Source: Catajapyx aquilonaris
Taxonomy: Eukaryota
NCBI GenBank assembly: GCA_000934665.2
Contig: KZ538197.1
Coordinates: 1-64,000 of the forward strand
Length of the DNA: 64,000 bases
Reading direction: 5' to 3'
Within the stretch, counting starts at the first letter, position 1, and each line of letters opens with the position of its first letter. The translations under genes and the position numbers were made by a program. The notes beneath the pieces were generated by a model. The model was not told the origin of the DNA, searched no databases, and saw nothing but the letters and a program-made list of their open reading frames with translations. Shown one piece after another: positions 1-64,000 of the stretch.

Positions 1-172
1 GGAGGCAACTCTTGATGACGTCAAAGTAAGTTTCCTTATGGAAAGCAGGTTTACGAAAACGGCCGCGGCCTCATGGGGAGGCGACAGTTCCACCAAAAAG
101 ATGAGCACACGGCCAGTATGGAACAGCATAGGGAGTCAGTCACTCTGTATTATTTACTCTTGATGATACATA

Positions 173-1926
173 TCACAGCATCCTCCTTGTTGTAAACTGA
201 TACTATTTTTCCCGAATCTGTCCCAAACAATCCAAACCCTTTCTTCTGCTCTTTGGCAGAAAATAGTAATCCTTTATCAGTGAGATTTGGAGGCTCGGAA
301 AATTCTACCCACGTGTAGCACCATTGAACTTGTTAAGAGATGGTTTGTTAGAAAGATGTTGCTAGTATCAGTGACATCTCTAAGTATATAGCAGATACTC
401 ACAGTCAGTAAATGGCATATGAACTCACCTGCCCCTGACCAAATAGATCCGTTCACGGTAAAAAACACGCTATTGTCAGATATCGGCAATTCTGTTTTGT
501 TGTCTGCAGCGAGAATCACCACCTGTTCAACATACTGGTCTGTAGAGGCAAAGCGACCCTTCTCCATATCCCATAAGACGAGCATTGGTAAGAAAAGCAA
601 TGGCAGTAACTATCGCAGTGGCCATACGCACCCGTAATATTTTCCAACCGACAGCTTCATGTGCACTATACGGTAGCACCAACACCAACCCGTCCTGTTG
701 TACTAGACGCAGGAGCCTTTGATGCCTTGTCTCATCTCCCACTTCAGCAGCCCTATTAACAATCAGGTAGTAATGCTAATGGATCAGATGACCATATCAT
801 GGCATACTTTTGTCAGCATCGAGTGAGCCACAGGCAAAATCAATAATGCCAGCAGTAGGTCACGTAACCAAACCCATAACTCTTTTCCCAACACCTTTAA
901 AAAATCCCTCCACACCTTCTTCTCATTCTCCGGATATTGGCTTCATGATTACTCCAAACACACCATCAACAACGTCCTGTATAGAGTCAAAGTTATACAT
1001 TACACACTGCCAAATGGCATGAGACCATGTTACACTTACCATAACAAGACCTTTGCCACTCTGAGCTAGTCCAGATTCTAGATCAGCTGGGCGCTGGTTC
1101 AAAGCCTGTATACTCTTAAACTGGTAATCTTCATCCATGCTTAGAGCTGCTGTGCTCTTGCTGAGAGTCCCTGTGATTCAGGAAACTTAGTAGGGAAACC
1201 GCTCCGGCTGCTCCACCTACAGTGTGTCCTACTCGACTTCTCATACCCAGAGCCAGACCTTCCACAAATAAATTCTCCTGGCCCTTGAATTGCTCTCCTG
1301 TGAAAAACCATGATTTTCATCTTGCATCCATATTATTGTCTCTCAAGTGTTCCTCGTTTGGAATGGCTCGTAGAATAAATCTTCCACTCCTTGAGTGATC
1401 CCCAAAACCAGTCTGAAAGGATTTCCAATTACATCCAAACCCAGCACCAGGACATACAGCTGCATGATCGCTTGGCCCGTACAGTGAATTGTGGCATGCT
1501 GTATCAGCTACTGGTTGGTTATAAATTATGTTCACGTTCACGTTCAAAATAAGCCAACCTGTTTGAAAGACATTGGTAATATCGCAGCAAATAGCATTTC
1601 AGGTATTTTACAAACCTGAACACAACATCCTGTATCTTTGTGACAGTGACGCCAACACTCTGTAGAAGCAAGTTGAGGAAGTTGGTGTGTAATTGAGCAG
1701 GCCCTGATCCTTTAGGCCCATTACCACCACCCATGGAGAAGCTCACATGAACCTGTAAATGACCAATATGTAAGGCACATGCAAGCAAAATGAAAAGTCA
1801 CCTCACCTTGAGTGGGGAGAAATGTAATAGGTCAAAGAAGTTCTTCTGGTCCTGTATGCTTTGAAGAACCACATGATACATCAGAGGTGCATCAACCAAT
1901 TCCAAATACTTTTTGAACAACTTTTC
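173..1926 (-). pseudogene. VPS13: Intron-retaining pseudogene fragment of a VPS13A/C-like lipid-transfer protein (C-terminal ATG2_C and PH regions)
   Basis: Exon remnants at ~1926-1807, 1752-1616, 1558-~1360, ~1287-1040, 976-808, 752-632, 570-429 and ~329-173. They translate to VPS13 motifs [103 protein letters not shown] and KKGFGLFG. Disabled by in-frame stops, frameshifts (1-nt loss near 1523, ATTT duplication near 1268, 13-nt insertion near 1190) and mutated splice sites. Confidence 0.85.
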
Positions 1927-3768
1927 CTGCAAACCACAATGTAGTATACTTGTCCATTCCTGCCACCAGAATATCTTAATCTTCTTCCAAACACATAATG
2001 GGAAAGGTTTATGAGAAAACACAACATAATTAATAGCATTTTATTTGATCATTGGAAAAGAACACAGAGCAAAAAAAAAAATCAAAATGTAATATGACAA
2101 AATAAAGTAAATGGGGTACATTGTTAATATTCTTCTGCTTCATTCTTCCAGTTTGGGTTTCACATGACTCATGCTCAAACATGATAGTACCCAATCAATA
2201 ACATAATTATACTTCTTCGCATGTGGCCATTTTCACTGGCTCTTTGAAAATTACAAAGACAAACTTGCAAACATAGTGTGAAACACTGCACCGTAATAAC
2301 CTGTACATGTGACATAAGGCTGGTTTATTCTACAAAGATGCAGTATTGCACAAAGCTAAATTGCCCAAGTCAAACAATTACATACCCAGTTCTGCCCCAT
2401 CTGCATCTATAATGCAATCATTGCATGGGTTGCATCAAAGAATGCCATTATTATTGCATGCGTCAAATACTTTGTTACTTGTGGCATAATTTCTGATAAG
2501 TCACTTAAACCATCTTCCCCTTACATGCATATGCTTGTTGTTGCATTTAAGCTTACTTGATCATACCCTTCATCACATCAGATATACGCCAACAGAAGTC
2601 CCTTATAGTAGTGTCATTGCATTGAAAATATGCGAGACTTCAAGTGATTCAAGGCTTACATCCCTCTCTCTCTCAAGCACAAGTCTGCCTTAATTTCAGC
2701 ATTTGATTCTCAACACAGAGAGTAAGAAATTCATGAAGAATGTGATTAGGAGTGATTCTTCTGTGGTACACCATTTTTCATTTGAAATAGAAGTGCAGTA
2801 CTCAAGTACTATTTCGAAGTCATTAGCAGGTTTTTAAAAAGCTGCTCCAAAAGTAGGGCTAACAGAAATCTAGAATGTTTGGTTCTTTGGAGGCTAATGG
2901 CACAAAAGCAACATATTCCATCTGCACCAGTAGAGCCAGTATCTGCCTTGGAGGCAAGCATTAATGCCAGTGACCGTGCCAGTGCCAAGGGCAATTCTTG
3001 ATTCACCTTATAAAATTGTGCCATTAGTAGGTCAAGTTTTCCTTTCTTGCATTGATCCCCAGCACCTGACAAAAAGCTACTTTACCAACAGACACCAAGT
3101 CATGGCACCTCATTCTAATACTTGTAAAAGAAATATACACACACATACACACAACATGAATTACAATAGTAGTGACAAGGTCACACAGGTTCATAAGCAT
3201 AAACTGATTTTCAAAACTCACAACCAAAGTACTTGCCATAAAGGGAAAAATTACCCTTCTCTAATCATACGGCATCACTTTCGATATTAAACTGGACCCA
3301 TGTTCAATTCTCTGCATTACCCCCTCATTGGCACTGATGCAACAGAACCAAAACTCTTTGCTTCTGCATGTGAGTAATGTGGCTCTCATGACACAACCAT
3401 GTAAACACATTTGTCATGTACAGCAAGCAATCTTCACCTATGGCGCATTAACAGCAATCATTGACATGGACATACGATTGCAGCGTTAGCAGAATGACGA
3501 GACACACTCGATCCCTGAGTGAAATAATTGATGTCTCACCAGAAATTGGGCCCCAAAAATAGGCAGGAAAACCATTGCCTTCTTTCATGCAATAATAAAG
3601 CTAGGCCAGCACAGCAGCCATATTTTGATACAATCTATGTACATTATTTTGCAGTATGACATACAGAGTGTGGCATAATATTTAATACCAAGTCAAATGT
3701 AATCTGCACCTAGTGCATGACCAGCCCCCTGACACTCATACCCCAGCTCTATAGTGTATAAATCCCCC

Positions 3769-4042
3769 TTCAGGGGGTAGACAGGGTGGTAATGCGTTTT
3801 TTGGCTGTTGCAGTGCTAAACTGTTGCGGAGATTGCAGCGAACCTAGCGGGCCAAGATGCTTTTAATAGAAGACACTGTAGGAATCTACCGTGCTGCTAC
3901 AGAGCAAAGGAGCCCCGCTAGGTATGTGACAATCGCTGCAACAATTTAGCGCTACAGTGGCCAAAAAAAGCATTACCACCCCGTCTACTCCCTGAACGCG
4001 ATAAGAGGGGGAGTGACCAGACCTGAGTATTATAAGACCTTG
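3769..4042. mobile_element. Palindromic MITE-like element
   Basis: ~80-bp inverted arms (~3769-3851 / ~3914-3996). The right end GGAGTGACCAGACCT..TATAAGACC is shared with the element ending at 10083. Confidence 0.65.
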
Positions 4043-4164
4043 TGCATGACTATCCTTCCATGTGACTACTACACAGGGTGTTTCAAATAAAAGGCCATGG
4101 TTAGCAGTTTTTTGGCACTATGCTGCTAGTTTTAAAGTGATTACTTTTGCACAGTTATTTTAGT

Positions 4165-4396
4165 GACCGAAGCAGGTTGGCATGGTGGATAAGGCATCCC
4201 ACTGCTAATCGGGAGGTCCTGGGATCGAATCCCGAGGCGAACGATCCTGACCGTGTTTTTCTGTGGTTTTCCACGGACTTCCTAGGATAATTCCGGGGTT
4301 GCTTCCGTATAATAGGCCACAGCCGCTTCCTTCCTTCCCTATCCTTGGAGGTTGAAGAGGCAATGCCGGGCCAACCTCCCTAATATCAATTATAAG
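4165..4396 (+). mobile_element. tRNA-derived SINE, family A (short copy)
   Basis: A/B-box head followed by GTTTTTCTGTGGTTTTCC...ATAGGCCACAGCCGCTTCCTTCC. Homologous to the copies at ~20750 and 32773. Confidence 0.8.
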
Positions 4397-5741
4397 AGTT
4401 ACTTTTAGTGGTAATGAAAGTATTATTATCTACTAATATTAGGCAGAATTGAATCTCTCTCATCTACCCAAGCTGTGTGATTTGTAATACATTTCCAATT
4501 GGCTTGGAACATGAATGAAGTTATTTTTCCAGGCAAGACCCCTTCGTCAGCCTTTTCAAATGACGGCCACACAAGGAAATATTCAGCTAATACTGTTCAG
4601 AATCACAATAACGATGTAAAAGTAAATGCTCAAAATTAAGCAGCTTATTGCCAAAACCCCTCCAACCACTACGGATAATTCAATGGAAACACATTATATA
4701 TTTTAGGTCCAAAGTCCAAAGATGGATTTCCCTTGTAGAACATTTTGTGTGCTGCGACTCGGAGAATGTAGAAAATCCTGGCTAGCAGGATCGTTATGAA
4801 TCTTTATAATTAAATGATCTTCATCAAGCAATAGAGCAGAAAAAATGCCACTTAGTGATGTAAATGATTCAAAACCACCAAAATTCGATAGTGGATTTCT
4901 CTTTCATGCCCACATCATCTTCATGCATACTGTCACATTCCATGAAACAAGGTTGTCAGATTACATCTATCCTGTCATCACATAACCGGGTTACATTAAA
5001 TGGGTACACCACAATGCACCACCCTGTGTGTAGAAGAGAATCATCACCTAAAGGTAATAATCTTTGTCTATCATTAAGAGAGTAGGGTGTATAAAAATTA
5101 GCCTTGAAAGCATCGTTGAATGCATCTTGTCAGCCATAATGCCAACAATTTATTCTTACAGCATACATAAATTGACCCCTTCCACAACCAAAGCAAAAGT
5201 AAACAGCTATCTATATGTATACTAAATAATCTTCAACATGATCCATACAGTGGATGTACAGCAACCACCCATCTGAAATCAATCCTCGACCGCGAAACAA
5301 AATTACATACAACTACAGATTTATCAGAGCATACATAAGCGTCTGACAATGCAGTAGGGCAGTCATATAATCTCGACTAGTCCATGTAACATCTTCAGTT
5401 ACTGGAAATTGAAAGAGGAAGGACCCATGAGAAAGTGCATTTTTCCACTGCCATTATCGCTAAACGGTTGCTTTGAAGTATAATGTGTCAAGCAAGTGTA
5501 TTTCACACTGCACAAGATGCACAATTTACCCACCATTATAGTAACAAAAAACACATGCAAGTTAATTAAAAAAGAAATATATCATAAAGGAGAAAAAAAA
5601 TATATGTATATATCACCTTGGCTGGCACAAATGTAAAATTGCCATCTTTTTTAACACCATCCTCGTAAATGTTAACCATTACAAAATTTTAAACTGCAAT
5701 TGTGAACCCAGGATTTCATAAACATGTGCAACTCCCAACAC

Positions 5742-8700
5742 TTATATGGCATCGATGTCCAGGTCATCCTCGCCATCCTCCTTAGCCAACTTGTTAGCTG
5801 CCACACTCTTATCAGTTCCTCGTGAAGATGCAGCACGCCCATTGTATTCGATCTGAAATTTTTTTGGCTATGTAAATAACATACTCAGAACTACTCACAT
5901 ATGCTTATTCAGAGTAGTCAGTAATTCCTGCATTTGCTTCAGATGGGGCAATTCCTTGCCCAATGGACGGTGTTATGCTATAATGGGTCAACCCACAAAA
6001 ATGTCAAAACTGAGTGAAGCCCAGGAACATACACCCAAAGTTGGCGAAATCTTTACACTTCTGCCACAAATGACTGAAAAGTTAACTTACAAATGGTGTG
6101 CATGGACGGTGTCATGCAATAATTTGTCAACCCACAAAAATGTCAAAATTGAGCTAAGCCCAGAACCTATGGGATCCTACTTCACTCTTTTAAAATCTCG
6201 CCGGTGAAATCTGCATACTTTTGCCATAACTGACCGAAAAGACCACTAAATTAATTTCACGGATATGACCTTCAAAGCCCTTTTTCTCAAAACTGGTCTC
6301 ATGTGGTTGACTTATTATTGCATAACAATGTCCAATTCTAAGACTGAAACACCATACATTATTTTTGGCTGTGGTGGAATATTTCAGAGTGCAAGAAAAG
6401 GCCACTTAAAGTGTAAGTCTCTCACTCTCTGTATGGACTGTCCTGTAGTTCCATAACTGACTGCAATAGTCAGTGAATGTGAATGTGTCTTATCAATAAA
6501 AACTGCCAAAACTAACCAGAAAGTCAAAAGACCCAGCAATAAAAAGAAGCAGAACAAAATGAATTATCAAAACCACAAGTCTAGCACTGACCTCTTCATC
6601 GCCCTCATCATCTTCGTTGCTTTCATCATCATCATCATTACTCTCCTCTTCTTCAGCTTCCTGCAACCACTTCAAGAAAGGCTCTGCCTTAGCATGTATC
6701 TCAGCACTCATCTCCTTGCTGACATACTTCTTCCCCACCTTCTTGCCCCATTCCAAAAGCGTTTCTTCCTCAATGATGTCAGCATCATAAAACACCTAGA
6801 GAAGCAGCATTAGTGACTGTCTGAGTCTACCAAAAAAACCAGCAACATACCTTTAATATGATGGGAACTTTGCTCAGCAGGACTTCCTTGTGTAGGTTGA
6901 TAGTCTGCTCTATGCCATGAAGCAAGTACTTCTGGGCTTTTTGATTATCATGGGTGAAACGTAGCAACAGGATTCGATGGGTCTTCACCTGAGTCAAGAT
7001 GTACTGAGTGAAAAGCAGTTCGGCAAGAATGACCGGAGCCTTGTGCTTGATCTCCAGACGTTCAGCCATAGCAAGAATCTCCTTGTCAGTTCCTTCCAGC
7101 TTTCCTTCGTCCCGTTTGGTCTTGACAAACTCGTAGAATAGATCAACACGCTCCTTTTCAGTTTTCTCCAGGTCGTCAGTAACTGCCAAGCTCTTGACTC
7201 CTTCACTCAAATCCTGCATGCGAGCACGCACAGCTTCCTCACTCACATCCACAGCCCAGTCATCATCGTCATCCTGAGGACAGACCAGGATGTGAGTTCA
7301 TACAAAAACTCAGTAGAAAACACAAAATGAAAGTGTGTCCCTCCAGCAAGCACATATCAACCCTTTGTCTCCCGTTGGATTATGCACTCTTTGGGTGGGG
7401 GTTTAAAAGTAGCACCCTAGGTGAAAATCATTGGATCTGGCACCATTGGTTTCGCTCTCGACTCATGCACAAGATGGGGCTGAAGCGTCCGAGACCGACA
7501 AACCCGAGTTGCATCTTGAGAGAGAGCTGTATCAACAGTGCAAAAAGAACTGTCCCAGTCATCCTGACGTGTGGGCTGGCCGCTCGACACACACCATGTA
7601 AATTACATGGTGTGTGTCGAGCGGGCAGCACACACATCAGGATGACTGGGACAATTCTTTTTGAACTGATGATACCGCCTCATATGCTATGCACGAGAAG
7701 GTGCTATGCACGAGAAGGTGCTATGCACGAGAAGGTGCTATGCACGAGTCATCCTATTGTGACATTTTTGTGGGTTTTTTTAGGCGGTTTCCACCCCTCG
7801 TAATAATCCAAGATAATTCTACATGATTGCTCACTCCCTCTGATAAATTATAAAAACATTAAGTGTCAGTTAAAATTGGTTTAAATGTCTAGTTTAAAGC
7901 AAGGTAATGTGAGCCACAAGGTGCAAGAAAAGGCGGCTCAGGTGGCAAGCGGGCACCACCTAGAGCTCAGAGCGGTCTGCCCGGCCAGGCCCGGCCAATT
8001 AGGAGCGAGAACACTTTTTCGACCGAAATGGCAGTGGGGGAGTTTGCCTACCCTTGACAGATTGTTCTGATTTTTCCCAGGGCGAAAAGTAAGTCGCAGA
8101 ATATCATAATTTTTTTAAGGGAGACAAAGGGTTAAGGTCCATATCTACATCATATTTCATAGGATTCAACCCATTGAACTTTTAAATTTCCCAACCAAAT
8201 GCAATGGCTTGAATTATGGCCTGATAGGAGTAGGGCTCTCTTTCCCAACTGTCCATTCAGAGCTTGAAGATGTTTCATTATTTTCTTAGATTTTCAAGAC
8301 TTTTGTAGCAGGAATATTCCAAGTAGGACAACTCTTCCAAAACAAAGAATTCCTGCAAGCAGCACCAGCAAGAAAACAATTTTGAAGTGACACCATTGAT
8401 ATGTAAACTAATAGCAAATTAAGAAGCAGACTAATTGCTTGCAACATATTGCATGATATTTCACAACACTAGAGTAGACATTGACAAGAAACTGGGAAAG
8501 ACTGAAATGCATTTCGTACCACTTAGCAGTGAGAACACCCTTTCGCCTGGATTTTATAGTGAGATTATAAATGAGTACCGTATGTCTAAACCTATGTTAT
8601 AAAAATTGCTGCCTGTGTACCCTGGTTATACTAGTTTTACCCCACCACCAGTTCAAGATATTAATACTCACATCATCTTTCTCTCCACCGCCAAATTCAC

Positions 8701-11700
8701 CATCAGAATTATCATCACGCCCTGTGCCAGACTGATCTCCATTCATTTCACCATTTTGTTTCTTAGCTCTCTTCCCTCGCTTCCCCTCAGTCAAGGAGGA
8801 ACCCTGGGCTGCAGGATTTTGGTCTGCAAATAACAATGTGCCACTTACAACATAGAAGTATTCATATCCTGTGTATAACAGAATTGAGCTCTCATCCATA
8901 TTGGTGGACATATCAGAGGCACTCACCCCTGTGAATTCACCTTCAAGTTTGGCATAAATCATACTAACCACCAAAAAGCCCATTATGTGGGATTTCCAAA
9001 GGTGTCTGTAACTGACTTTAAAGTGATGTGACAGGAGCACCCCACACAATATTTATCAGTACAGGAAAGATCCTGACTTGTCACGCACATTACATCCCAA
9101 ATGTTTAGGAAAGAAATTCTCAGTATCTATCCGATGCCAGACCACTTGGCAAGTATGTCAACATGGATGCTTCCATTCAATCTAATAACGTCATCGAAAA
9201 AGAATGCCCCAATTTTGAAAACTCTAACTCAAAAACTTGTCGACATATCTTAATCATTTCAGTTTTGAAATGCTCAGAAGTGTCTAAAGTTTTGGCCTTA
9301 CCATAATTTGTTTCAACATGAGCTCCATTTGCCGCTCGAAAAATTTGAGTACTGTAATTGGTATCATGCCAAACCCGCTCATGCATGTCTGGATTACCGT
9401 TGCAATCTTATCCCGTAGGTGCTGGTGATCTTTTCACCATACATGGGTCTTCACAAAAAAGTCCATCAGGGTAAGATCTGGGCTTCTGGAGGGGATAGGC
9501 ATAGCGAAATTTCTCATTAAAGACTTCGCACACTGGGAGGCTGAACACAATAAGTCGCCTCATCCACGAAACAGGAAAGTTTGTTTCGTGGATGAGGCGA
9601 CTTATTATGTGAATCATCAATAACAATGTGTGTGATGTAAAGACCCAAGATATCCATTACTATGGGACAGGATTGCAACGGTAACTCCAGATATGATTGA
9701 TAGGGTTTGGCACAGCCCACGGACACTTATACTACGTTCTGGCGTTATCACCTGCCGAAGCCTTTTGCAGCGGGTGCTCACCTGAGACAGCCATGAGACA
9801 TTTCGGAGGCCAGGATAAGTGGCGACCCTACCGGATTAGGCTGAACTTTATAGGTACCAAAGGGGAGGGCTACATGCTGGCCCAACATGGCCGACCGCGG
9901 CATGTTGGGCCCCCCAATGTAGCCCTCCCCTTTCGTACCTATAAAGTTCAGCCTTAGTCCGGTAGGGTCGTCACTTATCCTGGCCTCCGAAATGTCTCAT
10001 GGCGCTCTCAGGTGAGCAACTTCTGCAAAACACGTCGGCAGGGGGTGGGTGGGAGTGACCAGACCTTACTTATATGACCGTGGTTTGGCACAACACCGAT
10101 TACCACCTTTTTTATCTGCCAAGCAACACATGAAGATCATATCAAAACAAACTAAGTTGAGACCAAAACTTTAGACCTTTCTTAGCATTTCAAAATTTAA
10201 ATCATTCAGATATGTCTACAGGTTTCCAAGTTATAGGGTTTTCAAATTGGGACATTCTTTTTTGATGACCCTGTATATTTTTCTGTTCCTGTAACAGAAA
10301 AAACTAAATATCTTGAAATTCCTATGTACTGAGGAGCATAAAATAAGGAGAGGTACAACAATGAAGAACCACTGCTTAACACAAATTCTGTTCATTTAGC
10401 TATTTTCAGTATAACAATAAAGGTGACTTCTCGTGTTGACCGATAAAAGAAATGACCATTACTTCAATCCCATTTACGCCAATGCGTCACGATTACATCA
10501 TCAGCTTGGGGTACACATTTCCAAAGTAAATGGATGCTTTGCCATCTAATGGGGTCGTTACCAAGGTTCAAGGACGTTTTTAGCAGCCAAAATCATGATG
10601 TCTGAAAATCGAGGCTTAGAGATGCTATAGTGAGAGGTTTGTGATGGCACATTTTTAACAAATTCTCTATTTATCAAACCACTCTCTTCATAGGGTGTCT
10701 CAGCCTGGTTTTCCCAATGTGAAATTTTGGCTGCTAAAAATTTCCATGGGCCTCAGTTTTGTTGTTGTGGTTGTTTTTTTTTTCGTGATACCCCTTGCCA
10801 CCCCTTACGGGGTATTGGGGGGGGGGGGGNGGGGGGGGGCAACTAATTGCCCCAAGAATTATTGATGTAGTTCAATATTAACTGGTGCCTTGTACACTCA
10901 TACACCTGGGCCCATGGGCAGGGTAACTAGGAGGGGATGCACAAAGTGCAGTGCAAATGACTAATATGGGTACATTTTGTGAGCTCCCCAGGGTGGTTAT
11001 GTCAAGGATCACCACCCTAGACATAGCCAGAGACGACCCAACTCTGCATGAGATAAAGGGGGGGAAAGCCCGGGCTGGGGATCAGACCCGGGACCCTTAT
11101 ATCCGTGGGAGCATACGTTACCGCAGCGCCACTACGTCTCCCTAACCATGGGCCTCAGTCATGCCTGTATTATGTAATATAATTTTGACGTGGCTGATAC
11201 ATGGAATGAAATAAAGAGCCCTACACCATCGCTTATTTGGCCCACATGAGGAAGGGTATGCAGCTATTATGTAATGCCATGAGTAACCTAATACTGTACT
11301 TCATGATTGCTAAAAATCAGCTACCGGACAGTTGCACTAGCATGATTCAGCTTCAGGTACAGTTAGCCATTGTCATCATGACAAGAAACCAAACAACAAC
11401 AAGGGTACACCTGTAATTCAATCTGAATCTTGCCCTGGTGCAACTGGCCCTAAATTAGCTTAATTTCTGTAAGGGTCTTCCTAATTCAACAACCCTATAT
11501 AATGCCAATGCCCATTAATGCAGAACTTTGTGATGACAAGAGTGAAGGCAACATCTACATAATTATGTGCTCACCTGGTGGATTCTTGAGGATGAAAGTG
11601 ATAAGCTTGTGGCGTCCATCAAGGGGACCGTTGTATCCACAAGCTTTGCAGATTTGGATTACGACTTTCTTATGTTGGACACGGAGGCTAGTCTCAGGAT

Positions 11701-12086
11701 TTTCACATTCTGGGCAGAGGACAAATTTCTTGATAAAGCCATCGAGGAGGTCTTGTAATTTAACAGCATCGTGTGAGCCATTCACAATGAAGCGATCATT
11801 CTTAAAATCAAATTGGGTTTGTGCACCAAGCTCACAGCCAAAGTATTTGGTAGGATCTGAAAATGAGGAAGACTCGTAGTGAACTGCAAACGTTATTAAA
11901 CAAATTAAAATACTTGAACAGGATCTTACAGGTTGGGGGTCTGCTGAGTGCCTTGGCAATGTCTGCCATGTTGACGATAACCGTCTTGATGCCATTGCCC
12001 TTGCCTTCAACTTTGGCACAGAGGCGTGGCATCTTGTATCGGTAAAAGGCATCGCTAACACTGCGATTGACATTGACACTCCCCAT
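5742..12086 (-). CDS. eIF5: Eukaryotic translation initiation factor 5 (442 aa, 6 coding exons)
   Basis: Exons 12086-11930, 11856-11575, 8823-8672, 7273-6851, 6795-6592 and 5852-5742 are all GT-AG and phase-consistent (1329 nt). N-terminus [49 protein letters not shown] and CKACG zinc ribbon; W2 acidic/aromatic boxes ([29 protein letters not shown]); ends DDLDIDAI*. The start is in strong ACC-ATG-G context. Confidence 0.96.
5960..6465. repeat. Degenerate tandem repeat (~150-bp units, ~3 copies) in last eIF5 intron
   Basis: Recurring GTCAACCCACAAAAATGTCAAAA..GAG..AAGCCCAG and CCATAACTGAC motifs. Confidence 0.55.
7361..8131. mobile_element. Non-autonomous piggyBac-type element with internal palindrome and 17-bp tandem repeat
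   Basis: Perfect 13-bp TIRs CCCTTTGTCTCCC/GGGAGACAAAGGG flanked by TCAA and TTAA. Internal palindrome ~7530-7674. TGCTATGCACGAGAAGG x3.8 at 7685-7748. Confidence 0.75.
9177..10275. mobile_element. Tc1/mariner-derived fold-back element, interrupted by a nested MITE
   Basis: Inverted arms encode decayed transposase C-terminus (..[19 protein letters not shown]). Right end ACCCTGTA. Homologous to 32029-32749. Confidence 0.7.
9716..10083. mobile_element. Nested palindromic MITE
   Basis: Near-perfect fold-back centred near 9897. Ends CCACGG..CCGTGG, with TTTGGCACA repeated on both sides. Confidence 0.75.
10758..11145 (-). mobile_element. tRNA-derived SINE, family C, with 14-bp TSD
   Basis: TSD CCATGGGCCTCAGT at 10744-10757 and 11146-11159. 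Head GTGGCGCTGCGGTAACGTA..GGTCCCGGGT shared with the 30182 copy. A-rich tail. Confidence 0.8.
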
Positions 12087-12120
12087 GGTGAATGCTGTAC
12101 CTCTCCCACGGTCCCCTTAA

Positions 12121-14503
12121 TTAGTCACGTTTCTCTGAATGGCTGCAACTTCCTGTGTCGATTGCTGGAGAATTTTGAAGTTCTAGAAAGAAAAAGCATC
12201 CTTTAGTTCTTCTGCAACCGGCTACCCAAACCGCAAACATGGTTCATACCTGAAACTTATAGGTTCTTGCCGTTGAAAAAATATCATACACTTGGTATCC
12301 GAGTCCCGGAATGGCTCCGGTTGTAGATGGAAACTCCAAGAATTTCCTCGGGACAGAAGCACACCTGTAGAAGAGACACGAGTCAACAATGAATGTGTGA
12401 TACAATGAAATATTAACCTTTCTTTCACCAGATATACAACCAAGAGCAACACTAAGTTACAAGTACATGAAAATATGATAAGAATGTTCTTGTTGTGGAG
12501 TGTTTCTGAAACCTTTTACAGCACTTATTCCTCTCATTCCCAACACATCAATTCACACAACTTATAGTTGTACAAAATCAATTTGTAACTGAGATAATTC
12601 ATTACAAAGATCATCTGATCAATGCACAAAACAATTTGAAACTCAGCTGCCAGGCACAATTTCCAAAGCAGCAAAACACATGGTAAAACCTGTTGACAGT
12701 GTCAAAGTTCTCCACTCAATTAGGCCTGTATATGTATATTTACTGCATATGGTGCTACAGTGTAAATGAGGTCAATGGAGAATTCCTTTGACAGGCCAAT
12801 TAATAGGAAGCAGAACTCATCATCAGCCATGTTGTTTTAATTGACATTCTATTGGTCTACACTTCATGGTATGAAATTTCACTGTGGCCCACTGCAATAA
12901 TACCTACATCATTAATACATTCATCAAGGTCTTTCACATGCACCAATGGGAAGCTGCATGAGATGACAAATCAGTTTGCACATATATTCAAGCAAGATTA
13001 TTGATATGACACATTTCACGAAGTTGACACATGTGAGGCAAAATGAACTAAGCATGTTGGATTGACAAGTTGGACATTCTGACAAACAAGGAATTTCACC
13101 ATGATTCATCCAAGATTGACCTAGGAGCTCACCCTCTAAACATCAAGATTAATCTAATTGTCTGACACCTTGTATTAAAATTTGTTAATCACAGGTTAAT
13201 GGTGTTCCAAAAGTAGTTTCACTAATTACCACATCTCTGACCAATCATGACAGTCAGCTGTCCAAGCTAACACTGTTGGCTGATCTCTTCATGGAATGTA
13301 TTACAAGGGCCACTTTGAAGCTTTCCTTCATGGGGCAAAAAATATTGACAATACACTAACATTCGAGCATCACATTTGTTAGCATTATTCTTATCATGCA
13401 GTTTCCCTTTTGTTGTAGACTGAATCTGGCCTAAGAAGTCATCAGAATGCTTATACAGGGCTGGACATCTTTCAGGATGAGACTATACAAAACCCAATGC
13501 ATACTGCTGTCACTCTATGGCAGTGGATCTTATGTACTGCAGTGTTCCTAAACACTACCTCTTCCCTGTTTGCAAGCTCCTAACAGTTGGAATTTCTCTC
13601 AGTAAGATGTCAAAAGTGGCCAGTCAATACTATTCATATACATGGTAAAACTATCTTTACACTTGTAAATCATAATTGGCTTATAATCTCTAGTGCAGTT
13701 CATTCCCTGTAAGGAAATCATGCAAATCAAATTTTTGATCACTCTCTCAAATCTTTGGCATGAAGGCAGGAAAAGGTGACTGGACAAGGCAGAGTAATTA
13801 CTTGAAATGCATGGTTTATTCCAGTGTACTTAGTCTCCAAGATCACTGGAGTCCCCTGTCCCACTTCTAGATCAAATTTCCAATGCACAGTCTGCCTCTG
13901 CTGACAGTGCTGTCAGAGGAATTCCCCATCAGCAACAGTGGCAACTTTATGGCATATGTACACGATGTTTGGTCCAACAGTGGGACAGGTGTCTCCAGTG
14001 GTCTTGGGAGTAAGCACACACATGAATAAACCATGTAGTTCTAGTCATTATTGCATCCCTTTCACCTCTTCCCCCCCCCCCCCCACAGTACATGTCACCT
14101 GTCCATGTTTGCATACGTTGAATGGCTCACTTTCACTAGTGAACCTCATATATTTGGCAGGTACATTTTAGATTGAGGCAGGTTACTCCCAAGTCTGACA
14201 GCCGCCATCACCACGAGATGGCTCAGGTTGAAATCCGTACGACCCAGCCGCCAAATTACTAATCGATTTTCCCACGATTTTCTTAATGAATTCCTGCCCC
14301 CGCTGCATTATCTGCATTCCTCTACTGCACTCCAGCTCGAGAATTTTCAATTTCCGCTTCCGTTAAAAGCAATGAACGCCCAACACATACGTATCGTCTC
14401 TCATTACACACACGATTTTATTGCGTGATTTTGCATCATCTTCGATCTTACCAACGTAAATTCGAGTCCGGTCATCGGTACAGATGCCGCATCCTAGTGA
14501 CAT
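12121..14503 (-). promoter_or_regulatory. eIF5 5' leader exons with spliced poor-context uORF (37 aa)
   Basis: Minus strand GCGTTTT-ATG-TCA at 14503, donor G|GTAAGA after 14452, acceptor TTTCTAG| before 12182, TAA at 12123-12121. Confidence 0.6.
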
Positions 14504-15250
14504 AAAACGCAACCTACATGTTTGTCCTCAACATTTCTCCCGATAATAGAACAACTAAGATAACGGCCAGGGATGCCATTATCTCACGACTGTCAGCAGT
14601 TGTAGTGTACTACAAGTACACGTCATTTACCGGCAACACGCCGCATATTTCTGTCCTCCCTGGCCATCTACCAGGTCAAGCAGTCCCATATCACCCACTC
14701 GTTAACCACCACACCGCCAGTCCCAAAATGGCGCATTGGGCGGAACTTTTGAATCGCGCATCTGGTCACCTGCTCCTATCACCACGACCGGCCTTTGTGG
14801 TCCTTGACCCCTCCGCAAACAACTCACCTGTTCTGGACAGCACCATATGTTTCGAGCGTGCAATGGGATTTTCTCCCCTCGTGACGTCTCCTAAGTGCTG
14901 ACCGCCTCCGACACTCCTGTCGTCCCACCCGCCCCCCACCCCCTCCCAACCACTCTTTTTAATATAATTATTTTTTGTGGTCCGGCTCCTCCTGGGTCCA
15001 ACGACACCCCCGCACACAATCCAGAAGGTTCCCCGTGCCAAACTGCACAAGCCGGGTTTTGCACGCATGCACTCAAATGGCCAAAAACTATCGATTCGGC
15101 CAACTCCGCACCGTGGGTGGGGGTGGCAGGGGGTAGACGGTCGGGCTGGGCTGTTGGGTGGGGGCGGTGGGCATAATCTCGTGCGTCAAATGGCGTCACG
15201 CCAACACAAAATGGGCCACCTTAGATCACAATAGTAGCTCGACCACAAGG
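14200..15250 (-). promoter_or_regulatory. CpG-rich putative eIF5 promoter and first-exon region
   Basis: Abrupt switch to CpG-rich DNA near 14.2 kb. Inr-like TTAGTT (minus) near 14556. YY1/Pho-like AAATGGC motifs at ~14725, ~15075 and ~15188. Confidence 0.5.
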
Positions 15251-16370
15251 GGACTGCATTGTCCAAATTCAGAAAGTGACGATATGTGCCTCAATCTAGG
15301 GTAGGTCCGTACAGAGTCGTGCTGGGCATTCATGGTGTCGTACTGGTAGCGCCACGAGCCATGGCTGCAAAAATGCGAATTGTGGCACCACCAGTACGAC
15401 ACCATTAATGTCCAGCATTGTCATTTTGGATGCATTTGTTGACACCTTCAGGCTCCGGAACGGCCGCCATATGCCCATAATGAAGATGACAGATGATCGG
15501 ATAGTCCACTTCACACCCTCCGCAAATGACCATTGGCGGCATGGCTCCGGGCAACAACATTACATGCCTCTAGGGGTGCTCCGATGGGTCTACACACGTG
15601 GCTCTTGCATGTCGGCCATTCCACGGATCCGCGAGTCCGGATTAGCGCTTCCAAAACGGAATGGACACCAGGAATAGATCTGTATATATTTACCCGGGTG
15701 GAGCGGAGCCGAGGCATGAACACGGTCCGAGGTCATTACAGGCTGCTCTCGATTACACGGGCCACCAAATCCGCGCCATATTTCCATGGAATGTGTACGC
15801 ACAAAACGCTACGGAAATTACGTGATGGCTTGCAACATTTCGGTAGGAAATATGTACAAAACGAGTAGTAATTCCACGTCAAGCCGGACGTCATTGTGAC
15901 GGCACCCAATTCTAGATTACATTTCTCTCCCCCAAGAATATGGCTAATTCCCGGTTTCAAAAGCTGGAAAAATAAAAACATGCCGCTCAACTGGCCTTGG
16001 GCAGTCAGAAGGAGAAGGGTCCTTGCGTGCCACCTGGAAGTCCCTGAATTATATCATGCTCGCGTATCAATACTTTTGCCTATGCTTAGCTTTCTTAAGC
16101 ACATCTCACGTCCAGAGGTATAACTTTCAACCTTAAACACTTCGGGCACTTTGATATTTACCCATATTTTAGCCCGGGTTTACTATTAGTTCTATGCACA
16201 ACACCTGCTGATATTCCCACAAACAACTGTTATCGTTATCACCCATCTCCAAACAAGCGTACAGGTATGCTGATAAATAATGTCCTCCGAGTTCTGTGAT
16301 GATGACATAAGCTGCTATAATACAAAGCTGCTATATACGTACTAGACCTGTTTTCCTGGTTGAAGGCGTA

Positions 16371-16426
<56 letters not shown>
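16371..16426. repeat. (ATT)n microsatellite
   Basis: Pure trinucleotide run. Confidence 0.95.
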
Positions 16427-16427
<1 letters not shown>

Positions 16428-17195
16428 ATCTGGATGGTTAGGTACATTTCGTCTGTACCTTGGGTGTGGCTATTTCGATTTCTATTCTCGTGACCTAGCT
16501 GGTGTCCTCTGCCATCAGGAAGGATTATGCAAAGTCTAATCTTGGCAGCCACTGGCCATTATCATCTCGTCGTCTGGCTTACTGGGTCGATGGCAAAACT
16601 GGCCATTATCGCGGATACCTATACGCCGGGGACACCAATAGTTGAGACACCATCTCTCAATTTGGCGGAGATAACTAGCACGGTGCGGTACACAAGCTCG
16701 CCTACGCCAGGCTCAGTTTCATTAATTTCTTGTTAGGGGAGTTTCTGTTTCCATTATTACGTCTGGTGGAACCAGATCTCTTGTTTTACGGTTGAGCTAC
16801 AGCATCCGGGTAAAACAAGGCCTTCTAACGAGAAAGCTCGGGTATCAGACGCAATAGATGTATATACCATAATGGCGTCAACTGCGCCAACATGGCAGGC
16901 CGTGGAATGACGGACGGGTATAGGTATGGTCCAACATGTAACTGGACCGTGCTCATCATTATTTGCATCCAGATTTTCAGGCACAGTTGGAGAAATTTTC
17001 TAAATCGATTGTTAGTGTTACATCTTAGCTTACATAAGCAGAGATGCCGCTTTTATCTAGGATCCCATTCAGTCGGTGCAACACGTGCGCAACTGAATTT
17101 CAAGATATGTATAGATGCGACTTGCCCGGCAGAAAAAGCTGGATATCCGCACATTTCTCGGTGAAGCTGCACGTCAAAAGACTACCTGCAGTTAT

Positions 17196-17460
17196 CGGGC
17201 GCCACGGGGGTGTAGTGCTTATCGCCACCCTTCCGCCTGAGGTCCTGAGTTCGATCTCCGGATTAGGAGTCGGATTATCTCACGTGGAAAGAGTTCCGAT
17301 GGGTTCTCCCCGTGTTTGTGTGGGTTTTCTCGAGATTCATCACCCGTTTCCTCTCACAACCAAGATCCATCCCAGTGCAGTTAATGAATCAAGTCGCATA
17401 TTGAAAAGATGATCCCCTACAAGGCCCCAGTGGGCCCCTGACGGGGCATCCTATTATTAG
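17196..17460 (+). mobile_element. tRNA-derived SINE with V-SINE-like core
   Basis: B box GAGTTCGATCTCC; core GTTCTCCCCGTGTTTGTGTGGGTTTTCTC..GTTTCCTCTCACA; tail hairpin CCCCTACAAGGCCC..GGGCCCCTGACGGGG. Confidence 0.7.
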
Positions 17461-20400
17461 ACTATATACAGTTCTATCAAAAATAGCTCACGATGTCAAG
17501 CATATATAAACAATGTAAGGGTCGAGAGAGAAAATATAGTAGATATTGGGAAGAAAGTACTTGTTTACTCTTGCCGCGTCATTTCGGCAGAAAAAGATTT
17601 CTATGTTTTATCAGCCCATCCCGTCACGTAACACGGAAATGAGAGAGAGCAGTAGGCGCATATTATTTACTGCACAGCTCTAATCAGCGCTCGCAATCAG
17701 ACATATGTACAGTGCATGATAGGTGATTACGTGGTGAAGCGACTCTTGGGCATGCCTTGCACGGCTGCATGTATAGCTACTAGCTGCTTGTCATTAGCGG
17801 ACCTTATATCCCTGCACGTCAAGGAAAAGGATCGGTGCAATGGCCTCAGTATGCACCGTACTTTTGTTTGCTATAGATCCGTCTGAACATGTCGCTCACG
17901 ATAAAACCCACTTCAACTGGAGAAACCCGTTCGCCAATGGCAAAATTCCTGCGTATAAGAAATATTTCCACGACCATATTATATCACCTAGTGCGCCAGC
18001 ACTCGCAATCTGGACATACTTGTACAGTGCATGTTGCGTCAAAGCTCCAATCGCAATAGTCCCATACATATCTGTTTCTATTACCGTTCAAGTCCCATTG
18101 ACGACGTATCAACCGGTAACAAACCAGTCAAAATGGATAGTAAGGGACACTTGAGAGCTCTCCACGTAGCTATCCTCTGGCCACTTCATCACCAATGGTG
18201 ACACCGACACTTGCGCAACAATACCGCTGACTTTATTTCCCGCACATGTTGCGTACAGGCCATATGTATCTTATCATCTAGTTCCCTTAGGTAGCCTACG
18301 CTACATTCACTTTTTATCTGTTGTCGCCACAGCCTTATAGCCAAGGTCATCTACTCGATATTCCAGAATCAGACAATTTCAACGTCAATATGTGTACATT
18401 ACATACATTGAAGCTGGGACACAGCAAAAAAACCTGGTTCAACACACAGGCGCCGACTCTCCCTGCAACGCTATCGATTCGGCTCTAACTCAGGGCAAGG
18501 GAACCCTTACATGAGCCCAACCCTACCCTGCCATTGTTTATTTTCAAAAAAAAAAAATGTCCCAACTTGCGACAAAACGCCGCCCAACATGACTCCTGCA
18601 ATTGTAAAAAAAATACATAAGCAGTCGGGGGCAGCCCCCATTTGATATTCTGGCAATGTTCCATACCCGACGGACACACATGAGTCGGGGCTGATTCGAT
18701 CAGAAACGAACAAATGGATGAAGAGGACTACACAATACCGTATATGCCTACTCCACAACTGCAATCGACTGCTGCAGGCGGCCATCATCCAGGAGTTACA
18801 ACTGGGCGTGTCAGCAGATACCCTTGGAAGAACCACGTGCAACAACCACACCCGATGCTTACGTGACACCCTGTACTTTTGCTAGCCATCCAATTTGCCC
18901 CCCCCCCCCCGCCCCATTCCCTTTAATATTATCTCACAAGTCAGCTTCCTTAGCTGCATTATTAGAGGGGTCCCCTGGATGTATGGATGTAAACAAGGAT
19001 GTGATTACACGGGCACGTCCTCTGCGAAGGACGGGGGACAGAGGTCAAGGACTTGCATTCAAATCTGACGCCTCCCACCCTCCTTTCTGGTTTCGATCCA
19101 AGTGGTATGAAAACGGTGCGATGGTCAAGGCTCTCCTTAATTGGGTCATACTTTTCAGACTTAAATACTCCCAGTATATTTTCTACACTCTAAATACATT
19201 ATTATGCAAATAATTTGAAGATTTCGTAATTGATATGGACATGTAATATTTTTCGGATAAATATTGAAATGCAAAATCTGCCCCCGCTCTTCCCATACAA
19301 AATCTCATTTCTTCTTTACAATTTGCGCTGATACGACCCGACCTAATTGCGCACATCCGCAGAAGACGGCATGACGCGTCTCTGGACTAGCTGCGATTGC
19401 CATTCTAGGCACTCCTGGGGCGGTTCGTTGACTCGAAACGTCCAAAAATAACGCGACCTCCCAGCGTCGGCGGAAGTAATGCCCCACAACTAGCCGAGAC
19501 TATACCCGCGACAATATGATAGGACCATTCCAAATTATGCGCCTGTCGAAACATTGCACATGGTTCATGTCTCTGCAATGTGTGGCTGGCCAATGTCCGA
19601 CCCCTAGCACGAGCGCTAATTAATTCGCCGGCACGTGGATTCATTTGCATACTACACTGGCGTTACATGAGGCGCCTCAACACGTCCGGTGCATCATGTG
19701 TAACAATGAACTTCCCACGCATCACCCTGGTTCCCACCAGCTCAGCACCGTGTCATCAGGCCGTCCCTAATGACACCTTTTGGCAATTAGCTGGCATATA
19801 CTTCGACCCAATCTGTCACTCCATCCGGCACCCCCGATTCAGGTCGATCAATTGGTTTGCGCAACCATGTCGGACGTTGCTAATGCGCAATGGTTCACCG
19901 ACATTCTCAGAATTTTCTGTGGGGCCGTTGCCATGTATGTCACCCACTGTACAATCCGCATTGAACCGCACTAGAACCGTTGTTGCATGTGTGTACCTGT
20001 ATGAACGGGTTGAGAATTCCACGAAACAACAAAGATGCCCTAGTGATAAAATATAATGTGAACTTTGCATCGGCACCCAGTCGACGTCCATGCTGATCAA
20101 GTGTTGACTCTCAGCATGCAACGCATGTTTACCATCGGCTAAGTTCGCACAACCCGAACCTCACGCGATATTGACACAAATCACGCCTGTTAATCTCAAG
20201 CGCTCCACAGGAATGTTTCCTTATGTCCCATGCAACAATGGACACGCAACCCCTACAGGAAGACTTACCTACACCCGAAGAGAAGGGTTTGCCAGCATAC
20301 ACTGACTACCCCCGATTTTCCCATCTCACAAATTTATCAAAAAATATATAATAGGCTTATTTTGGTGAATATACGTAAATAAAGCTAAGTAGCCAGTTTG

Positions 20401-20749
20401 TCAGTGGATTTGGCTTCCTGAAGGGCGATGATTACCTCCAGATGACATGAATTACACTACATGCTGTAGGTATCAACTACTATACAAACGAGCCATTCAT
20501 GATATCCGATCAACTTCCGCCTCTTTTGTCCAGCCACTATTTATAGCAGACGTTGGGCACAGGAGGTGCGAGGAATTGGCTCTATAATTCAAATTACAGT
20601 ATATTCCTGGTCCCTGCTGAATGCACTCATACAGTTCTATTCACAGTCAATGTCGCATGGATTGTTGATCTGCTACGGAGAATTATTAAATGAGGTGTCC
20701 TGGAATTGCACATTCATATTTTGTCATCTCCCTACTCTTAACACTACTT

Positions 20750-21150
20750 CACTGCACTAGTGGTGTAGTGGATATGGTGTCCGACTGCTAATCGGGAGGT
20801 CCTGGGTTCGAATTCCGGAGGCCGGCGATCCTGACCTTGGTTTTGTGTGGTTTCCCAAGGTCGCCCCAGGAATAATTTCCGGGATCGTACCGTAAAATAG
20901 GCCACAGCCGCTTCCTTCCTTTCCCTTCCCTGGAGGAGGTGCGGGTCAGTGGGGAGGGGGGTGGTTTCCTGACTCGCATCTAGGGAGTCATCTTGGCGAA
21001 CGGGCCCACTGAGGGACTGTACACGACCCCCAACCTGAGACATTGCACATGCACCAGTGTCCCCCACTCCTATCCCTACCCTGTCCCTGCACGATAGTGG
21101 TAATCCACTCCCCTAAGAGAGCCCATGGCTCTAGCACGGGGTATATAATT
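20750..21150 (+). mobile_element. tRNA-derived SINE, family A
   Basis: Head TGGTGTAGTGG..CCGACTGCTAATCGG..GGTTCGAATTCC. Body matches the 4165 and 32773 copies. Confidence 0.8.
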
Positions 21151-21293
21151 ATATACTACTTCACTATACAAAATCCAACACAATCTCAGATTTCCTCCTT
21201 AATTTGTGTTGCTACAACTGTGTCAGTAAGGGCCTTAATATCAGACACATAAATTCCGGCTGTATTTTAAAACCAGGTGATCAAACAAATTGC

Positions 21294-21642
21294 CCTTTTT
21301 TTTTTAGTTTACCCCGTGATGACCCTTATGGGTGCTATAGGGGGGTGGCATACCACCATCAGTTTTCTGTATATATTTTCTGCTTCATTCTCCGGTGCAG
21401 GGAAACAGGGACAATGGGAAAGGATAGGGATTTTTGGGGAGGGAACATGGGTGCAAGGTGCAATGTCGTAGCTAATGGGTCATGTGCTGTTCCCCAGGAG
21501 GTTAGGTTGCCAGACACCTCCTTGGTGCAGGTCAGAGACCCTCCTGACGCAGGTGAAAGGAAAGTTCCCCAGGCGGGGATCGAACCTGGGGCCTTTCACT
21601 CAGCAAGCCGAGACGTTACCATCACGGCCACCACACCTCCCC
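21294..21642 (-). mobile_element. tRNA-derived SINE, family B, with 12-bp TSD
   Basis: TSD CAAACAAATTGC at 21282-21293 and 21643-21654. B box GGTTCGATCCCC, poly-A tail. Homologous to 29712-30025. Confidence 0.82.
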
Positions 21643-21680
21643 CAAACAAATTGCTAATGTGATGACTTACATTGTGGAAA

Positions 21681-21780
21681 TCATCATCATCATCACGACA
21701 TTTCCCTATAAGGGGTAGTCAGTGATGAAGCTAACCCAACATAATTATGAACTAAATTAAAACTTGTAAAAATAAACCTA
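21681..21780 (-). mobile_element. Retroposon 3' tail with (TGA)n end
   Basis: Near-identical copy at ~38655-38765 (CATCACGACATTTCCCTATAAGGGGTAGTCAG..CTTGTAAAAATAAACCTA). Confidence 0.55.
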
Positions 21781-22099
21781 ACATGATGCATGATAATATT
21801 CACCTTGGCAAAAGTATTAAGGATGGGAAAAAATATGCTCTAGTCCGGTAAAATGGGTGGCTTATCTGTGAGTTCCACAGAGCGACCTGTACCCCACACT
21901 GCTGCGAACAATAAACAACAATCTGCAAATGTTTGGATGGTTCATTCTGTGGAAACCAATCGATAGGCCACCCAATATCCCTAAGAAAAGTGGTAACCTA
22001 ATACCGGATAGTATCCAATATTAGCCACATTTTCCTGTTTTGCCCGGTTTTTTGTGGACTTAGATTCATTTAGTTGTGAAACGTGACATTTTTGACGCG

Positions 22100-22345
22100 G
22101 ATACATCTTTAAAATCGGATCAGGGGGCATGCAGGCAAACTCGAGCATTACAGGTAAGTGACCATAGCTTAGCTAATATCGGATCCGCATGGGGGGGGGG
22201 GGGGGNNNNNNNNNNNNNNNNNNNNNNNNNNNNNNNNNNNNNNNNNNNNNNNNNNNNNNNNNNNNNNNNNNNNNNNNGGGACCGCTTTTCTGTAATGCTC
22301 GAGTTTGCCTGCATGCCCCCTGATCCGATTTTAAAGACGTATCCA
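22100..22345. repeat. Inverted repeat spanning a 72-N assembly gap (22206-22277)
   Basis: TCTTTAAAATCGGATCAGGGGGCATGCAGGCAAACTCGAGCATTACAG and its reverse complement flank the gap. Confidence 0.7.
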
Positions 22346-22649
22346 AGCATGCCCCCTGCATGCCCCCGCCATTACACACGAGAAAAGTGAAACATAATGT
22401 AGGTTGAGCCTGCAAAAGCTGCTGCTTGTGTCCCCGACACAACCTAATGTAATTTTTTCCATTGAAATTAGAGCTGGGTGATGCACCACCAACTATTTGA
22501 CATCGAATTACCCTAATTCCTATTAGATTTTTTTTTAATCGTCCATGAAATGCTTCATCTACAATTCACAACGGCAGTCCTAATATTCAGGGTTCCCCAG
22601 TCTTGTCTCACGGGTTCTGTAAAGTTGTTTGGGGTGGCGGCCACTCTCC

Positions 22650-23126
22650 CCCTTTTTGTGTGAGCTTAGCTGATCTCCCCCACCAAGGGGGGGTTTGTCA
22701 CAGAGGCGATGGGATCAGGAGGTAATACAGGTGGCACTGCCACTAGCAAGCAATTCTGAACAATTTTGGTCGATTCTGATTGGCTGGAATAGTACAGGAG
22801 CCTGTACAGCCAGTTAAAGGATTTCCTTTCCACACGAGGCGGGACTATTAGCCTCCAACGAGGTGCTGCCTCCCCCTGGTGCAATGACTTGCACTCCCCT
22901 AGCCAGCACCTCCATTGGAGGCTAATAATCCCGCCTCATGTGGAAAGAAAATTTTTTAACCAACAGTACTGGAGTAGTACTGTTGGTTAAAGAATTTTCT
23001 TTCCACAAAACCAAAATGGTTCAGTATTGCCCGCTAGTGGCGGAGCCACCTGCATTGGCTCCTGATACCAGCGCCTCTGTGGCAAACCCCCCTTGGTGAG
23101 GGAGATCAGCTAAGCTCACAGGGGGA
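22650..23126. mobile_element. MITE with ~120-bp TIRs
   Basis: TGTGAGCTTAGCTGATCTCCCC.. / ..GGGAGATCAGCTAAGCTCACA. A relative lies at 28838-29120. Confidence 0.75.
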
Positions 23127-23534
23127 GCAATGTATAAGGTATACGAGTGACCGGGGTCTGCTTCAGACCATGTCTGTCTATTCCCTTCTGTCATCATGTT
23201 ATCCACTTTGATGAAACTGCAGCGATTTCTTTTAGCAGCAACATCATGATGACAACACTGTCAATGATACCATTCAAATGAATCAGTCCAATTATGCACA
23301 ACTCAAGGAGGGGTAGGACTGTACCATGGGCAGACAGTACTAGCAGCATGTTATTTTTACCTTTCTGTATTTTGTTCTTCATCAAAAATAATGGTCACAT
23401 AGTGCATTCTTGTATTCCCACAGCTTATTTATACCATAAAAGGTGTATAACCTCATTCACGTTCTACTTTAGGATCTACACATATGCAACTGCTACAGAT
23501 TCTTGAATAATGCCTACAGAGATATAATATACTG

Positions 23535-23755
23535 GATTCAGTGGGGCTTAACGTCGGCCTATTTCTGCCTCTAAGGCTCAACACCGACGCCAGGGGGTGG
23601 TCCTCCTCCTGGAAATTTGGTCACTCTGGGGATCTTTAACGTGCACTCGCGCAATGTCACACGCACACGGGACCGAAGGCTTTACTTCCCCTCCGAAGGA
23701 AGGCGCACTCTCACTTTTCTACCACCCGGAGAAAAGTCACCGACCTTGGCCGGCA
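23535..23755 (-). mobile_element. 5'-truncated SINE with Deu/Nin-like core
   Basis: Minus strand TCCTTCGGAGGGGAAGTAAAGCC..GGTCCCGTGTG..GTGCACGTTAAAGATCCCC. Confidence 0.6.
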
Positions 23756-25875
23756 CTGCTTGAATTCAAACAATGGAAAATTTTTGTCCCACTGCTAGTT
23801 AATGCTAACTTAGCAGTACCAGTGCCAAATATGGTACTGGTAAGTTAGTATTGACTAGCAGTGGGACGAAAATTCTACCCAAATTTACTATGCATTGTTT
23901 TGTCCAACCTCTCAGATTGTTCCGGAGAAGGAAGGTGTCATTTTTATTCCCAATCCCACCCCGTCGGTAATTTTGGTCAATCTCTATACCACACAGTGAC
24001 GTCGATAGACTTCAAAACCCAGTAAAGTTCGGTACTTTTCAGTTTGCCCACTATGCATATTTTCTGGAACAGGCCTATCCTTTATTGTTACTCCATGTAA
24101 ATGCAGTCATTGTTGACACTGTTTACTCCATGAAAATATGAAAGGTGGGATTGTTGACTATAACAAAGGGTCGGCCTGTTGCAGGAAATATGCATATTGG
24201 GTATCACCAAACGGAAGAGTACCTAAAGTTCATATCTGTAACTGTTTAGTTTTCAAATGAAAAGGATGAGACACTCTGGTCAAAAATGGGGTCATGGGGG
24301 TGGGGTGGGAGGGGCGGTTATTGTTTGTCTTTTGTTTCTTTCCCCTTCTCGTGAGTTTTGGTTCATCTGCATACCTCGACAAGTGTACATTGATAGAGCT
24401 TCAAAACTACGTAAGTCACCTTTGTAATTTTCCAGTTTTCAAATAAAACAGATGCGAAGTTTCAACTGCTTTTCGCAGGGGGTCCTATTATTCTGTCCAT
24501 CCCCTGTATATGTTTCTACCAGAAACCTAATCTAATACACTCTTCCTAAGTGAATGTTTTGTCACTACAGCATACCAGAAAGTAATGGGTTAAACAGCTG
24601 ACTCTAGATGTGCTCTATGTTTTACATCACAATAAAAGTGCTTCATGTGCATTTTAAAATGCATTAATGTATAATGTTTTACACAAAGTGACACATCAGG
24701 TCACTTCTAATTATACTTAACTCAAATATTTCAGTACATCACTATTATATAGGGTGATCCAAAGTCATTAGCTATTTTTCACTAAAGTTGCTTATTATTA
24801 AGCCATTACGTTCAAACACCTACTTTACGAATTATCAAATATTTGCTGGTAATATTTAAAAGAATTAACACATTCTTGCCCACCCTCAAGTCCAACCTGT
24901 GACATGGGTTCGGTCCTTGACTAAGGACGTAAATTGATCAAAATGTGTCATTTTCATATTTTAAGCTTGGAAATTATAAAGGGCCCAAATTTAGTATGGT
25001 AGCAAAAGTTACTTTCAACCATCATTTATTTCCTACATTATCCCCCTGATAAGCTGCATTTTTTGTTCTATGCTCCAGTGAAGGAGGACATTTATTCCCT
25101 GCATGCCTTTTTTCGTCAACTGATTAAGCGCATTGGCACCCGCCATTTTTGATGTATACAGATTATGTTTTCTTGCAACTCTTGTTCTCCTATTTCTATG
25201 ATATCTTGTAAGGGAGAGGAGCCCCCCTATAGGGCTCAGGCCCACAACGGGGTACACAATAAAAAAATAAAAAAAAACTACATTATGTGACTTATGTGTA
25301 TTAATACTCTGTAATGTCACAAAATTTCATCATGAAGATAAAAAATTTCCTGTCATTACCATAACTGATATAAATTTTTTTGCACATGCGTTAAAACTTA
25401 ACCTTTTATTACACACACACAAATGTTATAAGCATACTTCCCACACCTTCACAATGTGGGAATAAAATTACCAACTTCATAATTTTACAAGCTTGCAAGT
25501 ATTAAATATGTTTATCGTAAAATTTCCATCAAATTACTGGCTGACATCTTTGTTTTCTATATGACAAAGCTAGAAATGTTGCAGTATCGGATATAGTTCC
25601 ACATCCCATGTAGCATCACTTAAGTGTCACGCATGTAAAAATATAATTATACTATTCAAATAAGTCTTTTGTCAATTTGAATAGATGTTATGATCCTCGA
25701 ATGTCAGTAGTGGCACAATGATAATTACCCATCTGTTGCAATCATGACAATTCTAGTGACACAGCTTTCTTAATACTTCGAAGCTTGTGTAAAATTATGA
25801 TGAGGGAAATTTTATTCCCACATTGTAATGCACACTATACACACATTTGCAAATTATGAGAAAAAAGATGCTTAC

Positions 25876-28525
25876 CTTTCCAACTAATCAAAGTCATATA
25901 AAATGATGACCCCACACAGAGTTGTATAAAAAACAAAGGGAGAGGATCTGTAGCTTCTCAGCACTGCCTCAGATACGGACGAAAAGGTCTCCCTGAAAAA
26001 AGAGCATGTATGTGAGTGTCTGTCACTAGATTATCTATTATCACTCTAGCCTAGCAACAGGTTTGGCAAACAAAATATACAGTACTATTTATTTGGGGAG
26101 AAAAATAAGGGGCCAGTCACTTGATGGGTCAGCAACTCAGCATATAGGATAATTTTAATTCAAACTGCTAAACCTGGTCAAAATTGATCTAGAATTGTTT
26201 TGCTTTGGTTTAGCAGGGGAGCTGACACAAGTAGATCACGGAGTGTGGGGAGAGAGTAATCGAAACCCAGAATTGGCTGACAACATACTGTAAAACAATG
26301 AATGGGTGGCTGATCATCATCTAGTCTTTTGCTTTTGATGAGGAGAGACAGGCAGGCAGTCTGACACAAAGTACAGATGGAACCTGTTTTACACCGCATC
26401 ACATTAAAGCAGGATTCAAAATTACCTTTGAAAAAATGTTAAATCGGAAAATTGTGAAAATATTGAAAATATCAAAACAGGGCACTAAATATATCAATTC
26501 CCTGGTTTATTAAAAATGAGGGCTACTTCTGCATGACTGAGAAATCATCAGAGTATTATCACAGCTGTGTGTAAATATTTTCAACATATGAATGAGTTTT
26601 CTGCAACTCATCATTCCAATATGAACTGGAAAATGGGCTACATGCACACGTATACAAATGTCAATTCTTGGGAAAGCTTCACAGACAGTCTTAAATATAA
26701 CTTGTCATGTGGGTTTCTTCAAGCCCGTTATTCTGGCCAACTAGTATGGTGGTAATGAGACAGATGGGCAAAATATTCAGTATCAATGATCTACTGGTTA
26801 CAGGAAGTCCCCAGTCTACGAACATCGTTAAGTTCCTGAGAATGTCTGTAAGTAAGATTTTGGTCAGATTAGTATGTAACTCGAAGCACTAATGAAAACT
26901 GCATATACAGTAATAAAAATAACAGGCGACAACGTAAAAATGCTGCGACAACAAAACATTTAAGTCATGCGAGTCTCTTTACATGTGCAGAATGAAGCAG
27001 TTCTGTAATTATTTATTAAGTATGCAGTATTTATGTTGAACCCAGTGGGTCGCACACAGAAGTGATTGAGAGTGGAGGGATAATTATAAATTATCCTGCT
27101 GGGGAGTCCGTTCATATACAATCACTGTATGTTGAGTCATTCGCATACCTGGGACTTCCTGTAATTCTAACATCACAACATTCAAGATCCCATGACACAA
27201 TATTGTTAATCAGCACAGCCCTTTCCATGCGATTCTCCTGGACTGAGCGGGAGGAAATGATCATTCCTGGGTGTGGTATGCAGGGCAGGAATCAGTGCTA
27301 AGAAAAGTGCATTGTCCCTTTCCTTCTCCAACATCAACAACAGATCACAAGTCAGTTCGCTGACTCATGCAACATGCAGTACCTGCTATTAGATCGGTTG
27401 CAATCAATTAAGAAAATATTTCAAAGGAAGGACCTAAAAATCTTCTATCTCTGTACATTATGTAACTTAACCGCACCAGTGCAGAAAAATACTTGTAACT
27501 AAGTGACTAAATTTATTGTCATCCACTCATTTGTCTGCATACTTCAGGGCTTGTCCACACACAGGATAGCCAGTGATGATTATAACAGTAGCAACAAATT
27601 CCTCATGAGGAGGAAAAGGAAATGACCCCTATAAATAGGGCAAAACTGACCAAGCCAACAAAGCAATAAAGCTCATGTTACCATACTGTTTTTACATTCC
27701 TGTGACTCAAATGGCTTTGGCATCCAGTCTCATTACCCCTCTTATCTCTTCTGCATGATTCAAAATAAGTCCTCACAATGTAGTTCACAGATTGCAATGA
27801 GTCGAAGGTCACATGCCTATTAGTGTCACTGGGTGACTTTCCCAGATGAAAATTTAAATACTTGTTCTGAATGCTAATATACCACAATTTTATTATTATA
27901 GTTCCTTCAACACTCAACCGGTTCCCCAGCAGGCATGTGCCAATGGGATTTGCATTCATTTGTATAATTTAATCTGTCCTGGTGCACTAAATTTATAAAA
28001 TGACTACTTTATCTACCAATTTTTGCTAATTACGCAATTGCAACTTAAAATTTTCAACAGACTACACAATTTTATTCTGCCAGATGTCCACCTTTCAAAT
28101 GGTTTCACGAACTCTGCATAACTATGCCTAGGCCTAGTCCTGGGCCCTAAAAGCATGACCATGCAAGGTACACGAGGCCCTAGAAACTGTGCAAAATCAA
28201 TTATTTCATTGCAAATGTTCACTAAAATTTGGGCATATTCACGATCGCAAACGATCTTGTATCAAAAGAAAGTTCCAGAGCTGACCCGATTTGCCGCGGT
28301 AATGGCCGTGGAAAGCCCTAGTGGCCGACCTTTCCTTTTTTTCCCCCACCTAACAAAAGCGAAGGAAAAATTGTAAAACTAATCCCTAAGAAGCCGATAA
28401 CCATCAGGCAAGAGTACATAATTATATCACTAACCTCAACTCCAAGAAGAGATGTGTTTCCTGGAACTGAGCTGAACAGAGCTGAATTGGTAAGCGTGAA
28501 ATCGACACTATTGCTATGCGCAACT
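25876..28525 (-). ncRNA. Putative spliced non-coding transcript (lncRNA or distal leader exons) divergent from ZNF622
   Basis: Candidate first exon ~28525-28435 follows a CA-rich tract and an Inr-like CAGTT and ends GAG|GTTAGT. Internal exon 25992-25876 is bounded by TTTTTCAG| and AAG|GTAAG. No convincing ORF. The region is CpG-depleted like the gene bodies. Confidence 0.35.
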
Positions 28526-28837
28526 GTGTGAGAGTGTGTGTGTACTGTGTAGGGTATGTGTGAGTGTGTGTCACTTTTGAATGTGTGTCACGCTGTGTGT
28601 ACGTGTGTGCGTGTCAGTGGTTGCCAGATCATCTCTGTAGCGCATGGCACTTTAATCAAATACACTTACTTAATTCGTAAGTATATTAAACGTTACTTAA
28701 ATGTGAACATATGTAGAAATAATTATCTGACACCTTTAAATTGAGGACATGAAGACAGTCATGCAGGTCATTCCGCATTTTGCGTATCGCGCGCGGTCAG
28801 CCCCCAGTAACTCCCTTAACCCCTTGCTGGCAAACCC

Positions 28838-29120
28838 CTTAGCTAATCTCCCCTACCGAGTGTGGTGCGCTAGAGTCATTCTCCTAGATGGTCACGCCTT
28901 ACCTAGTGGGGTAATTCTGAACCATTAGGGTCGACGCCGATTGGCTGGAGTCTTAAAGGCCTCCTTGGGCCACACCATGGCTCTTCACAGACCTTCGGAG
29001 TGGACCCCAATGTACCCTAATGGAGAATTGCCCCGCTAGGTAAGGCGTGACCATATAGGCAAGTGACTCTAGCGCCGACCGTGGCCAACCCCACTCGGTG
29101 GGGGAGATCAGGTAATCTCA
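28838..29120. mobile_element. MITE related to 22650-23126, in the divergent promoter interval
   Basis: TTAGCTAATCTCCCCTACCGAGTG / CACTCGGTGGGGGAGATCAGGTAA ends, inner inverted arms, shared GATTGGCTGGA motif. Confidence 0.65.
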
Positions 29121-29656
29121 TGCGAAAAGAGGGCGAGAAAATCTAAATTCTAAATGGGTTACTGCGTGGTTACTGCAAATTTTCTTGCTTGCCATTAATA
29201 TTAAGTGTTATGTCTTACAGATAGTTATTTCATTAAGCATTTTCCTTTTTTTGTATTCGTCTGGATTCTGCATCTCGTTGGGATTCTGGAACCATCTGGA
29301 ACTCTGCTCCTAGTGTCATGGCCGGTGGACGCATTTGAGGCAACGCAGGCGTATTCCTCAAATCGTTCTTCTGAGGGTCAGACCGGCCAGTCCGAGCGAG
29401 AGAGGACGGACGAGCACATTTATACAGGCGAAGGTAAGGCAAAGGTAACTTATAGAGTATCTGAAGCGTCCATTTTTGGATTAATTTTGAACGCAAGCTC
29501 AGTTTAATATATAGGCGAGCACTTACTAATTAGTTGCATTATGTTGCACCACTGGACCAAGTTGTTACTGACTACGGCAAACCGTCAGTTATACGAGGGG
29601 CGTTCATAAAGTTCGCGACTTTACCTTGAAAAGCAAGAGGTAGGCAAACTGATTTA

Positions 29657-29711
<55 letters not shown>

Positions 29712-29712
<1 letters not shown>

Positions 29713-30025
29713 TTTGGTACCCTTTGATGGCCCTCTATGGGCCTTTCGGGGGGTGGCAGACCACCGTACAGTTTTCTATTTATTTTTCTTCGGACACCGG
29801 TGCAAGGACTAGTTCAGGAAATGGGGTAAGGGCTGGGGGATTTGGGGAGGGGACACAAGTGCAGGTGCAGTCCTCCAGGAGGTCAGGTTGCCAAGACGCC
29901 TCCTTAGGCGCAGGTCACGACCCATTGACGCAAGCGTAAGGTTTGTTCCCGGGTGGGGATTTGAACCCGGGACCTTTCGCATAGCAAGCCGAGACGTTAC
30001 CATCTCGGCCACCGTGCCTCCCCCC
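29712..30025 (-). mobile_element. tRNA-derived SINE, family B
   Basis: Head GGTGGCCGAGATGGTAACGTCTCGGCTTGC..GGTTCAAATCCC. The tail ends in the (AAT)n microsatellite at ~29660-29711. Confidence 0.8.
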
Positions 30026-30181
30026 AAACAATGATTATTATTAAATTTTTCAACATAGTCTCCTTTCACGCTAACCCTGGAACTGTGACGTGCCAGAAAG
30101 TTACGTTAACCGTGATGTAGGGTCTTTTAGGACCTCATCCATATTTTAATTTTTATTAATTTTTATATTATACTTTTCAAG

Positions 30182-30510
30182 AGGGGAGGCGAAGTGGCGC
30201 TGCGGTAACGTACGCGCCCACGGATGTTATGGTCCCGGGTTCGATCCCAACCCGGGGACACCCCCTTCATCTCGTGCGGAGTTCAGGGTCACCTCTGGCT
30301 TCGTCTCGGGTGGTATTTCCAACAGACTAAACCACCTGGGGGCGTTCACTAAAAATGGCCACGTATAAGACATTGCACTGCACCTTACACATCCCCTCCT
30401 GTCATCCTGCCTGTGGGCCCAGGCGTTACGTATAAAGGTTCCAATATATGTACGAGACATAAATAAAGGTCCATGCTATATACCTCTGATGAGGTCAAGC
30501 ACTACCCGGA
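30182..30510 (+). mobile_element. tRNA-derived SINE, family C
   Basis: Head and body match 10758-11145 (B box GGTTCGATCCC), but the 3' tail differs and is followed by (AAT)/(ATT)n. Confidence 0.75.
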
Positions 30511-30524
30511 TAATAATAATAATA

Positions 30525-30575
<51 letters not shown>

Positions 30576-31726
30576 GTACTTTTCAATGTATTGACTATAT
30601 GCAATCATTCTTTGAACTATGCCTAAAATGATCGCTAATTCAAAATAAACGTGCACTTCCTGTTATAGACTTTTAATGTCTTTTAATGCGATGTAATGTC
30701 ATAGCCATTAATGCAGGGTACTGTACTCCCATCAGTGCCCTTGATTACTCAGTTTCTTTGATAGAGAGTTGGTCTATTTAGGGAAGTGAGTACCAATCAA
30801 ATTCAAGCACATGATTCAGTCAAAGCCAATCCTGCTTATTCACCTGGAACTGGTGGGGGAGTAAGTTGTGCTGTACTTAGCAAAACCATTTGTTTTGTGG
30901 TTATTCCTTCACTTCCATGTACAGTCACGAGAATAAAGATGTGGATGGTAGACCAAAGGAAGAGTTTTGGTCCATTGTCCACATCTTTATGCTCACAGCT
31001 GTTCCTGAATAACTCCTACTTCCACTCCTAACTCGAAACTCCAGCAAAAGACAGCCTGAAACTCAGTTTCTTTGAACCAGTCAAGAGTTAGCAGTTGGAC
31101 TACATCTGTGACGTTAGATGGTAGCTCCAATTCAAGCCCCAATAGGTTCAAAACATGTATGTAGGATCAGTGGGTAGATTTTTTTCTGCTTTTTTGGGGG
31201 GAAATGTTTTTTTATGCAAACATTCAAACTTTTCCAGAAACTCTGGCTTTTTAGGTCATTATCTTGTTATTACTGACTTTGCCCATTTAAATAACTCCTA
31301 ATCTTATTATTAACAACCAGAAATCTAGGAAATGAGCCTAACATTTCCCATCATGCCTGCTATGCAGGGGAATCACCAAAGGACATAGACAGTATATTCA
31401 AGAACCAAACCATTCAAACAGTGGCTATGCTTTCATAACAGGAAGGGGGGGGGGGGGGGGGGGGNCAGTGCCTGTGCCAAGTCATCAATAGTAAAAATAC
31501 AGGTTTAAAATTTTAGTGACCTCAGAAAAAATGAATCCGTTTCATTCCAGGCCATTGCAACACTAAACCTGGTAATTCCTTCTTGGGGCAAGGCTGTGAA
31601 GATTGTATTGTGATATGTATGTACAGTGCTGGACATTAACTCCATCGTGCTGGACATTAATTCCATTGCACTGCTAGCGACATTTTCCAGTGCGGCAGAA
31701 GTGCTCATAGAATTGATGGGAGTGTG

Positions 31727-31869
31727 AACCATGTGATCACCATGTGAGTAAGAAATGGTAGGCCTTAGGTGATGTCACCGGCTGGAGGCAAGCCTTTTTC
31801 CCCATTTCTCCCAGCCGGCGACGTCACCCAAGGCCTACCATTTCTTACTCACACAGTGATCACATGGTT
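31727..31869. repeat. ~140-bp near-perfect palindrome (short MITE)
   Basis: AACCATGTGATCAC..GTGAGTAAGAAATGGTAGGCCTT / AAGGCCTACCATTTCTTACTCAC..GTGATCACATGGTT. Confidence 0.75.
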
Positions 31870-32028
31870 CGCACTCCATCTGCCACTTCGAAAACTGCAG
31901 CTAGCAATGCAACGGAAAGCACTGTCCTACTGTTACCTGATGCAGGCTTATATATTCATATAATTACTACAAATGTAGTACCTGATATTTTGGCAGCAAA
32001 GGATGGAAGCAAAAAGCAGCTGCACAAA

Positions 32029-32749
32029 TACAGGGTGATCGAAAAAGACGCTGATTATTAAACCCTATAACATGAAAACTTGTAGACATATCTAAATGAT
32101 ATAAGTTTTGAAATGCTAAGAAATGTATAATGTTTTGGACTCACCTTAATTTGTTTCGATGGGAGCTTCATTTGTCAGTCAGCAGATGAAAATATGGTTT
32201 TCTGTCTCGTGCCCAACCCGCTCAATGATATCTGGAGTTATCGTTGCAATCCTATCCTGTAGGTGCTGGATATCTCGTATCATTACACCACACACATTGT
32301 TCTTGGTGGTTAAAATTTTAAAATCCTCATCCATGAAACAAACCTGCTGGCTGCCGTAGAAAAGTTTCATTTGTTCAGCCTCCCAGTGTGCGAAATCTAG
32401 AATGAGAAGTTTCCCCATGCCTAGCCCCCCCCCCCTCCCCCCAAAAGCCTATATCTTACCCCGATGGACTTTTTTGCGGAGATACATGTATAGTGAAAAG
32501 ATTCGGTATCACCTACCAGAAAAGATTTCAACAGTAACCCCAGACATGCCTGAGTGGGTTAGGCACAACACCGATCACCATATTTGCATTTGCCGTGTGA
32601 CAAAGGAGCTTATATCGAAACAAACTATGGTAAGACCAAAACTTTAGACATTTCTTAGCATTTCAAAATTTAAATCATTTAGATATGTCTACAAATTTTC
32701 GAGATAAATTATTTTAAAATCCATGCATTCATTTCCGATCACCCTGTAT
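32029..32749. mobile_element. Tc1/mariner-derived fold-back element
   Basis: TA-CAGGGTGATCG..CGATCACCCTG-TA ends. Both arms encode decayed transposase C-terminus (IRDIQHLQDRIATITPDIIERV; ISTVTPDMPEWV..ICICRVTK). Confidence 0.8.
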
Positions 32750-32772
32750 ATTTGTCATTATCAAATAACATG

Positions 32773-33237
32773 ACCGAAGCAGTAGTGGTGGAGTGGATAT
32801 GGTGTCAGACTGTTAATAATAATCGGGAGATCCTGGGTTTGAGTCCCGGGACCGGAAATCCTAACCGTGGTTTTCTGTGGTTTCCCACGGTCCACCCAGG
32901 AGAATTCTGGGGTTGCTTCCTAAATAATAAATAGGCCACAGCCGATTCCTTCCTTTCCTATCCTTGTCCAGTCCATGAGGAGGTGCGGTGTCGGTTTCTG
33001 ACCTGCACCTAGGGGGTTGTCTTGCAACCTGACCCCCTGGGGGACTGCACACAACCCCCAACTTGAGACATTGGACCTGCACCAGTATCCCCCCCTCATT
33101 ATCCCTATCCTGTCCCCTTGCACCGGAGGAAAGAAAAATAGTACGAGAAAATCGATGGTGGTGTACCACCCCCCAACAGGGCCTATGTAGGCCTATCACG
33201 GGGTAAAATAAATATTTAAAAAAATAGTAATAATAAA
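32773..33237 (+). mobile_element. Full-length tRNA-derived SINE, family A, with 16-bp TSD
   Basis: TSD ATTATCAAATAACATG at 32757-32772 and 33238-33253. Confidence 0.85.
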
Positions 33238-33582
33238 ATTATCAAATAACATGGAGTTGGACACAGGCAGGCTGAAAAAAATTACGTTGCAGCGAGCCTG
33301 TGCAGTATAGCAATTTAAGTCGTTACAATAGGTTTGAGTTATTTTACCACAGTGGCAATGACTTCTACTTTAGGTGCAAATAGATTACTTGCACTAACAT
33401 ATTTTTGCATTTCATTACAGCTGTTGAATTTTTCATACTGTGGTGCTATTAAGAAGACTGCCCGATTGCTTACTTTCAAGGTGAGAAAATGTGCCTGTGT
33501 AAGCTAACAGCATTATAATTTTGTATAATTTGAGTTACAAGTCTTTTTGCACCATTTCAGAAGTTTGGGAGAAGAAGGCAAA

Positions 33583-36500
33583 ATGTCATCACAGTACACT
33601 TGCTACACTTGCCATGTGATCTTTCGCAACCCCGAAGCGCAACGTGATCATTACAAGACTGATTGGCACAACTACAATTTGAAACGCAAGATTGCTGATC
33701 TCCCTCCTGTCCGAGCTGAAACCTTTAATGAGCGTGTTCTTGCTCAGAAGGCCATTGCCGAAACCACTGACAAGAAGTGCCCTGCTTATTGTGAAGCGTG
33801 TAAGAAATCTTTTGGCACCCAGAAAGCTTATGAGAGCCATCTCCAGTCCAAAAAGCACCAGGAAAACCTACTCCAAGGGCCAAAGACCAGTGGAAAATCA
33901 ACAATCTCGGGCAAGGCAACACCCACTGGAAAGGTCACACCTATTTCAGAAGATGACTCTGACATGGAAGTGGAAGAACTGGACTCTGATGAGTGGGATG
34001 AGATTGAAGGAGATCCTATTCCCATCAACACTTGCCTTTTCTGCATGTCTGAGAGTGAAGATCTAGAGGCAAACTTGGAACATATGAGCATCGAACACTC
34101 TTTCTTTGTTCCGGACCTGGAATATCTGGTTGACATTGCGGGACTAATGAAGTATCTTGGAGAGAAAGTGGGTCAAGGTGCCATGTGCCTATGGTGTAAT
34201 GACAGAGGCCGCTGTTTTGACTCGGTCCAGGCTGTCCAACAGCACATGCTAGACAAGGGTCATTGCAAGATGCTGTATGAGGGGGAGTCACTGTTTGAGT
34301 ATTCATCATACTATGACTACAGTGCCAGCTATCCAAACCAAGATCATGACAAGAATGAGGAAGTTGACTTACACATTCTCACTGCTGGTGACGACTGCGA
34401 ACTGGTTCTGCCTTCTGGAAAGAGCGTGGTTCATCGAGATCTTATGCGATATTACAGGTACTGTTGACAACCTCAGTTGAAAAATGCAGAGGAACATATC
34501 ATTTTATTCTAGGTAGCACAAGTTGGGATATTAGAATGTCTGACTCGCTTTGCGAGCCGGTGGGGCTCCGCCCCACCTGCGCGCCTTCGGCGCGGTGCCC
34601 GTATTCCGCCTAATCCATCCGGTTACAGAAATCAGTGACGTCACCGGTAGCGATGAGGAGTTTCCGAACGTGCCCTCTCTGACGTATCGTTCAAAACAGC
34701 GCTTGGGATGACAGGTGGGACCATCTGTGACGTATCATCCCACGACTCCCGGTTTGAGTAGTGTAAAGATCCCAGGGGGTGTATGGGAGGGGGTGGGCCA
34801 TTGTTCTCCTTCTTTACGACCATCTGCGGGCAAGGCCGCAAGTCGATCCGAGGCAGTTTGCGGACACATAAATTTGGCGATCTCGGGTTTGCGTCTAAAT
34901 TTAATTTGGCGATCTCCAAAATGGCTGGGAATTTTGCGATTATGAGGATTTTTGGAATCGGTATACCGGAGGCTAGAAAGGCAACGGTGCAAGTCCGAGG
35001 TCTCTACGACATCGGGAAGTGCGAAATCTTTTTCATCCTCCTCGTCGGATTGAGGCTTTATATATATTAGACTCGCTTTGCGAGGCGGGGGGGCTCCGCC
35101 CCCCCACACCCCCCCCGTGGGGCTGCGCCCCACGTGCGCGCCTTCGACGCGGTGCCCGTGTACCGCCTAATCCATCTGGTTACAGAAATCCATCCGTTTA
35201 CAGAACCCGTGACGTCACGGTCCACAAGGGTGTGGAGTATTAAAATGCGCCCTAGGTGACGTATCATGAAAAAAGGCTAGGTGGGATTAGAGTGAATGGA
35301 CCTGTCAGCGGGTGATGGATAGGGCTATTGTTCTCGGGCTTGAACGAACTTCTGCGGCTGGTTTGAGTGACAGCGGCTGGAGAAGAGGGGGGAGAGAAGG
35401 GGGTGGGCTATTGTTCTCGGGGATCCGGGGGAGTTTGCGGATACATTAATTTAGCGATCTCGGGTTTGCGTCTACATTTAATTTGGCGATCTCGAAAACG
35501 GCTGGGAATTTGGCGATTATGAGGATTTTTGGAATCGGTATGTCGGCGGCTAGAAATCCAACGGCGCAAGTCCGAGGTCTCTGCCACGCCGGGAAGTGCG
35601 AAATCTTTTTCATCCTCCTCCTCCTATGTATCCTCCTCCTCGTTTAGGGGCTTTATATATATTAGATATACCAGGTGTTCCAAGTTTGTGGGTCATTTTA
35701 TTTATCACTAATATCCGCTGAAATAGTTATTTTTATGTAGCTTGTTGTGCCCCAATCCAGGTGTCCCCATTACTCCCAGGTGGTTGAATGCAGAAGTGGC
35801 TGTAGCATAAGGCACCTGGTGAGGGATGCAACAAGCTACAAAAAAATAACAGCTTTGAGTGAAATTTCTTATAACTAAAAGGCCCCATGAACTTGGAACA
35901 CCCTGGATATGAGAAATAATTTTCATTTAGAAAATATTCAAGGCCAGTTTGCATGTGAATTCAGAGAGGCACTTATTTCTTGTGAAGTATGTCAGGGAAA
36001 TGTGTAATTATGTAGGCAAATTTCATTGGATTTTAACAATGTCCCATCAGAACAGCCGTAGAAATATCTGCTGTGTTTAGTAAAAGGCTGTACCTGCAAT
36101 GCAATGTGCAGTAAGGTCTGGTTGCTTCTCAGGATCCATTAGACCTCTTGCAGCTGCACTGGGCTCCAGCTGCAGTAATCTAATGGAGCTTGACAGTCAA
36201 CATCTGATATTACTGCACATTGCAGGTAGTACACTTTCAAAAGAATTGCAGAACTGGCCTAGCCTGTGAAGGCTCTGCATCCCATGAAACCCCATTTCTA
36301 TTTCCATAGTATGCAACAATGTAACCAAATATTCCTTTGTCAGTCTTCATCCTCCTTACTCCCAGGCCACCATCCACTCCTGCCTCCTGTTCTCTTCCAC
36401 TCCTCCCCCGTTCAGCTCACTCCTCCACACCTGATCCCCAGTGGCGGAACCCCTGCGAGCTGGTTTCCCACTCTTCTGCCGTACTCCTAGCAGGTACAGT

Positions 36501-39500
36501 TTTTTTTTCTTCCGAATATGGCCGATATGGGGAAGAAGCTCCTGTGATAATAGTGACTTATAAACAGTGAGTTTATTTAACTGTCACAGTTCACTTGGGG
36601 CAGAAACCACTCTGCTGTTGACCACTGTTCAGCAAAATGAAAAGTTATTGGAGGATGTTTTTATTGGACATTGGGTGTAACAGGTCATGGACTACCAAGT
36701 GCCATAGGTCAAACTGGGAGTGAAGTGATAAAATTCAGAAAGCTGAGCACAACGAAGCCATTCCATAATCTAGACCTATTGCGTGTGAAAACCTAACATC
36801 AGTCTTAATAATTACTAATTTGGCTGAACAGGCCCAAATTGTCTTCCATAAAAGTCGGGGACCATCTCGTAACTACATTTTGTTGAAAAACACATGGCTG
36901 GGAATGACTAGCTCGTGTTTGGGAAGAACCATGCAAAAATACTTAGGCATAGGAAACCAACTGGGCTTTGTGGGCAGGAACCATTTGTAACAAAAGGTTT
37001 GTAAATTGCTTTTTTGGAAATTGTGGTGCAATTGATATTTTTAAGGATGTTCATTAATCAATTCAACACTAGATATATGGTCATAAGAAAGGGCATTCAG
37101 AAAGTGGACTTGCGTTATCAGTTAAGTGACCAGAAAAATCTTGTTTCATATTCAGCTGCAATGATTTTGACTGATCATGCAATTATTGCAAAACGAGCGA
37201 GCTTCAAACAGTACATTAACGGTTCATAATATCAAGAATGTGAAAAATTATGCTACGTGAAACGTCACAACATTTTTTCTTGTCATAATGAAGTCATGTT
37301 TAAGATTTCATGCACATCTGAAGATAGAGGGTGACATCTGCTACCTGGATTGTCACAGAATTACTCGGCAGGGGCAATGCCCTGCTGGGGCCAAATTCAC
37401 AAATTAGTGCAGAGGAATTTCATAGAAATGACTGATATGCCTGTGCAAGGTTAGGCTCTCATGACATAAAGGATGTTGTTTTGTTTGTTTGTTTTGTGCT
37501 TTATTTAGACTGTCGGCCTGCAACACATGCCGCTTGCCCGACCCTCCTCCTTCTTCACATGATTACATTTACATAATTCCATTCGCATAATTCCTTTTTC
37601 AATCACCCCCTGTCTTTCCAAAATTGTTTCTCTTCTCTTTTTTACCATCCCGTAGAGATACCTGCACAGACCACCCCCTTTTTTTTTACATTCTTGACAA
37701 AGCTATACACCTCTTCATCCTCCATCTCCTCCACCGCCGGTATCCATTTCCTCCTCTCCTCCCTCATTACCCTGCAGTCCCTCACAATGTCCCCCATATT
37801 CTCCTCCCCCTCCCCACACAATAAACAGTTCTCTCTGTTTCTGACAGCCACGACCAGCTAGCCCTGCACAGTGTCCCACATCTTAGTTTCGCCAACACCT
37901 TTCATGCTTAAGTTACAGAGCATATTGCATTAAAAACTATTATTTGATTCCAATTGCAAGTGCCAGGAAAAGGTGACTTTACCTGAATTTCTCTAACTCA
38001 TGGTTCTCATTATTGAGGTATATTTATTTTCATTAATTTTATTTACCCCGTTGAGAGAGGACAGCACTCTTTTAGGGGGGTGGAACACACATTGAGGTAT
38101 ATCAAATTATTCTTTATTTCGAGGCACATAAAACCTGTTAAACACGCCTAGGAATACAAAGTGTGATTTTTCTTTCTATTTAGATTCATACCTTTACTCT
38201 GTAACAAGAATGATAATAATTATAAATTGCAAGTTCTACACCTTGACAAGTCTTAACTAGCTGCAGCACACTATCATTCCCCTGTGGTTTATTCGTATTC
38301 TAGGCATTAACTTTGTACGTTACCTTGACTCATACTTTATTCTGCACATGCTGTAAATATGGGCTGTTTCTGGCAGTGATTCATATTGTATGGGTAATAC
38401 AGTTTTGAACCTATTTTTGAACCTATTTTTCAAGCTAAGGGGAGTTTGATATTTAAGACAATAATTAAGGGTTGGTTACATGGTCGGTGGTGAATCCAGA
38501 ACAATCCCATGTTATTCATGTTCTGGATTAACTATTGATCATAGAGCCAGCATCAAGTAAGGGCCAGTTGTATGAACATGGATTGGCATTAAATATAAAG
38601 TTTGCTGTTGACATGTAGACTAACTCCATAGTTACTCTTAACTAATGTGTATACATCATCATCATCACCATCACGACATTTCCCTATAAGGGGTAGTCAG
38701 CGATGACGGGAGCCACAAGCTAACCAAAAATATTAACTAAATTAAAACTTGTAAAAATAAACCTATAAACAACCCTTCCCGCCCCCCAATAATGTGCATA
38801 CAACTGGCCCTAAATGAGCTAACAATGTCAGTCCTTTTCTATTAACCCTGTACTGCACACATTTAGGATTGTGGGAAGAAAAAAATTCTAACGCCTTTTT
38901 CTCATCATATGCGACGTAAGGATGGTTTTTATTATATTTTGGTCATCTCTGACCCAATGACTTTGAAGTTACACCGGGTGAGTCAAAAGTCATGGCGAAT
39001 ATTTTTTTATTCAAAAATGGTAACACATACAGAGATGACCTTTGCTAAGTTTTGAAGGTCCAGCGATCACAATTTCATCTGATAAATAGATGGCATCCAT
39101 ATCGCAAAGGGGACCAGAAAACTAAAGGCGATCATAACCCCCACCCTTCCACCGTCTCATGCAGCTCAGGGTGGGGGGTCACGATCCCCTTTCGTTTACC
39201 GGCTCCCCGTGAGATCTCGGGTCTATCTATTTATCAGATGAAATTGTAATCGCCGGACCTTAAAAACGTAGTAATGGTCATATCTGTAAATGTTTCCGTT
39301 TTTGAATAAAAATAGTACAATGACTTGGGACTCAAGCCTCAAGCAATATTGCGCCTGCGCCGCCAAAAAATTGTGATGAAATTGTGCTGGCAAAATTCGA
39401 ATGGCCTCAAATGGCGACGAGAGAGCTACTCTTGCAGTGTTACACATGCAATTGGATATTTAATATCTGCACCTATATCTAATCAGCTCCAGAAACAATT

Positions 39501-40656
39501 GCTGCTTCAGCAAATTCAAAATTTCGCGCCATTTTCAATGATCTTGGCTCCTCTCCGCTTCATACCTCATCCCGATCGTAACATTGTCGACATTGCATGT
39601 CATCTAGCGGAAGCTAACAAACTAATTGTGACATCAAGCCACACTGTGGTTTCCAGGACCAATGTTGAAGCTTATGGCGCCTGCGTAAATTAATTGGTGC
39701 CCTCAGGCAACAATGCCCGCTACAGGGTTAAACTGACTAAAAAATACTTTTAAAATTTTTAGTGTAATAGAGCACAATGTAATCTTATCACGCACATTTC
39801 TGGCTTGCCGTCGATACATTCGCGAAGTAATTCGGATTATAAACAGCCAAGATAACAGGTGTGTGCAATTAACTTAATCATGATTACAGAAGTGGTGATC
39901 TCAATGTTTCAAATATATCATTAGATAGACAAAGATGTGCACTATCCAGGGTTCACAGGTGGATTTTTTTGGCCTCCTGAAAGTGTCATAAAAAATTCAC
40001 TTTGCAGTGTAACGTCGGCAACTAGTCAAAAAATGACACTTTTCCGCCTTCTTTTTACGATAAAAAATTAGAGACTGACGATAGGAAAACAATCTCACAT
40101 ATATGTAACGTGGATTTAAACAAGCTTTCTAATGATACGTACCATATTTTTATATATATATAATTTGCCTGGGAGTTGTTTAAAGTCAAACACAGGGCTC
40201 TATATTAAAAAGACTGATAGTAGTGACCATGAGAAAGTTTAAGGGAGAATCCTGATCAGAGCAGAGGCAGGTTGCTAGCACACTTGAGCAGGAAGATGAA
40301 AAATGCATCAAGATATTGGTTCAGTGTAATTAATTGAATTTACATCATCCTTCATTTACAGGCAGAGGCTACCTAGCGTTCCTGCACAGCCAATAAACCG
40401 AAAGCAGCTGACCTCAGTGATGGCTAAATACCGGTCTCTAGGTTGGACAGGAACCTGCACGGATACAGCAAGGAAGTAAGATTAAGATTTCCATGAGCGT
40501 ACTGTCATAATGAAGAGGTGGTAACTGAGCCGTTCTGTGTTTTTCAGGACTGCTCAAGATCTGCGCTACATGCAGATGATGCACTCTCGACAAATGCTTA
40601 AGCGTGAAGTGAAGGCCAACAAGTTGAAGGTACGCCGTTCACAGATTGGCTTCTAA
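33583..40656 (+). CDS. ZNF622: Zinc finger protein 622 / Rei1-like pre-60S maturation factor (365 aa, 3 coding exons)
   Basis: Exons 33583-34457, 40362-40475 and 40548-40656 (1098 nt, GT-AG, in frame). Motifs YTCYTC..QRDHYKTDWHNYNLKRKIADLPPV, CEACKKSF..HLQSKKH, CLFC..HMSIEHSFFVPDLEYLVD, CLWCN..HMLDKGHCK, ELVLPSGKSVVHRDLMRYYRQ, KYRSLGW. AATAAA at 40725. Confidence 0.93.
34531..35666 (-). mobile_element. Head-to-tail pair of non-autonomous Helitron-like elements
   Basis: Two ~540-600 bp units with a junction near 35070. Minus-strand 5' TCTAATATATATAAAGCC, GC-rich subterminal hairpins, 3' CTAA. CpG-rich within a CpG-poor intron. Confidence 0.65.
35941..36260. mobile_element. PIF/Harbinger-type MITE with internal palindrome
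   Basis: AGGCCAGTT..AACTGGCCT ends; inner fold-back ~36090-36228. Confidence 0.55.
37475..37850 (-). mobile_element. 3' fragment of a non-LTR retrotransposon
   Basis: Degenerate C-terminal zinc knuckle CLLCGEGEENMGDIVRDC, then AATAAA and an (AAAC)n tail. Confidence 0.55.
38561..38810. mobile_element. PIF/Harbinger-type MITE with TAA TSD, carrying a retroposon tail
   Basis: TAA-GGGCCAGTTGTATG..CATACAACTGGCCC-TAA. A related element lies at ~11325-11450. Confidence 0.7.
38846..39727. mobile_element. piggyBac-type non-autonomous element with nested palindromic MITE (~38970-39335)
   Basis: TTAA-CCCTGTA...TACAGGG-TTAA. The nested element begins TACACCGGGTGAGTC and has ~110-bp inverted arms. Confidence 0.65.
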
Positions 40657-42570
40657 GTAAGGTTTTTGTTAATTGTTCACACTGAAGACAACAGCTGTTA
40701 AGTTGCATCCAAATGTGCATGGGTAATAAAAGTGAAGGCATAATTCCATATTATTTTCTTGATTTTATTACAGAACTGCATACAATACTGTGACAAAGAT
40801 CTACCTAAAGCAATCATATCTGTACATTATCTGAGGCACTTGGAAAGGGTACTTGGCAAAGGTGAGAGAGTCTTGCTGCACAAATCTTTGAGCTTGTGAC
40901 TCACAAGCAACTTAACAGAATTTGTGCAGCATGTTGTGCATGGTTATTGTATTGTGCAAAATTCTCAAAATGTAGGGTATAGACAGTCGGACAGGATCAA
41001 TTGTGTGATATGTTTGCACAAGTTCCCCTTAATACTTTGCAAGGCACTAGTACAACACAGAGCTTGCATTTCTGTATAAAAAATAGACATAAGCAATGCT
41101 CTGCTCTCATGCTTTTTTATTTCTTTCCATTCTCACTAGTAATAATAATTCAATAGACAAAAGTTGCACGCAACTTGTCCAGTCTCCTCAACATCATATA
41201 ATTCTGCATAAGAAATTCCCTCGTTTGTATGATAGGGATACCTCTGCATATTATTAGCCTACAGTGTCTTGGATATTAGTTCATGGATAGCTTTTGCTTG
41301 TGAACACTAGACAGGCTAACTGTGGCACACAGTCGAAATATTTATACTCCATTATTACTGGGTGAATTTTGAAATTTTGGTCCGATATATTCACATTTAT
41401 GTGGCCTAGTTTAAAAATGGGTACAAAATGTTGGCAAGACACTTAACATTGGCACCAATGTTATCACTTCATTCTGCAGTCTACCAATTTTTTTCAATTC
41501 TAAAACCTTGAGAATGGGAAGATGATGCCGAACATGTTAAACCATATTTTGAGTTGAAGCAACGGTCTCGTTGCGTGGCTTAATAAATTATAGCAAATAT
41601 ACACACAAACCTGTACTTACACCACACACACGGTCACATAACATATATTTATAAATATATTACACAGTACAAAAAGTTTATGATTGAAACTAAGATGCAG
41701 CATGAGAGATCATCTTGATGCGAACATCTGTTTCCCCGAGATGCTACAGTAACTTTAGGTACAAGGTTCAGCCTGCAAAAGGCTTGCTGTACTCGGGAAG
41801 ACATGTAGACATTTCAACACTATGAATGAGCTGCCTGCTTATTGCTACACAAACACACACACACACACACCCATGCACTCTCGGAAGAAATAAGAAGTGT
41901 ACTCCTTTTGTGGATCAGTCACTCATTTTTTCACCACAACCAATTGGTAAGGATGGCTGGAATGAATCAGGAATTGGAGTGCACCTATTGGAATAGTTTC
42001 ACATATTTATGTATTGAACAAGGTGAAAATATCACATGGAACCTGTTGTCATATGTGCAGGCTTTCCCAATTTGGTGGTGGTGTGGGTAGTTCATTTTTG
42101 GAAGCATTGCAATTGCTTTGGCACTGGTAGACAGCTGCTTTTCATACTTTAAAAACTATACAGTGCTTGTCACCCTTATGAATACTTCATGAGCTGTGAT
42201 ACTTGCAGCTAACTGTTGCACTGACTTGGAAGGCTTGTGTGTGCCAAGTAGTACGCAACTTGTCTCGGCAACTAAATTACTGGAATCTACTTGAACTTTT
42301 AAACAAGTGACATCAAGCCAGTGATCTTGGCTTTGTCTCTCGTCATTGTTAATTAAGCACCAAACTACCTAATAGCCTTCTAGCAAGTGCACGTTTACTG
42401 AGCCAACAGTCACCTTCAAGAAGTTCTCACAAGGATACGACATTACACAAAATCAATCACAGACGTGCAGCCAGTAGGGGGGTTCCTGTGACATACACAA
42501 CAAATAAGGAAAAAGCAATACACCGACACACAACCAAGCACACGGGTTCCTTCACTCTGTACACTTGTCA

Positions 42571-48673
<6,103 letters not shown>

Positions 48674-51600
48674 CTGCAATAAAGAAATACAATTATTACT
48701 AATGCTCCGACAACAGGCCTCGACACCACTGGGGCTATGATCCCATGCGTGTTTGTGCACGCTGGCTTGAGATACACAATGAATACACATGCCAAATATC
48801 CTTCCGAACTATTAATAATGTAAATGCACCCTCGACAGCTTATTGTTCCCCGAGTCGCTTCATCTTTTTCCTATACCACATGAAATAATTTCCAGTCATA
48901 TAAAGCGTGGGCTTTGCACAATGGCACCCAACATGTGCACTGCCCATACAAAATTGCTAATCCTGTACCGGTACCCCCAGAGTCCACCATCATTCATTCA
49001 ACTCTGTCATGCAGTGTTGAACTTTTCCCACCACGTTCCGCGGTCTCTCAAGCCAATTACTCACTATCCTGGAATGCCCGCAACCTTGCTCACACCACAA
49101 CATATCTCCGGATAATTAGCGCAAAACGCCATCACCATAAGTTTTACATCCTCACTAGTACCCGATCTGAATTTCGATACTACATTCATGCGCCCACGTA
49201 CGACTCAATAACGACGGGCTTATTAAGAAAAGAAAAAGAAGTCGGCATTGAAAGAGCGCCTTACACGTGCGGAACCCTCTGTCGTGAATTCCTGTCATAC
49301 CCTCAGTTGCCAGTCATGATGCCTTATCTTTTTTTTTTTTTCGAAACGAGGTGACATCCAGGCATGGAAGCTGCCCATCGCGATCGACAACCAGGTCATT
49401 TTTCAGTCCGCCGCCTGAACGAATGACGCCATGAATGGAGCCAAGACTGAAATATCCACATCTGTCATGTCTATGCCTACTAGCAGCCTCCCAAATCGCA
49501 TTCTACACTCTCAGAATTTAAAACCACAACCGGTGAGTTATCTATTTTTGCAGGGTGTTCGTCTTTCACGCTTCATTGAGGTATTTTATTGCTATGCTAA
49601 TGCAAGTGCCAGTGTAGTCCCCCTAGTGGTTGAATCGGACCTCATGCTATGGACATGAGGGTAGGGGCATAAATTCGAGTTTCATTGCAATGCGACCTGC
49701 CCTGGTCACAAATGTTCGGCTAGAGGGGGGTGCCCCATTAGGAAACAAATTAAAGGACCCCCTCACATCCAGTAAGCTCTATTTATGCTTATACCAGCCG
49801 GAATTGATAAGTAATGACCGTGAGGTACACCCGACTTTTTTTTGACTGATTTTTAGTGAAGCTCCTGATGGTAACCCGGCTGTCACGCTTATGAGACCAT
49901 GATTGTGACCTAACATCGTCGCAAAAACAGTCGAGGACATGGCCCCCCAAAAAACCGCCACATGTTCCACTCATAGAGACCCAGGAGCGCTCTTTTTTTC
50001 TCTCTTCTGTTTTATCCCCACTCGACGGGAGCACTGCTGCAGGATAATCGGGGTCGCAGATGAAAGGCGTTCCCTAGTGACCTCGGTCACCTCGGTTTCC
50101 TCTACTCCAGCCCCCAGTCGCCACAGCACAGGCCCACTGACAAATGGCCGGACTCCCCGAATGTCTCCAACTTGGCCATCAGCGCTCATTTGGCCCGGAC
50201 TCCCGGGGATTCCTCGTTGGAAGGGGTCTGATAGACACGGGGAATCCACTCTAGGGCATATGCTGCTCTCTTTGGCATAGCACTGACTCATGTATAGTGC
50301 GGCCATTTTTTACCCCCTTTCTGCGAATGGGATTCACAATGGGAGAAGAATTAATTACGAATTAGTTGAAACGATTCAACCAATCGTCATGATCGGAGGG
50401 GAGGAGTGGAATAAATGGTGGAGTGCTAGGGGACTTTTAACTTGGTTCACTACAACTGGCATTTGAGTGCTTTTATTGGGGGCTATTTGTCAGGTGTAGC
50501 TTACACTTGTTGCTGTTCAATGTGTGCTCTCCCACACTCAATATCAACTTTGAATGGAACACAAATTTTGCGATAAATGTTCTAGTCATATGAGCTTCAA
50601 GAGCTTCAAGATCACTCCAATAATAGTCTGCTATTAGTGGACTTGACCAAACCCACTAATAGCAGTAAATTATAAGAATGGATCTGTCAGTGTTAAGACG
50701 AGTCTGCCTAATACAATTCATGTCATAAACATCGCATAATTACAAATCTGCTGCTATAATTTTCACAGCGGCATTAACTGGCGTCTGAGACTACCCCATC
50801 ATAATAAACGGGACGGCCTTTAAATATTTTTGTACCAAATTTTCAGAAGAGCCACGCCCAAAAGTTAACGCTCCCTCCCTGGTTTTATCCTCTAAAATAA
50901 AGAGACAATTTCTACAAGACGATTTATAGTTACATGCCTCTTTTTTTTTTTTCAAAAAAGAAAAACAATAAGTTCCTCTTTATGGGCGGACCATAACGAC
51001 CACTTAGGTACAGTACTTATTGGAAATCCCATTTGATGTTATCATTTGCTACCCTCGTGTCGACCTTGGATTACCCCCTACCCCCTCCCTTAAAAAAAAG
51101 TTCCCCCCTCCCCTCCCTTGCCTTTTGGTGCGGGACAAAACACCGACCTAAGATCAGCCCGACAATCACTCCCTCTTCGATTAATTTAATCCCCATTCCC
51201 CCGCTTTTTCGGAGCTCAACCCCCAGATTTACGACCTGGATGGATAAAAAGAGGGCTCTTAATACCCCCTCACCCATTAGTGTAGCCCCACTCTACTACC
51301 CCCCACCTCACTATTTTTTTGTATCTTTTTAGAAGCAGCCCCATGTGTGTCCAGTTGTACAAGCAGGCCAGGAGGCATCTTCGTGCTTCCCATAAATTAC
51401 TAGCATCCCCCTGAGCGGCCATAATCCTTAGAGTATCTGATATCTGGCCAAAAATCTCCGGGTGTCACCAGGTTCTTCAATATGGACAGTACTCAGCGTC
51501 ATCTACTGGCTCTATGTGCCAAAAACTGAATAATATTCGGCGCCATCTACTGTCTCCATGTGCCAAAAACTGGACCTTGAAGCTATTAGCCATCATATTC

Positions 51601-53800
51601 TTTTTTTTTGGGGGGGGGGGAGGCCCTTCCTTCGTATCCCCCCATCAAAATTCCTGCCTCATTGTCGTGAGCTCCAAGGAACTGAAGAATTCAATCCTCG
51701 CGCCGAGCATTTACTTTCTTAGCCTCCCTTCACCCCCTCCCACCTCCATCCCCCTTGCCCTCCTTGGAAAGCAGAAGAGGCGGCCCACGCCAAAGAATCA
51801 CATGATTGGCGTCAGTCTCTCGTTGATTCTGTCCGCTGCCTTATTACGGCCTCCCCGGCGGTGACACAGCGTCTCTGCCTCAACAAGTTCACATGGTCTG
51901 AGACAGGTGCTGTGACTTAGCACATGGCAACCTATGGCTACAATGTTGGCAGCGCGACCCGCATGGTACCGCTGCTGCAAACCGGATTAAGAAGTGCTAA
52001 TCCACTGAGTGGATTTCAGGATTTGGGGAGTTGCTAAGCTCTACTATATTTACTTCTTATTGGTGACAAAGCTTGTGGACAAAATGTGACAAATAGGGTT
52101 AAATGTGATATAGCCAAAAATGAGTCCACCGTACTTTTTGGTGTAGTGTAAGGTGTAGTGTGAAAAGTCTTCCCCTCCGTCACGATGAGAGGTTTGGTGC
52201 CAGCTCTTCCCCTCCTCCCCCTACCGTCCTTCGCAGGTTTGTAAACACTACAAGAGAGGCTTCAGAACAGGCGGCCATGAGATTTAAAAAAAAATTATAT
52301 ATATCTAAAGGAGTGGACTTTTGTAAGGCGGTATGACCTGCAAAGCTCTCTCTAGCGCCTTTGTGATTGGCATAATGAAGGAGGGGAAAACGTCATGGTT
52401 TCTCTATAAGGCGTCGTGGCCGGCGAATCCACGTTGGAAGAGATACATGAGCGACTTTGTACAATAGAAGCTGCTACACGTGCAACTATGTTCGAACATT
52501 GCAGTTGCATTCAGTTGAGGTTACGTGAATCTCAAATGTAGTCAACATAATGATTGCCCTATAAAAAGGGAGAATTTTACATCCGGTATGGAATTATCAC
52601 CCTATCATTTGATTAGCAAGGGACGAAATAACCTATTGTCTCTGGGGAAGCTATTAAACAAGTGTAAACATCATTGTTCCTGGAGATGTTGATGTTGTTC
52701 CTCTCACTGTTTTGCAGCAAGAGTGTGAAACAAAACACCGAATCCGCCTAAAATGGGGCAATACCAAATCTCAGCATGGTGTCAACTACCGGGCCACTAT
52801 ACATATTATATCCCAGTCTTCTACCTCCATTTATTTTTATTTTCCAAGAATGCATCACCAGAGAAGTGGAACATGACGGCAGGGGCTACAAGGTTATATT
52901 TCCCTGTTACACAATCCATCTCTGTTCTACCCAATTTTCTAGGGAGGCTCACCTCCTGCTGATCCTGAGTCGGAGCAGGCCCACCATAAAGGAAGGCTAC
53001 CTGTGACCAGTCCTCTTTTTTTCAGGTAAACCAGCATGCACATTACGCCAACTTTTCTCTCTAGATAGTCTAGAAAAACTGCTGGTGCAGAAAATTGCAC
53101 TTTCTAGCCATCCCACACTTTTGTTTGATGGCCACATTTGATTAGGTCATTATCAAAACTAGGCTGTTTCATAACGAATCTTCAGAAAACACGAACTTCA
53201 TACTTGGCGAGTTTTATCACAGCCCAGGTGGCATTGCCCAGTTGGTGGTGGTGGTGTGGTGGGCTTGACCATATTTTGAAACTTTCCCTATGTAGCATTT
53301 GGCTATCCAATAATGACAACATTCTCATTTTGCGAAATTTTCGAAGATAGCCTGATTTTGATAATGACCTACTCATTGGGATCACGCAAGATGGAGCCAC
53401 AGGTGCCAACCCTTACTGATGGCGATATATAGAAGGGTATGTGGGTGGGATGGTGTGGGGTTTGGGGGGGGGGGNGGGAAGAACTCACGTTGTGATGACC
53501 AGAAAGCCCTTTGGCCCCGCCTCCGTGCATGTTTACGGGGAGGCTCAGGAGCGAAGAATTAGAGAAAAAAAAAAGTGAGTGGATGGGAGTAAAGGTAGGT
53601 GGGAGGTGGGGGCTGGAGTGGAGAAAAGGAATTTTCATCTTGCAGGTTGCCCAGACGAAAAGCCCCCGACACCCTCAAGCGAGGCTACTGAAACGGTGGG
53701 GGCCCCTTCGGGGCAACACCGTGCAGGTGCCAACCTTCTTTTGGCTAGCGGCGGTTTTTCACATTTTTAGAGAAAAAGGGCGGTTCAAACACTATGAGGA

Positions 53801-53864
<64 letters not shown>

Positions 53865-53886
53865 TTATTATTATTATTATTATTAT
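53801..53886. repeat. (ATT)n microsatellite followed by a minus-strand tRNA-SINE remnant (to ~54035)
   Basis: Trinucleotide run; GGATCGAACCTGGGACCTCC (reverse B box) near 53980. Confidence 0.85.
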
Positions 53887-56800
53887 GAGACAGAGATAAG
53901 GATGTTCATTGCAGGCTATGCCCTATTTTTTTTGTAACATTTCAGGATTTTACTCAACATAAAAGCCTGGACCAGGTACGGATCGAACCTGGGACCTCCC
54001 AAGTGAGAATCTACCTCCTAATCCACTTGGCTACTAGTATAGACCACAAGAATCAACAGTGTTCCAGCAATATGCCCCTGGAATTAATTCCACCCCATAA
54101 ATATATAAGCCAGGCGCCAGCATAATGATTGTAGTCTCGCTGACTATCGTTTCATCTCAGAAATGAGGGGCAATCACAGGGAATTTAATCTTGGGCCCTG
54201 CCCACACTGTTGCCTGTCCATATCAGCTGGCGTTCGAGCTGGCACCACAATACCCCGACTTACCTAAACAATCTAATGATAACAGCATAACCCGCCATAG
54301 ATAAGCCAACTCTGTTCAGAACCTGTATTCACCACTATATTGTACACAACGTCAAATGATGAATGATAAATTAAATCCTCATCTGCATCGACATCACTCT
54401 TACGACTGACCCACTCCCAGACACAGCCAATGGCTCCGAAACACACGTCACGTCCGGAAAGGTGCTATAGTGTCCGCGTGACATTCCACTGGGCCCGGCC
54501 AAAACATCGGTCCAGGAATTTCCAGTCGTGACACAAATCTCAGCCTGGCCGAAGGAAATCAAGAATTCAGTACCGCCAACGACTGAAAAGACCTCCCTAT
54601 GGGACACCCCCCCTATTCCTACAGGACCCCCTCTATTTTTTGTACGCATGCCCTCATTAACTAGCTATTCATTTCTCTCCTAATGTCTTCAACCACTTTG
54701 CCTTACTGGACTATGTATCCAGTCAGTTGTCTCCTCTCTTTTCTTTATTTTTCTTTTGCACATGGCTAGATTTATCCGGAGGATTTATGTTGCCCATTAA
54801 GCTGCGGGTCCACATCTGAAAAAAAGTGGGGCCAGTTCCGTCCCAGCCATAATGACCTGTGACCTGCGTTGCCATGCTGTAGTAAACCAAGTTATCTGCC
54901 GTCCAGTCTTCTGCGGTTGCTGCAAGTTTAGAAGAAAGGAAAGTGGCCCCTTGTGATTAGGTTACACGAACCACAGTAGGGTTCTGTTTCGAACTAATTG
55001 CTATAGGAATACAAGCGGCTAGAGTAAACTTCACTGCTCCAAGAGCCATAAATTGCAGTTTCCCTGTCAAAAAAAGGAGTTAAAAGTCATACTAGATAAT
55101 TATGTAAGTCGAGACGGTCTTTAACAATGGGGGTCTTTAGAAGGCAGCATCATTTCACTTGCAAAGTAAACCTCTGCGGATTTATGAGCGCCAATATGAA
55201 AGAGTTGAATGTTATGTTTGTGAATGGTAACAGTATATTAAAAATATTGTAGCGTATCTGAACACCGATGTATCTTTTAGACTCATAATTTTTCTAACCC
55301 TATAACACATACTTTGTGCGATATAAAGGACTTCTTTGTGCAAAAAATCCAGAATGAAAACTTGCCCAATAAAATGTTACTTTCAAAAAGTAAGCTCCGA
55401 GCGGGTAAGCTCTTTCTGACAATACTAATGCGAATAATTGCTATCACCTGTTCTCGAGTGAAGATGAAATTGAAACTGAAAATAAGCATAGTTGAGGCTA
55501 GTAATTTTTTATGGAAGTACAGTATCTGAAGGGTGTCGGTTTATGAAATGTAGAATACGTAACATAATCAACGCTGCATTCAATGTTTAAAAAAAGTGTC
55601 GAGTCAGCGTCATAATGACTTAGGGTACTATAGTAACTGACTGCAAATACCATGAGATAGTAGGCCCCTACTTCAAAAATACTGTATTATTCACTAATAA
55701 CAGGTAGAAACGAATAGTTATATCTTGTGGTTAGTAAACACAGCAGTATATTGCATGGAGTAGCCTATACAGTGCGCTGCATATTACTGCTGGGAGAAAA
55801 CAGTCATATTACTCTTATTGACTGCTGACAGGTTTCGATAATAATGGGTAATCATTAGTATTTCTGTAAACTCATCTCTGCAAAAGGCGTGCAGAAAGCA
55901 AATGCTTAAAACAAGGAAGTGTTTAGTTTATGGGCAAGAGACCCACACGCGCCCACTGACCTGACCTAACATAACAGCCATCGATGTCCTCCCCTACGGC
56001 TCTAACTCAGCAAGTTTGAGATACCAGCAGACTCCAATAATCCGTCTGTCTCCCCTCCGGCCCTTCTTGACTAAACCCCCCAAAATTTATTGTCTTCCAT
56101 ATTCAAAGCTACTCTCATGTCGATATAATTTAAAACGAAGTCTGTCGATAATATATTTACAAGTTTTCAACCGCATTATGCAAATGGCTCAAACCAAAAA
56201 CAAACAACGAGTATCAATTTACTAATTGATAGGCAATATCTGAGAAAAGCGACTCCACCGACTAGGTAAAAATCAGATTAGAGCCCCCAAACTTTTGCCG
56301 CCTACTAAACCACCGCTTTTTCCCCTGACGACTTTCAAAAAAATGTACAAAAAAATGAAGAAGCGCGGCAAACACCTTTCTTTTTCTCCCCTTCTCCCAC
56401 CTCCCCACCATAGTATCCAGTAATCCAAAGCATCCCACCCCGGTAGCCCCTCCTGGGCGTTCCCATTCGGTTCCCACAGGGGCCAACCCCAATTATCTTT
56501 TACTCTAGTCCCGCTAAGATTGGGAGCCTTCGGGTTTATAACTAACGTCGTAAGAAAAAAAAAAGGGTCTGGCCATAAAAAATACTTGAACTCCCAAAAA
56601 AAAATATTCTAGGAACTCAATTCGCGATACCATAATTAATCTAATTTCACGTGTGGAGATTCATGTATGAGAGAGTTAGGGGGTTGTTGGGGAGGTAGGA
56701 TGGAGGGAAGGGGAGGGGGGGGGGTGACACATCCCTCCCTATTCCCTCCATGCACTCCCCTGATCCTCCTCCCACCACCGCCTGGGCCCCACCCTGAGAA

Positions 56801-59800
56801 CTGGGAACAATGCTATCGAGCCTTGCATCTGGCTTCAGCGCTCACGCCGAGTTTAGGGGCCGATCCACTTCATAAATCCACAGGCGGGCGGTCGCGGCCC
56901 AGGGGGCGGCCTCAAAAAGCACCCCCCAATCCTCATTTCTAACTCTAACCCCCCCCCCCCTCAACCTATCTGTTCCACCACCATTCACCAGCTACTTTTG
57001 AGCACCCCGGAATTTTTTCACAATCTTCAATATGCGGATATATGTGCAAAGTTGGCTAATTAAAAAAAAAAACATCTCTATATTTGGTTGCATGCATTTC
57101 TTTTACGAGATCACCATGACCTTTGAACCGGTAATTCAGGCGACTTACACAATGTACATTATGCATGACATTATCAAAGAAATGTCTACGATAGCAACTA
57201 ACAGTCAACAAAATCTGTCAACAGCCAGTTGGATCAATTCGCGAAGATATTTGGGTATTGCGCCAGTGGATGAAGATGGTCAACACGGTCATTACGTGGG
57301 CTGACAAAAGGCCATAAAAATGGCATACGAGTGAAAATAAGTAACAGACCATCCGGTCTCTGATAGACAAAACACAATAAAATATAGAGAATGGAGGCGT
57401 AATTATGCCTCAAGACCAAAGTCTTATAGATGAGAGTTTCCAATTAAGAGCATTCCCGTAACCCTTCAACCTGCGATGTATGCGCTGCCTCCTGGAAAAC
57501 AAAGTGAGTCGTAGGATCTGTTCCATCGGGGGTGACCCTTCCATCACGTTCCAGCAGGGTATCGATATTGAATAAGCCCCTTCAGGCACGAAAACGTTGC
57601 CTGTCTCCACACGGAGACCCTGCTGCATTTTTTCTTTCTTGCTGATAACCCCACTTGGGTGATGAGACGATTATTGTGCTTTGATTTATTGCGCTCTATA
57701 CCCCACAGATGTATACCACGTTCTTTTCACTATTGAAGAGACCATTATTTGTGATCGAGTTATTAGCTTAAAGGTGCATTTATGTAGCTAATTATGGGCT
57801 TTAGATGTTTGAATTACCCGCAAGAGATCTGGAACACTTGTTCAATTGTGTAAGCTATATTTGTTTAATAATATTATTATTGTCGGAAAAACTAATATTG
57901 TCGCCATTTCACAATTCCATTTTGGTATGTTCTCCGACTCTCTTCCCCAACGGTAGCGGTTATAACATCAATGGCATATTTTAATCATTTTATGTGTAAG
58001 TGATCGTTAGTTGAAAATTCTACGACTCCAAGTTAGTGTAAATACGAGTAATAATTCTCGAAAGTTGTGTGGTAGGCTATCAGTAGACGTGTTCCTCTTC
58101 GGACAGGGAAGGATCATTTGATTATTTTTTTTCAAAGAGGGAGAAATTCAAATTGTACAGTTAGGCAATGACATATTGACATATTATCATGCATGTACCA
58201 TCGACACCAAGTTCCACAGCACTTACCATTCGCCTTCTGCCATTTTACCGTAACGGTGTATGAACATCTGGCAGCACGATCCCCCCCTCAAAAAGTATTC
58301 ACCAACAGGTCTTTTGGTTCCCAAACCAGCTCAGTTGAACCAAAACCACCTCTTATCGTGACTCCCCCAACCCAACCCCACCATGCCAACCCAAAGAAAA
58401 CGATAAAAATCCAAACGGACGCCATATTTCCAACCTGGAAGCTAACCCCCTTCAAGACGATCCAGAATCCAACCCTTTTGGTTCCCAGATCGAAAAGAGA
58501 AGGGGAAAAAAAAACATGCCAACACACAAGCACCTGAAATGCACCATAATTAAGGCGGCCTGAGCATTGGTAACCAGGAGCTCTAAAGGCTGTTATTTGG
58601 GCTCACGATCTCTTCCGAATCGGTGGCTCTTTTCCCGAAAAATACAGCACAAGGGGAGTCACCGGGCCTGCAACTTACAGCCTTCCTTGGTTCCTATACC
58701 AGGACTCGGTCATTTTCATACAACTTGAGTGTACGGTTTCGATCACAACTCGCCATTAACATGCCTGAGAGGGTATTTGCCACAGGTACCTGCAATATGT
58801 AGGTGGTGACGTGCTGTATTTTGATGCGGGTGGGATTGGTGTCTCTCTTTTTTTTATACGAGTAAGATGGCGCCAGTGTACTTCCTAATGGTCTCAGGAC
58901 TAAGGCCAAGATTTCACTTTATTTTACAGTGACCCTGAAAGTTTAGCAATATATTATCAAAGAGAAGCCAGAGCTTATGCAGTGTACTCTTGGCATATCT
59001 CTAATGACACAAATTCCACGGCGGCAAATTGGCTTTTGTCGCATTCACACACGTGGTCAGTTCTGGAATGGCGTCGATGCGACAGACAATATATATTCCC
59101 AAAGCCAACTACTGTACGGTATGTAATGTTCTGATCACGTTTCGGTCAGGCTTGCCTGACGTCGGTCCAACCCAAGCAGCAATGATTCATAGTCATCTAC
59201 CACAAAAACCAAGAGTTGAAGCTACCGAATAAAAGGGAGTGGAATGCACCGTCACCCACAACCTACATATATTTTGGACGCATCTAAAAATCATGTTTCA
59301 ACCACCACCTTGTCCCAACAATTGCAGTAGTTGTAACCTTATCATATCGTCCCCCCCTCACACACACACAACAAACACAATCCAATTAACGTGTCGCGCA
59401 AAGATTGGCCCTTAAAGATGAGTTTAACCGCCATTAATTTTCGGCAAATAAAGTGAGGTTGCCACCTACACACATTAAGGAGGAAAGATAGGAGGCGTAA
59501 TGGATGAGTCTGCGCGATGCGAAATGAGCACGCTGTTAGTAAGCACCCCCACAAAAGTTGAAATAAAAGGGCTTGCCAAATGTCACCGCAGGGCACAATC
59601 CTTAATAACGTATGTAGGACGAACCCAGCACGTAGGGCTCGGCTTGTAAATCTTTCTTAAATATCAGGAGGGCTCCCACTTTGAGGGCTTCCTGATTTAT
59701 GACATTGCGCCTCCCAGCTAAACTTAACACCATTAACCGACTCGGAGGAAGAAGAAGAAGCAGATAAAAAAAATGAGTAAAGCCAAGTACTACACCATCT

Positions 59801-61846
59801 GATTCAATAAGGCTTATTAGGATGTTACTAAGAGTATTGGAGATGATTGATGACAATCAGTTGCGCCGAAGGCATTTCTTCCGTTGTTTGTTAAAGCTGC
59901 TTTTTTAGCCCGGCCCATGGAGTCACGTGGCTCAGTTCCAGTTTAACACGGAATGAAAGCACTACAGGGTGACTACTGGTAAAAATAGTTGCACCAAAAT
60001 GAATAGCTCATTCGTCATGGGTTTTTGTAAGCAAGGGGAAAGGGAGCCTCAAATATTTAAAAAACTGCTGTGGCAGTGTGTAATAGTTAACCGATTGGAA
60101 AAAAGGATGGTGCAGATCACTTAGCAAGAATAAAAGCTATTCGGAAATAGCTTTGAAAGTTTTGAAGTGCTTTGGCATGTCGAGTTGCAGGGTGAATGAC
60201 TTCGATAACGTTTTAGGCACTCGCGTCATACCATCCGTAACCTAATTGAATATCAGGCGCGTGTTGTTTACACGAAAAAGTGATGGCAGGGGGAATTAAG
60301 TTGCCTTTACAAGTAATGCCGGAAATGGGGGAAAACTCGCTTAACCATGACAAAAATCCGGAGGCATTACGTCACTGCCAAGGCAGCCATAGGGTACTAC
60401 TGTATTCAAAAGAGGAAAGAAACTGGAATATTATAACTGCCCCTGTCGCCTTGACTCAGTAATATTATTCAGACAAGAAGCGTAACCGACCATTTAAAAA
60501 TTAAGTGAATCCACAAAATATGGAAATTAAAAACGGAATTTCAGATTTGATTACATTCCATCCGCAATTTGGGCGTCATTGCAGTGTGTGAGAAACTGCT
60601 GGCCATTTCTCGACTACCGATTGACAGGCATTTCACCGAATTTGTGCAAATTAGGCAGGGTGGGTTCGGGTTCTCTTTAAACATTCCACGATAACATTGC
60701 TGCTACTCAGAAACACCGTGGCATTACCCTCTCCAACAACCTAGGTACCAATTAGCCTGTCAGTTTAGAGCAAGTGCGTGAAATCCATCAGTTTGGGAAA
60801 ATATCGCCACAAAAACAAGGGCGGATGAAATTTGGTCTGTTTTTTTTTGTTATTTTTTTGCTAGTAGTTGCCTAAAGGTTGTTTCACCAATTCGGCGATT
60901 AGGAAATGAGCAGCGAGGAATCACATTTTGGCACCACCCTGTATTCTTTCAATAGTGAAATAAAATGGTAATTTTAAAAAAAAAACTCCTGTATTTTTTT
61001 CCGAACGATCAATTTTCTTAAATAACCTGCTGGCATATTCAGACATGTTTTCACTTCGCACATGGTATGGCTCTGAATGGATATCATCCCGCCGGCGACA
61101 GTGTTATGCAATCCCACGGGGCTGGGGGTGAAGGGTGGGAGTCCGGTATTTGGCAGCCAGATGGGGGATTTTAATTCTCTGGAGGTGGTTCGCCAAATTG
61201 GCACCATTGTTAAATGGGCCTGGCCTCATATTGGCCCACATGACGAGAAGGGCTTGCATATATGACAAAAGAAAAGGGGGGGGGGGAAGGTGATAGAGGT
61301 AGGGGGATAAGGGGGAGGGAGTAACGCATATGTGTAGTGTGTGTGGGTTCTTCATGTGGTGGTTCCCAAAATGCGGCAACCCAAATTTTTGGTCCAAATA
61401 GTGCTGTCAAGTGGTGTTTACGGGGAGTGGGTTACAATAGGGTTGGGGGAGAATACAACAATGGAGTCCGATGGGACTGAAAATGAGCACACCTCCTGTT
61501 CCCCCAATGGACAGGATGAATGAGAAGAGGGGAGGCCTCAACAATGGGTAAGTCATAAAAAAGGGGGCTTGCATGTACCCGCGTAATACAAGAGCAATAT
61601 TTTCCAGACGCCTCGCAAAATGTAAAGTTAATTTGCTGAAGGGCTTTGCAGTATGGGAGTAATAAGACAGGCGTCCTACTAGTTGTACCGGCCACTGCAC
61701 GTTAACGTCGTTCAATAAAATTAAAATGTCTTTGTTGTTGTTGCTATAGGCCTATTTGAAGTTTGTACAAGTAGGCCTACATTATATAAGATTATATTAA
61801 TGAAGCCATACGATGGTGTATGTCATTGGAAATGTGACCCCTGTCA

Positions 61847-61922
61847 AGGTCCCACCGAGAGTCGAACTCGGACCACTGGAATCAGTTACGTCCAGTGTGC
61901 TAGCCATTTACACCATGGGACA
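61847..61922 (-). pseudogene. tRNA-Gln-like pseudogene with 10-nt anticodon loop
   Basis: Minus strand TGTCCCATGGTGTAAATGGCTAGCACACTGGACGTAACTGATTCCAGTGGTCCGAGTTCGACTCTCGGTGGGACCT resembles the metazoan tRNA-Gln layout. T-arm and anticodon stem intact, 1:72 mismatch, no T-run terminator. Confidence 0.7.
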
Positions 61923-64000
61923 TGCATTCAGGGTTTGTCACTACACCCTATTATTTTGCATGTAACTATGAATGTAACTGACAGTTAGAATACCGCGTAC
62001 CGATACTTTAATAATACTGTGTATTTCTTACGCGGTAGATCTGCAGCACAATCGAGCTTACAGCAGTTATTCTATCTAAAGAATCCAGTACCCTAAACAA
62101 CAACAACAACAACAACAACATTTCATTGAAAAATATAAACTAATGCAGGATGTCCAACGTAGGCCTAACGAACTTCGCTTATAGCGAACCCCTGGCCATC
62201 CCCCATTTGCGTTCCCGTAGGTATTATTGTATTCAAAGCTAGGCTTTGGTATAGCCACTCAATTCACCCCACACACTCCTCATCGCTGGCCCATGTCATG
62301 AGCTCTCGATCACAACATGTCACCACCATCCTCGATGACATGCTGATTCCACCACCAATCTACCACACTTCACGCCAACCCCCAGGGTTGCAGGCCTTCA
62401 TATGAAAAGGTACGTTACACAGTCTGCATACCAACTCGCTCATGATGGTTACAAGTTTATTTGAACATTAATTATTCGATGCAACTTATTCAACCTTGAT
62501 TTTATATAGCGACGTTAACTCGAAATTGAACATGTTGATTTCCTTGGCATCATCAATATTGACTCAGATGAAAATAGAGCTGTCATTTAATCATGACTCT
62601 GCAAAATTTGGATATTGATATTGGTATGACTTAATACATTGATAATAACGAAAACAGTATAGTTGCATAGGCTTGGAACTTTCTCTCCGTGACCCCTTCG
62701 AGCATGTATGCACATTACCCCCCTGAAGCCTGCAGCCCCTCCCTCCCGCCTCCGTGTCCAAACGATTGTCACAGAGGGTGCGACCACTCCCCATGTCCTC
62801 CATCTCTGCCATCTCGCACGACAAAGACCACACATATCCATCCATTGTCAATTCACGGATGGCTGCCGTTTCCAAACATAATCCCCACCCCCCTCATTAT
62901 TGGCCCCTCCTGCCATGGAATTTCCGACACAATTACCGTGGCCCAACCAGTTATCACTCAGCAACAAATGCATTTGAACACATATAATTCATCTTCTGTT
63001 TTAATAAACGCAACTGTCGCCTGCAGTACGACGTATTGAATCTGGTTTGATAAAAATCAGTTTCATCAATATCATGTCACCATATTTCCTCTTCCTCTTC
63101 TTATATAGTTGCGCTCAGGCTGGCGCAACACGACACTATTTCTATCATAGAAATATAGTCCTTTAGAACAAGAATGGAATATGTACCCTATAAGCGCTGA
63201 TCATTGCACCTGTACCGATGCTGTCCACCACGGGACATTACCTTAAATGCGTAAATAAATAAATTCAATAACCGCGTAGGGCTAGAGGTTGCAATAAGTG
63301 TCCAGTGGAAAAACAGCGTGAGCCGCCGAGTAAAATTGTGAGTGAAGCTAGGCACAGGTCAAATCCAAAAGAGCAGCGCTGAAACAGAGACGTCCACTCC
63401 TCATTCCACGTGTCAAGCTCACGCCAGTCTTACTACACTCTGCATAAAGTGCTCCGCTGGTGGCCGATGTTAGATTACACTATAAACCACCCCCACAGTT
63501 TCAACATGCTCAGCAGCCCAGTAATCCCGCCCCAATTTACAGCATCGGTTGGTCAACAATCGTGATGCCCCCTTGGTGTGACAACCTTTTCATATTTTTT
63601 TTTCCTGACAGAAGAGAATATAAACAAAATTTGTGTCATAAAGTCCGTCTATATGAAGCGTTTCTATTTGCATGCCAGTGGAGAATCTCAATTCCAGACG
63701 ATTTAGTGTGTGCGGCTCCTCCCAGCCAACCCCCTCAAGAGCGGATTGTTGGGAGGAAGGGCGTGGGACCCCTGGGACACAACAAGAGAAATATGCATTC
63801 TTTCCCAGGCCTCAATTTGCATTATTTTCATTCATTGCTGTGAGAAGGAGGTAAAAAGCTTGGGTTTCTTCCCCCATCCGGGGCCCAAACGGGGAAGGAG
63901 GTCAACTGATTTATGATCAACACTCATCATTTTCCATCCCTCCATTTATGCAGCCAGAGCCTCCAAATTTTTCATCTACCTTTGTACATGCTCAAGCCTC

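Follow-up and report, generated by a model that had tools for sequence, protein, structure and literature searches.

An arthropod-type eIF5 gene with a probable three-exon 5' leader and a conserved upstream reading frame split by two introns

The minus strand of the window, which is the whole 64,000-nt stretch of DNA that was analysed, carries an eIF5 gene. Searches with five eIF5 homologues (tblastn) placed its main ATG at 12086. The joined coding exons give 406 residues without a stop and match Pfam PF01873 with an E-value of 1.4e-23, and in a protein search 2036 of 2050 candidate proteins were eIF5-like at E ≤ 0.001. The W2-domain exon scanned alone had no Pfam match at E ≤ 0.01, though tblastn aligns it. 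The gene and its modelled leader comprise the following features.

6592..12086, minus strand: eIF5 coding region, exons 12086-11930, 11856-11575, 8823-8672, 7273-6851 and 6795 to at least 6592; placed by tblastn with the five homologues and by reading the splice sites
12084..12086, minus strand: main eIF5 start codon, ACC-AUG-G, an optimal context
12087..12182, minus strand: leader part of exon 3, with the conserved C-terminal peptide of the upstream open reading frame (uORF) at 12181-12128, its TGA at 12127-12125 and a 38-nt spacer
12117..12127, minus strand: TGAcTAAtTAA, stops in all three frames, read from the sequence
12183..12249, minus strand: intron 2, 67 nt, phase 2, splitting an Arg codon (AG/A)
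12250..12364, minus strand: exon 2, 115 nt, open in the uORF frame, with the in-frame upstream AUG uAUG2 at 12287-12285 (AAGUGU-AUG-A)
12365..14827, minus strand: intron 1 of the model, 2463 nt, phase 1, from the donor at 14828 to the acceptor TCTTCTACAG before 12364
14452..14503, minus strand: the uORF start proposed in an earlier note, TTT-ATG-T at 14503, 17 codons plus 1 nt, donor TTG/GTAAGA; most likely intronic, at best an alternative exon
14828..14846, minus strand: uAUG1 (14846-14844, AAACAU-AUG-G) and the 3' end of exon 1, with five more codons plus 1 nt and the donor CAG/GTGAGT
14847..15067, minus strand: ATG-free stretch directly upstream of uAUG1, presumed to be the 5' part of exon 1 and the core promoter

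The top eIF5 protein homologues are just 83% identical across a 93-aa exon, and therefore none is a close relative. In a quick eIF5 tree, the window falls inside a clade (SH-aLRT 98) together with 12 loci and all 11 of the 11 named insects, and outside the clade that holds the insects (99). Prawn, centipede, oyster and nematode all lie outside the 98 clade. This placement suggests, tentatively, a hexapod or a near relative within the pancrustaceans.

The leader was compared with the best 80 of 210 confirmed eIF5 loci (364 pattern matches), which come from metagenomes. In 54 of the 80, a complete ORF of 400 aa or more is present together with a leader, and these therefore look like cDNA. In the clade that contains the window, the leaders carry a uORF of 57-65 codons. 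A second in-frame uAUG lies 31-32 codons before the stop in most of them (L002, L010, L018, L031 and L032) and is absent from L003, L011, L023 and L024. The uORF stop is found in all 16 relatives compared, and it is UGA in all 16 and in the window.

The uORF peptides of nine relatives, used as tblastn queries, all match window positions 12187-12128, in one frame. At the nucleotide level the exon 3 leader has 11 matches at E ≤ 1 among the 80 loci, the best being L007 with 91% over 56 nt and an E-value of 5e-15, which, like those of the uORF-peptide searches, is relative to a small local database. The exon 3 peptide is 95% identical to L002 and to L018. The acceptor before 12182, ...CTTTCTAG, which the earlier note had used, is present in the sequence and supported by this homology.

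Farther upstream, the uORF peptide of L002 matches window positions 12356-12249 with 47% identity (E 4.8e-11 jointly with its exon 3 match, on the same small-database scale), and those of L011, L023 and L003 match there as well. This is exon 2, which was overlooked in the earlier note. Its donor CAG/GTATGA scores 8.1 on an approximate matrix, as for all donor scores given here. The genomic loci L007, L071 and L028 contain exon 2 homologues with equal boundaries, and their exon boundaries and intron phases equal those of the window model: both the phase-1 position of intron 1 and the position of intron 2, between ...IS[FY] and R-TSKF..., are matched in the three loci. In exon 3 the model frame is free of stops, and 10-15 of its 15 codons are identical to those of 10 loci. 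Comparison with relatives shows the gene identity, exons 2 and 3 and the reading frame that joins them.

Two short motifs taken from relatives match near the end of exon 1. The motif CATATGGTNCTGTCC, derived from L024, has a single exact match in the window. The motif AGAACAGGTRAGT, derived from L028, also has a single exact match, adjoining CATATGGTNCTGTCC, and its exon part is common to L011. The numbers of matches expected by chance are 0.01 and 0.14. Exon 1 of L028 reads ...TAT-ATG, six codons and G/GTAAGT, and that of the window reads ...CAT-ATG, five codons and G/GTGAGT; both exons end in AGAACAG. With a score of 12.9, the donor at 14828 ranks first among the 15 donors of at least 6 between 15300 and 12190, and of the 22 ATG-to-donor candidates listed, only the pair 14846/14828 combines phase 1 with a donor above 8. 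The 222 nt between the ATGs at 15068 and 14846 form the longest gap among the 110 minus-strand ATGs from 16000 to 12000, where the mean spacing is 36 nt, and this ATG-free stretch is contained in a CpG-rich island of about 15700-14200. Homology and splice-site strength therefore point to this exon 1 and to uAUG1, which is the first AUG in six of the nine cDNA-like leaders of relatives. In L007 and L071 the upstream sequence at hand, 1.5 and 2.1 kb, gave no convincing candidate for exon 1.

In the resulting model, the uORF would run from uAUG1 at 14846 across intron 1 into exon 2 and across intron 2 into exon 3, ending at the UGA at 12127-12125. It has 63 codons from uAUG1 and 31 from uAUG2. 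The stop lies 38 nt ahead of the main AUG, so the uORF is a separate ORF and not an N-terminal extension of eIF5. The context of uAUG1, CAU-AUG-G, has a pyrimidine at -3, which is C and not U, and a G at +4; two relatives, L023 and L024, have the same context. The context of uAUG2, UGU-AUG-A, fits the weak-context rule, with no purine at -3 and no G at +4. The main AUG at 12086 stands in the good context ACC-AUG-G that would be expected of an eIF5 gene with an autoregulatory uORF.

The substitution pattern in exon 3 follows the modelled frame. The window differs from L007, L071 and L018 by 6, 8 and 8 nucleotides in 48 nt, all synonymous and none non-synonymous, and the variable columns number 8, 5 and 15 of 16 at codon positions 1, 2 and 3. 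The last 16 residues of the uORF are identical in the window and these three loci, and the last 19 are identical for L007 and L071. In the eIF5 N-terminal domain, identity to the same three loci is only 70-82%, and the upstream half of the uORF peptide is much less conserved (47-58%). By this comparison, purifying selection acts strongly on the last 16-19 residues of the uORF, and the C-terminal uORF peptide is far more conserved than eIF5, the protein that would be regulated. A synonymous excess within a conserved peptide is the mark of a conserved-peptide uORF (CPuORF), and the leader displays it.

Similar leaders are well described. In human cells, overexpression of eIF5 raises initiation at the poor-context uAUGs of eIF5 and lowers translation of the main ORF, and eIF1 has the reverse effect (Loughran et al. 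2012, PMC3326321). The same paper describes uAUGs as near universal in 337 eIF5 homologues, and gives a length of 50 or more codons for the longest eIF5 uORF of invertebrates, which the 63 codons found here exceed. The human EIF5 leader resembles the present one in having weak-context uAUGs before an optimal-context main AUG, and in that its longest uORF begins a few codons before the end of a non-coding exon 1 and is split by an intron, 1056 nt long in human uORF1; the intron is in phase 1, G/GT, in both (PMC3326321). The two leaders differ in other respects. Human EIF5 has three uAUGs and a uORF1 of more than 90 codons that overlaps the main ORF (PMC3326321), whereas the window has a pair of in-frame uAUGs, and its uORF, 63 codons long, holds two introns and stops 38 nt short of the main ORF. 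The context of uAUG1 is GGGUUU-AUG-U in human and AAACAU-AUG-G in the window; across the homologues of that paper, a U stands at -3 of uAUG1 in 98.8%, and a G at +4 does not occur (PMC3326321). The functional tests of feedback described there were made in human cells only.

The same paper covers arthropod eIF5 uORFs. They too have two uAUGs, the second in GUG[U/C]-AUG-A (PMC3326321 Fig. S1B), to be compared with AAGUGU-AUG-A here; the wider context of uAUG2, AAGUGUAUGA, resembles that of the arthropod second uAUG, AGGUGUAUGA (PMC3326321 Supplementary Fig. S1). Their longest uORF likewise has at least 50 codons, and its peptide is conserved phylum-wide (PMC3326321 Fig. S2, a logo of 25 sequences), a likeness at the level of conservation. 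The usual arthropod uAUG1, UUUUAU-AUG-A, differs from that of the window with its C at -3 and G at +4, as in L023 and L024 (PMC3326321). Plant eIF5, homology group 7 of Jorgensen & Dorantes-Acosta 2012 (PMC3426882), also has a conserved-peptide leader uORF with a proposed link to start-codon selection. It belongs to another kingdom, however, its authors propose an unknown signal molecule, and the likeness is one of description (PMC3426882). The autoregulation of eIF1 and of BZW1/BZW2 (5MP) differs in that the AUG in weak context starts the main ORF itself and the response has the opposite sign (PMC5823381, PMC3326321).

We consider it probable, at about 0.75, that the eIF5 gene of the window is of arthropod type, that its three-exon 5' leader carries one conserved 63-codon uORF and that it controls itself through weak uAUGs. 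By homology, the eIF5 self-regulation by way of weak uAUGs that Loughran et al. 2012 described would hold here, and we infer that in this animal the leader is transcribed and spliced as modelled, that the uORF is translated and that the feedback operates. The frame is an already known upstream reading frame, re-mapped, and therefore an ordinary case of a described control. As one further eIF5 gene with a well-described feedback loop, it matters little by itself.

As in the human eIF5 work, scanning ribosomes would mostly skip the weak upstream AUGs. Abundant eIF5 would make the choice of start codon less stringent and thereby raise initiation at the uAUGs. The uORF is long, whether counted from uAUG1 or from uAUG2, and therefore few of the ribosomes that translate it would restart at the main AUG, so that eIF5 synthesis would fall. 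High eIF1 would have the opposite effect to high eIF5. Given the strong purifying selection on its last 16-19 residues, the peptide probably contributes to the block in its own right; it may slow termination or prevent reinitiation.

The peptide might even be the main agent. The uORF could act mainly through its C-terminal 16-19 residues, which would stall the ribosome from within the exit tunnel when it reaches the UGA or comes close to it. Such a stall would obstruct scanning ribosomes or keep them from reinitiating, perhaps in response to a signal, and it could either accompany the context sensor or replace it. We regard this as possible but do not favour it. The residues identical among the window, L007, L071 and L018, the purely synonymous differences, the lower conservation of both the upstream half of the peptide and the eIF5 N-terminal domain, and the UGA that ends every uORF compared are all consistent with it, and conservation at the C-terminus is typical of known arrest peptides (PMC7530721). 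However, the conserved human eIF5 uORF was among those tested, and the account of Takahashi et al. 2020 (PMC7530721) does not place it among the eight that act sequence-dependently; eIF5 regulation was also judged not to depend strictly on a conserved peptide (PMC3326321). More specifically, the ...SKFSSNRHRKLQPFR... block and the UGA could form a nascent-peptide arrest or termination-stall element, which would turn the uORF into a roadblock that depends on the peptide and possibly responds to a signal, and not just a length-dependent trap; we think this rather unlikely. In the literature searched, no experimental data on the arthropod eIF5 uORF peptide were found, and eIF5 is absent from the main text of Hayden & Bosco 2008 (PMC2276209); the supplement of PMC7530721 may list a fly eIF5 uORF.

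Among the loci, those of more distant animal clades again show a basic RH(R)K-like core in their eIF5 uORFs. If the arrest element were true, this recurrence would mean that it is an old feature.

Other explanations concern the region between exon 1 and exon 2. The earlier note had placed the uORF start at 14503, and the CGTTTT-ATG-T at 14503-14501 and the donor TTG/GTAAGA after 14452 are indeed in the sequence. Both fall within intron 1 of the model, and most likely this uAUG is intronic. The piece could instead be an alternative part of the leader, either a second first exon, driven by a CCAAT-containing stretch near 14740, or a 42-nt cassette (14493-14452), joined to exon 2 to give 74 or 77 codons. 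The donor at 14452 is in phase 1, like that at 14828, and therefore the ATG at 14503 joined to exon 2 would read the conserved frame for 74 codons; one donor in three is in phase 1 by chance, however. The length of the cassette, 42 nt, is divisible by three and its frame is open, and the acceptor-like ...TGTCACTAG/G before 14493 scores 3.0 on a crude, home-made scale on which the real acceptors score 2.2-4.6. The CpG-rich island covers this stretch as well. Against these points, such an exon finds no support in homology, and with it the N-terminal part would exceed that of every relative by 11-14 residues. A first exon from about 14700 would hold up to ten AUGs, some of them strong, in contrast with the relatives in which uAUG1 is the first AUG, and the donor at 14452 (6.85) is weak next to that at 14828. 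On balance this alternative seems improbable.

The earlier note itself had transcription start upstream of 14503 and the donor at 14452 joined directly to 12182, with the resulting 37-codon frame acting as a candidate sensor of start-codon stringency and a 29-codon frame from CCG-ATG-A at 14475 in addition. The features exist as described: the join does give 37 codons ending at a TAA (12123-12121), 34 nt before ACC-ATG-G, and the 14475 frame does stop before the main ATG. Moreover, UUU-AUG-U fits the published signature of uAUG1, U at -3 and no G at +4 (PMC3326321), better than the uAUG1 of our model does, and the first coding intron has the same donor hexamer, GTAAGA. The window contains TTTATGT as such 16 times, and shuffles give an expectation of 16.0. 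Cases whose frame is open to a donor are rare, with two in 128 kb of strand and about 0.04 expected in 2.4 kb, and therefore chance does not fully explain the case at 14503. Weak-context ATGs open to a donor of like strength, by comparison, number about 0.7-0.9 per kb per strand across the window, and seven lie in the 2.46-kb stretch. As signs of a genuine element, the features described in the note are weak.

The conservation predicted for this start in related species did not appear, as none of the 80 loci matches its exon at the nucleotide level at E ≤ 1. If exon 2 is skipped, exon 3 is read in a frame in which only 3-10 of 15 codons are identical to those of the 10 loci and which contains stops in four of them; the third frame, that of the ATG at 14475, is stopped in all 10. 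The 37 codons fall short both of the 50 or more of invertebrate eIF5 uORFs (PMC3326321) and of the 57-65 of the relatives. Other ATGs, left out of the earlier note, lie nearby: those at 14519 (AAC-ATG-TAG), 14534 and 14579 (ATA-ATG-G, a strong context) lie 16, 31 and 76 nt upstream of 14503, and another is at 14492 (AGG-ATG-C). A far stronger donor lies upstream, at 14828. That the proposed frames stop before the main ATG is uninformative, because TGAcTAAtTAA at 12127-12117 closes all three frames, and any frame would end there. We therefore consider this reading very unlikely. The general proposal, that an eIF5 gene here carries a spliced leader uORF of the kind described by Loughran et al., stands by homology, but the note was probably wrong about its uAUG, its first exon and how it is spliced.

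For annotation, the case illustrates that intron-split leader uORFs can not be read by eye from one genome. The weak-context motif was a decoy, and comparison with the transcripts of relatives changed the first exon and the frame and added an exon.

That the conserved block of exon 3 is an RNA element (a structure or a protein-binding site) and not a translated frame is hardly credible: its nucleotide identity to L007, L002, L071, L018 and L006 is 83-91% over 54-59 nt, but the variation is concentrated in one frame at third codon positions, of which 15 of 16 vary, compared with 5 of 16 at second positions, the differences to L007, L071 and L018 are all synonymous, that frame is open in 10 of 10 loci and the other two are not, and no Rfam family reached its gathering score anywhere within the window.

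The three AUGs of the modelled leader and main ORF each follow a stretch free of ATGs. Gaps of 222, 181 and 113 nt, which are the longest or near-longest, end at 14846, 12287 and 12086, the positions of uAUG1, uAUG2 and the main start codon.

The eIF5 gene lies on the minus strand, as shown by tblastn alignment of five eIF5 homologues to the window, and its second coding exon matches Pfam PF01873 (E 1.4e-23); the gene identity given in the earlier note is thus confirmed. Searching a database with 93 residues of this exon gave 2050 candidates, of which 2036 were eIF5-like proteins at E<=0.001. The closest protein displays 83% identity, and therefore no near relative is recorded; the highest full-length identity is 70%, with termite. 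In a quick maximum-likelihood tree comprising named insects, other animals and metagenome loci, the window eIF5 groups with the 11 named insects, all of them, and with 12 loci (SH-aLRT 98); within that clade it branches outside the insects' own clade. The prawn, centipede, oyster and nematode proteins fall outside the larger clade. The final eIF5 frame continues beyond a donor-like GAG/GTCAGT (~6591) into a hydrophobic read-through (6493-6591, minus strand), and the true C-terminus is probably located in one more exon.

Features of the predicted eIF5 leader and of the gene, all on the minus strand
14846: uAUG1, AAACAT-ATG-G, six codons upstream of the donor at 14828 (sequence)
12364-12250: exon 2, 115 nt, acceptor TCTTCTACAG/, donor CAG/GTATGA (matches to relatives' peptides)
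12287: uAUG2, AAGUGU-AUG-A, in frame, 31 codons ahead of the stop (exon 2 sequence)
12127-12125: stop TGA of the upstream open reading frame (uORF), 38 nt before the main AUG
12086: main eIF5 start, ACC-ATG-G (sequence)
12086-11930, 11856-11575, ~8823-8672, 7273-6851, 6795 onward: eIF5 coding exons (tblastn, five homologues)

Metagenome contigs were scanned with the eIF5 exon, and the best 80 of 210 confirmed loci were compared. Of these 80 loci, 54 look like cDNA, the contig spanning a leader and a complete eIF5 ORF of 400 residues or more. Leaders in the window's clade bear a uORF of 57-65 codons. The uORF peptides of these relatives match the window twice by tblastn, in a single frame. Positions 12356-12249 are matched by those of L002 (47% identity), L003, L011, L023 and L024, and 12187-12128 by all nine queries, L002 and L018 with 95% identity; the joint E-value of both L002 matches is 4.8e-11. 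The upstream match points to exon 2, which is left out by the direct splice from 14452 to 12182 proposed previously. Exon boundaries and intron phases are identical in the genomic loci L007, L071 and L028. Inclusion of exon 2 shifts exon 3 by one base from the frame of the earlier note, so that it encodes the block TSKFSSNRHRKLQPFR. An in-frame second uAUG in GUG[U/C]-AUG context occurs 31-32 codons ahead of the stop in L002, L010, L018, L031 and L032; L003, L011, L023 and L024 are without it. This layout is the arthropod pattern that Loughran et al. 2012 (PMC3326321) list in their Supplementary Fig. S1.

Over 15 codons, the 63-codon frame shows 10-15/15 identities and is uninterrupted in 10 loci. 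The 37-codon peptide of the earlier note fares otherwise as a conserved unit: its exon 3 frame shows 3-10/15 identities, with stops in 4 of 10 loci, and the frame opened by its second ATG at 14475 has stops in all 10. Over 48 nt there are 6, 8 and 8 differences between the window and L007, L071 and L018, respectively, and every one is synonymous; among 11 sequences, third positions vary in 15 of 16 codons versus 5 of 16 for second positions. These synonymous-only differences and the frame comparison indicate, at the sequence level, that what has been conserved is a translated peptide other than the one proposed. The stop is UGA in the window and in 16 of 16 loci compared; these loci are mutually related, hence the stops are not 16 independent events. 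That the final 16-19 residues are so strictly conserved, and that the stop is always UGA, suggests that the peptide adds to the translational block. Counting against this, the conserved uORF of human eIF5 was assayed and is absent from those reported as sequence-dependent in the accessible part of PMC7530721. The literature searched yielded nothing on the arthropod eIF5 uORF peptide.

The first exon of this uORF probably ends at 14828. The donor there, CAG/GTGAGT, is the strongest in the region (12.9 on an approximate scoring matrix, versus 6.85 for the donor of the earlier note), ranking first of 15 donors scoring at least 6 between 15300 and 12190, and its phase 1 is that required by the conserved frame. 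The genomic exon 1 of L028 reads TAT-ATG, six codons and G/GTAAGT; its end, AGAACAG, is exactly that of the window, and the cDNA-like L003 bears out the splice. L024 starts with CATATGGTTCTGTCC, the window counterpart being CATATGGTGCTGTCC. The L024 and L028 motifs each match the 64-kb window once and without mismatch, adjoining at 14849-14822, with 0.01 and 0.14 matches expected. Across the 4 kb examined (mean ATG spacing 36 nt), no ATG-free gap is longer than the 222 nt upstream of 14846; the gap ahead of 12287 comes second and that ahead of 12086 fifth. The uAUG1 is the contig's first AUG in six of nine relatives, and the resulting uORF of 63 codons equals those of L010, L031 and L032.

The elements described in the earlier note are present in the sequence: CGTTTT-ATG-T at 14503, the donor TTG/GTAAGA after 14452 and the acceptor CTTTCTAG/ before 12182, whose joining yields the 37-codon frame as quoted, ending at TAA 12123-12121, 34 nt ahead of the main ATG. 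Likewise CCG-ATG-A at 14475 opens a 29-codon frame closed upstream of that ATG. Set against chance, these features stand out only a little. The window contains 16 copies of TTTATGT where 16.0 are expected, and weak-context ATGs open to a donor of comparable strength number about 0.7-0.9 per kb per strand, with 7 cases in the relevant 2.46 kb; the precise combination of TTTATGT with a donor is less frequent (2 cases per 128 kb of strand). A stop ahead of the main ATG is uninformative, since TGAcTAAtTAA (12127-12117, minus strand), with one stop codon per frame just 5' of the eIF5 start, closes every upstream frame; this triple stop is not common to the relatives examined. The earlier note leaves out the ATGs that closely precede its proposed uAUG, at 14519 (ATG-TAG), 14534 and 14579 (in strong context), and the one at 14492, which falls between the two it chose.

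The ATG at 14503 most likely lies in intron 1 (14827-12365), judging from the exon 1 evidence at 14828 and 14846, the lack of any nucleotide match to its exon among the loci (versus 11 for the exon 3 leader), and the 74 codons that its splicing to exon 2 would give, with an N-terminus longer than any relative's. That it is part of an alternative first exon, or of a cassette at 14493-14452, is unlikely. The latter stretch, between an acceptor-like TGTCACTAG/G and the donor after 14452, is open in the uORF frame, and its 42 nt, a multiple of three, would preserve that frame if spliced in, but nothing besides the site, length and open frame speaks for it. With exon 1 ending at 14828, the ATG-TAG (14514-14519, minus strand; start then immediate stop, A at -3, 16 nt upstream of the ATG at 14503) would also fall inside intron 1.

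An abundance of eIF5 makes start-codon selection less stringent in human cells, raising initiation at weak eIF5 uAUGs about 4-6-fold and reducing main-AUG translation, with eIF1 acting oppositely; nearly all of 337 eIF5 homologues have uAUGs (Loughran et al. 2012, PMC3326321). The same paper reports that a 1056-nt intron splits human uORF1, and therefore a spliced eIF5 uORF is not new. By analogy, sensing in this gene would fall to the two in-frame uAUGs, CAU-AUG-G and UGU-AUG-A, the uORF length (63 or 31 codons) would limit reinitiation, and ACC-AUG-G would receive ribosomes leaking past the uAUGs. Unlike the signature published there for eIF5 uAUGs, uAUG1 has G at +4. The observation of the earlier note is confirmed in part, and the feedback circuit proposed there is partly supported: a circuit of this known kind appears to be present, with the uAUG, first exon, exon count and frame all differing.

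In L003 and L028 the uORF stop overlaps the main start codon (A-TGA), a termination-reinitiation-like layout; the window instead has a 38-nt spacer. In a second group (L015, L025, L026, L030, L038, L040, L043, L048 and L050), which the quick tree puts in the oyster's clade, the long uORF extends 70-73 nt into the main ORF, as it does in vertebrates, and bears a related basic RHK-type motif.

The CpG observed/expected ratio is 0.7-1.6 from ~15700 to 14200 (minus strand) and 0.08-0.10 from 14200 to 13800. Such a CpG island around the 5' end of eIF5, amid CpG-depleted sequence, suggests a methylated genome. At ~14070-14085 the minus strand has a stretch of about 14 G. In total, 75 N mark gaps in the assembly or ambiguous bases, at 10830, 22206-22277, 31465 and 53475. 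Two further genes or frames were recognized, both in keeping with an animal genome.

Features elsewhere in the window
47220-48870, minus strand: Delta/Serrate/Jagged-type Notch ligand gene (ORFs with DSL, E 4e-20, MNNL, EGF and Jagged/Delta-type EGF domains)
33529-34464, plus strand: 312-residue open frame, C2H2 zinc finger (zf-C2H2_2, E 4e-36; JAZ-type zinc finger)
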